Shown in pieces: positions 1-62,806 of a DNA stretch of 62,806 bases. This DNA comes from an uncultured virus (IMG/VR IMGVR_UViG_3300034272_003223). Taxonomy: Duplodnaviria; Heunggongvirae; Uroviricota; Caudoviricetes. The notes beneath the pieces were generated by a model, which did not search any database, was not told the DNA's origin, and saw only the letters and a program-made list of their open reading frames with translations. The stretch lies in IMG/VR virus record IMGVR_UViG_3300034272_003223. One strand, 5' to 3'. Every line of letters begins with the position of its first letter. The first letter of the stretch is position 1. Made by a program: the position numbers and the translations under genes.

Positions 1-836
1 AGATCCAGCTTCTCAGAATCAGTTAGTTTATCGAAATTAGGAACCTTGGTGTGAATTTTAAAGATATAAGAACCTTTATTTTGTGTGCCAGTTGACATTC
101 CTCTACCAGGAATAGTTATTCTAATGTCATTAAATGACTTAGCTTTGATTGACTTTATTTTAAAATTGGTTCCAGAAACTGAAGTAAAAATAAAATTTTC
201 AATATTAATTAGTTCATCGAGACTTACTTCTCGATTATCAATAATATTACCTGATACATCAAGAGAAACTCCAGCGGGTAATACAATATCCAATAAAACA
301 TACAAATTGCCAATAAATGCACGGTTAAACATGCTTCCACCTCCAAGTTTTCCATGATTTCCCATATTTTGAAAGGTTAATCTGGAAAAGGCCTTATTGC
401 CATCGAATATTAATTGGTGTTTAGTTGTATCTGGGTTAAGATCAACACTAAATCTAATTGGAGAAGATTCTCCCTTTTTTGTGTAAGTAACCTCAATAGT
501 TTTTCCAATTAACAAATCTTTAAGATCGATTTTTTGGTTAACAACAATGTCTAGATTAAGACCCCAGTTTTGAGTAAAAATATCTTCAGCAGCAAAGCCG
601 CCAAACATGTCTCTAAGATCTTCAAAGGTTGATCCAGCTGATCCACCTCGATCGTAGTTTTTACGTTTTTCCGAATCTCCTAATACACCATAAGCCTCAG
701 CGATTTCCTTAAATTTGGATTCGCCGTCTGGATTTTTATCAGGGTGATATTTTACAACAAGCTTTCGGTAAGCCTTTTTAATATCTTCCTGACTGCATCC
801 ACGCTCTACTTCTAGTATATTATAATAGTCTTTCAC
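1..836 (-). CDS. dnaJ: DnaJ-class co-chaperone (3' end runs off the window; absent from the ORF track)
   Basis: Manual translation from GTG at 836: [54 protein letters not shown]. This is a J-domain with the HPD motif, followed by a G/F-rich segment. Confidence 0.92.
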
Positions 837-855
837 TATAATTAATATACCTAAA

Positions 856-1656
856 TTAGTAGCCTACTGTAACGGTTTTTGATAAAATGTTAGGTTCCAG
901 TGCAGCAAGTACACCGGCATTTAGTCCTGGTGTTGCTGGAAGTTTTCCATCCACTGCGCTGGCTAGACTTTTTAGGGCAGTCATTACCGCATTACCCATA
1001 ACTGCAGGTTCAGTTGATGAGCTGTGACCAAGTCGAGTAAAATCACCATTTAGCCATACTTGGCTTGATGTGACTCTAACTTCTGATGTTGCATTAATAT
1101 CAACAGTTGAATTTGCTATAATATTAATAGTTGGACCCTCTAATTCAATAATAGATTGGGTTTCTTTATGTTCAATTGTTATCTTGGAATCTTGTGCAAT
1201 ATTAATTCTAGATGACTTATTTTCAAAAGTAAGGCCCTTTCCAACGGTAAACCATAATTTAAGCGCTTCGTCTCCATCCCATAAAATAAAATGGGATCCT
1301 AAATATTCGCCGTCCTTTTTAAGTTCTTCTTGAAGGTCTTTTGCAAGTTCTTGTAATTGTTCGTATTCTGGGCTATAGATATCTCCTTGGTCAAATCTCA
1401 CTACAACGAGTGCACCATTTTTTGGTATTGAAATACTAGCCGCGCCCTCTTTTCCAAAGAATGTAGATTTTGTTCCTGGATTAGCCCATGGAATATCTTC
1501 AATCGCAAGGGAATCGAATAGTCCATGTACCCTAACTCGACAGCGTCCTTCTTTCAATGGATCATTTACGTCAACAACAGTTCCCATATATCTCTTAATA
1601 AGATACTCAATTGAACTATCATCAGATCTATTAATATCGGTGTTACGGTTTAACAT
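856..1656 (-). CDS. gp5: Baseplate hub/spike protein, T4 gp5 / VgrG N-terminal OB-fold type
   Basis: [23 protein letters not shown]...IPWANP matches the gp5 OB-fold start; beta-helix-like C-terminal half; no lysozyme domain seen. Confidence 0.85.
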
Positions 1657-3368
1657 TATGACTTATATGGGTTTTGGCTAGTTATTTTACCTCCTTGTTT
1701 TCTTTGGTTTACAATTGATGAAACTGTAGAATCGCCTGGAAAAACATCAAACCTAATAGATCCAGTAGATTTAGTTGTATTATTTACAAAAACATCGGTC
1801 TTAATTGGCGATGCATATTGAGAAGACTTTCCAGGAAAAATATCATTCTTAATTGGCGGAGCCTTTCTATTATCAGCGCCAGTAAATTCATCTCTTGTAA
1901 TTTTTGGAGCCTTACGGTTATCTGTTCCAGTAAACATGTCCACGTTTATTGGTAAGGCTGTCCTAATATCGGTTCCTTCAAAAACATCGCTATTCAGTGG
2001 AGTTACTCGACGTCCATTAACCACGTCTTCAACTGATATGCTTGGCCCATATGGATTTATTTTAAGACCATTTTCTCCTAGGAAATTATTAACACCACTT
2101 TCAAAATTCTGCTGTACTCCTTGTAGAGCATCATTTAACAATCTCTGTGGAGTACCTAAAACATTAGCAAGCTTATTTTTTGCTGCGGTTAATACTCTAG
2201 TAACTCCTCCAGTAAATGGCCCAAGGTTAAGTGCTCCATTAAGGGCGCTAGTAATAGACGTAGTTACAAATGAATTTGGTTCTCCTAGTGATGCAAAACC
2301 AAATGACTGATCACCAAAATGGGTCGCAGGTAAAACTCGTTTAATTTTAATCTTAAATTGTGGTTGAAAACTTGAATCGCTTACGCTAGATTTTACTCCA
2401 GATGAATAGCTGTCAAGAAATCCAGAAAAATCAAAGGTGCAACCTACACATCTAAATCCAATTCCACCGAAATTAATTTGTGCACTAAATGTGTCATCAT
2501 AAAAAGCATTTGGTCCAAATCCTAATCCAATATTAATTCCGCTAGTATCTACTCCACTTTTTAGAAATCTTAAATCCATTAAGTATAAATCCATTGAAAA
2601 TTGTTCAAGGTTATGCGGTAAAATCTTTCTATTATTAAATGAATCCCAAGAAAGCATTTTATAGTAGTGAGCAAGTTTAGTTATTCTTAAGTCAACACTT
2701 TCTTCACACTTTATTGTAATTACCGACTCTGCTACGCTATGCTTATATGACGCATCCCATAAAGAGTTAAGACCATCTATTTCTTTAAATGTCCATGGAG
2801 ATTGTGTTAAAATTAGATTTAGTAAATTTTTAAATTCTGCTAAATAATAACCTCTATTAATATCAGTGACATCTGGTTTAATTCCATCAATTGTTGAGTT
2901 TGCTCGGTTCTTTAGTGGAACGCTGTTTGACCATTTTTCTTCATAATCATCATCTAGCGTTTCATTTCCAAAGTGGTTTAGATATTGAATTGCACTAGCT
3001 TCGCTTGGATCACTTGCTAATTTTGTAAAGTTTTTTCCATCGTTTCTAATGGCCATCGATCCGGTTTCAACGTTAAGTGAACCTTCTTCTGGGAAATAGA
3101 AAAGAGGGTTTGCTCGCAATCCAGTAAAAGGATTTTCAATATCTTTTGCTTCGGAATTAGTTGAATGTATATCAATATAGAAACCAAAGTAAGTTGGATC
3201 TTCATTTCCAACACTTTCTGTTCTACCGTTTCTAAATGCATAAATTATATTAGGTAGCTCATTGGTTCTTTTGTCAAATATTGAGGAGATTGCTGCCCCA
3301 TACTTATTACTATTAGAGCTATTTCCGCTTAGCGCATTCTGGATTCCTGATAAAGCATCACTTGGCAT
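1656..3368 (-). CDS. Putative tail/baseplate structural protein with C-terminal 16-aa repeats
   Basis: 570-aa ORF inside the baseplate operon; repeats of the form D-x-F-x-G-x-D-x-R...P-I near the C-terminus. Confidence 0.5.
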   Translation of the reverse strand: MPSDALSGIQNALSGNSSNSNKYGAAISSIFDKRTNELPNIIYAFRNGRTESVGNEDPTYFGFYIDIHSTNSEAKDIENPFTGLRANPLFYFPEEGSLNVETGSMAIRNDGKNFTKLASDPSEASAIQYLNHFGNETLDDDYEEKWSNSVPLKNRANSTIDGIKPDVTDINRGYYLAEFKNLLNLILTQSPWTFKEIDGLNSLWDASYKHSVAESVITIKCEESVDLRITKLAHYYKMLSWDSFNNRKILPHNLEQFSMDLYLMDLRFLKSGVDTSGINIGLGFGPNAFYDDTFSAQINFGGIGFRCVGCTFDFSGFLDSYSSGVKSSVSDSSFQPQFKIKIKRVLPATHFGDQSFGFASLGEPNSFVTTSITSALNGALNLGPFTGGVTRVLTAAKNKLANVLGTPQRLLNDALQGVQQNFESGVNNFLGENGLKINPYGPSISVEDVVNGRRVTPLNSDVFEGTDIRTALPINVDMFTGTDNRKAPKITRDEFTGADNRKAPPIKNDIFPGKSSQYASPIKTDVFVNNTTKSTGSIRFDVFPGDSTVSSIVNQRKQGGKITSQNPYKS

Positions 3369-3370
3369 AA

Positions 3371-4927
3371 TTATGCATTAATATTTTTTAATCTTTCAGT
3401 TTCTAAATAAGAATCTGGTTTTACGTCTAGCCACTCTCTTTTTGCTAATACTAAAGTAGTTGACATTTTTGTATTGTCTAATTCCGAAAGTGCATCGTAT
3501 TCATATATTACGTCCTTTACATAATACAACCCTGACAAATAATAGTCATACGACTCTTGTGTAGTTGCTTCTGCTCCAGGGACCTCTTTAATATTATCAT
3601 CAGTCTGCATATTTCTAGGATCGTCTGCACTCTTTAAATTTTTTATAACTACTCTAACCTTAACTCCACGAATAACATTTTGGTTCATACTAGGAATTTT
3701 TACAACCAAGTAATTTTTAGTTAATTCTGTTAAGTTGTGTAAATTTAGTAATTTAGCAAATTTATAGTTAGTATGACCATTGTTATAATCTATTCCCAGC
3801 CATCTTGCAGATTGTTCGCCTTCTGTAAAGTTGTTGAGCATAGGCTTTTGGTATAAAACTTGATTATTAACAACCTCTCTTTTACTTAATGGCTCGTGGT
3901 AAAAAGACAAATACTTACCAGTATTTAAGTATTCAGCTCGATCATGCCAGTTAATTTGTTTTTTATAGGCTTGAGTGGATAAAACTTCTCCGTGATTTGA
4001 ATACATTGAATATTCAACTATATTTAGAGCCGAACCTGATCTTTTTCTAGAACTATTTAGCTCAACATCAAAAAATTCATATTTTTTTTCCTTATTATCA
4101 GTTGTTGTTGTTGCGTCTAGGTTTGATAAGTTTGTTTGAGATGTTACATCTCCCGCAACAGCGTATTGGAATACTTTAGTTTCTGCACCCAATACCTTTT
4201 CAACATTAATAAAATTTAAAATATAGTTTACATCAATAAATGAAGTAAAAAAACTAGTTTCATTTTTATATGCACGATCAGTTATATTTTTAATAAAATT
4301 TGCAACAGTTGAATTTGGATTTATCCAAGTCATTTCATCATTAGTTGACTCTTCGTTGGTTGCAAATCCAAGTTTTAAATCAGTTGCAATCTTTTTAAGA
4401 GCATCAATTGACTTAAGTTTAGGTAAAGCTTTTATATTATCTCCATATAAACCTGGAATAAACAATGACCCAGTTATAGTGTAAATATTTTCTTGATTAC
4501 TTCCAGTATAAGTATTATTCGTTGGACTTCCAACAATAGATTCAACTAAATAATCTCCCCTAATCATTTTTGTTTCAGGGTTATTTGATTTAACATATAA
4601 CTTTAACAGTGGATTTCTTCTAGGAAAGTATCTTCCGCTAAATGCACCACTTTTATCAATAAAACTTAGAGTAATTTCAGGCAAAAATCCATTTTGGTAT
4701 ATGTTTAATGAGATAAAATCTCTCATCATTATACGATAATTATCAATTTCTGCATATGGAACAAGTGCACCAGCAACGTTTGCCACGTCTTGGCCAGCTT
4801 TTGATGAATCATTAGACTGTCCACCCGATTGATTATTAAATCCCTTTATATCAGGTATTGCAATTGTATTAATCACCAGGGTAGGCTGAAATACGGTCGA
4901 TAATGCGTTTGGATCAGTTGTTGCCAT
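3371..4927 (-). CDS. Putative baseplate hub protein (gp27-like)
   Basis: 518 aa between gp53-like and gp5-like genes; C-terminal YLSGLYYVKDVIYEY...TTLVLAKREW resembles the end of hub proteins. Confidence 0.6.
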   Translation of the reverse strand: MATTDPNALSTVFQPTLVINTIAIPDIKGFNNQSGGQSNDSSKAGQDVANVAGALVPYAEIDNYRIMMRDFISLNIYQNGFLPEITLSFIDKSGAFSGRYFPRRNPLLKLYVKSNNPETKMIRGDYLVESIVGSPTNNTYTGSNQENIYTITGSLFIPGLYGDNIKALPKLKSIDALKKIATDLKLGFATNEESTNDEMTWINPNSTVANFIKNITDRAYKNETSFFTSFIDVNYILNFINVEKVLGAETKVFQYAVAGDVTSQTNLSNLDATTTTDNKEKKYEFFDVELNSSRKRSGSALNIVEYSMYSNHGEVLSTQAYKKQINWHDRAEYLNTGKYLSFYHEPLSKREVVNNQVLYQKPMLNNFTEGEQSARWLGIDYNNGHTNYKFAKLLNLHNLTELTKNYLVVKIPSMNQNVIRGVKVRVVIKNLKSADDPRNMQTDDNIKEVPGAEATTQESYDYYLSGLYYVKDVIYEYDALSELDNTKMSTTLVLAKREWLDVKPDSYLETERLKNINA

Positions 4928-5496
4928 TATTGATTAAAGATTTTAGCTTCAATTAAAGTTTTTAATACCTTTGACCTTGAGATTGGAGTTGGGCAGTCTG
5001 CTTTATTAACATTAGTAACATCTGCTCCGAATATAATATTTCCATCTTTTATTCTTATATTCTGATCTTTAGGTAAGGTTACATTTGGTGCAACTTTAGA
5101 TGATGCTTTTTGCGTTAAATAATTAAGTCTAGATTTATCTGCAGTTGAAGCTGGAACAATATTTGGAATTGCTTTGATTGAGCCTTTGTCAATGATACTA
5201 AGCGCATTTTTAAAAAAATTTGCAGGATTTTTTGGTACAATCAATATTTGCCCTGCATAAATTGAAAATGGATTAGATATGCCATTATATTTACATAAAA
5301 CATCCAAATAGTTTGGATTATTATAATAATAATCTGAAATAATATCAGGTCTCATTTGTTCCTCTTCTGAAACAACGTGTTTCCATGAACTTAGGGTATC
5401 TACTGTAAAAAATGAAAATATATTTGCGCCCAATATTCTTTCTGTGAAACTACCAGTTTTAAGAGGTTTACCAATAAGAAGTCTTAAATTAATCAT
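4927..5496 (-). CDS. gp53: Baseplate wedge protein gp53-like (LysM-like)
   Basis: RPDIISDYYYNNPNYLDVLCKYNGISNPFSIYAGQILIVP motif. Confidence 0.75.
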   Translation of the reverse strand: MINLRLLIGKPLKTGSFTERILGANIFSFFTVDTLSSWKHVVSEEEQMRPDIISDYYYNNPNYLDVLCKYNGISNPFSIYAGQILIVPKNPANFFKNALSIIDKGSIKAIPNIVPASTADKSRLNYLTQKASSKVAPNVTLPKDQNIRIKDGNIIFGADVTNVNKADCPTPISRSKVLKTLIEAKIFNQ

Positions 5497-5513
5497 ATAA
5501 CAATTTTAATATT

Positions 5514-7409
5514 TTATGAACCTTGTGTTGTTGTAATTTGAGTTCCGTTATCTTGCGACCCAGTTGGCAGGTCCTTTGCTGCACTAGGAATGTAGAAATA
5601 TACATCATTAACTAGTGACTGGGTATCTGGTGTCCACATAGCTTCGCCCCATCTATTTTTAATCCAGGACTCTGCTCTAACCATATTTACATTGGTATTT
5701 GTTCCAGCCCCTTCCGTTGACCCGGCTGCTCTTCCTGTTTGATCGGTTGCTTGCGTGCCATATGTATTTAGTTGATCTTGGGTTGCACCAACTCGACTAT
5801 CAACATAATCCGTTCTACCAAGATCAAATGCTCTTCTAATATCTGCGCTATCTCTAGGTTTAGTTCTTTTAAGTGTAACTACAAATTTCATTTCAGTTGG
5901 AAAATCATTTGGTCCAAGTTCATCTCCAAACGTACATGATCCACCGGTTACAACAATATCTCCCATTTGCATAATAGGATTCATTGGATTTCCTATTGTT
6001 ATATGCCAGTTTCCGGTTGGCTGATTACCAACGGCTGATCTTCTTTGAACAAATGCTGGAAATGTTTCTCCAAGCGCTCTAGTAACAGCAATATTCATCG
6101 CTGTTTTGAGTGCTCCCGTATCTTTAACATTTTTAATATCGTTAAGACCTATTAGAGATCCTAATAAGTTTCCTCCAGCATCAATTGCTTCTCCACCTGC
6201 TTGTAGAGTAAAATCCAGTGCCGCATTAACTCTTGCCTTTGTAATTTGTGCAAGTGCATTAAATAATGCGTCTGGGTTAAATGCAGAGCCTTGCATAGAA
6301 TTAGAAATTAGGGCCTGTTCAGTTTTAGTTAAAGCTAATCCAACTTTTTTATAATAAACATTTAATACTTCTAACCAATCTCCATCTGAATATGTTAATT
6401 CGAGCATATTCGCTAAAATATCTAGGGCAACTCTTCGCTGATCTAATCCAAAGTATGAATCTGTTCTAAATTCAAATGTTAATGACATTTCATCATCAAA
6501 ATCTGGGGTCAATCCTCGACTTCTCATTAAAAATTGATTTTTAACGTTAACTGGTCCAAGTATTTGATTAAAGTATGCACCATTATCTGAATATAAGCCT
6601 TTGATAAAATCCTGTCTCTTTTGTTCAATCGATGATTTACCGGTTGACGTGGCAACCCTTTCAAAGTTATCCTTTAATTGTTTTTGATATCCACTTTGAC
6701 TTGGATTTAGATCCATATCTGATGCAGTTAGCGCAATGTCTAATACCGAATTAAATAGAGGGTTAACTTTATCTGCACCCGCATCAGTAAATACCTTTTT
6801 TAGAGATTGTCCGAAGTTAACAATTTCATTACCTTCAACATCCTTTTGATCAATTGATTTTTTGGTCCAAGGCATCGACCATTTATTTTGCCAAAATGAA
6901 TTAATATCATTACCTGTACCCTCGCCAAACCAAGTTACAGCTTGTGCAATTGGAATAAATCTTGCAGTGTTATTATTCTTTCTTCCAGGAATTGCAGTAT
7001 CATTAATTGCAACTGGATATTTTCTAAGAGTAATCATTCGATTATTTGATACAACTCCATATAATTTACAAAAAATAAAGTCACTCCATGAATATGGGGC
7101 TGACCATAACGTAAATTCACTAGCTAGAGTAGGTAGGTTTTTACCCCAATCGATAATTGAAGCAGCTGTTGGATTTGAATATTGCTTTCTAGTTGCGGCA
7201 TTTACCAGACTTCTGGCTTTAACATAAGTATCTTCTTTGATTTCTGCAACACCGCCAGTATATTTAAAAACATACCATGGGCTAAATAGAGAATAGTCCC
7301 TGCCTCCAGCAACAATGGACCCAGTAATGGGGTCTACCTGTAAAAATTCCTTTTTGGCAGAATCTTCGGCTGAAAGATCAGCTACACTTGGTAAAGCATC
7401 AGTTGGCAT
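5514..7409 (-). CDS. Putative baseplate/tail-tube-initiator-like structural protein
   Basis: 631-aa first gene of the baseplate operon; C-terminal WHITIGNPMNPIMQMGDIVV...DFPTEMKFVVTLK is tube-fold-like (inference). Confidence 0.45.
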   Translation of the reverse strand: MPTDALPSVADLSAEDSAKKEFLQVDPITGSIVAGGRDYSLFSPWYVFKYTGGVAEIKEDTYVKARSLVNAATRKQYSNPTAASIIDWGKNLPTLASEFTLWSAPYSWSDFIFCKLYGVVSNNRMITLRKYPVAINDTAIPGRKNNNTARFIPIAQAVTWFGEGTGNDINSFWQNKWSMPWTKKSIDQKDVEGNEIVNFGQSLKKVFTDAGADKVNPLFNSVLDIALTASDMDLNPSQSGYQKQLKDNFERVATSTGKSSIEQKRQDFIKGLYSDNGAYFNQILGPVNVKNQFLMRSRGLTPDFDDEMSLTFEFRTDSYFGLDQRRVALDILANMLELTYSDGDWLEVLNVYYKKVGLALTKTEQALISNSMQGSAFNPDALFNALAQITKARVNAALDFTLQAGGEAIDAGGNLLGSLIGLNDIKNVKDTGALKTAMNIAVTRALGETFPAFVQRRSAVGNQPTGNWHITIGNPMNPIMQMGDIVVTGGSCTFGDELGPNDFPTEMKFVVTLKRTKPRDSADIRRAFDLGRTDYVDSRVGATQDQLNTYGTQATDQTGRAAGSTEGAGTNTNVNMVRAESWIKNRWGEAMWTPDTQSLVNDVYFYIPSAAKDLPTGSQDNGTQITTTQGS

Positions 7410-7473
7410 TAATCACAATCTTTTTTATTATCTATTTGTGATAACGCTAGCGTTCGTAGTGGAGAGTAATGGA

Positions 7474-8193
7474 TTATCCGTGGAATGGATCGAGATCTGG
7501 ATTAGGAATCATTTTCCAGCGTCTTTCTAGATTTGCACCTTGACCCCGTGCAAGTTGAATTTCTTGTGAATTGTGTTTAATTACCTCTAGTGCATTAATA
7601 TAATCTCCAGCATCAACTAAATCTTGCACCATTTCGGCATCATCATCAGATAATAAGACTCTATAAACTACTGGATGACGCTGCTCATTAAAACGACAAC
7701 GCATTATCATCATGCTTAGTTGGCCATTGTATTCTTTCATTACACTTTTTCTAGTTGGAGCAGTTTCATCTGCTAAACCTAAATCGTGAATTCTGTCTAA
7801 TTGATCTAAATAGGTATGATCAATATTTTCTTTATTAAAAGACTCAATTCCATGACAATCTGCAATTCCAAAATACCAACTAGCAGATTCGGTTGATTCA
7901 TTAATGAAAGAAGAAAATCGTAATACTTTATTTTCTGCAAGTGGTTCATTTGCATCAATAAGGTCTAAATCTGCATCACGAAGATCATAAATTTCGTCAA
8001 ATGTTGTTTCTTCGAATTTAATTGGCTCTTCTAGATCAACCATGTATAAAGTTTGATCTGGAGCATAGTCTAATTTATAAACTTTTCCAATAGTTACAAT
8101 TTTATTATCAATTGGTGCGCCAACAAGATTAAGACGATCCATTGTGTCTTTGGATAATCTAAGTTTAACTCTATCTCCGATTTCGAATGCCAT
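7474..8193 (-). CDS. Hypothetical protein with internal capsid-targeting-like motif
   Basis: 239-aa ORF; internal ENKVLRFSSFINES. Confidence 0.6.
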   Translation of the reverse strand: MAFEIGDRVKLRLSKDTMDRLNLVGAPIDNKIVTIGKVYKLDYAPDQTLYMVDLEEPIKFEETTFDEIYDLRDADLDLIDANEPLAENKVLRFSSFINESTESASWYFGIADCHGIESFNKENIDHTYLDQLDRIHDLGLADETAPTRKSVMKEYNGQLSMMIMRCRFNEQRHPVVYRVLLSDDDAEMVQDLVDAGDYINALEVIKHNSQEIQLARGQGANLERRWKMIPNPDLDPFHG

Positions 8194-8194
8194 T

Positions 8195-8461
8195 TTACGA
8201 TTTGTAGATTTTTACAACCAAATTACCATCGCCTTTAATTAGTCTATGATAATCGTGCTTTTTAATATTTATTTTGGAGTTTTTAGTTAACTCGATCGGC
8301 AGTTGATTATCTAATTGTATCTTCCAATTAGAGCCTTCAATTAATTCGAGGTCACGGTCTTCATCATCTCTATGCCATAATAGTTCAATTGGATCTACCG
8401 CTTGGGTGAATTCTCGTATAACCCAGTTATCGCCAGATGCAATATCTTTGTATGGATGCAT
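8195..8461 (-). CDS. Small cupin-like hypothetical protein
   Basis: LLWHRDDEDR...HDYHRLIKG His motifs; start moved to MHPYKD to avoid overlap. Confidence 0.5.
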   Translation of the reverse strand: MHPYKDIASGDNWVIREFTQAVDPIELLWHRDDEDRDLELIEGSNWKIQLDNQLPIELTKNSKINIKKHDYHRLIKGDGNLVVKIYKS

Positions 8462-8462
8462 G

Positions 8463-8945
8463 TTATTTAGTCTTTTTGACATCCGCCCAAGATTTACTTG
8501 GACTTGCCGCATTTACTCTAGCCATTGCCCATTGATGAGCAGTCATTCCTGGTCTGGAACCAGAAGAGTAAAATGCACCTAGACCTTTAGTGTATTCTCG
8601 TTTTAAATCGGCAAAGGAATAACCCTTTTTATTAGCAACTGCTCTAATCTTAGCCAAAGTCTCTTTACTAAGGTTAGAAGATTTTTTCTTGCTAGCTTCA
8701 GTTACCTTTGAATCTGGTCTTGGTGTATTTTTCCAACCAGATTTCTTTCTTTCGGCTGCCTCCATCTCATCTCTAAGTTTATAGGCAGCATCCCTTTTAC
8801 CTTTATCTAGTAATTGTTTAGCCTTATCTAGTTTTTTATCTCTAGAACTGCCTTCTGGGGCTTTGTATTGTGCTGGATTTTCAGAAGTTGACTTTTTCTC
8901 AAGTAAACTTATGTATTCACTAAAAGGTTTTACGTACATATTCAT
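8463..8945 (-). CDS. DUF5824-like basic protein with N-terminal capsid-targeting-like motif
   Basis: KGLGAFYSSGSRPGMTAHQWAMARVN motif; N-terminal YVKPFSEYISLLE; start refined to ATG 8945. Confidence 0.6.
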   Translation of the reverse strand: MNMYVKPFSEYISLLEKKSTSENPAQYKAPEGSSRDKKLDKAKQLLDKGKRDAAYKLRDEMEAAERKKSGWKNTPRPDSKVTEASKKKSSNLSKETLAKIRAVANKKGYSFADLKREYTKGLGAFYSSGSRPGMTAHQWAMARVNAASPSKSWADVKKTK

Positions 8946-8949
8946 ATAA

Positions 8950-9477
8950 TTACCAGTAGCCTGGATAAGTTTTACCGCCCCATAGGTGAGCATATCTATT
9001 AATTCTGCATGCCCAATATCCAGCTTTAGTTTTGTCTTTCTTTAGGTGGCATTGGTGTCTAGCAGCAAAACTTGCTCTAGCTTTAGGATTACTAACCTTT
9101 GCTGTAAGTCCACCATGAATATCACCAAATGCAATTTTCATTACTCGACCAGTCTTAGGATTCTTTACGTAAACATGATATTTCTTAGCGCCTCCTCTGC
9201 GTGGATAGTTAAGGTCTACGTCCTTTCCTTTATAATCCGCTTCATTAATTTCTTCAATTGGAAAATCCAATGGAACCGGTTCCCCTGCATATTCGGCAAT
9301 AAATCCTAAATCAGTTTTTATGAATAACTCTTCTGTAATTGGATCAAGAGTTACTCCATTTTCAAAATAAAACCTAGCCTCAGTCAATAACGAAATATGT
9401 GCATCGCTGCCAGGTCTAAAAACCGACTCAGCGATACACATATTTTCATTTAAATGATATTGTAGGTTAGGCGACAT
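8950..9477 (-). CDS. Conserved T4-like-phage hypothetical protein
   Basis: KKYHVYVKNPKTG...FGD...ARASFAARHQC...AGYWACR basic domain after an acidic leader ending EINEA. Confidence 0.55.
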   Translation of the reverse strand: MSPNLQYHLNENMCIAESVFRPGSDAHISLLTEARFYFENGVTLDPITEELFIKTDLGFIAEYAGEPVPLDFPIEEINEADYKGKDVDLNYPRRGGAKKYHVYVKNPKTGRVMKIAFGDIHGGLTAKVSNPKARASFAARHQCHLKKDKTKAGYWACRINRYAHLWGGKTYPGYW

Positions 9478-9480
9478 TAA

Positions 9481-9693
9481 TTATTCTGCTTCTTTAGTCT
9501 CAACTACGGCTTCTACTGCAGCTTCTACTGCTTCAGCCGCTTCTTTTGCTACTTTCTCAGCTGCCTTTTGTGCGTCTTTTGCTGCTTTTTCGGCTGCCTT
9601 AACTGCTTTTTCTACGTCCTTTGTGATAACTGCTGGCGTAACAACTGCAGTTCTAAATCCTCTAGCCATTGCTAAATCTGATGCTTGTCCCAT
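9481..9693 (-). CDS. Small Ala/Glu/Lys-rich coiled-coil protein
   Basis: 70-aa ORF, co-oriented with its neighbours. Confidence 0.55.
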   Translation of the reverse strand: MGQASDLAMARGFRTAVVTPAVITKDVEKAVKAAEKAAKDAQKAAEKVAKEAAEAVEAAVEAVVETKEAE

Positions 9694-9741
9694 GATTAAA
9701 TTTATTAATTTTTTATTTTAATTGGCTTTTGGCCATTGTTT

Positions 9742-10095
9742 TTAGTTTTCTTCTCTAAAGTCAGTAAGAAGTTCAGTCTCTTTTGAGTCTTCTACTTCAT
9801 TCATTAAAAAGTTAAGAACCTCTTCAACGTCATCCTTTGATGTTGCAATATGGTCAGCCGCCCATGCATGTCCATTAGATAAGATTGAGTCAACTTTAGC
9901 CTCATCCATTTCCAATAAAATGTCAACTAGACGCTTAATTGTTTTAAGATTTCCGAAAAACATATAGTTTTCATATTCTGCTCCATGGGAATCTTCCTCA
10001 CTATGAGAAATTTCTGGTTCGTTGTTAAATGGTTGAATTTGATTTGGTTCAAAATCATCATTAGCAAATGCTTCGAATGTTTTAATAGTTTTCAT
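9742..10095 (-). CDS. Acidic hypothetical protein with N-terminal capsid-targeting-like motif
   Basis: MKTIKTFEAFAN start. Confidence 0.6.
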   Translation of the reverse strand: MKTIKTFEAFANDDFEPNQIQPFNNEPEISHSEEDSHGAEYENYMFFGNLKTIKRLVDILLEMDEAKVDSILSNGHAWAADHIATSKDDVEEVLNFLMNEVEDSKETELLTDFREEN

Positions 10096-11718
10096 TTAGT
10101 TTTTTCCTAAATTTTTATAAAAGCTCATAAAGTCCATAATATTCTTATTAGACTTTTTAGTTTTTCTTGGTTGGAAATTATCTCCAGAACCAACGTTAGT
10201 TTGAGTAGGTGCAACTGGATTACCTGATCCGCTTATTGAGGCAGGCGTTTGAAATGCTACACCAGGGGCAGTTGCGTCTTCTTTAACTGTACCAGATCCA
10301 ACTTTAGTTGCTCCTTTGATTTTACTTTGTGGTGCATCTAGTCCACTTTCTGAACTAGTAAAAAGAAATCTAGTCCACTTTTCTGCTTTAAGTTGAGCTT
10401 CCTTTCCTCCTAATTGCTTAGCCGTTCTGGAAATAGTTCTACCTACAACCGGTTTAGTTGCTCTTCTAGCTCTAGCAAAAACTTCTCCTAATACCTTTTG
10501 TTCGTATCCATCAACTTCATCACTAAATTTAAGAAAACCGGAACCAATAAGATCGCCAATCTTTAGTAGATAATTAATTCTACTTGAATCTAGCATCTGT
10601 TTAGATGTAATAGGAATTATTTGCTTTTCATATAGAGGAAGTGTAATCTCTGGAGAATATGAAACTCCTTTATATCGCTTTAGATCTAGGTCAGTTTTAT
10701 ACTTACCTAATCTTGCTCTAGCTTCCATATATGCTTCAACGGCAAGTGCCATATAGGTAGATTTAGCTTCTCTAGAAAGAGCCGTTTGATCATCAGTACC
10801 TCTCCTAGGATCAGTCATAATCTCGGTTCTAACTTTAACAAACTTTGATTCAAGCGTATTTATGTCTGGCCAAGTTCTAAGTTCTTCAATCGCCAATCTA
10901 ATAAGAACATCACGTTTAGTAAACTTTTCAGCTCTACCTCCAGTTTTCTTGTTAAGTTCATCTGAAAGTTCTTTAATCTTTCTCTTAAGCTCTTCTATCT
11001 TTTCTTGACTTTCATCGTATTTAATAGCTTGATCTTCTTCAAACTCTGGACTAACTATTTCAATGAAATCAATATCTTCAATATCTGGCTCAACTCGGTT
11101 TTTCTTTTTAGAAAAACCATCTAATATTTCTGCGATTTGAACGGCTTGTCTAACATCGTCCTTAATTGCTTCATCATCAGTTGAATCTTTTCCAAAATTA
11201 GATTCAACGTATTTCATTAAAGTTTCAGCTTGAGTTGCCTTTTCTTCACCAAGATCAGATGCTGCAATTTTTAGTTTAGATAAAAGATCATTTACCTCCT
11301 TTGTCCATTTAGACTCTTCTATTGCGTGATATGCATCCCAGATAGTTTTTAATCTTTGCTCATATACATTGATTCTTGCTTGCTGAGTAGTTGTATCTTG
11401 ACCGTTTTTAATTAGATCTTCCAATTCAGAAATTTCTAATTTTAAGACTTGTGAAACATAATCAATGTACTTATCTAAAATTTTGATCCATTGGGTTTGC
11501 AAGAATACTTGACTAAGTTGTTCTAAGATAACCGGATCAGTTTTAGATTTATTAATAATATCCTTTTCTATCAACATAGATAGAAATGCATCTAATTTTG
11601 CAAGCATATCTGCATCATTTTCGATGCTAATTATATCATTGGCTTCATTTCCAATAATAATAAGGTCAGCCTCCAATAGAAGATGTTCTAGAATATTTAT
11701 GTGTTTAAATTTAAGCAT
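10096..11718 (-). CDS. Large helical hypothetical protein (possible internal head protein)
   Basis: 540-aa ORF; N-terminal LLLEA and C-terminal KNIMDFMSF motif. Confidence 0.55.
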   Translation of the reverse strand: MLKFKHINILEHLLLEADLIIIGNEANDIISIENDADMLAKLDAFLSMLIEKDIINKSKTDPVILEQLSQVFLQTQWIKILDKYIDYVSQVLKLEISELEDLIKNGQDTTTQQARINVYEQRLKTIWDAYHAIEESKWTKEVNDLLSKLKIAASDLGEEKATQAETLMKYVESNFGKDSTDDEAIKDDVRQAVQIAEILDGFSKKKNRVEPDIEDIDFIEIVSPEFEEDQAIKYDESQEKIEELKRKIKELSDELNKKTGGRAEKFTKRDVLIRLAIEELRTWPDINTLESKFVKVRTEIMTDPRRGTDDQTALSREAKSTYMALAVEAYMEARARLGKYKTDLDLKRYKGVSYSPEITLPLYEKQIIPITSKQMLDSSRINYLLKIGDLIGSGFLKFSDEVDGYEQKVLGEVFARARRATKPVVGRTISRTAKQLGGKEAQLKAEKWTRFLFTSSESGLDAPQSKIKGATKVGSGTVKEDATAPGVAFQTPASISGSGNPVAPTQTNVGSGDNFQPRKTKKSNKNIMDFMSFYKNLGKN

Positions 11719-12137
11719 TAGTCTAGGGTTAATCTGTAAGCTAATTTATTTTTAAGAGATAAAAACTCATCTCTTAAGTTATACAATTCAGTATTTGATT
11801 CTTGTTCGAATATTTCACAAAAATCTTGGCAAAATACCTTTTCGATATTTTGAATAAAGATTGGCATAGCTGACTCATAGTCCATTACAAGAATAGCGCT
11901 ACCTCCAACTTTAAATCTGCCGTATTTTCCAATAACTTGCTCAGCAATTTCGTCAACTAAACCTAGGAAATCATCATAAAATGCACCAAACGCATTATGT
12001 TGAGCTTCGTTAGTTGTTTGCCAATGTAAAATATGAGCTTGGTCTCTAATTTGTAGTAGACTTAACATGAACGTAGATACATCCATGCCCTCGATTTGAG
12101 GTTCATCTAGTCCGCTTTGTAATTCAAATGGAATCAT
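11718..12137 (-). CDS. Ferritin/Dps-like four-helix protein (DUF5856-like)
   Basis: QAHILHWQT...HNAFGAFYD...DEIAEQ ferroxidase-like pattern; start at 12137 overlaps the stop of the upstream ORF (ATGA). Confidence 0.7.
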   Translation of the reverse strand: MIPFELQSGLDEPQIEGMDVSTFMLSLLQIRDQAHILHWQTTNEAQHNAFGAFYDDFLGLVDEIAEQVIGKYGRFKVGGSAILVMDYESAMPIFIQNIEKVFCQDFCEIFEQESNTELYNLRDEFLSLKNKLAYRLTLD

Positions 12138-12313
12138 TTCTTTGTAGTTTGTTTTTTCCAATCGGCGAACGGTTTAATCCAAAATGTTCTATTTGTTTCC
12201 TTCTTTAATAGATCCATAATTGGATTTTCTCCACTTGGATGTTGTATAACCGCATTTTCCAATCTGGTCTTACCTTGGAGATAATCTTTATAGTTTTTCT
12301 GAGAAGAATTCAC
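12134..12313 (-). CDS. 59-aa hypothetical protein (not in ORF track)
   Basis: Manual translation from GTG: MNSSQKNYKDYLQGKTRLENAVIQHPSGENPIMDLLKKETNRTFWIKPFADWKKQTTKK. AATAAATA lies upstream and the stop is coupled to the next start. Confidence 0.55.
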   Translation of the reverse strand: MNSSQKNYKDYLQGKTRLENAVIQHPSGENPIMDLLKKETNRTFWIKPFADWKKQTTKK

Positions 12314-12355
12314 AAGTTTCGCCCTTTTAAGATATTTATTCGAGCGAGTCTAGAC

Positions 12356-15250
12356 TTATTCTTGAGGAGCCGGTAAGAAAGAATCCATGTTAATATCGAT
12401 TCCTAATAGAGAGTCTGAAGAAGTAGATTTAGTTCTAATATTATTAGCTTGCTCAACTTTAAAGTATTTAAGCTGATCGTCAGTTATCTTTCCATTGATT
12501 AAAACATAATCTCCGGTATGCTTACTTACTGCCATAAAGTAGGTTCCATCTTGTAAGTATCGGTCAAATTCAATTTTCAAGACTCCATTTAGATAGGCCT
12601 GGTTTGTAAATGTTCCGTCTTCAGCAATTGCATTATTAAATGTTGAAACCAATTCATCTTTATAGTTTTTATAAATTAGGTTAAATCCCGATGCTAAGAT
12701 TTCAACAACCTCTGCTTTATTTGATGCCTGAACTGCGGCTGTAATTCCTTGGCTAAAATATTCCTTTCTTGGGTTAGCTGCAGCACTTGGTGCAAATGAT
12801 GTAGAATTTTCAAGATATTCTGGAACTTCTTGTCCAGCTTCTGTAAATATGTCAGATAAACCTTTTCTAATATAGTTTCCAGCGTCAGCTCCCATACCGG
12901 TTCCGCTCTGTCCAGTTAATCTAAAATTATCTCCACTTGATTTAATTTCAATTGAATCACCTCCAACTTTAATATCTCCTTTAGTTTTATTATCCGCATT
13001 TACTGCATCTTTAACTAGGATAGACATCAAGATCTCTCCACGACCGATATTTACATTTCCAACTGATCCAATTAAATTGAATAATTGCTCATATAATTCT
13101 GGGCTAAGTCCTGTAGTATTAAATAGGGTTTTTAAATTTCCATTTGGGCTTGACGTAATATCTTCAAGCGTGATAGTTGGATTATCTAAATACGCTAATA
13201 GGTCATCGTCTTGGTCAAGCTCATCTGCGATTGTAACAATAGTTTTTGCTAAATCTTTATAACCCTTAGTTTTGCTAAGAATATCAAATAGATCTTTGGT
13301 TACATCATTGTGGGTTCTCTTTAAGAGTTTTTCAATCTTTTTATAGAGAGCTTCATTGTATGGAGCATCAATAATAAGATCCAATAGAGCAGTTTTCTTT
13401 TTATCCAACTCTTCAACTGAAATTGATTCAGTTAATAAAGACTCTTCAATTTCTTTACCCATATTATAGAATTCAGAATGAAGTGGTTTACTGGTTAAAT
13501 TTTTGTATAGAACAAAATCTTGGTCTTTAACTGATTTAATTAAGTCGCTCTCTAATTCAATTTTAGGAACTTCAACCACTCTAAGCTGAGATGGAATCTT
13601 AGCGTATGGAGCCTTTTTATTAATTCGATTTAAATCTATTGATAAATCTGGAATAAAGTCTGGATTTGTTGCAATCGCCTTAATTGAATAACCTGGACCA
13701 ACTGACTTTATTAGTTCATCGATTCCAATTGAATCGACACTACCTCCCCCTACTACATAATCAGAGGTTTTAGAAAGTCTATCAATTGAACTTTTAACAG
13801 TATCGATTGACATTGGAAAAACTGAACTTCTTTTTCCAGGGTGGTATGCTACCATTAAACAAGGAGAATCATATTTTCCTTTAATATTAGCAGCAATCTT
13901 TTCGTGCTCTTTACTTAGGGGTTGAAATTTATCTAGGTAAACAATTACCTCAACTTCTTTTTTTTTATTTTGGTCTGCTTGAAATTGACTGAAAAAATCA
14001 GTTGCATCCTCATCAGTTCCAAAAAATTGATTAAAGGTTGGGAAAAAAGATTCGTTTAACTTATCTTCTGCTGCCAATTGAACCTTAGATATTTGAGATT
14101 TTAGAGTTTCTTTCATAGTTTTATTAAAGAATGTTGAGCTAACTCTAATGTTCTTCTTTCTAAATGTATTTAGGAAAACTCTATAAAGTTCTTTGAGCGT
14201 TTTATCAGAATCAATTAAATTAATAACAATATCATCATTAATTAATGATCGGTTAACGTCAAATTCAGGTTTATTTAAGAATTCTGGTGTTGTAATTTCA
14301 AGTCCACGATATTTGCTACCATGTTCCTGAACAAAATCTTTGAAAATTGCATTTATAATTTGAATGTATCTTCTTTCAAATGTTGTACCATTTGGTTTAA
14401 TTGCATCAAGATCCGCTTGTGAATAAGTCTCAATGAAATTCATTAAGTCAGCAGTCATGATCCAAATATAATCATCAGTTTTAGGTGCTTCAACTCTAGC
14501 CTGAGCCTTTTCCTTTGCTCTTGCTTGGAATACTGGGTCTACTAATTTTGCTAAAAATACAGAGTCTTCTCCATTTGGCTCATAAAATCTAAATACAATA
14601 CCTTCAATATCTTTGTCTGCACTATCTCTTAAAAATGAAGTTTTAAGTTCAGGGTTTAGGACATTAATAATGTATTTAGTAAATGACGCAGTTTTAAACT
14701 TTCCAACCAGTTCATCAAGAGGAGTATAGACAAAGTCTAAAATCTTTTCCTTTTGATCTTCGGTTAGCTTTCCTTGAAAAATAATTGGTGGGCGTTCAAT
14801 ATCTAAAATATCTGCCCATTTGTCTAAATCTTCTTTATCTTGAATAGTCTCCGCTTGTTCGCCTGCCTCATCCAATATATGAATATAACTTAGGATTAGG
14901 TGATTCTTAGGAAGTCTATCATATTGGATTGACTGTGCAGTTGGAGAACTAAAATACTCCATTCCAAAATGATAATTACATGGAAGCTTTTCGATTACCT
15001 CTGACGATAACTCATCAAAGTGCTTAAGTGCAGGATTATAGTATGAACTTAGGACACGATCTACTCCAGTTAATTTAGTATTACGTTTAAAAAATTCAAA
15101 AGGTTCTTCAGAATTTCCACAGTTTCTTTGAGCACCAAAGAAGGCACCGTCCATTTTTTCATTAACGATAACTTCTTTGTTTAATAGAGCTTCTAAGAAT
15201 TCTTTGCCCTTTTTTTCGTAAATATCTTTTAAGTGGTTTAAACCTGCCAT
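12356..15250 (-). CDS. Multidomain protein: RNA-ligase-like nucleotidyltransferase + degenerate cytidylyltransferase-like domain + PD-(D/E)xK nuclease-like domain
   Basis: NEKMDG (motif I), GMEYF, IEGIVFR and LAKLV ligase-type motifs; KFQPLSKEH degenerate HIGH-like motif; GRGE...KGDIKVGGDSIEIKS nuclease-like motif. Confidence 0.6.
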   Translation of the reverse strand: MAGLNHLKDIYEKKGKEFLEALLNKEVIVNEKMDGAFFGAQRNCGNSEEPFEFFKRNTKLTGVDRVLSSYYNPALKHFDELSSEVIEKLPCNYHFGMEYFSSPTAQSIQYDRLPKNHLILSYIHILDEAGEQAETIQDKEDLDKWADILDIERPPIIFQGKLTEDQKEKILDFVYTPLDELVGKFKTASFTKYIINVLNPELKTSFLRDSADKDIEGIVFRFYEPNGEDSVFLAKLVDPVFQARAKEKAQARVEAPKTDDYIWIMTADLMNFIETYSQADLDAIKPNGTTFERRYIQIINAIFKDFVQEHGSKYRGLEITTPEFLNKPEFDVNRSLINDDIVINLIDSDKTLKELYRVFLNTFRKKNIRVSSTFFNKTMKETLKSQISKVQLAAEDKLNESFFPTFNQFFGTDEDATDFFSQFQADQNKKKEVEVIVYLDKFQPLSKEHEKIAANIKGKYDSPCLMVAYHPGKRSSVFPMSIDTVKSSIDRLSKTSDYVVGGGSVDSIGIDELIKSVGPGYSIKAIATNPDFIPDLSIDLNRINKKAPYAKIPSQLRVVEVPKIELESDLIKSVKDQDFVLYKNLTSKPLHSEFYNMGKEIEESLLTESISVEELDKKKTALLDLIIDAPYNEALYKKIEKLLKRTHNDVTKDLFDILSKTKGYKDLAKTIVTIADELDQDDDLLAYLDNPTITLEDITSSPNGNLKTLFNTTGLSPELYEQLFNLIGSVGNVNIGRGEILMSILVKDAVNADNKTKGDIKVGGDSIEIKSSGDNFRLTGQSGTGMGADAGNYIRKGLSDIFTEAGQEVPEYLENSTSFAPSAAANPRKEYFSQGITAAVQASNKAEVVEILASGFNLIYKNYKDELVSTFNNAIAEDGTFTNQAYLNGVLKIEFDRYLQDGTYFMAVSKHTGDYVLINGKITDDQLKYFKVEQANNIRTKSTSSDSLLGIDINMDSFLPAPQE

Positions 15251-15269
15251 AAATTTTAATGTTTATTAA

Positions 15270-15770
15270 TTAGTCTAGTGATCCGTGTTTACCAGCTGAC
15301 ATGTCTTTTGCAAACTCTTGTCCAGCTTTAGATGAAACTCCAAGGTTAATACCTTTTAGTAAGCCAGCATCTTCTGGGTTTTCTTCAAAATAGGTAACTA
15401 ATTGATCTAAGTTAATATTTTGATATGGTTGGATAGTTCCCTCAGGAAGTTTCTTTTCTAATTCTCTACCAGAAGAATAGTCTTTCCAGTTAAGATTCCA
15501 ACAGTAAAATTTAACTTCTTGCTTCATTTTTGATGCAAAATAGTGATCAATATCTGCAAGTCTTGCCTGAACCTCTGAAAGATCTGTTTTGTATGAAGTA
15601 GAGTGTCCATAGATATCAGCCGGGGTTCCGATACTTAAGCTATCTGAAGTTAAATCTGTTAATTTAACCAATTTGTCCATTAGCTCCTGAAATGGTATGC
15701 CTTTAAGATCTTGAGTATCTTCTGCTTCATTTAAGAATTGCTTGAAGTCTCCAATTACGCGATTTGTCAT
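15270..15770 (-). CDS. Hypothetical protein with N-terminal capsid-targeting-like motif
   Basis: RVIGDFKQFLNEA; GATAAATA at 15793-15800 upstream. Confidence 0.6.
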   Translation of the reverse strand: MTNRVIGDFKQFLNEAEDTQDLKGIPFQELMDKLVKLTDLTSDSLSIGTPADIYGHSTSYKTDLSEVQARLADIDHYFASKMKQEVKFYCWNLNWKDYSSGRELEKKLPEGTIQPYQNINLDQLVTYFEENPEDAGLLKGINLGVSSKAGQEFAKDMSAGKHGSLD

Positions 15771-15791
15771 TTTATAGTTGCCTATTTCTAA

Positions 15792-16391
15792 TTATTTATC
15801 CCGAACTAGTTTTTGGATTAAATCGCAGAACTCATCAACTGATTCTGAATCAAAATTATTTGTGAATGTATTAAATGAATTACCTAATCGACCTTCTTTA
15901 AATGTCCATGGAGCAGATTGAATTAAATTATGCATAATTCTTTTTTCTTCACTCGGTGAAATTAAGCCATCCCATAGGTCTTTTTGACGAGATTGGTCTT
16001 GTTTAAATTGATCGGGTGCATCAATCATAATAGTTTTACAGTCTTGATAGCCAGGACGATTAATTAGACCAGCCAGCTCAGATTGAGCTTCATCAAAGGT
16101 TATTCGATTCCATAAAGTAGCCCAGGTGGCAGCTGTAATATGAGCTCGGTCAAATACAAAAATCTTTTCTGGAAATTGCTTATGTAGATCTAGGATTGTC
16201 ATAATATTACCCATGCTAAAGTAGTGGATTCCTTTATCGGACTTATCCCAATCTTTAACGATTGCAGAGTATTCGTTTGCTAGGTAAAATTTATAATAAA
16301 ATAGGTTTAGATCAACACCATGTCTTTCAATTAATTGGTTTAGCAAATAGGTTTTGCCTGAATGACGTGTGCCTTCAATAAAAATTATCAT
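15792..16391 (-). CDS. P-loop nucleotide (dTMP-type) kinase-like protein
   Basis: IIFIEGTRHSGKT Walker A and FVFDR motif. Confidence 0.7.
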   Translation of the reverse strand: MIIFIEGTRHSGKTYLLNQLIERHGVDLNLFYYKFYLANEYSAIVKDWDKSDKGIHYFSMGNIMTILDLHKQFPEKIFVFDRAHITAATWATLWNRITFDEAQSELAGLINRPGYQDCKTIMIDAPDQFKQDQSRQKDLWDGLISPSEEKRIMHNLIQSAPWTFKEGRLGNSFNTFTNNFDSESVDEFCDLIQKLVRDK

Positions 16392-16918
16392 GAGTATTTA
16401 AGTTGTATTCTTTCTCTAGTTAATATACCAATATTTCCATTGATTTGAAGTAGTTCAGTCTTATCAACAAACCAATATTCAATCTTTTCAGTGACTTTAG
16501 AAAGATATGGATTTTTGACATACTTATCGATTTGAACCAATGAGTCTTCGAATATTCGAATTGTATCAAAGTTTGGTCCAACCTTATCTAAGTACTCTAA
16601 TAACATCTGTGGCTTGTCAGTATTTCTTTCACATAGGATAATTTGATCAAATCTTTTACTAATACCAAACTTATCCAATACAGCTTCCATGGCCTTTCTA
16701 GTTTTCTCAACTCGGTGACTTAATATAATAGTAGTATGGTCTTCAGATAATTGGTTAAATACTGAGTCAATTAACTGTAATCGATAGAGATTTGTATTCA
16801 GGGACTTTGGATTATCAAACCATTCGTATGGCTTTTTAAATTCTGTTCCTGCATGGGTAAATGGCGGAACTCTAAAGAGGGTTTCATCAAAATCGACTAC
16901 GTTTAAAACTTGCTTCAT
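16388..16918 (-). CDS. HAD-superfamily phosphatase (RNA-repair HAD-like)
   Basis: VVDFDETLF motif I, ILSHR, IFEDS; start refined to MKQVLN. Confidence 0.75.
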   Translation of the reverse strand: MKQVLNVVDFDETLFRVPPFTHAGTEFKKPYEWFDNPKSLNTNLYRLQLIDSVFNQLSEDHTTIILSHRVEKTRKAMEAVLDKFGISKRFDQIILCERNTDKPQMLLEYLDKVGPNFDTIRIFEDSLVQIDKYVKNPYLSKVTEKIEYWFVDKTELLQINGNIGILTRERIQLKYS

Positions 16919-16955
16919 ATGAAATAAATAACTTTGAAATAATATTATACTAAAA

Positions 16956-17417
16956 TTGAACTTAGAGTTTATCAAAGGAGAGTACGAGGGTAATAGAGTT
17001 AATCTGGTTAGGGAAACTATTCAGAGAAAGCAGCCCTTTGTCATCTTTACTTTTAGTAATCCAAAGATTTATCGTCAAGTTTTAACAGATTTATCCAAAT
17101 TTGGTGCACTTCCATATGTTCGTCAGACATTTATTCCAAATGTTCAAATGGGCGGCTATCCTATAATATACCCAAGTATTTTTGTAACAAACGTCGGATC
17201 TGATGTAAAAGACGGAGAATTTAAACAAATGATGCTTGGCAGCTTAAAACAATATCACATTGATTCTATTATTTGTCTCTATGCTGGACAGCTTAGTTCA
17301 TATTATAAAAATGGAGATACCCATTCAATTGGAACTGACATTTATACAACATTGGATCCACGTGAATTTGAAAGCTATTACTTTAAATTGGAGAGTACTT
17401 GTTATACCTTTGTCTAA
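16956..17417 (+). CDS. Hypothetical protein
   Basis: 153-aa ORF with AATAAATA at 16923-16930 upstream. Confidence 0.55.
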   Translation: MNLEFIKGEYEGNRVNLVRETIQRKQPFVIFTFSNPKIYRQVLTDLSKFGALPYVRQTFIPNVQMGGYPIIYPSIFVTNVGSDVKDGEFKQMMLGSLKQYHIDSIICLYAGQLSSYYKNGDTHSIGTDIYTTLDPREFESYYFKLESTCYTFV

Positions 17418-17448
17418 ACCTTAAGTCCAGTACCAAGTAAAAGAAGGT

Positions 17449-17898
17449 ATGGAATTCGAACAACAATCACAAGAAGTTAAGAAGAGTTTATCTGATGTTT
17501 TTTCAGCAAAGCGTAAGGTTGTGTCTGAAGAGGTGCAAGAAGGTATTGGCTATATGAATAATATTAAACGCCTAGCCGACGCTCAGGTTTATTTCTTAAG
17601 TTTAAGACAGAGATTGCTCGAAGAAAACCATACCCTAATTGAACATTACAATCGCTATAAAAAGAAATATAGAGAACAAAAAGGAGACGAATGGGAAGCA
17701 GTCTCCAGAACATCCCAGCTAAGATACAATTCTAACGAAAAGACTACTATTGTCGACGGAAAAACGTCTAACATCAAAGAAACGATCGAACAAATCGAAA
17801 GCCAAACTCAATTTTATCAAGACACAATCAAGACAGTAGATGCCGCTCTTTTCGGAATTAAAACTAGACTTGATATCGAAAAGATGCTGGGTGTGTAA
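17449..17898 (+). CDS. uvsY: UvsY-like recombination mediator
   Basis: Helical 149-aa protein directly upstream of uvsW; size and C-terminus (FGIKTRLDIEKMLGV) fit UvsY. Confidence 0.6.
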   Translation: MEFEQQSQEVKKSLSDVFSAKRKVVSEEVQEGIGYMNNIKRLADAQVYFLSLRQRLLEENHTLIEHYNRYKKKYREQKGDEWEAVSRTSQLRYNSNEKTTIVDGKTSNIKETIEQIESQTQFYQDTIKTVDAALFGIKTRLDIEKMLGV

Positions 17899-17913
17899 AA
17901 ACATCTGCCAAGT

Positions 17914-19476
17914 TTGCTAAAGTTTAAGTTAACACCAGACAAAAGATATTTTCAGCTAATACATAATGATCTTAAGAAAGAAGTGGTCGATCTTAAGAAC
18001 TTCTTTAAGAAAAGAGCAAAGGGCTATCACTTCAGTCCTCTATTTCAACGTCGCCTTTGGGACGGTTATGACAAGTTCATAGATCGAGAAAACCGAATTG
18101 GAGTAGGTCTTTGGTATCAAATCAAACAATTTAGCCAAATTTATGGTCATGAGATTGAATTAGATGGATTAGATTCTCTACTTAATCTTGAATTTACAAA
18201 GGATCAACTTGATAAATTTGCAAGCGTCTTATTAGATGGTGTGGATCTTACACCATACGATTATCAAATGGAAGCTGCATATCGAGCACTTAAGTTTAAG
18301 TTTAGCGCCCAAGAATTAGCAACTTCTGCTGGTAAAACCCTAATCCTATTTTTATATTTAAGCTTTCTTAAACGCAAAGGAATTATTAATGGCAAAGATA
18401 AAAAGGCCCTTATTGTAGTTCCTAATATTTCGCTAGTTGGCCAAACTGCAGAGAAATTTGTAAAGGACTATCACACTGGATTAATTAACTGGAATATCTT
18501 AGAAGTCGGCGGTAAAAACAAATACTCTGATAAGAAATTTGAAGAAGCCGATCTTGTAATTTCAACATATCAAAGTTTAGCAAAAAGGGACGGAGATTTC
18601 TTTAAGAAATTTACTGTGCTTTGTGTTGATGAGTGCCATACTTCAAGAGGAGATACCATTAAAGATATTCTCCTAGCTTCAACTAATGTTGAATATAAAT
18701 TGGGTCTTTCTGGAACAATTCAAGTAGACGAAGATTTTTCTGACTTCTATAAAATCCAAGAATATATTGGGCCTTTGAGTATGACTCTTAAATCCAGTTT
18801 CCTAATTGAAAACAAACACTCGCCGGATGTTTACATTAAGATTCTTTCCCTAAAATATCCCGAAAACGAACCATTTATTCAAAACTACAAATACATGCAA
18901 GAGCATGGTAAAAGTCAATTCCATCGTATTGAGGACTATGGTAAAAACATGTTCCAAATGGAAAAGGATTTTATTATTTCATATGAACCTCGAGTAGATT
19001 TTATTTCAACCTTAGTTCAAAAACTTGGTGGAAATACCCTAATCTTATTCATTAATGTAAAGGACAAATACGGCCAGCGGATAAAGGAACGAATTTCCGA
19101 TTGGAATCCAAATTCATTTTATATTGATGGCGAAGTAAGTGGTGATGACCGAGCTGAATATAAAGATGCAATGGAAGCTGGGTCTAATGTAACCCTAGTT
19201 GCAAGTTATGCAACCTTTGCGACCGGTATCGACTTAAAGAATGTGCAAAATATTATCTTTGCCGAAAGTTATAAATCTGAAATTACTATTCGCCAAGCAG
19301 TAGGGCGTGGCATGCGTAAACTTGCTGGAAAAAGCAAAGTAACAATTTATGATCTAATCGATGATCTAAATGGTTATATTGTAAAACACGGTAAAGTTCG
19401 TGAGAAAATTTATGAAAAGGAACAGTGGATTGTGTCTAAACACAGTTATGACTTAGGTAAATTCATTAAGGGTTAA
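17914..19476 (+). CDS. uvsW: UvsW-like SF2 DNA helicase
   Basis: PYDYQ Q-motif, LATSAGKT, VDECH, GLSGT, TGID, QAVGRGMR. Confidence 0.9.
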   Translation: MLKFKLTPDKRYFQLIHNDLKKEVVDLKNFFKKRAKGYHFSPLFQRRLWDGYDKFIDRENRIGVGLWYQIKQFSQIYGHEIELDGLDSLLNLEFTKDQLDKFASVLLDGVDLTPYDYQMEAAYRALKFKFSAQELATSAGKTLILFLYLSFLKRKGIINGKDKKALIVVPNISLVGQTAEKFVKDYHTGLINWNILEVGGKNKYSDKKFEEADLVISTYQSLAKRDGDFFKKFTVLCVDECHTSRGDTIKDILLASTNVEYKLGLSGTIQVDEDFSDFYKIQEYIGPLSMTLKSSFLIENKHSPDVYIKILSLKYPENEPFIQNYKYMQEHGKSQFHRIEDYGKNMFQMEKDFIISYEPRVDFISTLVQKLGGNTLILFINVKDKYGQRIKERISDWNPNSFYIDGEVSGDDRAEYKDAMEAGSNVTLVASYATFATGIDLKNVQNIIFAESYKSEITIRQAVGRGMRKLAGKSKVTIYDLIDDLNGYIVKHGKVREKIYEKEQWIVSKHSYDLGKFIKG

Positions 19477-20261
19477 CGTATATGACCGTCTGTAATCTCG
19501 TCCGCTAAGAACTCCATAAAATACCGTTCGGCATTGCGCTCAAATTCTTTATGTTGACGCTGGATTGATTTAAGATCGTCTTCAATTTGATCTAATTTAG
19601 CAGATTCTGTATCGAACCATTTAATAAGTTCAGCTAATTTATCAGTAATTTCCTTTACTGCATCTTCGTCTTCTACTAAACCAAGTTCAGCAAGACGCTT
19701 CCATTCAGGACTATTGATTGCGGTAGCAACTTCTGCAATAGTTTCTTCATCATAATACTCTTTAGTCTCTAAATAATCAGTAACAGTTTCTTCTGCATAT
19801 TCTAGTAGACGGTCTGCTCCTAATTCTGGTTCAATATGAACCCAACCGCCGCTATTTCCGCCCCAACCGACTGCATTTACCCAATCATAGGATTGTTCAA
19901 TATCTTCTTGAAACATTTCCGCTTGATCTTGTAGCCATCTATACCAAATATCGCTTAGGTACTCTTCATCAAGTTCAATACCAAATTTAGATTCAACTTC
20001 ATCTGTACTTGGCCATACATGAACCTTTACATTAAGCGCAAAATAGTCTCCTTTATGGTTGCTATAGCCTCTTCCTCTATTTAAATTCCAATCATCTGAA
20101 AATAGTGAATCGACTTTAGCCTCAAATAATTCTAGTTTTTTAAGTATGTCCCTTTCTAACAGAAAATCGACAAGCTTATCTTTATAAAAAGCAACTAACG
20201 AATTATTGTTAGCCTTTAAATACTCTCTGCTAAAATTTTCAAATAGTTTAATATGTTTCAT
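19473..20261 (-). CDS. Acidic hypothetical protein with N-terminal capsid-targeting-like motif
   Basis: MKHIKLFENF start; GWGGNSGGW motif. Confidence 0.6.
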   Translation of the reverse strand: MKHIKLFENFSREYLKANNNSLVAFYKDKLVDFLLERDILKKLELFEAKVDSLFSDDWNLNRGRGYSNHKGDYFALNVKVHVWPSTDEVESKFGIELDEEYLSDIWYRWLQDQAEMFQEDIEQSYDWVNAVGWGGNSGGWVHIEPELGADRLLEYAEETVTDYLETKEYYDEETIAEVATAINSPEWKRLAELGLVEDEDAVKEITDKLAELIKWFDTESAKLDQIEDDLKSIQRQHKEFERNAERYFMEFLADEITDGHIR

Positions 20262-20263
20262 AG

Positions 20264-20515
20264 TTACTTAGATTCAAAATATTCGTTAAATTGTAAAATA
20301 CTTTCGTTAACTGATTGATATGCTGGAACCTTTGCTTTTTCTTTTACTGATGTTGATTTGGGTTGTGCAACAGCTTGTGTCTGTGACACCTTAACTGCTA
20401 GTTCAGTAACCTTATCCCTAATCGAACAAATTTTTTGATAGTCCTGTTTTGTTAATTGAATCGTTGATTCATTTAGCGTAGACAAATAGTTTAAAAATTG
20501 GTCGATTTGCGACAT
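20264..20515 (-). CDS. Small protein with two capsid-targeting-like motifs
   Basis: MSQIDQFLNYLSTLNES and VNESILQFNEYFESK. Confidence 0.55.
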   Translation of the reverse strand: MSQIDQFLNYLSTLNESTIQLTKQDYQKICSIRDKVTELAVKVSQTQAVAQPKSTSVKEKAKVPAYQSVNESILQFNEYFESK

Positions 20516-20516
20516 T

Positions 20517-21131
20517 TTAAAGCGATATTTTTGCTGCAATAATTATCCCAAGTACCAATTTGCAATAAATCATTTGGAAATCGTAATACGTCATAATAAT
20601 ATCGTATTGCTTTTTATCCATTTTTATCACATTTGCACCAGAAGATAACTTATTGATATTATTTATCAATTGGACAGTCTCTTTGAGCTGCGTAACGCCG
20701 ATCAGGCGCATCAAAATGTCATTAAATGTGCTATAATTTAGCGTGGCGCGATCGTCGGCAATCTTTTTGAGCCAATGTTCAACTACCAGGACCGCATCTC
20801 TCTTTTTAATAATATCATTAGTTGGCAAAGCTGTGTTAATTATCTTTACAATATCATCAAGTTCAGTAATTGTCTCTGCTCTGGCACTTAACCAGTCCAA
20901 TTCTCTATCAAAAACTGAAATTGCAGTCTTTTGCTTTTCTCTGGTATAGACAAAATTAATTATGAATGGATTTGTTATTGGGCCTGCTGCCATGGCAAAT
21001 TCCCCATCTTCAGTTTGGGGCTTTTTTAGCTCCTCCGCTTCAATGTGAAAATCCTGAAATGGAAAATTTCGCAAAAATGGATAATTTGCGTAAACTTTCG
21101 ATAAAGTTCTGTCCTGTGCTACCAATGCCAT
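20517..21131 (-). CDS. Hypothetical protein
   Basis: 204-aa ORF with AATAAATA at 21144-21151 upstream. Confidence 0.55.
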   Translation of the reverse strand: MALVAQDRTLSKVYANYPFLRNFPFQDFHIEAEELKKPQTEDGEFAMAAGPITNPFIINFVYTREKQKTAISVFDRELDWLSARAETITELDDIVKIINTALPTNDIIKKRDAVLVVEHWLKKIADDRATLNYSTFNDILMRLIGVTQLKETVQLINNINKLSSGANVIKMDKKQYDIIMTYYDFQMIYCKLVLGIIIAAKISL

Positions 21132-21205
21132 GCTAATTTTAATTATTTATTAGTATTATACTGATAGGTTAAACTAAGAACCCCAACCAAGTAAAATACT
21201 CATGT

Positions 21206-22636
21206 ATGCAAACTAAAGAACAATTAGACAAAGAGATTAAACGTCTTAATCTTGAGCAAAACGCTCTAAAAATCTTGATTAACTCGTTTTATGGAGCCTT
21301 CGGTAACAAATATTTCTATTTTCACGATACAGATATTGCGCAATCAATTACTTTACAAGGCCAAGACCTTATTAAATTTTCAATTAAAGCAGTTAATCAC
21401 TACTTTACAGAAAAATGGCATCTAGACACTGAATTACACGAAAAGCTTGGCATATCTAATCTAACGATTAATCAAGTTAAAGAAGAAGCCGCAATTTATA
21501 CTGACACGGACTCATGTTATGTTAGTTTTCATCCAGCAATTAAATCAATTGAAGGTTTTTCTTTAAATGATACAGAAGCTCTTAAGTTTTGCTTAGCAAT
21601 CAATCGTGAAAGGCTAAGCGGCTATTTTAGAGCAGCTTTTCAAAAATATGCAACTGCATTTAACACTGATAATCGCCAAGAATTTGAAATGGAAAATCTT
21701 TCACGAGCTGCGATTTGGTGTGCTAAAAAGAAATATGTACTCAAGGTAAGTTATGAAGACAATCCAGCTGAAGAATTATCAGAAAAAGAAAGTCAAGTAG
21801 TAAAAGGTCTTGAAAAAGTTCAATCTTCTTATCCAATTTGGGCAAGAGCTCACCTTGAAAAATTATATGACTTCTTCTTAGATCGTGGCTATGATTTAGA
21901 CCTTGAAGCTGAATTAATTCCTAAATTACAAGCGTTACGTGCTGAAATGGAATCTTTAACTCCAGATGATATTAGTTTCTCATTCTCTGTGCGTACTTAT
22001 GATAAGTATGTTAAGTGTGAGCATCCTTTAAAATTAGATAAAGGCGTTCCAATCTATACTAGAGCAGCCGCTTATCATAATTTTATGTTAAAGGAAACCA
22101 ATAATAAAAAATACAATCGAGTTATTAGCGGTAAAGTTAAATTCTACTATGCTGCTCAAAACCAATATGATTTTGATATTTTTGCATTTTCTCCAGGCGT
22201 TTACCCAGCAGAGTTTGCAATTCCAATGGATAAAGATCAGCAATTCTTTCGTTTGATTTGCGAACCTCTAAATAAGTTGCTTCTTGCAATGGGATTGCCT
22301 CAAATTAATCCTCAGCTACGTCGTGCAATTGAAGTAGTTAAGCATAAACCTAAAAAAGGTCAAGATATTCAATCTTTCCCAATTCATATTGTAGATTCGG
22401 AAACATTTGAAAATACCTTGGTTCCAGAAGCTCTTCAAGAGTTTATTGCAAATCCAGATTCAGCAATTCCACCTCAATTGATGCCGCAGTACCTAAGTAT
22501 TGTTTCTAAATACGGTTTAAATACGGTAGTTGTTCCAGATGCAGAACTTGCAAAATATATTGATAAAATCAAGAAAAAGAAAGCTTCCAAAGCAGTCATA
22601 GTCGAAGAAGATGAGCTAGAAGAAGTAGAAGATTAA
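21206..22636 (+). CDS. gp43: Family B DNA polymerase, C-terminal subunit (split gp43)
   Basis: Motif B KILINSFYGAFGN, motif C YTDTDS, KKKY and KGLE; no exonuclease domain or motif A. Confidence 0.88.
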   Translation: MQTKEQLDKEIKRLNLEQNALKILINSFYGAFGNKYFYFHDTDIAQSITLQGQDLIKFSIKAVNHYFTEKWHLDTELHEKLGISNLTINQVKEEAAIYTDTDSCYVSFHPAIKSIEGFSLNDTEALKFCLAINRERLSGYFRAAFQKYATAFNTDNRQEFEMENLSRAAIWCAKKKYVLKVSYEDNPAEELSEKESQVVKGLEKVQSSYPIWARAHLEKLYDFFLDRGYDLDLEAELIPKLQALRAEMESLTPDDISFSFSVRTYDKYVKCEHPLKLDKGVPIYTRAAAYHNFMLKETNNKKYNRVISGKVKFYYAAQNQYDFDIFAFSPGVYPAEFAIPMDKDQQFFRLICEPLNKLLLAMGLPQINPQLRRAIEVVKHKPKKGQDIQSFPIHIVDSETFENTLVPEALQEFIANPDSAIPPQLMPQYLSIVSKYGLNTVVVPDAELAKYIDKIKKKKASKAVIVEEDELEEVED

Positions 22637-22640
22637 TTAG

Positions 22641-23747
22641 ATGGAAATACATGAGGTTTCAAAGTTTGTTAAAAGTGTCTTGGGCGCCAGGTTTCCTGGC
22701 ATTCACGATAAACAGACTATTGAAGAGAGCGACGGTAAATTAAATTTCGCTTGCCCATTTTGTGGAGACTCTAAGGTCAAAGCATCCAAAAAAAGAGGCC
22801 ACCTCTATTTGGAAACTAAAACCTATAAATGTTTCAATGATGGTTGCATGGCATGGATGAGCCTTGCTGAATTTGTAGCCAGTTTAAGTAATCAATATGG
22901 AATTATTTCGTCCCTATTTCTAGAAGAAAAGGACCTTGAGGTAAATTACAAAAAAACTACTGAAAATCATCTTGTTAGATTCCTAACGTCTAATCGTAAA
23001 AGTATGATATCGATTACTGATGTCATAAACAGATTTTCTTTAAGAAGACTTGATCAAATTTCAGAAAATTCTGCTGCATTTAAATTTGCACAATCCAGAG
23101 GCTTAACCAAAGTCCAAAACTTTGGCGATATTATGTATGCTGATGCAATGGACAATAAAGTTTATATCTTTAATTTTGATCACCGCTCTGGTAAAATTCT
23201 AGGTCTTGCTACCCGAAGCTTAGATCCATTTACTGACAGAAAATATTTGATTAAATCCTATAACGAGGTTTCTAAAATATTTACAAATGGTGATACTCCA
23301 GAAATTATTGATGATGCAAACTATCTTAATAATTATTTCAATATTTTAAATGTTGATTTTACCCAACCGCTTATGGTAACTGAGGGTCAAATTGACTCTA
23401 TGTTTTTAAAGAATGGATTGGCTACTTCTGGTGTTTCCAAAGCCAAATCAATCCTAAAAGCAATGGGTGCTGTTGATATTAAAATTATATTTGACCGTGA
23501 TAAAGCAGGAAAGGACTCAATGCTAGCCTTTATTAAAGATGGTTATTCTGTATTTCTATGGAATAGTTTAATTGCAGAATTAAAAAAGAAATTTCCTACT
23601 CAAATTATAAAGCTATCCAAAATTAAAGATATTAACGATCTTTTCTTATTTCTAAATCGACAGGATCCAACATTTACAATTTCAAAATTTCAAGACTTAA
23701 TAGGTAAGCACTTTAGTAATTCTGTATATGATATCGTCTATCTATAA
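22641..23747 (+). CDS. gp61: DNA primase (gp61-like)
   Basis: CPFCGDS...KCFNDGC zinc finger; TOPRIM motifs VTEGQIDSMF and FDRDKAG. Confidence 0.88.
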   Translation: MEIHEVSKFVKSVLGARFPGIHDKQTIEESDGKLNFACPFCGDSKVKASKKRGHLYLETKTYKCFNDGCMAWMSLAEFVASLSNQYGIISSLFLEEKDLEVNYKKTTENHLVRFLTSNRKSMISITDVINRFSLRRLDQISENSAAFKFAQSRGLTKVQNFGDIMYADAMDNKVYIFNFDHRSGKILGLATRSLDPFTDRKYLIKSYNEVSKIFTNGDTPEIIDDANYLNNYFNILNVDFTQPLMVTEGQIDSMFLKNGLATSGVSKAKSILKAMGAVDIKIIFDRDKAGKDSMLAFIKDGYSVFLWNSLIAELKKKFPTQIIKLSKIKDINDLFLFLNRQDPTFTISKFQDLIGKHFSNSVYDIVYL

Positions 23748-23750
23748 ATA
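23743..23750 (+). promoter_or_regulatory. T4-type late promoter TATAAATA
   Basis: Exact T4 late consensus 5 nt before the gp4 start; one of about 12 NATAAATA sites before virion-type genes. Confidence 0.6.
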
Positions 23751-23755
23751 TTAAT

Positions 23756-24268
23756 ATGAAAGACCCTAATCAAAAAAAGAATATTAAAACATTTCTTAAA
23801 CCTAGAATTGGTGGATCTGTAAAGCAAGGTTATTTTAGACCGCAACAGCCAGATCGATATATGGGAGATCCTACTCAGATTATTTACAGATCAAGTTGGG
23901 AATATAAGTTTTTGAAATGGTTAGATTCAAGTCCATCAGTTCTTAAATATTCATCTGAACCATTTGGAATTCCATATTACAATCCAATGGACAAACGTGG
24001 TCATATCTATTACATTGATTTCTTTGTTAAGTTAGTTGGTCCTAATAATACTGAGGAAAATTGGTTAATTGAGATTAAGCCAAACAAATATGTTTCGCCT
24101 CCAACTAAACCAAAGAGAATGACCGATAAACAAACTGCAAGTTATGTCTATGCTGCAAAGCAGTTTGTTATGAATCAGGCCAAATTTGAGGCAGCTAGGG
24201 ACTATGCTGCGCAAAAAGGAATTAGATTCGGGATTATTACCGAAAACTTCTTATTTAAAAGTTTGTAG
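23756..24268 (+). CDS. gp4: Head completion protein gp4 (TnsA-like nuclease fold)
   Basis: IIYRSSWEYKFLKWLD...YSSE...IPY...YYIDF...IEIKP...NQAKFEAA. Confidence 0.9.
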   Translation: MKDPNQKKNIKTFLKPRIGGSVKQGYFRPQQPDRYMGDPTQIIYRSSWEYKFLKWLDSSPSVLKYSSEPFGIPYYNPMDKRGHIYYIDFFVKLVGPNNTEENWLIEIKPNKYVSPPTKPKRMTDKQTASYVYAAKQFVMNQAKFEAARDYAAQKGIRFGIITENFLFKSL

Positions 24269-24277
24269 AATATAAAG

Positions 24278-24943
24278 ATGATCAAGCCAACATTTAGTGC
24301 CCAAATAGACAATTTTAGAAATAGCGGAGAAAGATTAGACGATCCATTCTTTAGCGACATTCAGCCATTACCGGAATCTATTTTTATTCCAGGTCATGTT
24401 TATACATTTTTTGCACAACCGGTTGACGACCAACAAATTCCAACTGCAGATCAATATCTTGATGCAAGAGAAATGGCTAAATACCCAATTAAAAGACCAT
24501 ATTATGATCAGCGTCCAATTGGAATCTGTTTAGCTAATGGACAAACTGATGTTACCATATTAAACCTTAAAGTAATGCCCGTAGGGTCTACCCAAGTTAT
24601 CCTGAATATACTCTGGCAGGTCTTTAATAATATTATAAGTAAATCATATACAGACAAGGGAGAGTTCATAGGAGATACTCGAAAGCTATACCAGCTTCCC
24701 GAATATACTCCTCTTATTGGATTTAACGCAAATCCATTTGCCCTATCTGACCTTTTTCAAAATGCGAGCGGAGGTAAATTTAACGTCCGTTACGCAGTAA
24801 ATAAATATCAAAAAGCAAATATTACAAACCCAACGCTTATTCCATTCCATCTGGTACCCAGAATTGCTCAAACCAATATTTTCGATGGAATCCAGACACG
24901 ATCTTTAAGCATGGACTCAGTAATATCACAATTTAACGCATAA
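24278..24943 (+). CDS. Possible DNA end protector (gp2-like)
   Basis: RPYYDQRPI...ILNLKVMP resembles gp2 motifs; adjacent to gp4 as in T4-like phages. Confidence 0.5.
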   Translation: MIKPTFSAQIDNFRNSGERLDDPFFSDIQPLPESIFIPGHVYTFFAQPVDDQQIPTADQYLDAREMAKYPIKRPYYDQRPIGICLANGQTDVTILNLKVMPVGSTQVILNILWQVFNNIISKSYTDKGEFIGDTRKLYQLPEYTPLIGFNANPFALSDLFQNASGGKFNVRYAVNKYQKANITNPTLIPFHLVPRIAQTNIFDGIQTRSLSMDSVISQFNA

Positions 24944-24945
24944 TT

Positions 24946-26655
24946 ATGGCAGGATTTCTAGACAATATCGGCTTAGGAGGACTTAAATCAAGACTATCAG
25001 ATTTAAGCCGAGTTGGTATGAAGTACGAGGATCTTTTAATTAAGAACTCACAATCGATAGGATTTATTGAAAGTCAGCTAATGCAAGCTAGAGGAAGCGC
25101 TCTACCCGGTGGACAAACTGATTCTTTAGCTAGAGCTACAATGGCAATATCAGATACAACATCTGCTCTTAGAACTAAAGCTATTGCATTCTTTCAATTA
25201 GATTACGCAACAAAAAGAGAAAGACTAAGAGATCTTGCATCAAATGGTGAAATTGAATTTGTAATCGAGTCAATTACCGATGACGTTATTGTATTTGATG
25301 AAGATAACCGTTTTGCATATCCAAATGACCTAGTTGGAGAAATGCTCTATAAAGGAAAAAATAAAGAGCAGCGTCTTAAGTATCAAGAAAAAGTTATTGA
25401 AAAATATAACGAAAATTTTGAAAGAATCTACAATGCATGGGGTTTCAATGAAGGAATTTCAGCATGGCAGTATTTTTATCAGTGGTTAATTGAAGGACAT
25501 TTGGCATTTGAGATTCTTTATGATGATTTACAAAACCCAAGAGAAATTATTGGATTTAAAGAAGTCGATCCATCTACGCTATATCCTCAAATTAAAAAGG
25601 ACGCAGCTGGAAAGATCTTTTTAGAATGGGCCCAAAAAGTTGCTGGAGAATCTAAAGTAAGAACCCTTACCGATTCCCAAGTTCTTTACTTATCATATTC
25701 AAACCATTTTAGAACTAAACGTATTTCTTTTGTTGAGCGAATGGTTAGATCATTTAATTTAATGCGTGTTATTGAGCACTCTAAAGTTATTTGGCATACA
25801 ATGAATGCTCCTATTCGTTTAACTACTAAAGTTCCAATTGGAAGTAAGTCTCTAAACAAAGCAAAAGAAGATGTTCGTGAATTTGCAAACCAATTAAAGG
25901 AAGATATTTTCTTTGATACTAATACTGGAGAAATCCAAGTAGACGGCCGCCCTAACTTATTATTCTATAAGAATTATATTTTACCGGTAAACGATCAAAA
26001 CCAAGCAATTGAAATTGCTCCATTGGAATACGCAGGTCCTAATATGTCAGGATCAGAGCTTCTTAACTATTTCAAAGAAAAGTTAAAGATGGACTCTAAG
26101 ATTCCTTATTCAAGATGGGATTCTGCAAATGGCGCAGGTCAATATACAATGAATGCTGAAGGTATTCGTCGTGAAGAAATTCGTTATAATAAATTTGTAA
26201 CTCGTCTTCGTTCAGCGTTTAAAGAATTATTGACAAAGCCTCTATATCTTCAAATGTGTCTTGATTTTAAAGATCTAAAAGATGATTATAGATTTAAGAA
26301 TGCTGTAGGTATTAACTGGCATGACGATAACGTATTTGAAGAAATCAAACAACAAGATTTACTTAATAAGCGTCTTGCTACACTTAATGCCCTTAAAGGA
26401 GTTGTTGATGATGAAGGTAAGCCATACTTCTCTACTGAATACTTGGTTAAAGAGTATTTAAGAATGAGCGATGAGGATCTTCAAAAGAATAAAGATTATA
26501 TGAATCAAACTCCAACTGGAGAGGGTGAAGCTGGAGAAGCTGCAGCAGCCGGAGCAGCACCAGAAGCAGGTTCTGCCCCAGAAGGAGGCGCGGGTGGTGA
26601 AGCCGCTGCTGGTAAAGAAACAGCTAGCGAATTAGGAGCCCCAGGATCTTTATAA
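24946..26655 (+). CDS. gp20: Portal protein (gp20-like)
   Basis: 569 aa; WLIEGHLAFE, SFVERMVRSFNLMRVIEHSKVIW, YFKEKLKMDSKIPYSR, REEIRYNKFVTRLR. Confidence 0.9.
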   Translation: MAGFLDNIGLGGLKSRLSDLSRVGMKYEDLLIKNSQSIGFIESQLMQARGSALPGGQTDSLARATMAISDTTSALRTKAIAFFQLDYATKRERLRDLASNGEIEFVIESITDDVIVFDEDNRFAYPNDLVGEMLYKGKNKEQRLKYQEKVIEKYNENFERIYNAWGFNEGISAWQYFYQWLIEGHLAFEILYDDLQNPREIIGFKEVDPSTLYPQIKKDAAGKIFLEWAQKVAGESKVRTLTDSQVLYLSYSNHFRTKRISFVERMVRSFNLMRVIEHSKVIWHTMNAPIRLTTKVPIGSKSLNKAKEDVREFANQLKEDIFFDTNTGEIQVDGRPNLLFYKNYILPVNDQNQAIEIAPLEYAGPNMSGSELLNYFKEKLKMDSKIPYSRWDSANGAGQYTMNAEGIRREEIRYNKFVTRLRSAFKELLTKPLYLQMCLDFKDLKDDYRFKNAVGINWHDDNVFEEIKQQDLLNKRLATLNALKGVVDDEGKPYFSTEYLVKEYLRMSDEDLQKNKDYMNQTPTGEGEAGEAAAAGAAPEAGSAPEGGAGGEAAAGKETASELGAPGSL

Positions 26656-26656
26656 T

Positions 26657-27034
26657 TTATTGATAAGCAATAACAAATCTGATAGATTTGTCGATAGATA
26701 TAACGACGTGAATTGAATCTCTAAATTGATCAATTCCGTCGTTAACTTTTAGTACCTCTACGTTCCAGTCACGGTTTTGTAATAAAGTACAATATAGTTT
26801 TAATTGAGAAACAATGTCATCGTGAATTTTAGTTGTACTAAAACTATCACTAAAATCGAATAGATAAGTTTCTTCGTCAATTCCAAATCGATTTTCTCCC
26901 AAAACTGAATCATTTTTGGTTAATAGAACCATTTTAATTTGAGCAATAATTAGTGCAAGATCCTCTGTTTCTAATAAAGTCTCTTCGCTATAATTGGGTT
27001 CATCTATACTTCTTATGTAAAAATCTATTGGCAT
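26657..27034 (-). CDS. gp25: Baseplate wedge gp25-like protein
   Basis: QIKMVLLTKNDSVLGENRFGIDEETYLFD pattern and size. Confidence 0.6.
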   Translation of the reverse strand: MPIDFYIRSIDEPNYSEETLLETEDLALIIAQIKMVLLTKNDSVLGENRFGIDEETYLFDFSDSFSTTKIHDDIVSQLKLYCTLLQNRDWNVEVLKVNDGIDQFRDSIHVVISIDKSIRFVIAYQ

Positions 27035-27035
27035 A

Positions 27036-27770
27036 TTAGAATCTCATTGTATACATCCAACCTGCAGAGTTTTCGCCTTTAATTGCTTCCATAACAGCAG
27101 TCATTTCAGCATCAGCCTTTGTTACTAAGTTGGTATAATTTATTTTAACATCTCCTGGCAAAACATAATCAAATGTTGTAATCATTTCGCCAAGTCTTTG
27201 TTTAGATTTTGCTCTACAATATCTTTGGAACATTTCATCCTCGTACAGATTTGAAGGATCAATCTTTTTTGCAACTTCCAAAACAGCTCCTCTTTTTGGA
27301 GTTCTTCCAAGAACAGTTAACTGTTTAGTGTTTTTATTATAGTCGTATGCAATTGTATCTAACAAAAATGCTCTAGTTAAATCTAAGAATGAAAACATTA
27401 CTGTTCTATACATTAAGGATTCTCCAACAAATGGAGTTAAGTACATCTCAGATCCAACAAATTTATTTTCACCAAAGTCTCTATCCATTGTTGAAAAAAC
27501 AGATGCCCCAGTTGGTTCAACTGCTTTATGTACAAATTGTACGCAATCTGGTAAAGTAATAGTGCGGCTGTCTTTAAATTGGCCAGCTGAAAAAACATCA
27601 ACTGGAATTTGCAAATACGCTTTATCTAGAGCATATTGCCAATTATCATAAAAAAACACCTCGGCATTTTTAATAACCCTTTCTACTTCCTTTGTTGGAA
27701 GTTGATATGGAAGGGATCCCGAGAATGTTACTTCATCAATAATATCTGATATTAATTCTTGTCTAGTCAC
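27036..27770 (-). CDS. gp13: Neck protein gp13-like
   Basis: TRQELI start; FQRYCRAKSKQRLGEMITTFDYVLPGDVKINY. Confidence 0.7.
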   Translation of the reverse strand: MTRQELISDIIDEVTFSGSLPYQLPTKEVERVIKNAEVFFYDNWQYALDKAYLQIPVDVFSAGQFKDSRTITLPDCVQFVHKAVEPTGASVFSTMDRDFGENKFVGSEMYLTPFVGESLMYRTVMFSFLDLTRAFLLDTIAYDYNKNTKQLTVLGRTPKRGAVLEVAKKIDPSNLYEDEMFQRYCRAKSKQRLGEMITTFDYVLPGDVKINYTNLVTKADAEMTAVMEAIKGENSAGWMYTMRF

Positions 27771-27789
27771 GCGATTTGCGTTATTTTAA

Positions 27790-27996
27790 TTATACAGTTG
27801 GCGCTTGCGCAGCAGCTAACTTTTGCTCTTCTGCTTGTTTAGCAGTAGTAGCTTTGATTTTTTCTCTGATTTCAGTTAATTTAATTTGAGCATCATTAAC
27901 AACTTTCATTGCTTCAGCCTCTTGTTGATTTAATGTAACCAATTCAGTTGCTGCATCTTCGTTAACGCTAAAATAGTTTTGGAATGATTTAACCAT
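27790..27996 (-). CDS. Small coiled-coil protein with capsid-targeting-like motif
   Basis: MVKSFQNYFSVNED; GATAAATA at 28017-28024. Confidence 0.6.
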   Translation of the reverse strand: MVKSFQNYFSVNEDAATELVTLNQQEAEAMKVVNDAQIKLTEIREKIKATTAKQAEEQKLAAAQAPTV

Positions 27997-28015
27997 TTTT
28001 GATAGATTCTTTTTG

Positions 28016-29359
28016 TTATTTATCGGAAATATAGTCCGAAAAAGTTTTTATACGGCTTGTTCCAGAACCTGGATTTGCTCCAAGTTCCTGTCTTCCACCT
28101 TTATACATGCCCCATTGTGCAGGTACCTTTAAGGTTCCACCGACTCTCTGTGGAGCTCGCTCTGGCGGCAAATCATCCATATCTGGATTGCTTTTAGTGC
28201 GGTCTCTGAGTAATTCTGGGGTTAGCAGGTCCTCTTCAATCTTTCCGCCTAATATCATCCAAACCTTTTTAGGATCCTTTCCTTCAGGGATCCCCTGTGA
28301 AAAACTATTGAAATCTTGAGCTAACCAGAACTCTCTCATTAAAGTTCCAGAAACACCATCCTCGTCTCCGTCTGAACCAGTATTTCCTCCAAATTCAGGA
28401 CGAGCTGTTTCAATTCGGTTAATTTTAGAGATACTGCCTCTCCACTTTTCCATGGCAGCCCATCTAGGCATGTCTTTATCTGTTGCATAAAGATTAACAA
28501 CTGTATTTGGAGCATATTGGGTTTTACCAAGCGCCTCAACAAATTCATATCCACTTCTAACTGGGGTAACATCCGCTAGGTGGAGTTCAACGTTATCAAA
28601 ATCTTCTAGATAATATTCTAAAACTTCCATTGCAGTCTTACCGCTAATACCAGCCATTTCAGTTTTTGAAATAAAAACATGAACTTCATCGTTTTCTTCT
28701 GCAATTTTTGCAATTGCTTCATAGTGACCAGCATGAGGTGGCTTAAATTTACCACTAAATATTCCAACTGTTCTGATATCTAATTTTGGAACTTGAGTGC
28801 GACCAATTTTTCTAGTCTTCATTGTAATTTCTTCAAATTCGTCCTCTAGACTCTTTGCAAGTTCTAGATTTTTACGATCATCGTCATAGAAAGTAAAGTG
28901 TCTAAACCCTTTAGTGATTAGCTTTCGGAAGGCTTCTTTTTTCTTTTCAGCAATAGTTCCTTCAAATCCAAATTCTGGATCGCTAACTGCATAGATTAAT
29001 TTTGGGTGAATATCAATCCCATGGGACAATAGAAATTCTCTGACTAGTTTCTTATTATCTCTAGCTGTAATAATGCCGACAGCCGTCCCAGATTCATAGG
29101 CGGAACGTAATATATTAAGTACCCATTCTACTAATCTTCCAGCCTTTAAAATATTAGCATCATTAAATTGATTATAGTCTACTTCGTGATGTGGTTCCTT
29201 TTCATATTCATTAAACTCCTGTGGAGTAAGATCAAAGGTTTCACCAGTAAGTGCATCCTTAACTAGGATCTTTGCATTAGTGACAACTAGCGTGTCATCT
29301 AAATCAAATATGATAATTGAGTTATCTCTAGAAAATGCCATTTCGTTTACTCTTTGCAC
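28016..29359 (-). CDS. HAD phosphatase + cytidylyltransferase-like (HIGH) nucleotidyltransferase fusion
   Basis: IFDLDDTL, ITAR, FYDDD; FSGKFKPPHAGH and VSGTLMR; C-terminal RIKTFSDYI. Confidence 0.75.
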   Translation of the reverse strand: MQRVNEMAFSRDNSIIIFDLDDTLVVTNAKILVKDALTGETFDLTPQEFNEYEKEPHHEVDYNQFNDANILKAGRLVEWVLNILRSAYESGTAVGIITARDNKKLVREFLLSHGIDIHPKLIYAVSDPEFGFEGTIAEKKKEAFRKLITKGFRHFTFYDDDRKNLELAKSLEDEFEEITMKTRKIGRTQVPKLDIRTVGIFSGKFKPPHAGHYEAIAKIAEENDEVHVFISKTEMAGISGKTAMEVLEYYLEDFDNVELHLADVTPVRSGYEFVEALGKTQYAPNTVVNLYATDKDMPRWAAMEKWRGSISKINRIETARPEFGGNTGSDGDEDGVSGTLMREFWLAQDFNSFSQGIPEGKDPKKVWMILGGKIEEDLLTPELLRDRTKSNPDMDDLPPERAPQRVGGTLKVPAQWGMYKGGRQELGANPGSGTSRIKTFSDYISDK

Positions 29360-29432
29360 TGGCCTACTATTTTTTGTTATTTATTTAGCCAGTTATTCAA
29401 TGTAAATATACTAAACCTGGGCTAATAAAAGC

Positions 29433-29467
29433 AAAAAAACGCAAAGCTTCTTGGCCTTGCGTTTTTC
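29433..29467. terminator. Intrinsic terminator, possibly bidirectional
   Basis: AAAAAACGCAA...TTGCGTTTTT hairpin with A/T tails. Confidence 0.55.
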
Positions 29468-29497
29468 GATTACCTTCTTCCAATTGGAAGATGTATT

Positions 29498-30724
29498 TTA
29501 GTTAAGTGCTTTTCCTATTCGGGTTGCACCAAGTTGATATTCTTCTGGAGTAATACCCATGGCAGCTGCCTGATCTTCAACTGATAGCGATAATAATTTA
29601 TCTTGATTTTGGCTAGTCCAATTTGCAACGATTGCTGCAATTTGTTCAGGTGTTTTTGAGTTATCTGACTCATTTACATCAGAGTTTTCCATTTCCATTA
29701 ACCCGTTTCTATAACAACCGATTGCTTCTGCAACGTATTCATTGTATTCGATTGGAGTTTGATCATTATGGATTTCTAATGCTTCGCTACAAAGTTTTTC
29801 ACAAACTTCTTTAATCATTTCGCAAGTTGATTCATAGCAGGCAGATTCGTTATTCCAGCCTTCATTAATTGTCATGCCGTCATCCACCATTTCGTACATA
29901 CACTTTTCCATATAAGCGCAAGCTTCATTAAGATAGCCTTCAAATTGATGTTCTGGATCTGAATCTGCTTCATACATTGAAGCATCTGAATAAGTTGATT
30001 CGCATATAGATTCAATTAGGTGGTGTGCAGCTTCAGATAACATAGACTTACTTCCATCATGGCAAGTATGACCTTCATTATATGATTTAGATGAACCAAA
30101 TTCTTCTGGATTTTCTCCATCGCCTTCTTCATCCCAATATTCAGCTTCACAGTGTTCTCCACAATCAGAGCAAATATCGCCCATCATAACTGAAGCACCG
30201 CAGCAGTTTGAGGTTGCACCATATTCATAAGCATCGCTTGGATCCCATGATTCATTTGCTTTAGCATGTATTTTAGCTGAATCATATACAGTTTTTAGCC
30301 ATGATTCCAATTCTTTGTTATCGCCAGCGTCTAAATTACTGTATTCCTTTTTGAAAGCTCTAACAAAACTCTTAAAGGTTTTAGATTCCTGTGCCAATAA
30401 GTCAATGTCAGACATTGCACTCTCTTTAATTGCAGCAGGTTTTTTCTTTTTAATAGCGTCAGTTTTAAATGCTTTATAATCTTCAAAGTCATTGTCACCG
30501 TCTCCGTCCTTATCGTACTTTGGATTATATTTTTTCTTTTCATTTATGAATTGCGTAAATCTTAGAACTTTATTTTCAGCGATAGCTGGTTCTTGATCAC
30601 AAGTTTCGCAATCTTCTGTAACCTGAGGGTTACGGCCAGTTTCATTATCAAACTGTTCGTCCTCTGAGTAGTAATTTGGCTTCTTTAGGAAAGCAGGTAA
30701 GTCTTTATTAGAAAATTTTCCCAT
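29498..30724 (-). CDS. Acidic, Cys-rich multi-segment protein (possible processed internal head protein)
   Basis: ENKVLRFTQFINEK, DKDGDGDND loop, CCG..CSDCGEHC cluster, many x-N-E sites; GATAAATA at 30746-30753. Confidence 0.6.
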   Translation of the reverse strand: MGKFSNKDLPAFLKKPNYYSEDEQFDNETGRNPQVTEDCETCDQEPAIAENKVLRFTQFINEKKKYNPKYDKDGDGDNDFEDYKAFKTDAIKKKKPAAIKESAMSDIDLLAQESKTFKSFVRAFKKEYSNLDAGDNKELESWLKTVYDSAKIHAKANESWDPSDAYEYGATSNCCGASVMMGDICSDCGEHCEAEYWDEEGDGENPEEFGSSKSYNEGHTCHDGSKSMLSEAAHHLIESICESTYSDASMYEADSDPEHQFEGYLNEACAYMEKCMYEMVDDGMTINEGWNNESACYESTCEMIKEVCEKLCSEALEIHNDQTPIEYNEYVAEAIGCYRNGLMEMENSDVNESDNSKTPEQIAAIVANWTSQNQDKLLSLSVEDQAAAMGITPEEYQLGATRIGKALN

Positions 30725-30748
30725 TTTAACTAGTTATTTCAGGGTTAT

Positions 30749-32740
30749 TTATCTAGATCGGTCCTCTATACTTGACTCTTTTAGTCCATTGCCGTCTTCT
30801 GAGATAGTAATATTGACATGGCCGTTATCTTTTAGCTTAGCATCAATCCAAAGTTCAGCTAGAAGGTCCTCAACGTGATTTTGGACCATTCGTTTAATTG
30901 GACGTGCTCCATATTTCTCATCATAGCCGTGTTCAATAATAAAATCTTTAGCAAGTTGATCTAATTCAAAGGTGTAACCATTTTCTAGTGATCGTGCAAG
31001 CAAATCTTTAAGTTCAATTTCTAAAATTTGACCTATTTCGGCTTTTTCTAGTGAATCAAAGATAATAATATCATCTACTCGATTCAAGAACTCAGGTTGG
31101 AACTTATTTTTAAGGGCTTTATCTAAAATGCTCTTAGCCAGGGCCTTTTCCTTTTCAATATTGTTGGCAGTTGCAAATCCAATACCAACTCCGCGATCCT
31201 GCATGTCTTTTACTCCAACATTTGAAGTCATAATAACAACAGTATTTCTAAAATTGATTTTTCGGCCTCTTCCATCAACTGCATAACCCTCATCTAAGAT
31301 TTGGAGCAAATTATTAAAGATATCTGGATGGGCCTTTTCAATTTCGTCTAATAAAACTACTGAATATGGTTTTCTACGAACTTTTTCAGTTAATTGACCG
31401 CCTTCTTCGTATCCCACATAGCCTGGAGGCGCTCCCATCATTTTAGAAGCTGTAAATTTTTCTCCATATTCATTCATATCAACTCTGATAATATTTTCTT
31501 CAGAATCAAACATTTCTTTTGCTAAGGCTTTAGCCAATTCAGTTTTTCCAACTCCAGTTGGACCTAAAAACATAAAAGTTCCAATTGGTTTTTTACGAGA
31601 AGCAATATTTGCACGACTTCTCTTAATAGCTCTAGATAATTTTTTAATTGCCTCAGCTTGACCAATAACGCGCTTACTTAAATCTGATTCTAACGCTGCA
31701 ATTTTTTCAAGATCGGTTTGCGTTAGCTTTGCTACTGGAATTCCAGTTATTTCGGCAACTACCTCAGCAATTTTGCGGTCATCTACTTCAAGTCGATTGT
31801 CTTTTAGCGTTTTTTCCCACTCAACTTTAGCTTCATCAATTTTAACTAATTGATCACGCTCAGCATCTCTTAATTTAGCAGCGGCTTCGTATTTTTGAGA
31901 TTCAACTGCGCTTCTTTTATTTTTTGAAATTTCACCAAGCTCTTCTTCAAGCTCTCTAATTTTTTGAGGAACAACTATTCCATCGATATGGACATTAGCT
32001 CCAGCTTCATCTAATAAGTCAATTGCTTTATCTGGAAAAAATCTTTCAGTTAAGTATCGATCTGCTAATTTTACACATGAGTCTAATGCAGATGCGCTAT
32101 ACGTAACTGAGTGGTGACTTTCGTAGTATTCTTTAATATTTTCAAGAATTTGACGAGTTTGTTCTGGGGTAGACTGTTCAACTACTACTTGTTGAAAACG
32201 TCTATTAAGTGCACCATCCTTTTCAATAGACTCTCTGTATTCATCAATTGTAGTGGCTCCAATACATTGAATTTCTCCACGAGCCAATGCCGGTTTTAGG
32301 ATATTCGCAGCGTCTAGTGATCCACTAGCTGAACCTGCTCCAACCATAGTATGAATTTCATCAATGAATAGGATAATGTTTGGATTGGCACTTACTTCAT
32401 TAATAATAGCCTCCATTCGCTCTTCAAACTGCCCTCTGTATTTAGTTCCAGCAACAAGGCTACTAATTTCAAGTGCAATAATTTTCTTGTCAAATAGAAC
32501 CCTTGGGCAAGTTTTATCAATAATCATTTTTGCAATGCCTTCAACGATTGCAGTTTTACCAACTCCAGGTTCTCCAATTAAAATAGGATTATTCTTTTTT
32601 CGTCTAGATAAGATTTGGCTACAACGCTTAACTTCAGCAAGGCGGCCAATTACTGGATCCATTCTTCCTTCAAGCGCAAGTTGAGTAAGGTCCTTTCCGA
32701 AATTATCTAGGACTGGTGTTCGTGTGTCTCTTTTTGACAT
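30749..32740 (-). CDS. clpC: ClpC-like AAA+ unfoldase lacking the N-terminal repeat domain
   Basis: Two NBDs (GEPGVGKT/FIDEIH; GPTGVGKT/LLDEIEKAH), UVR-like YEAAAKLRD, IGF loop (GIGFA). Confidence 0.9.
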   Translation of the reverse strand: MSKRDTRTPVLDNFGKDLTQLALEGRMDPVIGRLAEVKRCSQILSRRKKNNPILIGEPGVGKTAIVEGIAKMIIDKTCPRVLFDKKIIALEISSLVAGTKYRGQFEERMEAIINEVSANPNIILFIDEIHTMVGAGSASGSLDAANILKPALARGEIQCIGATTIDEYRESIEKDGALNRRFQQVVVEQSTPEQTRQILENIKEYYESHHSVTYSASALDSCVKLADRYLTERFFPDKAIDLLDEAGANVHIDGIVVPQKIRELEEELGEISKNKRSAVESQKYEAAAKLRDAERDQLVKIDEAKVEWEKTLKDNRLEVDDRKIAEVVAEITGIPVAKLTQTDLEKIAALESDLSKRVIGQAEAIKKLSRAIKRSRANIASRKKPIGTFMFLGPTGVGKTELAKALAKEMFDSEENIIRVDMNEYGEKFTASKMMGAPPGYVGYEEGGQLTEKVRRKPYSVVLLDEIEKAHPDIFNNLLQILDEGYAVDGRGRKINFRNTVVIMTSNVGVKDMQDRGVGIGFATANNIEKEKALAKSILDKALKNKFQPEFLNRVDDIIIFDSLEKAEIGQILEIELKDLLARSLENGYTFELDQLAKDFIIEHGYDEKYGARPIKRMVQNHVEDLLAELWIDAKLKDNGHVNITISEDGNGLKESSIEDRSR

Positions 32741-32746
32741 AGTATA

Positions 32747-33376
32747 TTATCGTGGATTTTTATTAGTATGTTTAAGCATTTTACCTTCTAAACTTGCAAC
32801 AGCTTGTTCCAAAGTTGTCTTTGAATTATGGAGCATTTTCTTTTCCATTTGTCTGCGACGACTTTCAATCATTCTATCAAATCTATCGAGTAGATAATCA
32901 AATACCGTTTGTGAAATTGCAATTTCATAATAGTATTGATGATTTGATAAAATTATAGTTTGGTACTTAAGAATAATAAAGACATGTGCGTTTGGGGTTT
33001 GTACATATCGTGCGCCGCTTGTTGGTGCAATTAAGAGAGTATTCTTTGGGTCTTTAAGTGAAACATCAAGGGCCTTTATTGCAAGAGCTGCTCTATCATC
33101 AATTGCAACACCAGATCGGGTTGAGTAAAACTTTTTTAGTTTTTGATTAACTAAATATCGTTTAAATTTAAAAGCAAGACGATTAAAGAATCGCTTAATA
33201 AAGCCTGGAGTTTTCACAAGTTTGGGTGGGGTTAGAATAGAATTAAATGCAGCCTCACTAAGAATTTCATACGATTCATAGTTTGGTTTTACGGTATCTT
33301 CCTCGTGTTTTGGCTTAGCCGAAAAACTTTTGGGCGTCCTTTTAAGAACAATATCAAGAGTTGAGGAATTTCGCAT
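32747..33376 (-). CDS. Hypothetical protein
   Basis: 209-aa basic ORF. Confidence 0.55.
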   Translation of the reverse strand: MRNSSTLDIVLKRTPKSFSAKPKHEEDTVKPNYESYEILSEAAFNSILTPPKLVKTPGFIKRFFNRLAFKFKRYLVNQKLKKFYSTRSGVAIDDRAALAIKALDVSLKDPKNTLLIAPTSGARYVQTPNAHVFIILKYQTIILSNHQYYYEIAISQTVFDYLLDRFDRMIESRRRQMEKKMLHNSKTTLEQAVASLEGKMLKHTNKNPR

Positions 33377-33639
33377 TATAGAATAATTTTAGATTCAGGG
33401 CCCTCCTCTGGAACTTCCATTCTTTCAATTAATAAATTAAAAGCCTCATCTAATCCAACTGCAATCAGATCCATCATATCGTCATCGGTTTTTAGTAAAC
33501 CTATTACTTTAGCTTGACCCATTGCTTGCATCATGGCTTGAGCAGTTTCTTTTGCAAATTCTGTTATATCGCCACTAGGCAATTTCTTTAACTTTGATTC
33601 CATATGTTGTTTTATAAATTTTGTGAATTGATTCTGCAA
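33376..33639 (-). CDS. Hypothetical protein (start may be the downstream MESKLK)
   Basis: ORF track; co-oriented with neighbours. Confidence 0.5.
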   Translation of the reverse strand: MQNQFTKFIKQHMESKLKKLPSGDITEFAKETAQAMMQAMGQAKVIGLLKTDDDMMDLIAVGLDEAFNLLIERMEVPEEGPESKIIL

Positions 33640-33749
33640 GTTTTCTATCTAAGATTACTTGAGATAAGAGAATGCCGTGTTCCTTACAATATTCTCTAAC
33701 AAATACTTTAAAGTTGGGTTTCTGTTTCATAATAATATTATACCTAATT

Positions 33750-34388
33750 TTAGTCCCACCAGCCTTTTAGGCCAGTACCATTAAACCAATTATTCCAAAG
33801 ATCCCTATCCTCTCCCATTCCTTCTTTTTTGGCCTTTTTATATAGCCTACTGTATTCTTTATGGTTTTGGCCCTGTAAGATTTCAAATAATTCTTTCCAC
33901 TCCAAGTCTTCGATTTCACGAGCCCTATCGAATACTTTACGATTATGCTTCTTTTCCTCTGGCGTGTCTTTATCAATTAGTCTGGAATATCCAGGTTTAT
34001 CTGGAACCTCTTCGAACTCCCAATCGTGGAGATAAATTGGACCAAGTTCAGCCTCAGCCATATCAATGAAATTGCTTTGATTGTAGTTCTTGATAATTTC
34101 AACAGCTCTACGCATAGCTGCTACCTTTTTCATTCTAGGTCCATCTACTTCCATTCCTTTAACTTCCAAGTTATCAGACATGTGAGTTAAGCCAGTTTCT
34201 AGAAACATTAAGGTGCCATGATGATCCCACCAATAGTGGTTAGCTAAGGCTTTTCTAAATCTCCAAACATTCTTGATAAATCGAGAAATATCATATCGAA
34301 AAAATGCCCAAAATTTATAGACACGACTTTCGTGCCAAATTAGTTTCTTTAAGCTTTTAGAAAAGCTATCTGCAAATTTAATATCCAT
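33750..34388 (-). CDS. Trp-rich hypothetical phage protein
   Basis: 212-aa ORF ending GLKGWWD. Confidence 0.6.
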   Translation of the reverse strand: MDIKFADSFSKSLKKLIWHESRVYKFWAFFRYDISRFIKNVWRFRKALANHYWWDHHGTLMFLETGLTHMSDNLEVKGMEVDGPRMKKVAAMRRAVEIIKNYNQSNFIDMAEAELGPIYLHDWEFEEVPDKPGYSRLIDKDTPEEKKHNRKVFDRAREIEDLEWKELFEILQGQNHKEYSRLYKKAKKEGMGEDRDLWNNWFNGTGLKGWWD

Positions 34389-34419
34389 AATAACAAGTAT
34401 TTAGGATATTATACTTAAT

Positions 34420-35085
34420 TTACTTAACTTTGAACTTAAATCCGGTAATCTTTTCGATTTGGGCTACTGGCACTTCATTATTTTGCATACCATCTGGCTT
34501 GTCTGTAGTATTTGCAAAAAGATATGCATGCCATTCATTTTTAGATTTGATGTAGATAACTTTCCAGCAATGAGTAGGAACTGCTGTTCCTTTACCGATA
34601 GTTTTAGCAACTCCAATATTTCCACACCATACTTTAACTGAATCTGCAATTGCCGCTGTTTGGCGAGTATAGGTTTCCAATGATTTCCAGTCTCCAGCAT
34701 TTAGGGAATGGTATTGAGCTGACATATTTGAAAAATAGAAACACTCATCTTGTACCGCTTGAGTTTGGCAAAGATTGTCTGCTGCTGGCATCATATGTCC
34801 ACGGTCAGTTCCTGATCCAACATAGTCTGCTGCAATATTAGTTTCAATTGGAAGTAGTGGATCTGGCTTAAATGCGTCCTTTCTTTTAAGTGGAGTTGGA
34901 CAAGTTACCATTGCTTTGGTTGTCCACCATTCAACAAGAACAGGGTACTTCAGAGATTTTGAAAAAACTGCTGTGTAGTTTGTATGCTTTAGTCTAACTG
35001 TATCAGTAGTAGCAAATTTGGTTTGGATCTGTGCTGATGCTACCACCGGTAACAAAAATAGCAAAATGTAAAATATACGTTTCAT
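34420..35085 (-). CDS. Secreted DNA/RNA non-specific endonuclease (NucA / Serratia type)
   Basis: Signal peptide; DRGHMMPA, FYFSNMSAQ, LNAGDWKSLE, VPTHCWK. Confidence 0.9.
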   Translation of the reverse strand: MKRIFYILLFLLPVVASAQIQTKFATTDTVRLKHTNYTAVFSKSLKYPVLVEWWTTKAMVTCPTPLKRKDAFKPDPLLPIETNIAADYVGSGTDRGHMMPAADNLCQTQAVQDECFYFSNMSAQYHSLNAGDWKSLETYTRQTAAIADSVKVWCGNIGVAKTIGKGTAVPTHCWKVIYIKSKNEWHAYLFANTTDKPDGMQNNEVPVAQIEKITGFKFKVK

Positions 35086-35093
35086 AGGGATAT

Positions 35094-35339
35094 TTATTCC
35101 CCAGTCTTAACTATTTCAATCATTATACCAGCACGACCTGCAGAGATAGTATACGTATTAAAACGGTTATCGTGGATCCATCCATAATCCTTAAATCTAA
35201 ATAAGATACAGTCCTTACCTTCAAACCAAACATGAATTGCATTGGTTGCATAATCTATTGAAGGCTGTGTAATTACACCAGCTTTCCAACTGTTCCTAAA
35301 TTCTGGTTCAAATTCATCTGGCGTAATTAATATGTGCAT
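35094..35339 (-). CDS. Hypothetical protein
   Basis: 81-aa ORF within an operon. Confidence 0.5.
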   Translation of the reverse strand: MHILITPDEFEPEFRNSWKAGVITQPSIDYATNAIHVWFEGKDCILFRFKDYGWIHDNRFNTYTISAGRAGIMIEIVKTGE

Positions 35340-35463
35340 TAAATAAGGAGGGTGTTTTCAAGATTATTTACCTTGATTGAAATATGAAATTATAATAGCT
35401 GCACCAATACCAATTACGGCAAGGCCCAGTCCAATTAAATGTATTGTGGTTTCTAGCATAATT

Positions 35464-35700
35464 CTAATATATTTTTAAGCCAGGATATTCAACTATCCTT
35501 GCAAATCTTTTATCAATTTTAAATCTTTTCTCAAGTACTTCAGTCAAGGCCTCTTCTTTAGTTTTACCGCTATACAAATAAGACACCGATCCATATCCCA
35601 TATCAACAACGTATCTAAGTTCCAACCAGCCAAACCAGGTTTTTTGTTGAATTGAAAATTGTCCATCAAATTCAACAAATCTAATTTTAAAAGTTTTCAT
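35464..35700 (-). CDS. Hypothetical protein
   Basis: 78-aa ORF downstream of thyA. Confidence 0.5.
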   Translation of the reverse strand: MKTFKIRFVEFDGQFSIQQKTWFGWLELRYVVDMGYGSVSYLYSGKTKEEALTEVLEKRFKIDKRFARIVEYPGLKIY

Positions 35701-35701
35701 A

Positions 35702-36892
35702 TTAATTACTTAGTGGTGCTTTAATTGAAGGATGTGATTTATAATTCTCTACTTTAAACGTAAAATCAGTATCAAACGTATTAATAATCTCATCTACTTC
35801 TAATAGGTGCCAATTTTTATTTCCAGAATTTATTACTAGCTTAGGTAATACATAAGGCTCTCTCTCGGCTATTCTGGGCACTCCCCATTGATCTATTTCT
35901 GAATGAGATAAGGTACTAGGGTCTCCACCAGTATAGATCTCATTGAACATCTCTTGAGTAACCATTGCTCTACGCTCGTCTAAACTGTATCGATGTCCAA
36001 TCTGTTCTTGCGCTTGCTCTAGGTGATTTAAGTAAAGGTGAGTATCTCCTAAATTTCCAACTAACTGATCAGGTACCATATTAACCATCTTTGCAATAAT
36101 TTCAAGTAATAAACCATACGAAGCAATATTGAAAGGTAAACCTAAAAAAGTATCAACTGAACGCTGATTCCACATTAGGGAAACTGCTCTCTTTGGAGTT
36201 GAGTCTTTAGCAATTTCTTCAACAATATAGAGATTCTCTAATTCAACATCTGTATTTTTTAGAACCCATTGAACTTGTTCTTCCCATGTTAATTCTCTCG
36301 TATACATTTGAAATCCATAATGACAAGGTGGAAGAACCATATTATCAATTTCACCAACATTCCAAGCATTAACCATTAGTCGTCTTGAATCAGGATTTGT
36401 TTTAAGGTCGTTGATTAGGTTTTGGATTTGGTCTATATACTTAATACTTTCAGTATCTTCCCATTCAATCCCCCATCTTCTCCATTGCTTACCATAAATT
36501 GGTCCTAATTCGCCAAATTCTTTTGCAAAAGCATCATCAGTTTTAATGCGCTCAACGAAAGCTGGCATCTCCATTGGAATATAATATTTCGAATGAACTT
36601 TTGATAATTGATTCACATAGTTTTTATATGCATCTCCATTCCAAATATTACAGCCATTTTGAACTAGGAATTGAATATTTGTATCTCCTCTTAGGAACCA
36701 AATTAGCTCAGTGACCATGGTTTTCCAAGCCATTTTCTTAGTAGTTAAGAGAGGAAATCCATCCTTCATATTATGACGAACCGTATAACCAAAAATAGAT
36801 TTGGTTCCAGTTCCAGTTCGATCACCTTTGACAATTCCATGTTCTAAAATTGTTTTAAGCAGATCTTGATATTGAGTGTCTAAGTTATTCAT
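35702..36892 (-). CDS. thyA: Thymidylate synthase with insertions
   Basis: DRTGTGT, FPLLTTKK, ELIWFLRG, LPPCH, QRSVDTFLGLPFNIASY, GDTHLYLNH. Confidence 0.95.
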   Translation of the reverse strand: MNNLDTQYQDLLKTILEHGIVKGDRTGTGTKSIFGYTVRHNMKDGFPLLTTKKMAWKTMVTELIWFLRGDTNIQFLVQNGCNIWNGDAYKNYVNQLSKVHSKYYIPMEMPAFVERIKTDDAFAKEFGELGPIYGKQWRRWGIEWEDTESIKYIDQIQNLINDLKTNPDSRRLMVNAWNVGEIDNMVLPPCHYGFQMYTRELTWEEQVQWVLKNTDVELENLYIVEEIAKDSTPKRAVSLMWNQRSVDTFLGLPFNIASYGLLLEIIAKMVNMVPDQLVGNLGDTHLYLNHLEQAQEQIGHRYSLDERRAMVTQEMFNEIYTGGDPSTLSHSEIDQWGVPRIAEREPYVLPKLVINSGNKNWHLLEVDEIINTFDTDFTFKVENYKSHPSIKAPLSN

Positions 36893-37188
36893 ATATTTGC
36901 ATCATATTTCTTTGCTAATCCAATTGCTCTAATTATGGTGAGAACTGCACCCATTACCATCCATACATAGTGCCTAAAACCCCAATGCCATTCTGGATCA
37001 TGGAATCCATTTCCTGCATAATTACAGCCTGTATAATGATAAGTATTTGGAATTGCTTCGCCGCTACCCTGACACAGCCAATCTCCAAAAAATTCTCTAA
37101 AGTATTCTGGAATAAAGGACACTAGCATTAATAACAGTCCAATCAATACTATGTCAATCATTAATTTTAAATTCTTACTCATTACCAC
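36889..37188 (-). CDS. Two-TM membrane protein
   Basis: Two hydrophobic stretches flanking a Cys-containing loop. Confidence 0.55.
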   Translation of the reverse strand: MVMSKNLKLMIDIVLIGLLLMLVSFIPEYFREFFGDWLCQGSGEAIPNTYHYTGCNYAGNGFHDPEWHWGFRHYVWMVMGAVLTIIRAIGLAKKYDANI

Positions 37189-37369
37189 CTATTTTTTTAA
37201 TATTATAGGCATAGCCCGAATCAGAATTTACTTGAAATCGTCTTCGCATTTCTTCAGCCTCAGTCTCATTTTCAAATTCCATTACTTCACTGTTACCATC
37301 TAACAAGATAACTGGCAAGTGAGATGAACCATCAGAGGTTCTGACCATTTTTACAATTACGTAGCTCAT
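37175..37369 (-). CDS. Hypothetical protein
   Basis: 64-aa ORF within an operon. Confidence 0.5.
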   Translation of the reverse strand: MSYVIVKMVRTSDGSSHLPVILLDGNSEVMEFENETEAEEMRRRFQVNSDSGYAYNIKKIGGNE

Positions 37370-37371
37370 AT

Positions 37372-37728
37372 TTAAAATTTTAAATCAATGTTTATATTGT
37401 TTGAGGTATTACTCCAGAATTCATAAGTATCGCCATCTTTAAATTTATCGCGACCCTTTTCTAATTCTTTGGTAATCTTTTTAGCAAGTTCTTCAGTAAG
37501 CTTGCGTTTTTCAGCTTGGATTTCATTATTAATTTGAGTAATTACCTCATCTTCAAAATTAGCAGAAATTCCATCTTCTGTAACTAATACGGTTTTATCA
37601 GAATTAATTACAAACCACTCAAATCCAGTTGTACAACCTGCTAAAAATAAGAGTCGACTTTGTGGATCTTCTCCATAAAAGTCGACTAGTCTATCAAATA
37701 CTTTATGACCAATATCAATTACATCCAT
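37372..37728 (-). CDS. Hypothetical protein
   Basis: 118-aa ORF. Confidence 0.5.
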   Translation of the reverse strand: MDVIDIGHKVFDRLVDFYGEDPQSRLLFLAGCTTGFEWFVINSDKTVLVTEDGISANFEDEVITQINNEIQAEKRKLTEELAKKITKELEKGRDKFKDGDTYEFWSNTSNNINIDLKF

Positions 37729-38018
37729 TTTGTTTCCGAAGTTTTCTGATTGTATCTTTTTCTAATTAATTTACCCAATTCCATATCGTTTGGAGTTTCA
37801 TTAATTAGATCAGTTTGAATTACTAAGAAATTTCCTTGTATTGAATTCCAAAAAACTCGGCTTGCTTCGTTAAGAGCCTCTTCGTCTTTCATATAGGTAA
37901 TATTACCAGTTTTATCAATTTCAATTAGTCTTTCGCCAGCATCATTAATTGTAAAAAGATATTCTGGTTGAACTAATTTAAGTTCACCAATTGGTTCTAA
38001 ATTTTCGTGATTGTCCAT
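37719..38018 (-). CDS. Hypothetical protein
   Basis: 99-aa ORF ending with TPNDMELGKLIR. Confidence 0.5.
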   Translation of the reverse strand: MDNHENLEPIGELKLVQPEYLFTINDAGERLIEIDKTGNITYMKDEEALNEASRVFWNSIQGNFLVIQTDLINETPNDMELGKLIRKRYNQKTSETKWM

Positions 38019-38069
38019 TATAGTAGGTTTAAGATATTTTACTATAGTTAATTACCAAAGTTTATGCAT

Positions 38070-38097
38070 AAAAAAAGCTGCCCGAAAGCAGCTTATT
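38070..38097 (-). terminator. Intrinsic terminator ending the lysis-like operon
   Basis: AAGCTGC TTTCGG GCAGCTTTTTT on the minus strand. Confidence 0.65.
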
Positions 38098-38130
38098 TAG
38101 AGTTGGAGCTCTAGGTTCCAAAGGAATCCT

Positions 38131-38670
38131 TTATTGTTTTTTCTTCTCAATATCAGAAGAAATTTTCTTTTTAAGTTGTTTAATTGAATTTAAGGCTTTA
38201 CTATTATCAGTTCTTGTCTCAATTATAGTTGGTTCAGGTTCATCTGGTATTATTGAATATGCAACTTGAATAGTATCTTCAGTTGAGCTAGGCGAGCGTC
38301 TTATCATTCGATTGCTAGTTTCTGCTCGTTTCTCAGTTCTAGTAATAGTGGTTTGTCCACGTTCCATTTCAATTTCAATTGAAGTAATAATGCCAAGAAT
38401 TTCCTTTTCTTTTGCAATTAAGTCATTTGTACAGCTACGTTGATTGTCTAATACTTGTTGTGTTAATTCTCCAACTCGTGAATTTAATTCAAAGATTTCA
38501 GTTTTTTGACGATTTACCTTAAGGTTGAGTTCGTCATGATCCATTGTAACACTATCAAATAGGCGTGGGCCAACTGTCATTAGTGTTATAGCAATTAGTA
38601 AAAATACCAGGGCAAAAAGTCTCTGCCCTGGCGTAATTGTAGTTAATATGTCTTTAATGTACTTAATCAT
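38131..38670 (-). CDS. N-terminal TM + coiled-coil protein (i-spanin-like architecture)
   Basis: One TM segment, then heptad repeats; last gene of the lysis-like operon. Confidence 0.4.
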   Translation of the reverse strand: MIKYIKDILTTITPGQRLFALVFLLIAITLMTVGPRLFDSVTMDHDELNLKVNRQKTEIFELNSRVGELTQQVLDNQRSCTNDLIAKEKEILGIITSIEIEMERGQTTITRTEKRAETSNRMIRRSPSSTEDTIQVAYSIIPDEPEPTIIETRTDNSKALNSIKQLKKKISSDIEKKKQ

Positions 38671-39263
38671 TATACAATATCCTTAGACTCAATTAGAGTG
38701 TAAGTAAATGATTTACCGTGAATCCCTGCAGCTTTTCTACAAAGAGCCATAAAATCTTCAAACTCAGCCGCCTTTTTAAATACTTGACATCCTTCTGACC
38801 AGTTTTCTACATAGGTAGAATCTGCTCCAGCTTTATGGATGTTAATACCAAAAATACCTTCTTGAATTTTGTTTTCATCGTATTCTAGATCTTTGTCTGC
38901 ATCACGATATACTTTTACAGGTTTTTGTTGCTTAAGAGCTTCATATTTACCTTGGTGTAAACCTAGTGTATGCGAACCTCTATATTGACCTTCAACAAGT
39001 CTAGCAACTCCTGCTGCATTATGGTATTCCATAACACCCTTTTTACCTGGATCGGTTGTGGCCATCCAGCAATGAGATTTCCATTCGCCTCCTAGTTTAT
39101 AGGATACTGTAATGCAATCATCGAATGCATTTGTAACTTTTTGACCAGTTGCTGAATTTCTAACTCCAACAATATTAAGATCATAGTCCTTTGCACCTTC
39201 AAACCAAACATATCCCTTTGATTTTACTGCATTTTCAATCTGTTCTCTAGTGTAACAACTCAT
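38670..39263 (-). CDS. L,D-transpeptidase (YkuD)-like cysteine peptidase, putative lysin
   Basis: GINIHKAG...NWSEGCQV, i.e. H-x(13)-S-x-G-C catalytic pattern. Confidence 0.55.
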   Translation of the reverse strand: MSCYTREQIENAVKSKGYVWFEGAKDYDLNIVGVRNSATGQKVTNAFDDCITVSYKLGGEWKSHCWMATTDPGKKGVMEYHNAAGVARLVEGQYRGSHTLGLHQGKYEALKQQKPVKVYRDADKDLEYDENKIQEGIFGINIHKAGADSTYVENWSEGCQVFKKAAEFEDFMALCRKAAGIHGKSFTYTLIESKDIV

Positions 39264-39282
39264 AATTTAAAAAATTTTTTAT

Positions 39283-40524
39283 TTAAAACCAATTTTTAGG
39301 ATTGGCTTTCTTTGCAGCCTTTTCTAATTCCCTAGCGGCTTTATTTGCTGCATCTTCTGCCGCTCTTGCTGCTTGTTCAGCAGCTCTTTTAGTTTCTTCA
39401 GCTGCACGTTGAGCTTCTGCTGCAGCAACTCTAGCTGCTTCGTCTGCTACTCTTTTAGCTTCAGCCGCTTGTCTTTCAATTTCTCTAGCTGCCGCTGCTG
39501 CTTGCTCATCAGCAATACGTTTAGCTTCAGCTGCTTGTTTTCTAGCTTCTTCGGCTGCAGCCTTTGCAATACGATCCGCTTCTTCCGCGGCTCTTTGTGC
39601 TTCAGCTGCGGCAAGTTCTGCTGCTTTCTTAGCTTCCTCAGCCGCGATTTCAGCTTGTTTATGAGCCTCTTCTGCTGCTGCTTTTGCAATTTCATCTGCA
39701 TTATTTGCAAGATCAATTGCTGGATTTAAGTCTAAATCAACATTAATATCAGCATCCAAACCTACTAATAAGGCGGCTTCTCCACTAATACCAATTGAAA
39801 CTTCTCCATCATTATATGTTGCATGAGCTTCACCTTCAACTCCAACCTGAACTCCGATACTTGCACCAACTTCAGCGCTTGCATCCGCATTACCAATTGG
39901 AGTATCAATACCAGCAGATCCGCCAGCTTCAACTCCTGCTCCAGCTCCAGCCATTGCGCCACCACCTACGTCAACTCCATGCTCTCCAACTGAGGCATGT
40001 CCTTCAACTCCAGCATGTGCTTCAGCATAAGCTCCAGCATGACCTTCAGCGTCTGCTCCAACTTTAACTTCTCCAAGTGGAGTGTCTAATCCAGCTTCAG
40101 CATGGGCTTCAGCGCTAGCTTCAACTTCTACTCTAGCATCAACGCTAGCTCCAGCTTCGACTACTGCATCTGTTCCATTCCAACCTGCTTGGGCATGAGC
40201 TTCAGCATTTGCTTCTGCGCTTGCATGAGCCTCTGCATGAGCATCTGTTTCAGCTTCAACACTTACTCCTCCACCTAGTTCTTGACTAGCATGAGCTTCA
40301 GCGTTTGTTTCTGCTGATACTTCGGCACTTACGTGAGCCTCAGCTCCAGCATATGCCATTCCACCATCAATACCAGCTTCAGCACTTGCGCTTGCTTCAG
40401 CGTGTGCATCGTATGAGGCATCAGCGCTTGCGCCAACTTCTTCATTACCAGTTTGTGTAGATACTGAATCAGAAATTTCTACTGAAACTTCTGCCTCTAC
40501 CTTAACTTCTTGAGTGTTTTCCAT
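39283..40524 (-). CDS. Ala/Gly/Glu/His-rich repeat protein with C-terminal TolA-like coiled coil
   Basis: About 270 aa of alternating AEAHA/VGAG strands, then EAKRAAEE repeats, ending NWF. Confidence 0.65.
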   Translation of the reverse strand: MENTQEVKVEAEVSVEISDSVSTQTGNEEVGASADASYDAHAEASASAEAGIDGGMAYAGAEAHVSAEVSAETNAEAHASQELGGGVSVEAETDAHAEAHASAEANAEAHAQAGWNGTDAVVEAGASVDARVEVEASAEAHAEAGLDTPLGEVKVGADAEGHAGAYAEAHAGVEGHASVGEHGVDVGGGAMAGAGAGVEAGGSAGIDTPIGNADASAEVGASIGVQVGVEGEAHATYNDGEVSIGISGEAALLVGLDADINVDLDLNPAIDLANNADEIAKAAAEEAHKQAEIAAEEAKKAAELAAAEAQRAAEEADRIAKAAAEEARKQAAEAKRIADEQAAAAAREIERQAAEAKRVADEAARVAAAEAQRAAEETKRAAEQAARAAEDAANKAARELEKAAKKANPKNWF

Positions 40525-40532
40525 TTTTTATA

Positions 40533-40841
40533 TTATTTGTTTTTTAACTCTTGAATTGCATCTTCAACATACTTATCGCGTTGATCCTGTAAATACTTGA
40601 TTCGTTCTAACATATCTTCCTTATCTTCCTTTGCTGTTTGTTGAATATAAGTTTTTTGTTCTTCGTACAGCTTTTGCCAATATGCAACACGCTCTTCCAT
40701 CATTACGCCCTGATACCAAATAACACCTACCATCAATATAATAGTAAAGGATTGTTCCTTTAGCTTTGAAAAGAATGTATCAGCAAATCCACTAACTGGA
40801 CTCTGGTTTTCTGCCATTAGATTTTTATCTTTTTCCTTCAT
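40533..40841 (-). CDS. Single-TM coiled-coil protein (holin-like)
   Basis: FTIILMVGVIWY TM segment followed by a coiled coil; lysis-like context. Confidence 0.4.
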   Translation of the reverse strand: MKEKDKNLMAENQSPVSGFADTFFSKLKEQSFTIILMVGVIWYQGVMMEERVAYWQKLYEEQKTYIQQTAKEDKEDMLERIKYLQDQRDKYVEDAIQELKNK

Positions 40842-41208
40842 GAACCACCTTTAATCCATGGTTTCGGTCAATATACATGTATTCACATGACACTAAACCA
40901 AATTGTTCAAAGTGATCTAAAACTTCATCTGCTGAAAATTCAGAACAAGAGTAAATATCAAATTGAAAAAATGCTGGGTCGGCTTTATCCCAAACGTGAA
41001 TGGCTGCATGTGATGTAGCTAAGGTAACTGTACCAGTAATACCTTCATTGCCAGGTTCATCTACATAAATTGAAGTTGGACCGGCTACAACAACCATTCT
41101 TACTTTTTTAACAAGATCAGTTAGCCACTGATTTAAAATATCTTCATCTTTTGGAGGGTTTTGGATATAGCCTCTTACCAAAAGATGAAGATGATTAGGA
41201 GTGAACAT
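40825..41208 (-). CDS. speD: Pyruvoyl-dependent S-adenosylmethionine decarboxylase family proenzyme
   Basis: HLHLLV, GITGTVTLATSHAAIHVW, FDIYSC. Confidence 0.8.
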   Translation of the reverse strand: MFTPNHLHLLVRGYIQNPPKDEDILNQWLTDLVKKVRMVVVAGPTSIYVDEPGNEGITGTVTLATSHAAIHVWDKADPAFFQFDIYSCSEFSADEVLDHFEQFGLVSCEYMYIDRNHGLKVVHEGKR

Positions 41209-41226
41209 TTTAAAATTCCTCGAAAA

Positions 41227-42063
41227 TTATTTTAATAGATTGTAATATTCGTTAAAGTGTTTAATACGATCATCAAGACCAATTGTACCACCATTAACTC
41301 TTTTAGTTACAGCAGTAACGGTTGCAGTATCTGCACCTTTATCGCAAATTGACCAAAGTTTATTTGAATCAAAAAAGAATGCTGCAGAAGCTAAAGGATA
41401 TTTAGTTGCAACTAGGTCTGGATTAGCTACAGTATCTTCACCAATAAACTTAGCGAAATTTGTGTAGTTTGATTTTCCAGTTAATTGAATATAACCACGA
41501 CCGCGGAATTTGAAACCATCTTTAGATGCTTCATTACCATTACCCATACGATCTGCATAAACTCTTGAAGCAATTTTCTCAGGATTACGAGCATAAGACT
41601 CATTTAGGTTACCTGGGAAATATTTACCAAAGATTTTTTTAAGACCATCTGCTGAATAATTAACATTTTCGCTAACGGCTTTAAATCCGCCACTTTCATG
41701 ACCACACTGTGCTAAGAAGTGAGCTAAACGCAAAGGAGTAGTAATATTAAATTTAGCAGCAGTATCAGGAATTTGCGCAAGAACTGCATCTGGTACATGA
41801 CCTTTAAGCGCAGCTAATTTAAAAGAAGATGGTGGAATTGCGGCAGCAGGGGCTGCAGCTACAGGAGCAGCTGATTCGCTAATACCTAATTTTGCAAGTG
41901 TAGCAGGTCCAGCAATACCATCAGCAGTAAGACCGTTTGCGGTTTGCCATGCTTTTAATTTTGCTTCTGTACCAGGACCAAATGATCCATCTGCACCCGC
42001 ACCTAATTTTTCTTGAAGTTTTTTAACTAAGTCTCCGGTAGAACCGATTTTAAGTACTGACAT
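41227..42063 (-). CDS. Endolysin: PG-binding domain + glycoside hydrolase family 19
   Basis: ADGSFGPGTEAKLKAWQTANGLTADGIAGPAT; AHFLAQCGHESGGF; FRGRGYIQLTGKSNY; TKRVNGGTIGLDDR. Confidence 0.92.
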   Translation of the reverse strand: MSVLKIGSTGDLVKKLQEKLGAGADGSFGPGTEAKLKAWQTANGLTADGIAGPATLAKLGISESAAPVAAAPAAAIPPSSFKLAALKGHVPDAVLAQIPDTAAKFNITTPLRLAHFLAQCGHESGGFKAVSENVNYSADGLKKIFGKYFPGNLNESYARNPEKIASRVYADRMGNGNEASKDGFKFRGRGYIQLTGKSNYTNFAKFIGEDTVANPDLVATKYPLASAAFFFDSNKLWSICDKGADTATVTAVTKRVNGGTIGLDDRIKHFNEYYNLLK

Positions 42064-42074
42064 TTTGTTAAGTT

Positions 42075-42470
42075 TTATTTTTTAAAGAATAATTCAAAGA
42101 TGATTCCAATAAGTGCAGCGAAAATAATCCACATTGCTTTGTTAATACCGTCTTTCCACTTATTAACTTCATTAAGCACTTCAAACTTTTCGCGCATGCT
42201 TTTTTCATTATCCTCTCTAAATTGAGTGTTTTTGTTTACTCTAACTACAACTCCTGTTTCAGGGTCAAGTAGGAGTTTTTTAATTTGACTAATGTCATCA
42301 TGCAACTTTTCGTGAGATTCCTCAATTGCCTCAACCTTTTCTTGAATAATCTTTAGTTCACCATTGGGCATATGCTTACGGATATGGTCCAGTGCACCAA
42401 GGATTTCGTCCATCATTTGGCTAACCTCTTCGTTATTGCTTTTTCGACGTCTGATAGGCTGATCTGACAT
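42075..42470 (-). CDS. Coiled-coil protein with C-terminal TM (holin / XhlA-like)
   Basis: AMWIIFAALIGIIFELFF directly upstream of the endolysin. Confidence 0.5.
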   Translation of the reverse strand: MSDQPIRRRKSNNEEVSQMMDEILGALDHIRKHMPNGELKIIQEKVEAIEESHEKLHDDISQIKKLLLDPETGVVVRVNKNTQFREDNEKSMREKFEVLNEVNKWKDGINKAMWIIFAALIGIIFELFFKK

Positions 42471-42491
42471 TTACCGTGTTCTAATTTTTTA

Positions 42492-42731
42492 TTAAGCTGT
42501 AGGTTCTTCTAGCATTTGAAGACCTTCTTCCCCTTGACCAGGTTCAACTGCAGGCTGTTCCATACTAGGTGCCATAGCTGGTTCAGCTTGAGGCATCATA
42601 GGCTCTTCCATTGGTTGCTCTTGAGCAATTGGCATCTCTGGTTGCATCTCTGGTTGCATAGCTGGCATTGCATCAACTTGAGGTTGATCTTTTGCTACGA
42701 ACTCATCGAAACTCATGATACGATTATCCAT
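42492..42731 (-). CDS. Pro/Glu/Met-rich disordered small protein with capsid-targeting-like motif
   Basis: NRIMSFDEFV; TATAAATA at 42754-42761. Confidence 0.55.
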   Translation of the reverse strand: MDNRIMSFDEFVAKDQPQVDAMPAMQPEMQPEMPIAQEQPMEEPMMPQAEPAMAPSMEQPAVEPGQGEEGLQMLEEPTA

Positions 42732-42774
42732 TGTTTTTCGGTTTTATTTTTGTTATTTATACGCCAGGAAAAAA

Positions 42775-42797
42775 GAAAAAGGGCCGAAAGGCCCTTT
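42775..42797 (-). terminator. Intrinsic terminator
   Basis: AAAGGGCC TTTC GGCCCTTTTT on the minus strand. Confidence 0.7.
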
Positions 42798-42820
42798 AAA
42801 AAATGTTGATTTGCGTAATA

Positions 42821-43204
42821 TTAGAATCCTTGTTCACGACGTAATTGAGCTTCGTCATGATCCATTTGAATTTTAGTCATTCTGTCCATTTCCTCATCAC
42901 TAATAGATTTATTAAATACAATCCTAGGGTACCAATATCTATCATCATCACTATCAAATTCATTATATGATTGATCTTTGTCAACTGAATATCCTTGAGA
43001 TTCAACCCATTGCATCATTTGCGAAAATTCTTCAGGATGAATATCGCCTCTAACCTGAATAGTAATTTTACCATGAGTAGAATACGTATCAGAGTAAGCT
43101 CTAACACCAAATTGCTCACTAAAGTCCTTACCTAATTGTTCTTCTTGATATTCTCCATATGATTCGGTGATATATTGACCAAATGGCTTAATATGTTTTG
43201 ACAT
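42821..43204 (-). CDS. Hypothetical protein with capsid-targeting-like motif
   Basis: KHIKPFGQYITES; GATAAATA at 43225-43232. Confidence 0.6.
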   Translation of the reverse strand: MSKHIKPFGQYITESYGEYQEEQLGKDFSEQFGVRAYSDTYSTHGKITIQVRGDIHPEEFSQMMQWVESQGYSVDKDQSYNEFDSDDDRYWYPRIVFNKSISDEEMDRMTKIQMDHDEAQLRREQGF

Positions 43205-43239
43205 TATTTAAAAATAATTTTTATTATTTATCTGAAAAG

Positions 43240-43268
43240 AAAAAAGGAGAATCTTTCGATTCTCCTTT
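43240..43268 (-). terminator. Intrinsic terminator after tRNA-Ser
   Basis: AAAGGAGAATC GAAA GATTCTCCTTTTTT. Confidence 0.7.
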
Positions 43269-43269
43269 G

Positions 43270-43354
43270 CGGAGGCGGTAGGATTCGAACCTACGGTACC
43301 TTGCGGTACAACAGTTTTCAAGACTGCCGCGATCGACCACTCTGCCACACCTCC
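43270..43354 (-). tRNA. tRNA-Ser(TGA)
   Basis: Cloverleaf with long variable arm; anticodon loop CTTGAAA. Confidence 0.95.
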
Positions 43355-43367
43355 AATTAAATATAAC

Positions 43368-43595
43368 TTACCTATTTACTATCATTTCATGCATTCGGTT
43401 AAGATCAGAGTTATCATATATTAGGATCTTTTCATCTCCAACTCGACCGACTGCCCTTAATCCGCAACCTTCACAAATAATTCCGTCTTGATAGTGTTCA
43501 TCCATCAGACTACCAAAAATTTGATCTGTGTCGATGTCTGGTGGAAACTCATCTCCCCACATTTCAGGGGCGCATTTGTCACAAAATTCTGCCAT
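43368..43595 (-). CDS. Small CxxC...CxxC zinc-binding protein
   Basis: FCDKC...ICEGCG. Confidence 0.55.
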   Translation of the reverse strand: MAEFCDKCAPEMWGDEFPPDIDTDQIFGSLMDEHYQDGIICEGCGLRAVGRVGDEKILIYDNSDLNRMHEMIVNR

Positions 43596-43699
43596 AGTTT
43601 AAAATTTACCCCATTGGGATTTATGTCTATTTTCTTCAGCTATCTTGAATCCAAGTAGAATCTCTTTAACAATAGCTTTAATTTTAGTTATTATATTTT

Positions 43700-44773
43700 T
43701 CATAATAGGTGTGGTTTGGCTTCTGTTTGACCAGCATTAGTTATTTGTACCCATTTTGGATGGAAAGTTGCAAGTGATTCTGCACCGGCATAGGATAGAG
43801 CAGATTTTACTCCATCAATTAGGCCTTCTACAATAAATTTAACTCCACCTTTAAATGGAACAATAGTTGATTCGCCTTCAACATTACGTTGAGCTTGACC
43901 GTGAACGGTTTTAGTTTCTAATGAGGCTGCTCCTCTATACCGCTTATACAAACCAGTTGACTTTTCAACAATTTGACCTGGACTTTCTGAAGTTCCAGCT
44001 AGGAGAGAGCCTAACATTACTGTACTTGCGCCTAGTGCTAGGGCTTTTGCAATATCTCCACTAGTTTTAATTCCGCCATCTGCCATTACTGGAGTTTTTG
44101 CAACTGCAACAATATCATTAACACAGGTTACGTTTGGAATTCCAAATCCAGTTTTAATTCGCGTTGTGCAAAGGGATCCTCCACCAATTCCAACCCGTAA
44201 ACCATCTGCTCCCCATGATTCTAAATCTTGAGCTGCTTCTGCAGTTGCAATATTTCCTGCAATAATATCAACATGTTCGGGTAAATTTTCTTTACACCAT
44301 TCAATCATGGCTTTTACATTTTTGTGATGCCCGTGTGCAACATCAATTAAGAGGATATTTGCACCAGCTTCCACTAGTGCTTTAGCTCTATCCATATCGC
44401 TTGCCATTACTCCGATTGCTGCCATAATTGGAACCTGTTTAATTTCAGCGTGCCAATCATCATACATAATTCCCCAATCTTCGTATGGTCCACCAAATCC
44501 ATCACCATAAATTTTATGACTTAGTAGTTTAACCTGTTTAGCCTGCTCTTCAATTGGCATAAATCTGTGAATACAGCCGACTCCTCCTAAAAGAAACATT
44601 CTAAATGCCATTTCCAATTCGCACACAGTGTCCATTGGCGACGCAACTAGAGGTCGCATTAAACCATAGCGGCGACTTACTAGAGTTTGTAAGTTAATGT
44701 TTTGACGACTTGAAACCTCTGAATAACCAGGTACAAGTTGAATATCGTCATATGTAAGGGCAATATTATTCAT
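43700..44773 (-). CDS. guaB: IMP dehydrogenase / GMP reductase family protein (no CBS pair)
   Basis: LTYDDIQLVP, ASPMDTV, IDVAHGH, VGIGGGSLCTTR, MADGGI, YRGAAS; start refined to 44773. Confidence 0.88.
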   Translation of the reverse strand: MNNIALTYDDIQLVPGYSEVSSRQNINLQTLVSRRYGLMRPLVASPMDTVCELEMAFRMFLLGGVGCIHRFMPIEEQAKQVKLLSHKIYGDGFGGPYEDWGIMYDDWHAEIKQVPIMAAIGVMASDMDRAKALVEAGANILLIDVAHGHHKNVKAMIEWCKENLPEHVDIIAGNIATAEAAQDLESWGADGLRVGIGGGSLCTTRIKTGFGIPNVTCVNDIVAVAKTPVMADGGIKTSGDIAKALALGASTVMLGSLLAGTSESPGQIVEKSTGLYKRYRGAASLETKTVHGQAQRNVEGESTIVPFKGGVKFIVEGLIDGVKSALSYAGAESLATFHPKWVQITNAGQTEAKPHLL

Positions 44774-45503
44774 TATCTGTAAATTTAATAAAGGTGATTT
44801 CATTTGTTTTAGGATCCCAGTCAAATGTTACTGGTTTATTAACATATTCGTAATATTCATTCAAGATTGATGCATTAAACCAGTGAGTATGTCCATCAAA
44901 CTTGTAACCAAATCCTCCATGGATATGACCACACACATGAATTTTAGGTTTACGTTCAGCTGAGTCTATATGATTTCTCAATAGAGGACACCCTAAATTT
45001 GGTTCATTATATGGAGGCCCACTCGTATCTAAATGACCTTGAGCTGGACCATGTGTAACCAAAATATCAGTATCTGCTGGAATTGCTGCCCATTTAGCAG
45101 CTAACTCTTCTCCTTGACGAGGAAGATTAAATGCCCAGTGATGGAATTCTGGTTGCCATGGACTTCCATAGATTTTTGCAGTGTTTACATTTGGATCATG
45201 TGGATCCGCATCTCCAACAATAAGCCAATCGTCTTGCAAATAATCAATCCACTTATAAGAGCGAACAATCTCCATTGATTTTTCTGGAAAATCTTCAAAC
45301 ATTCTGTCATGATTTCCTGCAATAAACACCTTATGGTCGTATTGGTCTAACCCATCAAACCATTTACAAAAGCTCACAATGTCAACTGGATTTCTTCCAG
45401 AGTTCATGATATCTCCTGCATGGATTAATAGATCTCCACCTGGTAAATCATAAGTTACCGCATTGTGCTTTGTGTGCGTGTCGCTAATTAGTGTAATTCT
45501 CAT
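44766..45503 (-). CDS. Calcineurin-like metallophosphoesterase
   Basis: SDTH, HAGD, AGNHD, VTHGP, CGHIH. Confidence 0.9.
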   Translation of the reverse strand: MRITLISDTHTKHNAVTYDLPGGDLLIHAGDIMNSGRNPVDIVSFCKWFDGLDQYDHKVFIAGNHDRMFEDFPEKSMEIVRSYKWIDYLQDDWLIVGDADPHDPNVNTAKIYGSPWQPEFHHWAFNLPRQGEELAAKWAAIPADTDILVTHGPAQGHLDTSGPPYNEPNLGCPLLRNHIDSAERKPKIHVCGHIHGGFGYKFDGHTHWFNASILNEYYEYVNKPVTFDWDPKTNEITFIKFTDNE

Positions 45504-45597
45504 CGATTGATTCTTTCTTATTTTTTACTTAATATTATTATACAAAAAAAGAGCAGTGTTTAGCTGCTCTTTCTTATATCTTCTATGTTTATTTAGG

Positions 45598-46155
45598 TTA
45601 TCCCAATTCATAAAATTTTTCAAGAGCTGCTTGTATTCTGTCCGAAATGGATGGATCAGCTTGTTCAGCAATATCTGCAAGAATTGCAATACCATTTACG
45701 ACCTTTTCGTAACCTGGTAAATAGGTAACGTTTTTATCCTTTTTGTACATTCTTAATATATCAATTAGGGTATTTTCAATAAAACCTGCAATTGCTCCTG
45801 AATTAACGTTCATTGGGTCTTCTCCATCTGGAGAAATTATTTCAGCATATTGCCTAACTTCTTCTCCAATTTCTGCGATTTCTTCAGCATGAGATTTATT
45901 GTCATGGTAAACATCTGCCTTTTTGGTTTTTGTAATAAGATCGATTGGAACTCTAACAATCTTTTTACTAGAATCTAGGAGTTCAATTTTTGCAAAATTT
46001 GCATCCATATCAATAACTTGACCAGGTCCTCTGTAACTTGTTACATAGTCGCCAGGTTCGATTTCAGGATTTTCTTCATTTCTTTGAAACTCTGCATCTG
46101 GATCTTGCATAAATCTATCAAGATCAAAGTCTTCGTATATCTTAATATATTTCAT
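45598..46155 (-). CDS. Hypothetical protein with capsid-targeting-like N-terminus
   Basis: MKYIKIYEDF. Confidence 0.55.
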   Translation of the reverse strand: MKYIKIYEDFDLDRFMQDPDAEFQRNEENPEIEPGDYVTSYRGPGQVIDMDANFAKIELLDSSKKIVRVPIDLITKTKKADVYHDNKSHAEEIAEIGEEVRQYAEIISPDGEDPMNVNSGAIAGFIENTLIDILRMYKKDKNVTYLPGYEKVVNGIAILADIAEQADPSISDRIQAALEKFYELG

Positions 46156-46555
46156 CGTACTTAATAACTAATTCTCCAAAAACTTCAATTTTTCCAACCA
46201 ATTTTTGGAAAGCAGTTTGGTCAATTTTAACAGAACTTCTAGTTAAATAGAGCTCCTCAACTAATTGATTATACTCTTTAACTGCTGAATCGCGATCTGC
46301 TTTAGTCCAGCCCTTCATCGCCTTTTTGTAATATGGTAATTTAACAACAAAGTGGTGGTGAGTTAGCATAGCATTTCCGCCTCTTTCCTTTGCGCCTTCT
46401 GCTATTTTAGTAGCGCCCATTAGTCGAGATTCGCTAAACTCTTTAAATTTTTGGTCCAATGCTTCAGTTGAGTTAACTTTAGGTTTTTCTTCAGCCTTAG
46501 CTTCAAGTTTAGCCTCATTAATAAATTCGCTAAACGTGTTAATTTGGTTCTTCAT
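46142..46555 (-). CDS. Hypothetical protein with capsid-targeting-like N-terminus
   Basis: QINTFSEFINEA; GATAAATA at 46561-46568. Confidence 0.6.
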   Translation of the reverse strand: MKNQINTFSEFINEAKLEAKAEEKPKVNSTEALDQKFKEFSESRLMGATKIAEGAKERGGNAMLTHHHFVVKLPYYKKAMKGWTKADRDSAVKEYNQLVEELYLTRSSVKIDQTAFQKLVGKIEVFGELVIKYDEIY

Positions 46556-46605
46556 GTAGTTATTTATCTAAAACAAAAAAGGACTGAATTACTTCAGTCC
46601 AATTG

Positions 46606-46687
46606 TACCCCCTAAGAGACTCGAACTCTTACACCTTTCGGCACTAGATCCTAAGTCTAGCGTGTCTACCAATTCCACCAAAGGGGC
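46606..46687 (-). tRNA. tRNA-Leu(TAG)
   Basis: Cloverleaf with variable arm; loop CTTAGGA. Confidence 0.95.
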
Positions 46688-46692
46688 AGGAA

Positions 46693-46950
46693 TTATTTCT
46701 TATATTTTATAATTTTAATTTGAATACTATCTCCCACTCTAACTGCGTTTCTGGATGTGTAGATTCGACCACAATCTAATTTAACTCTCCATTCTGGATC
46801 AGTTTGTAGTGTGTGTTTTTCTCCAACTTGAAAATACTCGACTTCAGTTGCAACGCAAGTTTGTTCTGTTACTTCACCAATTACTTCGCTTCCGCAACTC
46901 GTAATTAAGCCTGTAAAAATTAAACCAATTATAAAATATATCTTTTTCAT
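46693..46950 (-). CDS. Putative lipoprotein
   Basis: MKKIYFIIGLIFTGLITSC lipobox; the ORF-track start overlaps tRNA-Arg and was moved. Confidence 0.6.
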   Translation of the reverse strand: MKKIYFIIGLIFTGLITSCGSEVIGEVTEQTCVATEVEYFQVGEKHTLQTDPEWRVKLDCGRIYTSRNAVRVGDSIQIKIIKYKK

Positions 46951-46962
46951 ATCTAAATTTTG

Positions 46963-47037
46963 TGGTAGTCCCGCCAAGAATCGAACTTGGATCCACTGCT
47001 TAGAAGGCAGTTGTTCTATCCGTTGAACTACAGGACC
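46963..47037 (-). tRNA. tRNA-Arg(TCT)
   Basis: Cloverleaf; loop CTTCTAA; encoded CCA. Confidence 0.95.
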
Positions 47038-47043
47038 ATGCGT

Positions 47044-47232
47044 TTATTGATTTTTATTTAAGTCTCTCCATAGCTTGTCGCTATACAAATTAACTAAAAT
47101 AAACAGTGTCCACCATCTAACATCAATGATATCCAACATGCTCTTATCAAATGCTGCAATTGCAAGAACCACCATGAGTAGTAAGTTAATTACAACTTGC
47201 ATCCAAATTAAAAATTTACTTGTCTTTTCCAT
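47044..47232 (-). CDS. Small membrane protein
   Basis: 62 aa with two hydrophobic segments; GTATAATA upstream. Confidence 0.5.
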   Translation of the reverse strand: MEKTSKFLIWMQVVINLLLMVVLAIAAFDKSMLDIIDVRWWTLFILVNLYSDKLWRDLNKNQ

Positions 47233-47253
47233 AATTATATTATACCTAAAATT

Positions 47254-47330
47254 TGGTCGGGATGGCAGGATTCGAACCTACGGCCTCCTGCTCCCAAAGC
47301 AGGCGCGATACCGGACTACGCTACATCCCG
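47254..47330 (-). tRNA. tRNA-Pro(TGG)
   Basis: Cloverleaf; loop TTTGGGA; encoded CCA. Confidence 0.95.
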
Positions 47331-47353
47331 AGTAGCTAAAACTATTTTACTAA

Positions 47354-47656
47354 TTAGCTATTAATTAGTGTATTCTCTTTTTGTGACTTTGAACCTGTCA
47401 ATCCTAATTTTTTATCAAGTCTTGAATCAGTGTAGGATTTGCACTCTAATTCGACCCTTTTTATTTCTAATTCTAAATCGGTTCTCCATATCTGGAGATC
47501 TTGGTGGTAATCTCGATTTGTTTGATCGAGACCTTGGTGCAGATTTTCAATCTGCTTTGCTTGTCTGTTAACCTTAAGCAAACCAATAACAACTACTACT
47601 GCAAATGCAATAGCAACCATCGTTAGCATACCTAAAGCGAATGAAGTTAATTCCAT
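47354..47656 (-). CDS. TM + coiled-coil hypothetical protein
   Basis: N-terminal TM; SYTDSRLDK motif. Confidence 0.55.
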   Translation of the reverse strand: MELTSFALGMLTMVAIAFAVVVVIGLLKVNRQAKQIENLHQGLDQTNRDYHQDLQIWRTDLELEIKRVELECKSYTDSRLDKKLGLTGSKSQKENTLINS

Positions 47657-47717
47657 TGTTTTAAGATTATTTTGTGTCTTAGCTACAATGGTCTTATACT
47701 ACAGAAAAAAGAATGGA

Positions 47718-47954
47718 TTAATCGAGATGAAAATAGATCTCAGCCAGTGGATAGAGTTTTTCACTGGGGCTTTTAACTGATACTTGCGGTCGATAAACTC
47801 TAGTGTTTGTTTTCCTGTGGTTTTTTGCCATCCAGATTGTTACAAACTCTTTTACAGTATCTTCTACCTCTTCACCTCTAGAATTTACCATAGTAAATCT
47901 CTTGCCGATATAAGTATCGTCAATTGTAACAGGTGATTTTAGTAGTGTCGACAT
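47718..47954 (-). CDS. Hypothetical protein
   Basis: 78-aa ORF. Confidence 0.5.
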   Translation of the reverse strand: MSTLLKSPVTIDDTYIGKRFTMVNSRGEEVEDTVKEFVTIWMAKNHRKTNTRVYRPQVSVKSPSEKLYPLAEIYFHLD

Positions 47955-48040
47955 GGTAGCAGTTGTTAATTTTAGTTATTTAACAAAGCCGCCACAAAAA
48001 GTTTTTAAAAAATGAAATATTTTGTGAAAATAACATTAAA

Positions 48041-48505
48041 TTAATCTTGAAGTCGCCCTGCTCCTTTGTACGCAGCCTTATATCGAGGTTCCATTAGCGA
48101 ACTTACTTTAACGCCTTCTGCCCTATTTGCTGCATGAACAAACATAGTTTCTCCGATATAAGTTCCGCAGTGCCAACCCGATGGAGATTGACTGCTTCTA
48201 AAAAATACGAGGTCTCCTATTTCAAGGCTGTCCCTTTTAATTCGGATAGTTTGATTCCATTGTTTATAACAGACTCCTTCTAGTTTAACTTCATAAACAT
48301 CTTGATATAGTCTTTTATTAAACTGTGAACAGTCGATTCCATATTCAGTCGAACCACCGAGTTTATAAGGTTTACCAATCCAGTGAATAATAAAACTATT
48401 AAGCGTAGAGTCTTTAGTGAAAGGGGGAACCTCTATTAAATCCTGGCCAAACCCTAATGACGATAGTGCAGTAAGAAATACTCCTACCACTAACAATTTT
48501 TTCAT
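48041..48505 (-). CDS. Secreted NlpC/P60 peptidoglycan endopeptidase
   Basis: WIGKPYKLGG...GIDCSQF, GDLVFF, HCGTYIG, FVHA; signal peptide. Confidence 0.9.
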   Translation of the reverse strand: MKKLLVVGVFLTALSSLGFGQDLIEVPPFTKDSTLNSFIIHWIGKPYKLGGSTEYGIDCSQFNKRLYQDVYEVKLEGVCYKQWNQTIRIKRDSLEIGDLVFFRSSQSPSGWHCGTYIGETMFVHAANRAEGVKVSSLMEPRYKAAYKGAGRLQD

Positions 48506-48522
48506 AATTTTAATTTTTAATG

Positions 48523-48756
48523 TTAATCTGGAAGATCCAGAGCAAGCGACCTCATAAAACCAGGGTCAGCTTTTATTTCACTAATTGCATCTAGCAACTC
48601 GGATTTAGGCATGCCAAAAAGCGAGCATCGCTCCTTAATACAAGCCTCTTCTTTGGTGCCATAATTTTCCCAAACATCATAAAAATATCCTAATGCATGA
48701 TCCCAACCATAAACGATTGTAGTACCAGCTTCAGTTTTCTTGGTATATCTGCTCAT
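48523..48756 (-). CDS. Hypothetical protein
   Basis: YGWDHALGYF motif. Confidence 0.5.
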   Translation of the reverse strand: MSRYTKKTEAGTTIVYGWDHALGYFYDVWENYGTKEEACIKERCSLFGMPKSELLDAISEIKADPGFMRSLALDLPD

Positions 48757-49070
48757 TAGCCCTTTGGTTTAAGTATACTACTAAAAATTTGAGTAAGTCG
48801 ATTCAGTCTCCACTCTCTCTTTTTTTCTTCGATTGTTTTAGGTTCTTCCCCTAAGTTTGAATAGACATTACTATTTGTACCATATTGATATCGAAATGCA
48901 TCAAAATATACTTGATGCAAATGAACCGGAATGGTATTAAAGTCTGCAATACATTCAATTGGTAAAGAGGTTCCGCTACCAGCAATAGAGATACTGCTTT
49001 TAATTGTAACTTTACCTGAGCCTTTCGTGGTTAGGTGACCAGAATCTGTATTAATTGTTAGTGTGCTCAT
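48756..49070 (-). CDS. Hypothetical protein
   Basis: 104-aa coupled ORF. Confidence 0.5.
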   Translation of the reverse strand: MSTLTINTDSGHLTTKGSGKVTIKSSISIAGSGTSLPIECIADFNTIPVHLHQVYFDAFRYQYGTNSNVYSNLGEEPKTIEEKKREWRLNRLTQIFSSILKPKG

Positions 49071-49272
49071 ATGCTTTTGCTTCGTGAAAATAATATCCTG
49101 AACTTACTTTACCACCTATATCCCAATTCATTTCTGCTTCCCAATGGTAAACTTTATTTTTCTTATTAATTGAAGTAATAGTAACAAAAGTCAACCCATA
49201 TTCTTCTTTATCATAATCGATTGCCTCTAGTTTATCTCCAACTTTAAATATTGGTTCTATATTATTGCTCAT
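49051..49272 (-). CDS. Hypothetical protein (FKVGD SH3-like)
   Basis: 73-aa coupled ORF. Confidence 0.5.
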   Translation of the reverse strand: MSNNIEPIFKVGDKLEAIDYDKEEYGLTFVTITSINKKNKVYHWEAEMNWDIGGKVSSGYYFHEAKAYEHTNN

Positions 49273-49540
49273 AATCTGATACTTTAAGACCCCATTGCAT
49301 ATCGACCCAGCTCATATCAATTTCAGCGAGCTTTCTGGTGCGATGCCTATTATTTTTAAGTAGAACTTCAACTCCCCATTCAATCCATTGGGAGCGCTGT
49401 TCCATTGTCATAGTCCAATCCCAAAACCAATTGTCCTTGCGATCAACCACATCTTCATACTTAACATCATGACCTGCAATCTCAAACATTTTGTCGATAA
49501 GGATCTTGGCCATTTCTTCTGGACTCTTCTTCTTTGCCAT
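49262..49540 (-). CDS. Trp-rich hypothetical protein
   Basis: 92-aa coupled ORF. Confidence 0.55.
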   Translation of the reverse strand: MAKKKSPEEMAKILIDKMFEIAGHDVKYEDVVDRKDNWFWDWTMTMEQRSQWIEWGVEVLLKNNRHRTRKLAEIDMSWVDMQWGLKVSDYEQ

Positions 49541-49541
49541 T

Positions 49542-49805
49542 TTACAGTGATTGAATTTGTGCTAAAATTGTAGTCACTTCAGCTTCGCATAGGTGACCTA
49601 GTACATCGCTGGTTACTGGCGTATCATAGGTAATATGGCCGTCTTTACCAAATACTGCAAGTTCGTATAATCCATTTTTTCCTCCATACGAGAAAGGTGT
49701 CTTAACTACACTTGCACCATAGCCATTGTCAAACTTGATCCTAGCTTGAACTCCACCCATTCCATTTGGGTGATCCATAAATACTAAATTTTCAAATGTT
49801 ATCAT
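49542..49805 (-). CDS. Conserved phage hypothetical protein
   Basis: FDNGYGASVV...SYGG..GLYELAV motif common in phages. Confidence 0.6.
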   Translation of the reverse strand: MITFENLVFMDHPNGMGGVQARIKFDNGYGASVVKTPFSYGGKNGLYELAVFGKDGHITYDTPVTSDVLGHLCEAEVTTILAQIQSL

Positions 49806-49808
49806 TTC

Positions 49809-50048
49809 TTAAAAATTAAATGGTTCGCCATCTACCTTAACTGCAATAATATCCTTGTAGTTAGATAAACTTTGAATATACTTTTTAGGATTCTTAACCT
49901 TATCATAAGATAGGGTTTTTCCATTATTGTAGGTAATTTCAACAACTGACCCGCCTGGAGTCAAGCTTAAATTATTTGTTCTAAATTGATCAGAGACATT
50001 TAGTGTTCTACTTACTTGCATATATCGTTTTAAATTTGCTGGGTTCAT
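49809..50048 (-). CDS. Hypothetical protein
   Basis: 79-aa ORF. Confidence 0.5.
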   Translation of the reverse strand: MNPANLKRYMQVSRTLNVSDQFRTNNLSLTPGGSVVEITYNNGKTLSYDKVKNPKKYIQSLSNYKDIIAVKVDGEPFNF

Positions 50049-50054
50049 ATTAAA

Positions 50055-50384
50055 CTATTGTCCGCAACCGCAATCTGCATCCTCTGATAGAGGACCTTCA
50101 ATTGGTGGTTCACTTGGTTTATAAAATTGTTGATTACGCTCCCAAAGTTCGTCTCCAGTAATATCTGTTTGGCCTTCTTCATCAATGAATCGAATTGACC
50201 AATTGCCTTCGCCGTATCTTTGGTTAAGCTCATCAATTCTTTCAGGTCGGCCTTCAATCAAATCTCCCTTTGCAAAGAGATAGTTTGAACACACATGAGA
50301 ATAGAGAACTTCTCCCTCTTCGGTCACAACTACAAATTGTGCATCCTCTGTTTGTCTAATACCTGGATAAATGTATAAATTCAT
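50055..50384 (-). CDS. Hypothetical protein
   Basis: GEVLYSHVCS motif; start refined to MNLYIY. Confidence 0.5.
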   Translation of the reverse strand: MNLYIYPGIRQTEDAQFVVVTEEGEVLYSHVCSNYLFAKGDLIEGRPERIDELNQRYGEGNWSIRFIDEEGQTDITGDELWERNQQFYKPSEPPIEGPLSEDADCGCGQ

Positions 50385-50496
50385 ATTCTTAAATTGAATG
50401 TAAGATTCCCCAAATGACGCCTGCTGCCCATGCACTCATGACCAATATAATCAAAACGTCTCTGCCTGTAATTTTATTTTTCATAGTAATATTATA

Positions 50497-50808
50497 CTAA
50501 AATTTTTCTGGCTTTTGCCAAGGTTTATTGTATTTTTCTTCCCAATATTTTCTATACTCTCGCACATTAATCATGTTAATTGTATATTGCCAATATTCAG
50601 TCTCATACCAAATAGTTACATGTAGCACTAAGCTAGATGGTGGAACATAATTCTCTTTAGCCCATTTGAATAACTGCTTAGTATTTCCCTTTTGTCTAAT
50701 TTTTTTTGCAAACGTTGGAAAATCACAATCCCAAATAGTAGGATATGGGGTCAGTATACCTGAATACCCCAATCCCCTATATCCTATATTGTATGCTACT
50801 TGTTTCAT
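50497..50808 (-). CDS. Hypothetical protein
   Basis: 103-aa ORF coupled to the ligase stop codon. Confidence 0.5.
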   Translation of the reverse strand: MKQVAYNIGYRGLGYSGILTPYPTIWDCDFPTFAKKIRQKGNTKQLFKWAKENYVPPSSLVLHVTIWYETEYWQYTINMINVREYRKYWEEKYNKPWQKPEKF

Positions 50809-51935
50809 TAGTGACTATCGCCAACTTCCCAATTTTCTGCATAGATTAAGTAATCTGGATTAATTACTTTTGCAACTTTGCTTCTATCTCCAGTATGGTG
50901 TTTTACAACAACTCCTTCATGAGGTACTTTAGTTCCAAAGATAAAATTATCAAAGACATACATATCTTCAATTTCTTTATTCCAATCTCCTACATAAAGT
51001 ACATCAACATAAGGTAGGTCCATTTCAATTCCAACAAAATTAAAGGCCTCGTCAGTTGAACAGTATTTGCCATTGATTTCCAAGTCAAATCCTGCAAATT
51101 CAATTTCTTTTAGACCATAGTCATAATTCTTTTGAATACCTGCTCCATAGATTTCTCCATATAGAACAACGCCAATTCCAATACCATCTGGGAATCTTTC
51201 GGGATCCTTGACAAACTTCCATAAAACCTGTTTAAGATTATACTTTGCCGCAATATCATACCAGACATTAGTGTCGTAGAAGCCCTGAGAGTCTGATCCT
51301 TTTTCTACATTATGCGAACCTACTACGAATTCGTAATCGACCCACTTTGCACCAAAGAATTTCTTTACCTTATCGAATAGAGATAATTTGTTTTTCTTTA
51401 CAATACCATATCGAGCATTGGTTCCATGGATCTTACGAGTGATCTCAACCCAATCATCTTCAGTAAAAATTCCTGGTACATTCTTTGCATTTGGAAATTT
51501 GTAATAGATATGGAAGTTTGGATTTTCTGAGTATCTGATCTTTTTACCAGAACTCAATTGAACTTGCTTAACCGGTGGTTCATATTTCCAAATATCCATT
51601 GCATACATCATGTCCTTACCTTCATAGTAATTTTCCATGAATGGAACATGTTTAATTGGAATGATTAGACACTCTGAATATACTCCACGTAATTTTACAG
51701 TACGAACTCTACCGCCTTTACGTAAATAATTTGTAACATTTAGGCTGTCAGACAACTCGACTGGAATTACTGCATCAGTTGTTGCAACTACTACAAGATC
51801 CCCATTCGAGTATTGTCCCTTTTGGATAATTGCTTGCCATCCACTGACTAATGCCAATTCAATAGCATCTGCTCCTGGAATAGGTACGATTTCACCAATA
51901 CTTGCTACAAAGCAAACTGAATTATTATTTTCCAT
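50808..51935 (-). CDS. RNA ligase, DRB0094/Rnl5-like family
   Basis: N-terminal PIPGADAIE...RVRTVKLRGVYSECL; TRKIHGTN motif I, YGEIYG, HEGVV, AKVINPDYL. Confidence 0.88.
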   Translation of the reverse strand: MENNNSVCFVASIGEIVPIPGADAIELALVSGWQAIIQKGQYSNGDLVVVATTDAVIPVELSDSLNVTNYLRKGGRVRTVKLRGVYSECLIIPIKHVPFMENYYEGKDMMYAMDIWKYEPPVKQVQLSSGKKIRYSENPNFHIYYKFPNAKNVPGIFTEDDWVEITRKIHGTNARYGIVKKNKLSLFDKVKKFFGAKWVDYEFVVGSHNVEKGSDSQGFYDTNVWYDIAAKYNLKQVLWKFVKDPERFPDGIGIGVVLYGEIYGAGIQKNYDYGLKEIEFAGFDLEINGKYCSTDEAFNFVGIEMDLPYVDVLYVGDWNKEIEDMYVFDNFIFGTKVPHEGVVVKHHTGDRSKVAKVINPDYLIYAENWEVGDSH

Positions 51936-51937
51936 TT

Positions 51938-52351
51938 TTATAATTTTATTTCAAAACGATTTTTCATTTGTTCTAACTTATCATCAGGCACACCATGTAT
52001 ATTTACACCACCATGTCGATTTTCTACAATTAGGGAAGTAACTCGATAGTTCCACTGTTTAGCTAAATCAAAGTATGCCTCCATTTCCCACTCTTGTGTA
52101 AAGGTATTAGATACAATAATTGTACTATTATGTCCAGTAGTATGGTTTAGGAGCATCGCCTGTTCAACACTATCTTTGCACCACCTATGAGCATCTTTAA
52201 TTTTAGCTGGATCAAATTTATAAACCCCATCCTCAATAAAATATTGATCTGCTTCAAAGTGAGCGCATCCACTTGCGTTTGCTCCTAATAGGTTTGCAGT
52301 TGTACTTTTACCTGAACCTGGGATTCCTCTTACTAAAATTAAATTTTTCAT
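51938..52351 (-). CDS. P-loop kinase (polynucleotide-kinase / AAA_33-like)
   Basis: LILVRGIPGSGKST, EADQYF, IVSNTFTQEWE, HGVP. Confidence 0.85.
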   Translation of the reverse strand: MKNLILVRGIPGSGKSTTANLLGANASGCAHFEADQYFIEDGVYKFDPAKIKDAHRWCKDSVEQAMLLNHTTGHNSTIIVSNTFTQEWEMEAYFDLAKQWNYRVTSLIVENRHGGVNIHGVPDDKLEQMKNRFEIKL

Positions 52352-52352
52352 A

Positions 52353-52883
52353 TTAAGTTATATCTGGGTTTAAATATACTAATTCGCAATTATGTTTTAC
52401 CCATTTAACTGGAAAGGTTAAGTGATTCGATGAAGCTGACATTTTTTCTAATTTACGTAGAGCCTCATTCAAAAAAACTTGAGTTGATCCTTTCCAGATA
52501 CGTTGACAAATTAATCCGCTTTTTACATCAAACTCTGCAAAGAAAAATGCTGAGTTTCGGGTTATTCTAATTAAATTACCATCGTGAATTCTATCTAATT
52601 GAAATCCTCCTCCCTCTTTACATGATAAGTATTCATATTGTTCCTTACCACATTGAGAATAAGCATCTGCTCCATGTTTAGTAGTATGACACTTATGACC
52701 AAGAATTTCAGCAATCATCCATTCTTTAATAAAACCTGGAGTTAACAAGTCTTGCTGAAAACCTAAATCTGTCTTAAGCTGATCTAGTGTTTCAATTAAT
52801 AATTTAACTTTGTTTGGCTCAGATTCTATTATTTTAAGTAGATCGGTGGTTTTCATTTTCTGATTTAGCGTGATTGTATTCAT
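52353..52883 (-). CDS. PvuII-like restriction-endonuclease-fold protein (start possibly 52856)
   Basis: IAEILGH...HGADAY...YEYLSC...FQLDR resembles the PvuII layout but lacks the ExK lysine. Confidence 0.45.
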   Translation of the reverse strand: MNTITLNQKMKTTDLLKIIESEPNKVKLLIETLDQLKTDLGFQQDLLTPGFIKEWMIAEILGHKCHTTKHGADAYSQCGKEQYEYLSCKEGGGFQLDRIHDGNLIRITRNSAFFFAEFDVKSGLICQRIWKGSTQVFLNEALRKLEKMSASSNHLTFPVKWVKHNCELVYLNPDIT

Positions 52884-53067
52884 TAACTATGTGTGCAGCT
52901 AATGCAATAACGAATGCAGTAACTAGCATTAATAGTGCAAGTCCTCCAATAAATGAGAGTATACTAGAGTTATTCATTAGGATAAAAGCCTCTTCAATTG
53001 TTGAGACTACGCCAACGGTCACTAAAAAATATAGTATAACTAGACCGAGTGTTGATGCTATTTTCAT
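52834..53067 (-). CDS. Two-TM membrane protein
   Basis: Two hydrophobic helices. Confidence 0.5.
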   Translation of the reverse strand: MKIASTLGLVILYFLVTVGVVSTIEEAFILMNNSSILSFIGGLALLMLVTAFVIALAAHIVNEYNHAKSENENHRST

Positions 53068-53086
53068 ATAAATTATTAAAAGTTAG

Positions 53087-53160
53087 TGGTCCATACAGGA
53101 CTCGAACCTGTGACCTTCTCGTTATGAGCGAGCTGCTCTAACCAACTGAGCTAAAGGACC
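53087..53160 (-). tRNA. tRNA-CAT (probably Ile2, lysidine type)
   Basis: GGTCCTTTAGCTCAGTTGGTTAGAGCA...CTCATAA; the body resembles Ile2. Confidence 0.88.
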
Positions 53161-53161
53161 G

Positions 53162-53503
53162 TTAAATTGAATAATACTTTTGAAGATCTTCACGTATTAT
53201 AACCAAACCATCTGGCAAAAACCTAACAACGGCTTGATTTAATTTAGGAGAGTCTTCATTTTCAAAACGTCCATCCATTTCATAAAGAACATAGATAGTT
53301 TTTCCTTCAGCTATTGCGATTTCGCTTAAGTCATCTTTGCTAAGTGTAATGTCAATATCTCCCCACCAAATCTTGCCCTCATCTGTACATACATTAGAAT
53401 TAAAAATTACTAAATTACCAGGGTTATTTTCGCGATAACCGCTTTTGCTACCTGATACAATATGGCCAGGCCAGCCTAATACTTGATTTAATAGATTTTC
53501 CAT
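53162..53503 (-). CDS. Hypothetical protein
   Basis: SGSKSGY...IWWGDIDIT motif. Confidence 0.55.
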   Translation of the reverse strand: MENLLNQVLGWPGHIVSGSKSGYRENNPGNLVIFNSNVCTDEGKIWWGDIDITLSKDDLSEIAIAEGKTIYVLYEMDGRFENEDSPKLNQAVVRFLPDGLVIIREDLQKYYSI

Positions 53504-53544
53504 TTCTGTAAATTTATAAAGATATTATACTAAAAAGAAGTGAG

Positions 53545-54445
53545 TTAGAGCCTCTCTGTTCGATTTTTAGTCTAAAGATTCGCCACAGCTAGGGCAAAAC
53601 TTCCAACTAGATTTTTTAATACGTGAGCCGCATCCACCACAGTAGTTACGTATTTCAGCAACTTCCAATGGTTTTTTGGAAAGGGGCAGTAGTTTTATAA
53701 TTACAGTTTCATTAACCCAATAATTATAAGTACCATTATCCTGAGAGAATTGTTGTTTTGACTTAGAGCCTTCTTCAACTCTTCCTGTTTCAAGAGAACC
53801 TGCAACTGGCATTGAGATATTATTAACAGTGGTTCCACCATAACTAACACTACCGATACTATTTGAACTAGTATAAGTTATGTTTGATCCAAGCTGTCTA
53901 GTTCCAGTTGTTGTAAAAAAGGTATTTGGATTAATTGTAGTAGTATGTGAGCCATTCCAATTATTTGAATTAATTGTCATGGAATTACCATACCAGTAAT
54001 TTCCTCTTAAGTTTTGTTCATAGTAGAATTCAACTTTAACTTCGCCATTTTTAGCAATTGCCTCCTTAGCGTCATCTGAATCTTCGACTTCATACGTTTC
54101 AAACTTAAATTTTTTAGCAACATCAATATAGCGCTCAAGATAAATTCTTTGGCCAGGTCTAATAACTAGTCCAGCTTGAGAAATTGCTTTACCATTAATT
54201 GAAATTTTTGCTAATACTTTGCACTGGTGAGGATTAAAAATTTCCAGTTCAAATTGTTGTCCGTCTTTTAGGTAGACAGAGCTTTCGTATTGTTTAATAC
54301 GATTCTTGTTGCTGGTGATATTCACCGAACACCGCTTTTGTTCTTGTAGTGTATACATTTTAGATTTATATTTTTTGCTTACCTCTTTATGACCGTAAGA
54401 TCATTCAAGGGCTATTAACCCGAGGCGAACAAGGAGAGGCTCTAA
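53545..54445. repeat. Inverted repeat pair bracketing the zinc-ribbon gene
   Basis: TTAGAGCCTCTC-TGTTCG (53545-53562) versus CGAACA-AG-GAGAGGCTCTAA (54426-54445). Confidence 0.8.
53567..54358 (-). CDS. Hypothetical protein with C-terminal double-CxxC zinc ribbon
   Basis: YCGGCG...FCPSCG; beta-rich N-terminal domain; ETGRVEEG motif. Confidence 0.65.
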   Translation of the reverse strand: MYTLQEQKRCSVNITSNKNRIKQYESSVYLKDGQQFELEIFNPHQCKVLAKISINGKAISQAGLVIRPGQRIYLERYIDVAKKFKFETYEVEDSDDAKEAIAKNGEVKVEFYYEQNLRGNYWYGNSMTINSNNWNGSHTTTINPNTFFTTTGTRQLGSNITYTSSNSIGSVSYGGTTVNNISMPVAGSLETGRVEEGSKSKQQFSQDNGTYNYWVNETVIIKLLPLSKKPLEVAEIRNYCGGCGSRIKKSSWKFCPSCGESLD

Positions 54446-54466
54446 TTCTCTCTTCTTCAGTATTAT

Positions 54467-54706
54467 TTACTTTTTATTCCTAAAAAGTTTTACTGTTCTG
54501 ATTAGCTGTGCACAAGTTTCAACAACTGCAAGACATAACGAAATCTTAACTGCCCATTCAATTGACCAGTGTTGATTTTCAAGATGACCTAACGCAATTG
54601 AACAAAGCGTGAGCAAAGAAATTGGAACAATAAAATTTACCCCAACCATTACATAAAATATGATGTTTAGGAATGAGTGCAGTTTTGCTTTAGCAGTTTC
54701 TTTCAT
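54467..54706 (-). CDS. Two-TM membrane protein
   Basis: Hydrophobic 79-aa ORF. Confidence 0.5.
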   Translation of the reverse strand: MKETAKAKLHSFLNIIFYVMVGVNFIVPISLLTLCSIALGHLENQHWSIEWAVKISLCLAVVETCAQLIRTVKLFRNKK

Positions 54707-54854
54707 TAGAATAAGATTTTAATTATAAGGGCAACAAGTGCAGCAAAGGCTCCAGTAATTAATACTATCGCCACTATTTCTTGATGACCTTCGACCTGTT
54801 TTTTACTACGACCTTGATGTTCATTTGGATCCCAGTTTTCCATAGTGCTTTACT

Positions 54855-55382
54855 TTATTTAACTATGCGTCTAGCATAATCATTGACAAGAGGTCTTCCT
54901 GTATTATAACAGCCAAGAGCAACTGGCCAACTATCATATCTTTTATACAAATACGCCAAAAGTTTCATTGAGATTTGAACATTTAGTTCAAGATTATTCA
55001 ACAATTGCTTTTTTGTAACAGGTGCATCCCATATAAAATTTGCAGTTGGAACCTGTATCTGCATTGCGCCGTATGCGGCAGCCGATGATGTTAATTTAGG
55101 ATTATATTTCCAATGAAATGGTCCTTTATAACCTGTTTCTTCTCGAGCAACTCCCATTGCAATGTGGAACGGAACACCGTATTCTTCAGAGTATTTCTCT
55201 AAATAATAATAAAGAGCTAAACTTGGCGGTGACTTCTCATTGATTGTTCCGCTGCTTAGCTCTTTAGGTTTTTCGGTATTTAATAGTCTCCAAAGGAAAC
55301 CGAATGCTAAAATTCCAGCCAATACAATGAGAGTTTTAAATGATTTTACTCCCATATTTTTAATATTAGTGGCCAGTAGCAT
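54855..55382 (-). CDS. Membrane-anchored lytic transglycosylase (SLT domain)
   Basis: N-terminal TM; VAREETGY, AYGAMQI, LELNVQIS, ALGCYNTG. Confidence 0.85.
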   Translation of the reverse strand: MLLATNIKNMGVKSFKTLIVLAGILAFGFLWRLLNTEKPKELSSGTINEKSPPSLALYYYLEKYSEEYGVPFHIAMGVAREETGYKGPFHWKYNPKLTSSAAAYGAMQIQVPTANFIWDAPVTKKQLLNNLELNVQISMKLLAYLYKRYDSWPVALGCYNTGRPLVNDYARRIVK

Positions 55383-55695
55383 TTACATATGCCTTTTGTG
55401 CATATATGTTAAAAATAACACGTCCAATTGAATCTGAATAGATTGTATAAACCCCAGTCTTTCTATCAATAATTAGCAAATCTTCTTTTTCATTTACGGC
55501 AACTGACGTATTTTTAAGAGTTTTTGCTTCTCTCCAAGCCTCTCCTTTGACTTTGTTTAGGGCTAGTTCGTAATAGTAACCAATACAAAATCCAGAGATT
55601 AGTGCACTAGCTAAAACTACAACTGTTCCAAGCCGCTTAAGTAAAGCTGATGCTTTTTCAATTAGTTGTTGGGCGAAGTTTTTTTGATTTTCCAT
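55366..55695 (-). CDS. Single-TM protein coupled to the SLT gene
   Basis: One TM segment; overlaps the SLT start. Confidence 0.55.
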   Translation of the reverse strand: MENQKNFAQQLIEKASALLKRLGTVVVLASALISGFCIGYYYELALNKVKGEAWREAKTLKNTSVAVNEKEDLLIIDRKTGVYTIYSDSIGRVIFNIYAQKAYVNATGH

Positions 55696-56701
55696 TTTTT
55701 CTTTCTTTAGGTTTATCTGAATCTAATATACCTAAGTAATAGTCTTTTTGGTCTTTAAACAATTCTCTAGCCTCTGCTAATAAAACCGGATAAGACTTAT
55801 CAATTTCTGGAAAATCTTTATCTAAATCACTTAGAATTCTGCCTAATACTGCTTGTCGAACTATTGCATAATTTAAGTTATGCTTTAGTCCCCAGATATG
55901 AAAAACATTATCAAATTTTTCTTTAGCTTCTTCAATGGGCTCATTGTGAATCCACCCATACATATCTGCCGAAATGTGCATAACATCGACCTTTGGTCCA
56001 GGAATCCAGCTTGAATTTAAATATGTCTGTATATTAATGCCACGTTCCTTTGCTAAACTCGGCAATAAATATTGTTCAACAAAAATCATATCGCCGGCTC
56101 CAGGAAGAGTTTCCCATTTATGACTGTTTTCAATAATTGAATCAACATGATCCATCCATTCGTGTACAAATGGAGCAACCTTATTTAAATACAGAATTGC
56201 AGTGTTAGTTGCTTTATTGTCCCAATTAGTAATTGGACTTTCAATTTCAGCTAATTCATATATGCTAGGCCCACTAACATATTCAACGTCTGGATATTTA
56301 ATTGGATCGATTTCCTCATAATGAAATGTTAAAATCGGAGCGTCTATACTAAAGTTATATCTGGATTTGATGTATAGGTCTGTGTCCAATATGCAAAACT
56401 TATCAAAGTCTCGGGAAAGGTGCTTAGCTATCATCAGTTTCGGATATGCCCAAAATCTAGGGCTACCGTTCATTAATACTTGTTCATGATGAATTGTATC
56501 AACGAATGAATATGCATTATGTAGGCCATAATGAAATACTTGAGATTCCCTTTCTGGACTAATGTATAATCCCATTGGGCCAAAGTTTTTTCTCCAGTAT
56601 AGAGCAGATGCCAATTGGCAAAGTAATTCTACAGATTTAAACTTTCCTTCATCAACATCGCTTGAATAGAATGCATGTACTCCTAAAATTGGTTCACTCA
56701 T
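55658..56701 (-). CDS. Putative GT-A-like glycosyltransferase (DUF6734-like)
   Basis: FWAYPKL...FCILDTDLY (DxD), NTAIL, IFVEQYLL, HIWG. Confidence 0.5.
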   Translation of the reverse strand: MSEPILGVHAFYSSDVDEGKFKSVELLCQLASALYWRKNFGPMGLYISPERESQVFHYGLHNAYSFVDTIHHEQVLMNGSPRFWAYPKLMIAKHLSRDFDKFCILDTDLYIKSRYNFSIDAPILTFHYEEIDPIKYPDVEYVSGPSIYELAEIESPITNWDNKATNTAILYLNKVAPFVHEWMDHVDSIIENSHKWETLPGAGDMIFVEQYLLPSLAKERGINIQTYLNSSWIPGPKVDVMHISADMYGWIHNEPIEEAKEKFDNVFHIWGLKHNLNYAIVRQAVLGRILSDLDKDFPEIDKSYPVLLAEARELFKDQKDYYLGILDSDKPKERKNGKSKKLRPTTN

Positions 56702-56705
56702 AGGA

Positions 56706-56978
56706 CTAAGCTAGTAGCTCATTAATTTTTTCAATAATATCAGCTTGCGCTTTTACGCCAACTGACTGGTATGCAGTTTCGCTATCCTTTAAATAGACTA
56801 ATGCTGGAATTGATCTAATTCCATGCAGAGCGGCTGTATCTGGATCTTCATCTGCATTTACTTTAGTAATTTCAACTAAAGAGTTTTCACTAAAATGTTC
56901 AGCAACCCTTTCCATAACTGGTCCAAACGTTCTGCACGGTCCACACCATGGTGCTGAAAAATAAATTACGTTAATCAT
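56706..56978 (-). CDS. trxA: Thioredoxin
   Basis: FSAPWCGPC, IRSIP. Confidence 0.92.
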   Translation of the reverse strand: MINVIYFSAPWCGPCRTFGPVMERVAEHFSENSLVEITKVNADEDPDTAALHGIRSIPALVYLKDSETAYQSVGVKAQADIIEKINELLA

Positions 56979-56991
56979 TGTTTTCTTTATT

Positions 56992-57279
56992 TTATTTTAC
57001 TCTTAAAACTTGTTTAGATTTTTCTTCTATCCATTCAAGCTTTCTATATTTAAAATCTTTCCACTCTTCAAAATCATCTAATATATCGATAACTTCGTGT
57101 GGAACTAGCACAAATCCGTCTGGTGCAATACCTGCAAATTTATAATAGTTTGAATCCTTTAATTTTTCTTTGACTAGTGGATTATCAAATGGCTCGTCAT
57201 ATAAACCAGCTTCTTGATCTAATCTCATCATTTCAGCAAGTATTTTACCTTGCTCTTCTTTAGTAAGATCCTCTGACAT
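56992..57279 (-). CDS. Hypothetical protein
   Basis: 95-aa ORF. Confidence 0.5.
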   Translation of the reverse strand: MSEDLTKEEQGKILAEMMRLDQEAGLYDEPFDNPLVKEKLKDSNYYKFAGIAPDGFVLVPHEVIDILDDFEEWKDFKYRKLEWIEEKSKQVLRVK

Positions 57280-57296
57280 TTAGTTGAGGTTATTTT

Positions 57297-57385
57297 TGGT
57301 ACCGACGGCCGGAGTCGAACCGGCACGGGCATTACGGCCCAAGAGATTTTAAGTCTCTCATGTCTACCTATTTCATCACGTCGGC
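57297..57385 (-). tRNA. tRNA-Leu(TAA)
   Basis: Cloverleaf with variable arm; loop CTTAAAA; encoded CCA. Confidence 0.95.
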
Positions 57386-57466
57386 ATTTAACTAAGTTAT
57401 TATACTAAGTTTATTAACTGGGTTATCAGTCGAAGATAAATATTTATAGAAATAACTCAATTATTA

Positions 57467-58378
57467 ATGGGAAATCACATTAAAAATTTTAAAGGTTGGA
57501 AGAACGTTTCAGAAGCTGGTTCTTGGGGAGAGTGGATGCAATCATTAGTTACTGGCGTAGGAGCAGAGACTCCAGAATTAGGAGCAGATGCAAAGGCTGC
57601 ATTAACCGGCGTAAAGACATTAGCTGGTACTGTTGTAGATAAAATTGCAGATACACTAGGAATAGAAACTGACAAAAAGGAAGAACCAAAATCTTCTAAA
57701 GCTTTTAAATCAAATAGCGGAAAAATTCCAGAAGAACACATTGCCGCATTAGAAGCAGCCATGGATAGACATGGAATTACAAATGAATTTGCAAGAAAGG
57801 CTATTCTTGGAGTAGTATCAAAGGAATCTCCAGATCTAAGACCTGAAGTTGACTATAGTAAAACTTCCAACTCTAGAATTAGAGAAGTATTTGGATCAAG
57901 AGTTTCAGAATTATCAGATTCTCAACTTGATGCATTAAAAGCTAATCCAACTAAGTTTTGGGATAGAGTATATGGACCAACCGATCCAACTGGAAGAGGC
58001 TCAAAATATGGGAATTCTGAACCGGGCGATGGCGAAAGATATAGGGGTCGCGGATTTAATGGAATTACATTTAAAAGTAATTATATCAATCTTCAAAAAG
58101 TATACAATGAAATTGGTAAACTCGAAACTAATGATACAATCGATATAGTTGATAATCCAGAACAGTTGGAAGATCCAGCGATTGCAGCAGAATTTGCAAT
58201 TCTTTATTATATCGATAGTTTTAAACGAGCAAATAAAAACCTAAATAACTTTAGTGATTTAGAATCTGCCGTAACTGATTATGTTAGATCAACTGCGGGT
58301 TGGGGTTCAGATATTACAAGCGGAGTTAAGGCTCAGGGTTTTGCTAGAGCTCTAGACTATGCACAATCATTAGCATAA
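57467..58378 (+). CDS. GH19-like lysozyme/chitinase with N-terminal capsid-targeting-like motif
   Basis: VVSKES, GNSEPGDGERYRGRGFNGITFKSNY, NPEQLEDPAIAA; starts HIKNFKGWKNVSE; GATAAATA at 57435-57442. Confidence 0.8.
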   Translation: MGNHIKNFKGWKNVSEAGSWGEWMQSLVTGVGAETPELGADAKAALTGVKTLAGTVVDKIADTLGIETDKKEEPKSSKAFKSNSGKIPEEHIAALEAAMDRHGITNEFARKAILGVVSKESPDLRPEVDYSKTSNSRIREVFGSRVSELSDSQLDALKANPTKFWDRVYGPTDPTGRGSKYGNSEPGDGERYRGRGFNGITFKSNYINLQKVYNEIGKLETNDTIDIVDNPEQLEDPAIAAEFAILYYIDSFKRANKNLNNFSDLESAVTDYVRSTAGWGSDITSGVKAQGFARALDYAQSLA

Positions 58379-58379
58379 T

Positions 58380-58556
58380 ATGAAGATTAGAGATATTAAA
58401 CCCCAAGATAAAGATATGGTCGACGGAATAGTCGATATTATAAAACAAGTAAGGGACAAAGATAATCGAGAAGAGATTGCAACCAATATGGTTAAGCAAT
58501 TAAAGCGAGAAAAGATTATCTTAAACTACGAAGACTTTTTAAAAGCCTGTAAATAA
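58380..58556 (+). CDS. 58-aa hypothetical protein (not in ORF track)
   Basis: MKIRDIKPQDKDMVDGIVDIIKQVRDKDNREEIATNMVKQLKREKIILNYEDFLKACK, starting 1 nt after the GH19 stop. Confidence 0.55.
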   Translation: MKIRDIKPQDKDMVDGIVDIIKQVRDKDNREEIATNMVKQLKREKIILNYEDFLKACK

Positions 58557-58587
58557 CAAAAGCCTCATTAAGCGGCTTTTTCTTTTT

Positions 58588-58662
<75 letters not shown>

Positions 58663-58707
58663 CTATAATATTTTCAAGATGTGATTGTTGGAAAGTAAAA
58701 AAGAAAA

Positions 58708-59557
58708 ACGCTGAGATTATACGTTTTAACGTTAGATCTTTACATAGGATTATTGTTTCCCTACTTATCCAGAGACTTTTGATCTCTACTCTAACAGTGC
58801 CGGTTTTTTAGGTGTACCACTCCTTGAGCTGCGGGTTTGAACTACTCTCCTCATATTATATCTACCAGAATCTGCCGATCCCGTTAACCCTTGCGAGGCT
58901 ATAGATTTTTCTGAGAACTCGTATTGGACTTGCGATCCTTTACGGCAACTGACAACCAGTTACTAGGTAGGCACCTTTCGTTCGCAGCTGACGAGCGCTT
59001 AAGCTTTGTTTTAAAATGGATTTTAGTTATTCACCAAAAGAACTTTTTATTTCCAAAGTTTATTGACTCTGTGGATTGTGAAAGTAGTGGCTCGTCACTA
59101 GGCCAGCCCCGATTTTGTCAGGGTCGATACTTAACTACTCTCTGAGATATCCCTACCTCAATTTTTCCGGATTCCTCTTAACTGCAGTCTTGGTAGACTG
59201 ATGATAAGGTTAATAACAGCACCACCTGTACATCAACTTGTCTTTCGACTTTAAGGCTCCCATTAAATTGGAGTTCGCAATCATGGAGTCGGATGATTCC
59301 ACTCCTTGCAAATATCCTACGAGTTAATCTTATTGAGGTTCCCCTCTCAACTAAACGACCCACATCGCCTAGTCAGCATTCCAGTTCTCCTACAGTGTTA
59401 CCCTCAGATACTTAGGACTTCTGATATCCCGCTTGCCTACTCGAGTTCCTTGCGAAACCGCAGAGCTGATAAGTCATATAGCTCCACTTTATACCTGTTT
59501 CCAGGTTTATTTGACGATCATAGGCGACCGTTTTGCAACCTAGCAAGCTAGGCTACA
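58708..59557 (-). ncRNA. GOLLD-like giant structured ncRNA (~850 nt)
   Basis: No credible ORF; GC-enriched; many GNRA hairpins and long-range helices; next to a tRNA; GGTATAATA promoter-like site at about 59600. Confidence 0.75.
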
Positions 59558-59648
59558 TATATCAATAAGATTCAAAGAACTTGTTTGTGTTACTTATTTA
59601 TTATACCTACTTTATTTGATTTTGGTTTAAATAAGTAAAAAAAAATTA

Positions 59649-59843
59649 AGGGTTTGAAAAGAGATCCGAAAAAATTTTCGCTAAAAGAGTGTTAAATGTT
59701 GATAGGTGCCATTTTTGAATTTCTTAAATCTTGAATTTTAAATTCAGAGTCCCTGTCTTAACATCAATTGGATTGCTAGAATAAGTATGTAAATGACGTG
59801 CAGTCATATGCTACCGATTCCTCTTCACTCTTTTCTCTCCCCT
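59649..59843 (-). ncRNA. Structured 3' RNA with 7-nt repeats downstream of the DIP1984-like gene
   Basis: AGGG/CCCT and GAAAAGAG/CTCTTTTC closing helices; loop with TTTAAAA-TTCAAGA-TTTAAGA-TTCAAAA. Confidence 0.45.
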
Positions 59844-59848
59844 ATATT

Positions 59849-60277
59849 TTAAATTTTGGTTTTTGCATTGTGAGCTTCTAGCTCCTCTTGCAACATCTCG
59901 ATTTGAGACTCCAATTTTTCAATCAATTGATCTTTTTCAACGATTGAGATTTGTGAAGTGTACTTCACTGGAGAATCCATTCGATATGATTGGTGCATTC
60001 CTTCTTTGCAGTCTAAACCTTTCAATTTAGAAACCAAAGATTTTAGTTCAGCTAATCTAAAGATTTTATCATAAACCTTTGCATTAGCTTTGTGAATAGC
60101 TGTTTTTAATGCAACTAATTCATCAACCGATGTCATTGCTTTTTCCAACGCTTCCTTTGCATCATAAGGACGTGTAGTTCCTTCTTGAATAGAGTTGTAC
60201 GCTGAAACATGCGAAATGTACTCATTAGTTTTTGAAACTAATTTGTTTTTCTGTTTAAGTGCTTTTGTGATATTCAT
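59849..60277 (-). CDS. DIP1984/DUF6847 (septicolysin-like) coiled-coil protein
   Basis: MNITKALKQKNKL...LKTAIHKANA...ELEAHNAKTKI pattern. Confidence 0.6.
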   Translation of the reverse strand: MNITKALKQKNKLVSKTNEYISHVSAYNSIQEGTTRPYDAKEALEKAMTSVDELVALKTAIHKANAKVYDKIFRLAELKSLVSKLKGLDCKEGMHQSYRMDSPVKYTSQISIVEKDQLIEKLESQIEMLQEELEAHNAKTKI

Positions 60278-60332
60278 GTTTTATTGTATTACTTAGTTAA
60301 TAATAGTTTTTAATATACCTAAAAAATTTTTG

Positions 60333-60404
60333 AGCGGATGGAGAGAATCGAACTCTCATCTCCAGTTTGGAAGACTGGAGTAATGGCCATTATACGACAT
60401 CCGC
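60333..60404 (-). tRNA. tRNA-Gly(TCC)
   Basis: Cloverleaf; loop CTTCCAA. Confidence 0.95.
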
Positions 60405-60409
60405 AAATT

Positions 60410-60512
60410 GCTGTCTTTCCAAGCTGTCAACCAGTGCACGTTCCAAACCCTTGTTTGGATGACTGCTTCTATTACTAGAATGCTTTATTTGCAAGTCGTC
60501 GTTGTGTTGGAT
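60410..60512 (-). ncRNA. Structured spacer RNA ending in UGACA-GAAAGA hairpin (copy 1)
   Basis: Hairpins TTCTA-GTAA-TAGAA and TCCAAAC-AAGG-GTTTGGA; 3' TGACAGCTTGGAAAGACAGC. Confidence 0.5.
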
Positions 60513-60519
60513 TTCTGCG

Positions 60520-60625
60520 TAGTCATAATTGGATTCGAACCAATTACAGGCTTTACCATAAAGAGTGCCATTAGCAGTTAATCTCAACCTTGGGGAGGTG
60601 CCCTTCAACCAATGAATTTATGACT
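60520..60625 (-). ncRNA. tRNA-like RNA with expanded multibranched anticodon domain
   Basis: Acceptor AGTCATA/TATGACT, D-like arm TTCA-TTGGT-TGAA, perfect T-arm ATTGG-TTCGAAT-CCAAT. Confidence 0.65.
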
Positions 60626-60630
60626 ATTTG

Positions 60631-60704
60631 CGGTCCGTACGGGACTCGAACCCGTGATCTCCTACGTGACAGGCAGGCGTCCACTCCAACTGGACCGACA
60701 GACC
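60631..60704 (-). tRNA. tRNA-Asp(GTC)
   Basis: Cloverleaf; loop CTGTCAC. Confidence 0.95.
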
Positions 60705-60807
60705 ATTTAGATATTTCAGAAGAGGTTACTAAACTTCAGCTCTTCAAAGCTTCTCAGCTTACAGCGTTCCGTCAATTGTTTACGCTGCTAACTTATTCGG
60801 TAAAGCG

Positions 60808-60879
60808 TAGCCCGTACGAGAATCGAACTCGTCTCTCACCCGTGAAAGGGGCGTGTCCTAACCGATAGACTAACGGGCC
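60808..60879 (-). tRNA. tRNA-Glu(TTC)
   Basis: Cloverleaf; loop CTTTCAC. Confidence 0.93.
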
Positions 60880-60884
60880 AAGGA

Positions 60885-61070
60885 CAAATCTTGCATGCTC
60901 ACCATGCTTGTGGATTTGATTGAACATAGTTTACTGTTCACCTGTTTTGAGTGCACCAAAGAGCAGGGTCCATCACATAATACCTTGGGTCATGTATACT
61001 TCATTGGGTAGCTACTCCCACGAAGCCAAGGTCTCTTTCAACGGTGCTAATCCGTCTTATGTAAGATTTG
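60885..61070 (-). ncRNA. ~186-nt structured RNA, possibly manA-like
   Basis: Terminal helix CAAATCTTACAT/ATGCAAGATTTG; internal ACCTTGG/CCAAGGT; exactly fills the spacer between tRNA-Ala and tRNA-Glu. Confidence 0.55.
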
Positions 61071-61073
61071 TAG

Positions 61074-61147
61074 TGGAGATGACAGGAATCGAACCTGCGA
61101 CCCTCTGCGTGCAAGGCAGATGCTCTAGCCAACTGAGCTACATCCCC
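61074..61147 (-). tRNA. tRNA-Ala(TGC)
   Basis: Cloverleaf; G3:U70; loop CTTGCAC. Confidence 0.95.
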
Positions 61148-61192
61148 GTTTACTGTAATTATTATACTATAAACAAGCTAATAATTGCATTG

Positions 61193-61265
61193 AGCCTCCT
61201 GTCGGAATCGAACCAACGACCTACTGATTACAAATCAGTTGCTCTACCAGCTGAGCTAAGGAGGC
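61193..61265 (-). tRNA. tRNA-Thr(TGT)
   Basis: Cloverleaf; loop TTTGTAA. Confidence 0.95.
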
Positions 61266-61384
61266 AAATAGATGAAGTATGACGTCTACTTAATTTACAG
61301 CAACCTTCTGATAAATTAAGGGTTCTCTTCATCATTGTGGACATAGACTCATCGTCTACTCTTGGGCTTCCACTAGCCCCTTTG

Positions 61385-61455
61385 TTGTCCCGCAAGGATT
61401 CGAACCTCGATTATCTGGACCAAAACCAGATGTGCTGCCGTTACACCACAGGACA
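61385..61455 (-). tRNA. tRNA-Gln(TTG)
   Basis: Cloverleaf; loop TTTTGGT. Confidence 0.93.
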
Positions 61456-61487
61456 GTATACTTTCCAATACGTCAAAGACCAATTTG

Positions 61488-61569
61488 TGCCTGCAGATGG
61501 ACTCGAACCACCGAACCCGTAAGGGAGCTGATTTACAGTCAGCCGCAATTGCCGCTATGCGATACAGGC
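61488..61569 (-). tRNA. tRNA-Tyr(GTA)
   Basis: Cloverleaf with variable arm; loop CTGTAAA. Confidence 0.93.
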
Positions 61570-61575
61570 ATTATT

Positions 61576-62247
61576 CTATTTTCTAGGCTTTTTAGAAATT
61601 ACCTCATCGATAATTCCATATGCCTTTGCTTCTTCAGCACTAAGCCAAAAGTCTCTAGTTGCATCTGCTTTAACTTGTTCTGGATCTTTATCACAATATC
61701 CACCAAGTAAAACAAATAGCTCGTCATTTACTTTTTGCCACTCTTTCCAATCAATTTCAGCATCTTGGATATTTCCACTGAAACCTCCTGAAGATTGATG
61801 CAACATTGTAGTTGAGTGTTTTAGTGAGCTCCGCTTTCCTTTTGTGCCAGCTCCTAACAACACTGATCCCATTGATGCAGCCATTCCAGTATTAACTGTT
61901 CTGATATCACAGTTAATATAATCCATTACATCAACCATTGATAAGCCGCTCTTAACACTTCCACCTGGACTATCAATATGCATAGTAATATCTAATCCAT
62001 CAACTGAATCCAAAAACATTAGCTGAGCTTGCACAATAGTCGACATATGATCGTTGACTGGACCTGCTACCCAAATTAGTCTTTCCATCATTAATCTGGA
62101 AAAAATATCCATTTGAGTTGCACGTAATTCGCGCTCTTCTAAAATATAAGGAGTCATTGACGACTCAATCTGCTTTTGATGGTAGTGCATATTCAATGAA
62201 GAAATGCCATGCTTACTCATCGCGTATTTTTCAAATTCGTTTCTCAT
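61576..62247 (-). CDS. clpP: ATP-dependent Clp protease proteolytic subunit
   Basis: MDIFSRLMMER, IVQAQLMFL, DSPGGSV, GMAASMGS, MLHQ, RDFWLSAEEAKAYGIID. Confidence 0.95.
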   Translation of the reverse strand: MRNEFEKYAMSKHGISSLNMHYHQKQIESSMTPYILEERELRATQMDIFSRLMMERLIWVAGPVNDHMSTIVQAQLMFLDSVDGLDITMHIDSPGGSVKSGLSMVDVMDYINCDIRTVNTGMAASMGSVLLGAGTKGKRSSLKHSTTMLHQSSGGFSGNIQDAEIDWKEWQKVNDELFVLLGGYCDKDPEQVKADATRDFWLSAEEAKAYGIIDEVISKKPRK

Positions 62248-62278
62248 ACAATTATTATACTAATTTAGTTATACTATG

Positions 62279-62353
62279 TGCTTTCTACAGGGTTCGAACC
62301 TGTGACCTCCTCGGTGTAAACGAGGCGCTCTGAACCAGCTGAGCTAAGAAAGC
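62279..62353 (-). tRNA. tRNA-Val(TAC)
   Basis: Cloverleaf; loop TTTACAC. Confidence 0.95.
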
Positions 62354-62357
62354 ATAT

Positions 62358-62433
62358 ATACGTCTTTCCGTATTGTCATCAATTTTGATGGGCTCATCTG
62401 ACAGTCTTTAAACTAACCAGCACTTGAGATTGA
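62358..62433 (-). ncRNA. Structured spacer RNA ending in UGACA-GAAAGA hairpin (copy 2)
   Basis: TCAAT/ATTGA closing stem, then TGACA-ATACG-GAAAGA-CGTAT. Confidence 0.5.
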
Positions 62434-62442
62434 AACTCCTTG

Positions 62443-62516
62443 TGATCCCGAATGGACTCGAACCATTGACTCCCTCATTAAAAGTGAGGTGCTCTAACCA
62501 ACTGAGCTACGAGATC
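62443..62516 (-). tRNA. tRNA-Lys(TTT)
   Basis: Cloverleaf; loop CTTTTAA. Confidence 0.95.
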
Positions 62517-62521
62517 ATTTG

Positions 62522-62596
62522 TTGCGGGACTGGGACTCGAACCCAGAACTTCAGCTTATGAGACTGACGAGATAGCCACTTTCTACGCATCCCGCA
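62522..62596 (-). tRNA. tRNA-Met(CAT) with irregular D-arm
   Basis: Acceptor TGCGGGA/TCCCGCA; loop CTCATAA; T-loop TTCGAGT. Confidence 0.85.
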
Positions 62597-62600
62597 ATAT

Positions 62601-62675
62601 TGGCGTCCCAGGAAGGATTCGAACCTACGACCTAGCGGTTAACAGCCGCTTGCTCTACCACTGAGCTACTGAGAC
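62601..62675 (-). tRNA. tRNA-Asn(GTT)
   Basis: Cloverleaf; loop CTGTTAA; encoded CCA. Confidence 0.95.
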
Positions 62676-62678
62676 TTT

Positions 62679-62752
62679 TGGCACGCCTGAAAGGATTCGA
62701 ACCTCTAACAGCGGTTTTGGAGACCGACATGATACCATTTCACCACAGACGT
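62679..62752 (-). tRNA. tRNA-Trp(CCA)
   Basis: Cloverleaf; loop CTCCAAA; encoded CCA. Confidence 0.93.
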
Positions 62753-62760
62753 GTATGTTG

Positions 62761-62806
62761 AGTACAAGGTTGGAATCGAACCAACACCAATAGTTTTGCA
62801 GACCAT
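62761..62806 (-). tRNA. tRNA-Cys(GCA), 5' part beyond the window
   Basis: Anticodon loop CTGCAAA and T-arm GTTGG-TTCGATT-CCAAC. Confidence 0.8.

Follow-up and report, generated by a model that had tools for sequence, protein, structure and literature searches.

GOLLD RNAs are among the largest RNAs known from the bacterial world: they are found in a phage or prophage context, often beside tRNAs, and their expression rises during phage lysis. They measure about 800 nt or more in total, and their 5′ domain, with many stems in about 420 nt, is the less conserved part. In 2025, GOLLD was shown to self-assemble into RNA-only nanocages (PMC12286853). In that report, the 833-nt env-38 RNA consists of a 5′ region (1–420) and a 3′ region (421–833) and forms a D7 14-mer cage solved by cryo-EM (PDB 9MEE), in which the 5′ domains make up the caps, the 3′ domains make up the ring and the linker is disordered and faces the interior. 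The cages persist down to 12.5 nM, and the contacts between the subunits are conserved or covarying (PMC12286853).

Other described systems differ in size, stoichiometry and surroundings. The Streptococcus agalactiae (Sag) GOLLD is a 700-nt RNA that forms a 12-mer (PDB 9L0R) and is without P9, P11a-c, P21b and part of P7 and P10, and GOLLD stoichiometry ranges from 10 to 14 between constructs (reviewed in PMC12990946). The same review, citing Morgado et al. 2020, mentions a tRNA-Phe embedded in the linker of a Mycolicibacterium GOLLD, and the variable linker as such, J13/15, is described for GOLLD in both papers (PMC12286853, PMC12990946). Finally, ROOL (Weinberg et al. 2017, PMC5737381), which assembles into an 8-mer cage, is likewise a large, ornate, cage-forming phage or prophage RNA found near tRNAs, but is unrelated to GOLLD in sequence and fold.

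Here we analyse a stretch of 62,806 nt from an uncultured virus (IMGVR_UViG_3300034272_003223; ‘the window’), for which a preliminary description, made from sequence alone and without tools, had proposed a GOLLD-like RNA of about 850 nt upstream of a tRNA-fMet. The observation is confirmed and its interpretation as GOLLD is supported, i.e. the RNA had been recognised correctly.

A full-length match to the GOLLD family

The covariance-model search suggested in the preliminary description yielded a match to the Rfam GOLLD family RF02032 at 59142-58708 on the minus strand, with 242.8 bits (E 9.6e-68), which is 93 bits above the gathering score of 150 bits. The match covers positions 1-416 of the 416 of the model and is not truncated. 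RF02032 models only the conserved 3′ half of GOLLD, and the 5′ half (59557-59143) matched no Rfam family when 58400-60000 was scanned at E up to 10. Apart from GOLLD, this permissive scan returned only the tRNA itself and, well under their cut-offs, snoRNA matches at chance level, and thus excludes ROOL, introns, RNase P and tmRNA, none of which matched in this region; ROOL was also absent from the whole window at gathering thresholds. As we show below, the 415 nt outside the Rfam model constitute a homologous, covarying 5′ domain of the same RNA, in agreement with the proposed extent (Table 1).

All twelve motifs named in the preliminary description were found on the minus strand where it had placed them. 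The block is indeed enriched in GC (0.428, as compared to 0.354 for the window and 0.356 and 0.31 for the two flanks), and the 850-nt strand folds at -249.8 kcal/mol, as compared to -219.8 +/- 7.8 kcal/mol for shuffled sequences (z -3.84, with only 20 shuffles).

Among the genes of the window are those for a portal, DNA polymerase, primase, helicase, RNA ligase, Lon-like protease, thymidylate synthase and endolysins. The nearest portals, at 31-39% identity, belong to uncultured phages of 460-735 kb and to Lak megaphages, and the nearest related record (G001), a 114-kb fragment rated 44% complete, carries a GOLLD of the same score. The window encodes 18 tRNAs as judged by ARAGORN and 20 as judged by Rfam, all on the minus strand. 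The carrier is a very large uncultured freshwater phage, with GOLLD lying inside its tRNA array.

Table 1. Features of the GOLLD locus, in 5′ to 3′ order of the minus strand
Feature	Position	Strand	Remarks
GGTATAATA, promoter-like -10 element	59599..59607	minus	predicted start ~59593
GOLLD RNA gene	59557-58708	minus	850 nt: 5′ domain 415 nt, 3′ domain 435 nt
GOLLD 5′ domain	59143..59557	minus	415 nt; 19 helices, with a four-way junction and hairpins that end in GAAA/GCAA loops
5′-terminal hairpin UGUAGCCUAG-CUUG-CUAGGUUGCA	59534..59557	minus	variable; 5′ boundary in the preliminary description
CCTGGAAACAGG	59505-59494	minus	motif named earlier, sequence confirmed
GGTTTCGCAAGGAACT	59459-59444	minus	motif named earlier, sequence confirmed
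GACTAGGCGAT / GTCGTTTAGTT	59374-59364 / 59359-59349	minus	pairing named earlier, sequence confirmed
GTCGAAAGAC, GUC-GAAA-GAC hairpin	59240..59249	minus	invariant GAAA loop
GOLLD 3′ domain	58708..59142	minus	435 nt; part modelled by RF02032
First 3′-domain hairpin	59080..59142	minus	outer helix GAGAGUAGU/ACUACUUUC; CAAAA loop on the inner helix
GAGAGTAGT / ACTACTTTC	59142-59134 / 59088-59080	minus	pairing named earlier, sequence confirmed
Pseudoknot A, GACGAGC/GCUCGUC	59096-59090 / 58996-58990	minus	closes the linker
TGACGAGC / GCTCGTCA	59097-59090 / 58996-58989	minus	8-bp pairing named earlier; pseudoknot A
Variable A/U-rich linker (J13/15 in the literature)	58997..59079	minus	83 nt
Pseudoknot B, GGUGCC/GGCACU	58975-58970 / 58801-58796	minus	from column scan of the alignment
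Hairpin GCCUC-GCAA-GGGU (GCCTCGCAAGGGT)	58899-58887	minus	modelled in Rfam alignment
Hairpin CGGGAUC-GGCA-GAUUCUG	58883-58866	minus	modelled in Rfam alignment
Terminal hairpin ACGU-AUAAUCUCA-GCGU (P27-like), then U-run UUUUUCUUUUUU	58696..58724	minus	Rfam 3′ end is GuGUAaUCUCAgcC
GTATAATCTCAGCG	58722-58709	minus	3′-end motif; 0 expected by chance
tRNA-Met(CAT), initiator-like	58588..58662	minus	ARAGORN; Rfam tRNA 67.4 bits
Terminator-like hairpin AAAGCCG...GGCUUUU, then GUUAUUU	58550..58580	minus	after the tRNA; possibility only

Compensatory evolution of the 5′ domain

Relatives were collected in three motif scans of viral contigs and screened with nhmmer profiles, which retained 15/120, 26/29 and 112/120 loci as homologous. 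The scan with a bare 14-mer returned mostly chance matches, with 105/120 loci lacking homology; the second scan, with 26/29 homologous loci, used a gapped motif. A homologous 5′ half is present in the GOLLDs of about 100 uncultured phage contigs. In a blastn search of phage records, LR756502.1 and LR745206.1, from uncultured phages of ~630-642 kb, were 67-70% identical to the 5′ half, and in both this half is immediately followed by the Rfam GOLLD 3′ half, at 275 and 287 bits. Of the loci gathered by the 3′-domain motif alone, 74 had 870 nt or more of DNA upstream, and 69 of these carried the 5′ domain; the 3′ matches of the remaining five were only weak and partial. This is therefore the usual 5′ domain of environmental phage GOLLDs and no novelty of our locus.

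We aligned the window with 28 of the 31 distinct full-length loci, leaving out L003, L148 and L130 as near-duplicates (alignment A2, 29 sequences). RNAalifold called 188 pairs on this alignment, 141 of them with compensatory changes. Nineteen helices with 106 pairs make up the 5′ structure. Of its 3073 cells, 96.7% form pairs, as compared to 37-42% when the partners are slid by 1-3 columns, 77/106 pairs are changed on both sides, and none of 500 shuffles reaches the observed score; the agreement is inflated both by the relatedness of the sequences and by the use of one alignment for deriving the structure and for testing it. The hairpins and pairings listed in the preliminary description covary in these sequences, with the exception of GCCTC-GCAA-GGGT, which RNAalifold did not call although it is a hairpin of the Rfam consensus; all hairpins named there lie within covarying helices or the Rfam consensus.

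The conserved core of the 5′ domain starts near 59532, just inside the hairpin at the proposed 5′ boundary. This hairpin forms 10 bp in the fold of 59600-59530 (-15.4 kcal/mol, z -1.92) as well as in the fold of the whole block, and homologues carry a hairpin of other sequence at its site; it is probably P1 (here and below, helix P-numbers were mapped from published text alone). The stem of the GUC-GAAA-GAC hairpin covaries (GC 22/AU 7; UA 21/CG 8), and its GAAA loop is found in 29/29 sequences, in L076 on an inserted stem. L11a is a GAAA loop in the published GOLLD structure (PMC12286853), which makes the hairpin a candidate L11a.

A variable linker and two pseudoknots in the 3′ domain

Both helices of the hairpin that opens the 3′ domain covary (columns 597-605/653-661 and 613-621/627-635). 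Its counterpart in env-38 is 422-481, the inner part of which is listed as P14 in Supplementary Table 3 (PMC12286853), and we tentatively equate the hairpin with P13/P14. The linker that follows occupies the poorly aligned, length-variable columns 662-749 of A2 and is about 25-35 nt longer here than in most relatives. ARAGORN found no tRNA inside it.

The 8-bp long-range pairing proposed earlier is real: in the 7 pairs of pseudoknot A, which crosses the first hairpin of the 3′ domain, 203/203 cells are paired, as compared to 22-50% when slid, and 6/7 pairs are changed on both sides. A second crossing element, pseudoknot B, has 6 pairs with 99.4% of 174 cells paired (21-53% when slid) and 5/6 pairs changed on both sides. 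The count-type measures, i.e. double-changed pairs and further pair types, fall within the shuffles for pseudoknot A (37/500 and 500/500) and for pseudoknot B (49/500 and 209/500), and the support for the two pseudoknots rests on percent paired, covariation score and slid controls. Neither is drawn in the Rfam structure line of RF02032. Both are nevertheless already-known features, since they match the covarying pairs 467-471/555-559 and 576-580/743-747 of env-38, found with R-scape (Supplementary Table 3 of PMC12286853). About a dozen other stacks of 4-6 pairs from the column scan were rejected as GU-rich, having few pair types and overlapping established helices. Rejected too was a pairing of AUCCA, UGGAU that would join the flank of the linker to sequence following P24; it shows no compensatory change and fails in L034.

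Further along the domain, two hairpins lie side by side whose loops may correspond to the self-complementary kissing loops L21a and L21b. The loop at 58899-58887 reads YGCAA in 13/29 sequences and GUCGAA in 16/29, and the loop at 58883-58866 contains GC in every one of the 29. In PMC12286853, a GC/CG switch in L21a is taken as evidence for a symmetric kiss between subunits. The conserved 3′-terminal hairpin with its GUAAUCUCAG loop is present as well, with GTATAATCTCAGCG at 58722-58709, and its stem covaries (CG 15/GC 14). Together with the U-run, this hairpin was considered as a terminator and rejected: the fold is weak (-3.9 kcal/mol, z -0.83), and we claim no terminator here.

Taken together, the block is a member of RF02032 with the two-domain build of the family, its variable internal linker and both pseudoknots, and compensatory evolution in related phages maintains this build.

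A candidate promoter and probable transcription

The promoter-like GGTATAATA noted earlier upstream of the RNA is present at 59607-59599 and belongs to a class of sites of this phage, DGTATAATR. This motif occurs 15 times, as compared to 5.87 +/- 2.44 expected, and 0/100 shuffles reach 15; 14/15 sites are on the minus strand, and the sites are mostly intergenic, directly 5′ of genes or tRNAs, with an ATG exactly 5 nt downstream at four of them and a tRNA 12 nt downstream at two. TATAAT alone is not enriched (97 versus 97.2 expected). A consensus promoter scan did not call the GOLLD site because its -35 is poor. Among 89 distinct related loci, GTATAAT is found upstream of GOLLD in three, all close kin of the window; the element is therefore specific to this phage lineage and uninformative on the GOLLD family.

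Of the words of the stretch, 84-99% are recovered in DNA from lakes or other freshwater (14 runs, one of them possibly the source) and 58-70% in six metatranscriptome runs from six studies. We mapped contigs of four of the metatranscriptome runs (X15-X18, four studies) on 57000-61000. A single contig of X16 (815 nt, 2 differences) spans 58711-59523. The contigs of X18 lie at 58790-59472 and 59443-59558, with 3 and 0 differences, respectively; those of X17 lie at 58759-59212 (0 differences) and 59206-59585, and those of X15 at 58688-59012 and 59079-59353. In X15, a contig of a relative (13 differences) extends to 59781, past the proposed start. Contig ends differ between the studies (58688, 58711, 58759; 59523, 59558, 59585) and thus do not mark transcript ends. 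X16, X17 and X18 have no contig cover on 57000-58473, and beyond 59680 X16 and X17 have none and X18 only a contig on 59847-60019. On the neighbouring gene, all contigs of X15 are 151 nt long and of low depth. Neither missing cover nor the depth of contigs allows genes to be ranked. Near-identical contigs in four freshwater RNA libraries make it likely, rather than proven, that the GOLLD locus is transcribed, since contigs show neither strand, ends, level nor timing and DNA can be carried over into RNA libraries.

We propose that transcription would start from the phage’s own RGTATAATA-type promoter at 59607-59599, and that the transcript may run on into the initiator-like tRNA-Met 45 nt downstream, with the ends possibly trimmed by tRNA-processing enzymes. 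Co-transcription of GOLLD and this tRNA-Met is plausible; among the contigs listed for X15-X18, none bridges the two. The terminator-like hairpin after the tRNA was rejected as a terminator, being no better than shuffles (-9.5 kcal/mol, z -0.11) and not called by the consensus scan.

Initiator-like tRNA-Met in the neighbourhood of GOLLD

Initiator tRNAs are marked by an unpaired 1:72, by A73 and by an anticodon stem with GGG/CCC at its foot. The tRNA-fMet neighbour claimed in the preliminary description is borne out: the tRNA-Met(CAT) 45 nt downstream of GOLLD has initiator-like features, with U1/U72 unpaired, A73 and GGG/CCC at the anticodon-stem foot.

We surveyed tRNAs around 89 distinct full-length GOLLD relatives (44 clusters at 85% identity), a set in which shared ancestry inflates counts and flank lengths vary by locus. 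Within the available flanks, a same-strand tRNA is found in 52/89 loci. The nearest is Met(CAT), mostly initiator-like, in 32 of these 52 (20/30 clusters), lying upstream of GOLLD in 16 loci and downstream in 16; the pairing with GOLLD has thus survived rearrangement. Met(CAT) accounts for 40/115 flanking tRNAs, of which 32/40 have no Watson-Crick 1:72 pair and 38/40 have A73. In 11 loci the tRNA-Met begins 7-17 nt past the final base of GOLLD. That GOLLD and a phage-encoded initiator-type tRNA-Met constitute a preferred two-gene module is a tentative reading of these numbers, and one that we hold to be doubtful.

The literature that we covered, which did not include Weinberg 2009 and Morgado 2020, contains no paper stating a link of GOLLD with initiator tRNA; in the available text of Kretsch et al. 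(PMC12286853), tRNA comes up only in the position of env-38 downstream of a Met-tRNA. The linkage to initiator tRNA, a correlation, is the sole lead presented here that goes beyond what is in print.

The same survey bears on the possibility that GOLLD is chiefly a module for processing or storage of the tRNA array, transcribed along with tRNAs, with ends made by RNase P and RNase Z and with a hold on embedded or adjacent tRNAs, or a timing of their release, in the sense of ‘inhibited storage’. A same-strand tRNA begins 5-17 nt past the GOLLD 3′ end in 16/89 distinct loci, and the tRNA-Met of the window is without an RGTATAATA of its own at the spacing found for tRNA-Ala and tRNA-Leu; co-transcription has been proposed (PMC5737381), and the Mycolicibacterium linker does hold a tRNA-Phe (cited in PMC12990946). 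However, 37/89 loci have no same-strand tRNA in the available flanks, the linker of the window is free of tRNA and the listed contigs do not join GOLLD to the tRNA. We deem such a module possible, yet unlikely as the chief role of the RNA.

Discussion

Our analysis places the locus close to env-38. Both RNAs belong to the same Rfam family and are of similar build by published description (420 + 413 nt in env-38, 415 + 435 nt here), and in each a variable linker follows the first 3′-domain hairpin. Both pseudoknots, the conserved GAAA hairpin and a pair of neighbouring hairpins whose loops are self-complementary are also shared. Both come from aquatic metagenomes and adjoin a tRNA-Met, but env-38 is marine and lies downstream of its tRNA-Met, whereas our locus is from lake water and lies upstream of its own; the linker of our RNA is also about 10 nt longer than that of env-38 as published. 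With the Streptococcus agalactiae GOLLD the window RNA shares the conserved 3′ domain and, as predicted, cage formation via kissing loops and minor-groove contacts, but it is 150 nt longer and has helices at the tentative places of P9, P11a-c and P21b. The Mycobacterium and Mycolicibacterium GOLLDs also lie inside a tRNA array, but have tRNA-Phe in the linker, where our RNA has none, and come from a cellular or prophage host rather than a huge phage of lytic type. ROOL, for all its general likeness, has no match in the window.

By analogy with env-38 and Sag, the RNA would fold into a 5′ ‘cap’ and a 3′ ‘ring’ domain and may, during infection, assemble itself into a hollow cage made of RNA alone and held together by kissing loops and A-minor contacts. 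A larger, env-38-like assembly would be expected, because the RNA appears to keep the tentative P9, P11a-c and P21b that are absent from the 12-mer. The earlier remark that GOLLD has no known function holds for its biology, but is out of date now that assembly into nanocages has been described (PMC12286853).

The cage could, alternatively, be a property seen in vitro, with GOLLD acting as a monomer or small oligomer, such as a ribozyme or a scaffold for protein or ribosomes. The available texts of PMC12286853 and PMC12990946 report no cage in vivo, the former cites GOLLD binding to ribosomes in pull-downs, and the dependence of stoichiometry on the construct documented in the latter would also fit. 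Speaking against this are the stability of the cages at nanomolar concentration and the conserved or covarying contacts between subunits (PMC12286853), as well as the GC/CG switch in the self-complementary loop, which recurs in our 29-sequence set (13 versus 16). We regard a role without the cage as improbable.

The remaining alternatives carry next to no weight. Mechanically called ORFs of 81, 73 and 61 aa, which begin with TTG or GTG, do occur in the block, so that the earlier label ‘ORF-free’ is only approximately right, but a coding region or a decaying, non-functional remnant is exceedingly improbable: among the 29 homologues, the longest open frames (50-117 aa) vary in their strand, frame and position, leaving no conserved coding sequence, substitutions compensate each other in keeping RNA pairs, the match takes in every model position with no truncation, and near-identical copies recur in the 14 lake or freshwater DNA runs and six RNA runs. 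Taken by itself, the 5′ 415 nt outside Rfam could pass for an unfamiliar RNA, but the idea that the block is another large structured RNA that only resembles GOLLD (ROOL, tmRNA, RNase P RNA, a group I or II intron or some novel class) has a negligible probability, being refuted in practice by the full-length GOLLD match without any other family at E up to 10, by the 69/74 linkage of the two halves and by the agreement of the domain sizes with env-38 (PMC12286853).

The observations are thus very probably explained together by a complete GOLLD gene in the tRNA array of a very large freshwater phage, transcription and cage assembly as proposed above included. As a finding in itself the locus is ordinary: it is a well-preserved, ordinary member of the family in a textbook setting, namely a lake phage, a tRNA island and a length of about 850 nt. 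What the present work adds is a full-length alignment of 29 sequences, a covariation-supported structure of the 5′ half beyond Rfam and a candidate promoter. As a well-delimited and apparently expressed GOLLD from a huge lake phage, the locus offers a handy natural variant for structural study of cage stoichiometry.

The frequent pairing with an initiator-like tRNA provides, furthermore, a cheap and testable lead on GOLLD function, and our preferred guess is a role of the cage tied to phage tRNA and translation supply. If this association has a functional basis, the target of the cage may be the initiation of translation: while the phage takes over its host, initiator tRNA or small ribosomal subunits could be stored, delivered or sequestered by the cage. 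If true, this would offer a concrete test for the long-standing question of the role of GOLLD.

A promoter-like motif and putative leaderless mRNAs

DGTATAATR, the promoter-like motif that also lies upstream of the GOLLD RNA, has 15 sites in the window as compared to 5.9 expected, 14 of them on the minus strand (see Table). The sites typically consist of A/T-rich DNA followed, in most cases, by RGTATAATA. At two sites a tRNA starts 12 nt past the motif, and at four (62261, 50498, 47246 and 33744) an ATG is located exactly 5 nt past it. With this spacing, transcription would likely start on the A of the ATG, and the four transcripts would be leaderless mRNAs.

Table. Features of the window and of related viral contigs (motif sites given as 5' ends)
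Feature	Sequence	Position	Strand
DGTATAATR	window	62261, 61168, 59607, 57406, 53531, 50498, 47246, 45544, 38676, 35129, 34415, 33744, 21162, 16951	minus
Freshwater-1 RNA (RF02979) match	window	60915-60977	minus
Gap between tRNA-Asp and tRNA-Gly	window	60405-60629	minus
GOLLD-adjoining tRNA-Met	window	58588-58662	minus
Second CAT-anticodon tRNA	window	53086-53160	
tmRNA gene	L034	176-525	
tmRNA gene	L229	509-905	
tRNA-like gene 3' of GOLLD	L001	2333-2406	
tRNA-like gene 3' of GOLLD	L137	1648-1722	
tRNA-like gene 3' of GOLLD	L126	1638-1714	
tRNA-like gene 3' of GOLLD	L134	514-590	

RNA genes in the tRNA array and around GOLLD in relatives

Within the tRNA array, the Rfam scan placed a freshwater-1 RNA match between tRNA-Ala and tRNA-Glu, with a score (72.4 bits) barely over the gathering score of 72. 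The 225-nt gap separating tRNA-Asp and tRNA-Gly has a G+C content that is high for this phage (0.42–0.49), and none of the Rfam models reached its gathering threshold there.

Two contigs of related phages, L034 and L229, carry a tmRNA gene at most a few hundred bases from GOLLD; the gene order in L034 is tmRNA, GOLLD, tRNA-Met. Furthermore, in one GOLLD clade, that of huge uncultured phages, a tRNA-like gene begins 5–12 nt past the GOLLD 3' end. ARAGORN assigns it an 'anticodon' of two or four letters (tt, attc), and the L001 copy has an Rfam tRNA score of 52.8 bits.

CAT-anticodon tRNAs

The initiator-like tRNA-Met adjoining GOLLD is not the same as its counterpart in L003 (record G001), the nearest relative of the window among the records compared: the acceptor end carries U1/U72 in the window versus C1/A72 in L003. 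Despite this difference, the GOLLD scores of the two are identical. Finally, the window, as well as the related loci L013 and L173, encodes a second CAT-anticodon tRNA that has a normal G1-C72 pair and lacks the GGG/CCC stem. This tRNA is of the elongator Met or Ile2 type, and both kinds of CAT tRNA are thus present in the phage.

What the first reader, a model, noticed from the sequence alone, without database searches (positions are those of the whole stretch)
60520..60625. tRNA mimic with intact acceptor, D and T arms but a multibranched domain in place of the anticodon arm
Seen on the minus strand, 106 nt: AGTCATA (acceptor), AA, TTCA-TTGGT-TGAA (D-like), then G GGC[ACCT-CCCCA-AGGT ... TGC-TAATG-GCA ... 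CTTTA-TGG-TAAAG]CC TGTA, then ATTGG-TTCGAAT-CCAAT (T-arm) and TATGACT A. The 7-bp acceptor and T-arm are perfect, which argues against decay. About 58 nt forming up to three hairpins replace the anticodon and variable arms. The element lies 5 nt downstream of tRNA-Asp. Inference: a processed tRNA-elbow mimic, for example a decoy for anticodon nucleases or tRNA-sensing defence systems, or a scaffold. It recalls T4 species 1 RNA and YrlA-type tRNA mimics.
Basis: partly seen in the sequence, partly recalled or inferred. Interest (0 to 1): 0.72.

Follow-up and report, generated by a model that had tools for sequence, protein, structure and literature searches.

The report
Anticodon-less tRNA-shaped phage RNA family
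A lake phage carries, among its tRNA genes, a gene for a small RNA that folds like a tRNA but has a conserved four-armed module where the anticodon arm should be; it belongs to a widespread, undescribed phage RNA family whose job is unknown.

Summary
Window 60520-60625 (-) is a 106-nt tRNA-shaped gene that ARAGORN does not call and Rfam's tRNA model scores below threshold (23.7 vs 29 bits), because about 50 nt replace the anticodon arm. It is not a decayed tRNA. I found 76 distinct relatives in uncultured viral and metagenome contigs. They have one copy per genome, always lie on the strand of the neighbouring tRNAs, and none turned up in 185,579 prokaryote genomes or 50,697 GenBank phages. Covariation supports the acceptor, D, T, closing and H2 helices (23 of 29 pairs change on both sides; 99% of cells paired). 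Two payload hairpins (CUCCCCAA loop; UUUAUGGYAAA) are almost invariant in sequence. Loop size varies and no excision restores an anticodon arm, so the RNA cannot decode. Many copies share the acceptor and T arm with at least 31 other insert classes in the same phages. Those paralogues, and four copies of this family, also have a leucine-tRNA-type D arm. This "leucine-tRNA chassis" was noted before in this scan on other DNA; this payload class was not. Most likely the tRNA frame gives processing and stability, and the payload binds an unknown conserved partner. The closest known RNAs are the T5 RNA1 and T4 species 1 stable RNAs.

The parts
60520..60625 (-). whole RNA gene, 106 nt from acceptor position 1 to the discriminator
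   Evidence: CM R1 94.1 bits; Rfam tRNA 23.7 bits end to end; sequence
60619..60625 (-). acceptor stem 5' strand AGUCAUA; pairs with 60521-60527 (UAUGACU)
   Evidence: 7 of 7 pairs change on both sides among 76 sequences, 99.6% of cells paired
60604..60616 (-). D arm UUCA-UUGGU-UGAA with the elbow GG
   Evidence: 4 of 4 stem pairs covary; loop U-GG-U invariant in the 29-sequence alignment
60600..60602 (-). closing helix 5' strand GGC; pairs with GCC at 60549-60551 and stacks on H1
   Evidence: 2 of 2 modelled pairs covary (G-C 49, U-A 20, A-U 2, C-G 2)
60587..60599 (-). H1: ACCU-CCCCA-AGGU, a C-rich loop on a near-invariant stem
   Evidence: stem invariant in the core family; remote relatives L363 and L472 have GCUC/GAGU and ACUC/GAGU; loop variants CCCA, CCAA, CUCCA
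60563..60585 (-). H2: GAG...CUC base with a variable apical hairpin (here UGC-UAAUG-GCA)
   Evidence: 4 of 4 base pairs covary; the insert is 12-23 nt in 24 forms, and the inner stem changes CGG/CCG, CAG/CUG, CGA/UCG
60552..60562 (-). H3: UUU-AUGGU-AAA, the most conserved stretch
   Evidence: UUUAUGGYAAA in 41 of 41 viral variants; in the scan that left H3 free, the one member without it has UUAAUGGCAAA (L318); the pairing cannot be tested (0 of 3 pairs vary)
60545..60548 (-). 4-nt variable loop UGUA
   Evidence: alignment A1; its second base G is invariant
60528..60544 (-). T arm AUUGG-UUCGAAU-CCAAU
   Evidence: 4 of 5 pairs covary; loop UUCGAAU
60520..60520 (-). discriminator A, followed by CGC (no encoded CCA)
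   Evidence: discriminator A 32, G 6, U 3 among 41 variants

Best explanation
It is the gene for a roughly 100-nt non-decoding small RNA built on a tRNA frame. It is one payload class of a phage 'leucine-tRNA chassis' superfamily. Shown: the L-shape helices are under selection, and the anticodon arm is replaced by a four-way junction. That junction consists of a closing helix stacked on H1, a variable H2, and H3. H1 (CUCCCCAA) and H3 (UUUAUGGYAAA) are frozen in sequence. There is one copy per phage genome, always on the strand of the neighbouring tRNAs. The family was found only in viral and metagenome contigs. Inferred: the RNA is transcribed with the tRNA genes, cut at its 5' end by RNase P, trimmed and CCA-tailed like the neighbouring tRNAs, and protected from decay by the tRNA fold. 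The frame would then serve as a handle for processing and stability. The payload would be the working part, binding a highly conserved partner (protein or RNA) in the infected, probably Bacteroidota, cell. The genes around it suggest a partner in translation or RNA damage and repair. The partner is not identified.
For: A clean family: 41 hits at 60 bits or more against 31 bits or less for ordinary tRNAs. 76 distinct members are in the final alignment; 71 score 60 bits or more and 5 remote relatives score 37.7-50.5 bits. Covariation: 99.0% of cells paired, 23 of 29 pairs changed on both sides, 0 of 500 shuffles reach this, and slid controls give 28-53% paired. The nearest relative (G001) has an identical upstream tRNA-Asp but an 81%-identical element with compensatory changes in the acceptor, D and T stems. 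tRNA-type flanks: N-1 = U in 32 of 42, against 324 of 464 for real tRNAs in the same loci and a background T of 29%. Trailer CAA in 28 of 41, with no encoded CCA, as for most neighbouring tRNAs. 686 of 686 flanking tRNAs lie on the same strand, and an upstream tRNA lies within 10 nt in 15 of 64 loci. The RNA is kept where no tRNA lies within 8 kb (14 of 64 loci). One copy in each of 5 of 5 records, 4 of them complete. Scaffold reading: 45 of 64 copies have an acceptor within one mismatch of AGUCAGG/CCUGACU, and that acceptor and T arm also carry 65 further RNAs (45 distinct, 31 insert classes) in 25 of the loci. The D arm of those paralogues matches the window's tRNA-Leu(UAG), as does that of T5 RNA1. 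Neighbours: RNA-repair-type genes in 27 of 64 loci, SmpB in 16, GOLLD in 23, ClpP in 9.
Against: No RNA evidence for this element. Metatranscriptome contigs cover the neighbouring tRNA-Glu to tRNA-Ala stretch, but contigs cannot show small RNAs or their ends. No partner was found. No neighbouring gene is universal (the most frequent is in 20 of 64 loci). H3 pairing and any loop-loop contact cannot be tested, because the sequence never varies. The folding energy is unremarkable. Every collection scan was anchored on H1 or H3 motifs, so their invariance is partly built in. Only one search left H3 free, and only searches left H1 free. The alignments behind the pair counts were fitted to the model's structure.
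Confidence: 0.55

Rival explanations
1. The frame is the working part. The RNA would be a tRNA-elbow and acceptor decoy that soaks up a host tRNA-binding defence protein (a tRNA nuclease or tRNA sensor). The insert would only prevent it from entering translation.
For: The elbow (D-loop GG, T loop) and the L-shape helices are conserved. RNA-repair genes of the kind used against tRNA nucleases (Rnl1, a PNK-like kinase, a phosphoesterase, cREC) lie within 8 kb in 27 of 64 loci.
Against: The payload sequence is far more conserved than the frame: acceptor, D and T stems change freely while H1 and H3 do not. A mere blocker would drift. There is no anticodon loop for an anticodon nuclease to cut. The phages already supply many real tRNAs that would serve as decoys.
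Confidence: 0.15
2. A charged, non-decoding tRNA look-alike. It would be CCA-tailed and aminoacylated (by LeuRS, which on recalled knowledge does not read the anticodon). It would then act as an amino-acid donor, or enter ribosomes in a tmRNA-like manner, perhaps with the phage SmpB.
For: Leucine-tRNA ancestry of the frame. Discriminator A in 32 of 41 variants. SmpB lies 1.2-5.5 kb downstream in 16 of 64 loci.
Against: Most members have rebuilt the Leu-type D arm into a 5-nt loop with A8 in place of U8. The discriminator varies (G in 6, U in 3). The acceptor sequence varies widely. Of the phage genomes with SmpB that were checked, three hold a full-length tmRNA above Rfam's gathering score, close to SmpB in two of them, and a fourth holds a full-length match just below it (45.6 bits), so tmRNA is the obvious partner. 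G003, G001 and the window show no SmpB. No frame through the RNA is conserved, because indels shift it. No G3-U70.
Confidence: 0.1
3. Processing punctuation only. The tRNA shape would merely direct RNase P and 3' trimming to cut the long tRNA or mRNA transcript, and the excised RNA itself would have no job.
For: It abuts the upstream tRNA at 1-8 nt in 15 of 64 loci. An earlier scan note (e1-5980454) describes chassis RNAs bracketing genes.
Against: Punctuation needs no frozen 25-nt payload. The RNA occurs once per genome. It persists away from any tRNA (14 of 64 loci).
Confidence: 0.07
4. A working tRNA with an insertion or a small intron that is removed to restore an anticodon arm.
For: The closing helix plus H1 can be drawn as a 5-bp stem with a 7-nt loop UCCCCAA, if the H2-H3 block is read as an insertion between positions 41 and 42.
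Against: That loop would have C at position 33. Its length varies (CCCCA 34, CCCA 5, CCAA 1, CUCCA 1). ARAGORN with intron options finds nothing. H2 and H3 are conserved or covary like functional parts. No relative lacks the block. I recall no bacterial splicing system for such an insert.
Confidence: 0.03
5. A decaying pseudo-tRNA.
For: It is not called by tRNA finders.
Against: 76 distinct relatives have compensatory changes in five helices and 99% pairing.
Confidence: 0.01

Closest known systems
Phage T5 RNA1 (AY543070, 30501-30644, annotated 'tRNA-like stable RNA with unknown functions'); also RNA2
   Same: It is encoded in the phage tRNA region. It has an acceptor-like stem, a T arm and a leucine-type D arm (GCCGG-AAUUGGUAG-ACGG), with a long insert where the anticodon arm should be. 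Its function is unknown.
   Different: The payloads show no similarity: with my model RNA1 scores 11.4 and RNA2 17.1 bits, as low as ordinary tRNAs. The sizes are 144 and 125 nt. The host is enterobacterial.
Phage T4 species 1 RNA (rnaC) and species 2 RNA (rnaD), AF158101 70908-71171
   Same: They are small stable RNAs encoded at the end of the tRNA cluster. The 3' part of rnaC has a T arm and an acceptor-like stem. Their function is unknown.
   Different: rnaC has a 5' extension outside the tRNA-like part. It scores 16.8 bits with my model and only 17.5 bits against an Rfam tRNA-type model. No payload motif is shared.
Leucine-tRNA 'chassis' RNAs of uncultured phages
   Same: 45 of 64 copies share the acceptor AGUCAGG/CCUGACU, and many share the T arm ACAGG-UUCGAAU-CCUGU. 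The L004 and L062 types also keep a UG-GCGU-AAUGGUA-ACGU D arm. They lie in the same loci as 65 further frame RNAs.
   Different: This payload class was not in the scan's index. Most members, the window copy included, have a rebuilt short D arm, and the window copy has a diverged acceptor and T stem.
Engineered tRNA scaffolds for recombinant RNA
   Same: An RNA of interest replaces the anticodon arm, and the tRNA body gives processing and nuclease resistance.
   Different: That design is man-made. Here it is natural, conserved and specific to phages.
YrlA-type bacterial Y RNAs (tRNA-like module, encoded beside RNA-repair genes; recalled)
   Same: A tRNA-like elbow, and a neighbourhood of RNA-repair genes.
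   Different: In YrlA the RNA ends form the Ro-binding stem and the tRNA-like part is internal (recalled). There is no Rfam match and no TROVE gene in 0 of 5 records.

Membership tests
Canonical tRNA (Rfam RF00005) | 7-bp acceptor stem, D arm, T arm with a UUCRANY loop | tested here: met
Canonical tRNA (Rfam RF00005) | 5-bp anticodon stem with a 7-nt loop, U33 and a fixed anticodon | tested here: not met
   48 nt replace 13 model positions and the score is 23.7 against a threshold of 29 bits; no ARAGORN call; H1 loop length and sequence vary
Intron-containing tRNA | removal of one contiguous insert restores a normal anticodon arm | tested here: not met
   ARAGORN intron modes find nothing; the only candidate arm has C33 and a loop of variable length
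tmRNA | tRNA-like domain plus pseudoknots and a tag reading frame; match to RF00023 or an ARAGORN tmRNA call | tested here: not met
   no tmRNA match at E up to 10; ARAGORN -m finds none; no conserved frame; true tmRNAs lie elsewhere in related phages
YrlA / Y RNA | Rfam Y-RNA-type match; terminal stem that binds Ro60; Ro60 (TROVE) gene present | tested here: not met
   no match; the ends form an acceptor stem; TROVE in 0 of 5 records
Phage leucine-tRNA chassis RNAs (undescribed superfamily) | acceptor AGUCAGG/CCUGACU and T arm ACAGG-UUCGAAU-CCUGU shared with paralogues that carry other inserts | tested here: met
   45 of 64 family copies are within one mismatch; the window copy itself is not, having AGUCAUA and AUUGG, and belongs through its family
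Phage leucine-tRNA chassis RNAs (undescribed superfamily) | leucine-type D arm UG-GCGG-AAUUGGUAG-ACGC | tested here: inconclusive
   kept in shortened form in the L004, L062 and L100 types, replaced by NCCA-UUGGU-UGGN in most members and in the window
T4 rnaC/rnaD and T5 RNA1/RNA2 stable RNAs | sequence or profile similarity beyond the generic tRNA frame | tested here: not met
   11.4-17.1 bits with R1, the range of ordinary tRNAs
Any tRNA-like RNA processed by the tRNA machinery | mature 5' end made by RNase P, CCA added at the 3' end | not testable with these tools
   only indirect evidence: U at -1 and a CAA trailer like the neighbouring tRNAs; the RNA runs were contigs

The most novel reading that the evidence does not exclude
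The chassis RNAs are a natural display system. These phages mount interchangeable RNA modules on one leucine-tRNA frame, so that the host's own tRNA machinery matures and stabilises them. Each module would be aimed at a different conserved host component. This module, with its frozen C-rich loop and AUGG loop, would be an RNA effector that binds a core part of the translation or RNA-damage apparatus of Bacteroidota hosts. It might work together with the GOLLD RNA that lies 0.8-5.5 kb away in 23 of 64 loci. That would be a new class of phage-encoded RNA effectors.
Probability: 0.15. Interest if true: 0.85.

Novelty: new variant of a known kind. Interest (0 to 1): 0.62.

Why it matters
Stable tRNA-like RNAs of phages T4 and T5 are annotated in the GenBank records simply as stable RNAs of unknown function. 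This family gives that old puzzle a well-defined case. It has 76 distinct sequences, a secondary structure backed by covariation, and a short frozen payload that can be mutated or used as bait. It also shows that the tRNA frame is reused for dozens of different inserts in the same phages. That points to a general phage strategy for making stable small RNAs through the host's tRNA maturation pathway. Finally, these genes are missed by ARAGORN and by Rfam at its gathering threshold for most copies, including this one, so phage RNA content is under-annotated.

Tried and rejected
(1) Expression. Of the runs found I laid four metatranscriptome runs, all kept as contigs. None covers the element, except one low-depth contig of a relative (X17 record 16, 60583-60778, depth 2.16). 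Contigs cannot show small RNAs or their ends, so there is no verdict.

(2) Anti-Shine-Dalgarno mimic (ACCUCC). The window's genes show no SD, only A/T-rich leaders. Remote relatives change ACCU to GCUC or ACUC.

(3) Ribosomal protein S21 as partner. PF01165 occurs in 5 of 10 records that carry the RNA, and I have no base rate. There is none in the window.

(4) SmpB as partner. tmRNA is present in the same phages.

(5) T-box-like pairing of UGGY with the NCCA end. There is no association between Y and the discriminator (C with A in 50 of 73).

(6) H1 CCA to H3 UGG loop-loop contact. It cannot be tested, and L379 has the loop CACAA.

(7) Antisense targets in the window. Matches of 9 nt occur at chance level, with 6.2 expected per strand.

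(8) Complementarity or identity with GOLLD. No 6-mer is shared by at least 4 of 5 GOLLD RNAs.

(9) A conserved neighbouring protein. None is universal. Pfam and PHROGs name nothing for the commonest unknown clusters.

(10) A peptide reading frame from the AUG. Indels shift it.

(11) Prokaryote genomes. The strict pattern gave 0 hits; the lax pattern gave 75, and 0 of the 75 pass the model.

(12) GenBank phages. No match with either of two family members.

(13) Literature. Searches, and passages of PMC5737381 and PMC7162821, gave nothing on this family. The supplements of PMC5737381, which hold the drawings of all 224 motifs, were not opened.

(14) Earlier scan index by sequence: nothing.

Full report
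**What is at the site.** It has a perfect 7-bp acceptor stem, a 4-bp D stem with the loop UUGGU, and a perfect T arm with the loop UUCGAAU. The discriminator is A. About 50 nt lie where the anticodon arm should be. The element sits 4-5 nt after tRNA-Asp and 115 nt before tRNA-Gly, inside a run of 18 ARAGORN tRNAs that all lie on the minus strand.

ARAGORN does not call it under any option tried. Rfam's tRNA model aligns it end to end but below threshold (23.7 against 29 bits), with 48 nt in place of 13 model positions. No other Rfam family, YrlA and tmRNA models included, matches it at E up to 10.

Folding energy alone is unremarkable: z = -0.89, and 35 of 200 shuffles fold as well.

**The host phage.** The window is a piece of a large phage with about 35% G+C. 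It encodes a T4-type portal, a UvsW helicase, a family-B polymerase, two RNA ligases with a PNK-like kinase, ClpP, and a ClpB-like ATPase. It also holds a GOLLD RNA and a freshwater-1 RNA.

Its genes have A/T-rich leaders and no Shine-Dalgarno motif. Its portal is nearest to uncultured huge phages (39% identity) and to the Lak phages of Prevotella (34%). Passages of PMC7162821 place those clades on Bacteroidetes hosts. A Bacteroidota host is therefore inferred, not shown.

DNA runs that hold the region are lake or freshwater metagenomes: 14 runs hold at least half of the sampled words.

**A family, not a relic.** The nearest held record (G001) has the same tRNA-Asp, base for base. Its copy of the element is only 81% identical, with compensatory changes in the acceptor, D and T stems.

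- An 18-mer from H1 finds 47 viral loci, all with the full frame.
- A scan anchored on H3 plus the T arm finds 71 loci. Of the 24 that lack the exact 18-mer, 17 are divergent members and 7 are chance matches.
- A covariance model built on 29 sequences separates members (41 hits, 60.3 bits or more) from ordinary tRNAs (30.8 bits or less).
- A laxer scan with 8-kb flanks gave 63 members in 80 loci.
- Neither pattern found a member in one genome each of 185,579 prokaryote species: 0 hits with the strict pattern, and 0 of 75 lax hits pass the model.
- Neither of two family members matches any of 50,697 GenBank phage records.
- Each of 5 records searched whole, 4 of them complete genomes of 256-318 kb, holds exactly one copy.

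**Structure.** On 76 distinct sequences, 99.0% of cells form standard pairs and 23 of 29 pairs show changes on both sides. None of 500 shuffles reaches any of the five measures, and sliding the partner by one to three columns drops pairing to 28-53%. The alignment was fitted to the model, which favours the structure, but the slid controls and the raw sequences agree.

Pairs with changes on both sides, per helix:

| Helix | Pairs that covary |
|---|---|
| Acceptor | 7 of 7 |
| D stem | 4 of 4 |
| Closing helix | 2 of 2 |
| Base of H2 | 4 of 4 |
| T stem | 4 of 5 |
| H1 | 2 of 4 (remote relatives only) |
| H3 | 0 of 3 |

The apical part of H2 comes in 24 forms of 12-23 nt with its own compensatory changes.

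H1 (ACCU-CCCCA-AGGU) never varies in the core family. In remote relatives (L363, L472; 38-48 bits) it becomes GCUC/GAGU and ACUC/GAGU, while the string CUCCCCA is kept. So H1 is a real helix built around a conserved C-rich sequence.

H3 (UUUAUGGYAAA) is the most conserved stretch. In the one scan that left it free, three of the four loci without the motif are chance hairpins ahead of ordinary tRNAs, and the fourth, member L318, has UUAAUGGCAAA. Its pairing cannot be tested.

The payload is thus a four-way junction: a closing helix stacked on H1, one unpaired U, H2 as a variable arm, and H3.

Members with U8 have A at the start of the D loop. Members with A8 have U there. This fits conservation of the 8-14 tertiary pair of tRNAs, which is my reading and not a test.

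**Why it cannot decode.** The only arm that resembles an anticodon arm (closing helix plus H1) would have C at position 33. Its loop is 4 or 5 nt by the stem that the family keeps, and it varies: CCCCA 34, CCCA 5, CCAA 1, CUCCA 1. No excision restores a standard arm, and no relative lacks the block.

**Processing signals.** The base before the 5' end is U in 32 of 42 distinct leaders. It is U in 324 of 464 real tRNAs of the same loci, against a background T of 29%.

The discriminator is followed by CAA in 28 of 41 variants and never by CCA. Most neighbouring tRNAs likewise carry C then AA, and only 48 of 465 encode CCA.

All 686 tRNAs in the flanks lie on the strand of the RNA. In 15 of 64 loci a tRNA ends within 10 nt upstream.

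I infer, but have not shown, maturation by RNase P, 3' trimming and CCA addition.

**Context.** Of the 64 loci:
- 34 hold 8 or more tRNAs within 8 kb;
- 16 hold one or two;
- 14 hold none.

The RNA therefore does not depend on a tRNA array.

No protein cluster is universal; the most frequent is in 20 of 64 loci. Recurrent neighbours are:
- RNA-repair-type genes (cREC domain, AAA_33 kinase, metallophosphoesterase, T4-type RNA ligase 1) in 27 of 64 loci;
- SmpB in 16;
- ClpP in 9;
- GOLLD on the same strand in 23.

Of the phage genomes with SmpB that were checked, three hold a full-length tmRNA above Rfam's gathering score, close to SmpB in two of them. A fourth holds a full-length match just below it (45.6 bits). 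SmpB therefore needs no new partner.

**The larger picture.** In 45 of 64 loci the family RNA has an acceptor within one mismatch of AGUCAGG/CCUGACU. The same acceptor and T arm (ACAGG-UUCGAAU-CCUGU) carry 65 further RNAs of 84-189 nt in 25 of these loci, up to 9 per locus. They comprise 45 distinct sequences in 31 insert classes by blastn.

Most of these paralogues have the D arm UG-GCGG-AAU(U)GGUAG-ACGC. That is the pattern of the window's own tRNA-Leu(UAG) and of T5 RNA1. Some members of my family (the L004 and L062 types) still have a shortened form of it. Most, the window copy included, have rebuilt it.

Earlier notes of this scan describe the same 'leucine-tRNA chassis' on other DNA. I reached it independently from the flanks and then found the notes. 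This payload class was not in the index.

**Most likely mechanism.** The frame drifts in sequence while keeping its shape. The payload keeps its sequence. The same frame is reused for many payloads.

This is what one expects if the frame is a handle that recruits the host's tRNA maturation enzymes and protects the RNA, and the payload is the working part that recognises something highly conserved.

What that partner is I could not find. The tests of an anti-SD mimic, S21, SmpB, T-box-like CCA pairing, antisense targets and GOLLD pairing were negative or empty.

I put 0.55 on the scaffold-plus-payload reading. The rest is spread over a frame decoy, a charged non-decoding RNA, pure punctuation, an odd tRNA and a relic.

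**Novelty.** The kind is known from the GenBank annotation of T4 and T5: stable tRNA-like RNAs in phage tRNA clusters, function unknown. This family is not in Rfam 15, nor in GenBank phages, nor in the papers I searched. I rate it a new variant of a known kind.

Noticed in passing
window 60406-60428 (-); also L251, L257, L221, L227, L201, L209: The motif TGACAGNTTGGAAAGACARNCAA lies 7-9 nt upstream of the 5' end of tRNA-type genes, with 7 hits on the RNA strand and 0 on the other. In the window it precedes tRNA-Gly; in four loci it precedes this family's RNA. It may be a promoter or a processing signal.
   Followed up: partly
window 60915-60977 (-): A freshwater-1 RNA (Rfam 72.4 bits, gathering score 72) lies between tRNA-Ala and tRNA-Glu. 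Metatranscriptome contigs of three runs cover 60803/60807 to 61020-61131, with at most one differing letter.
   Followed up: partly
window 58708-59142 (-): A GOLLD RNA (242.8 bits) lies 1.4 kb downstream of the element. GOLLD is on the same strand within 8 kb in 23 of 64 family loci.
   Followed up: partly
window 62522-62596 (-): A tRNA with a CUCAUAA anticodon loop is scored by Rfam (42.8 bits) but missed by ARAGORN.
   Followed up: no
flanks of the family loci, e.g. L203, L261, L238, L242, L263 (sequences): At least 31 further insert classes ride on the same AGUCAGG leucine-tRNA frame, at 84-189 nt and up to 9 per 16-kb locus. One of them (L203) has an 8-nt loop UUCAAGGU that ARAGORN reads as a four-base anticodon.
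   Followed up: partly
L207 4991-5386 (+), L245 2827-3223 (+): The phage tmRNA genes (50.3 and 65.7 bits) lie on the strand opposite to SmpB, GOLLD, the tRNAs and the family RNA.
   Followed up: no
window 50811-52351 (-) and 12359-15250 (-): Two RNA ligase genes: one beside an AAA_33 (PNK-like) kinase, the other the N-terminal part of a 964-aa protein. Related phages add a cREC domain protein and a phosphoesterase.
   Followed up: no
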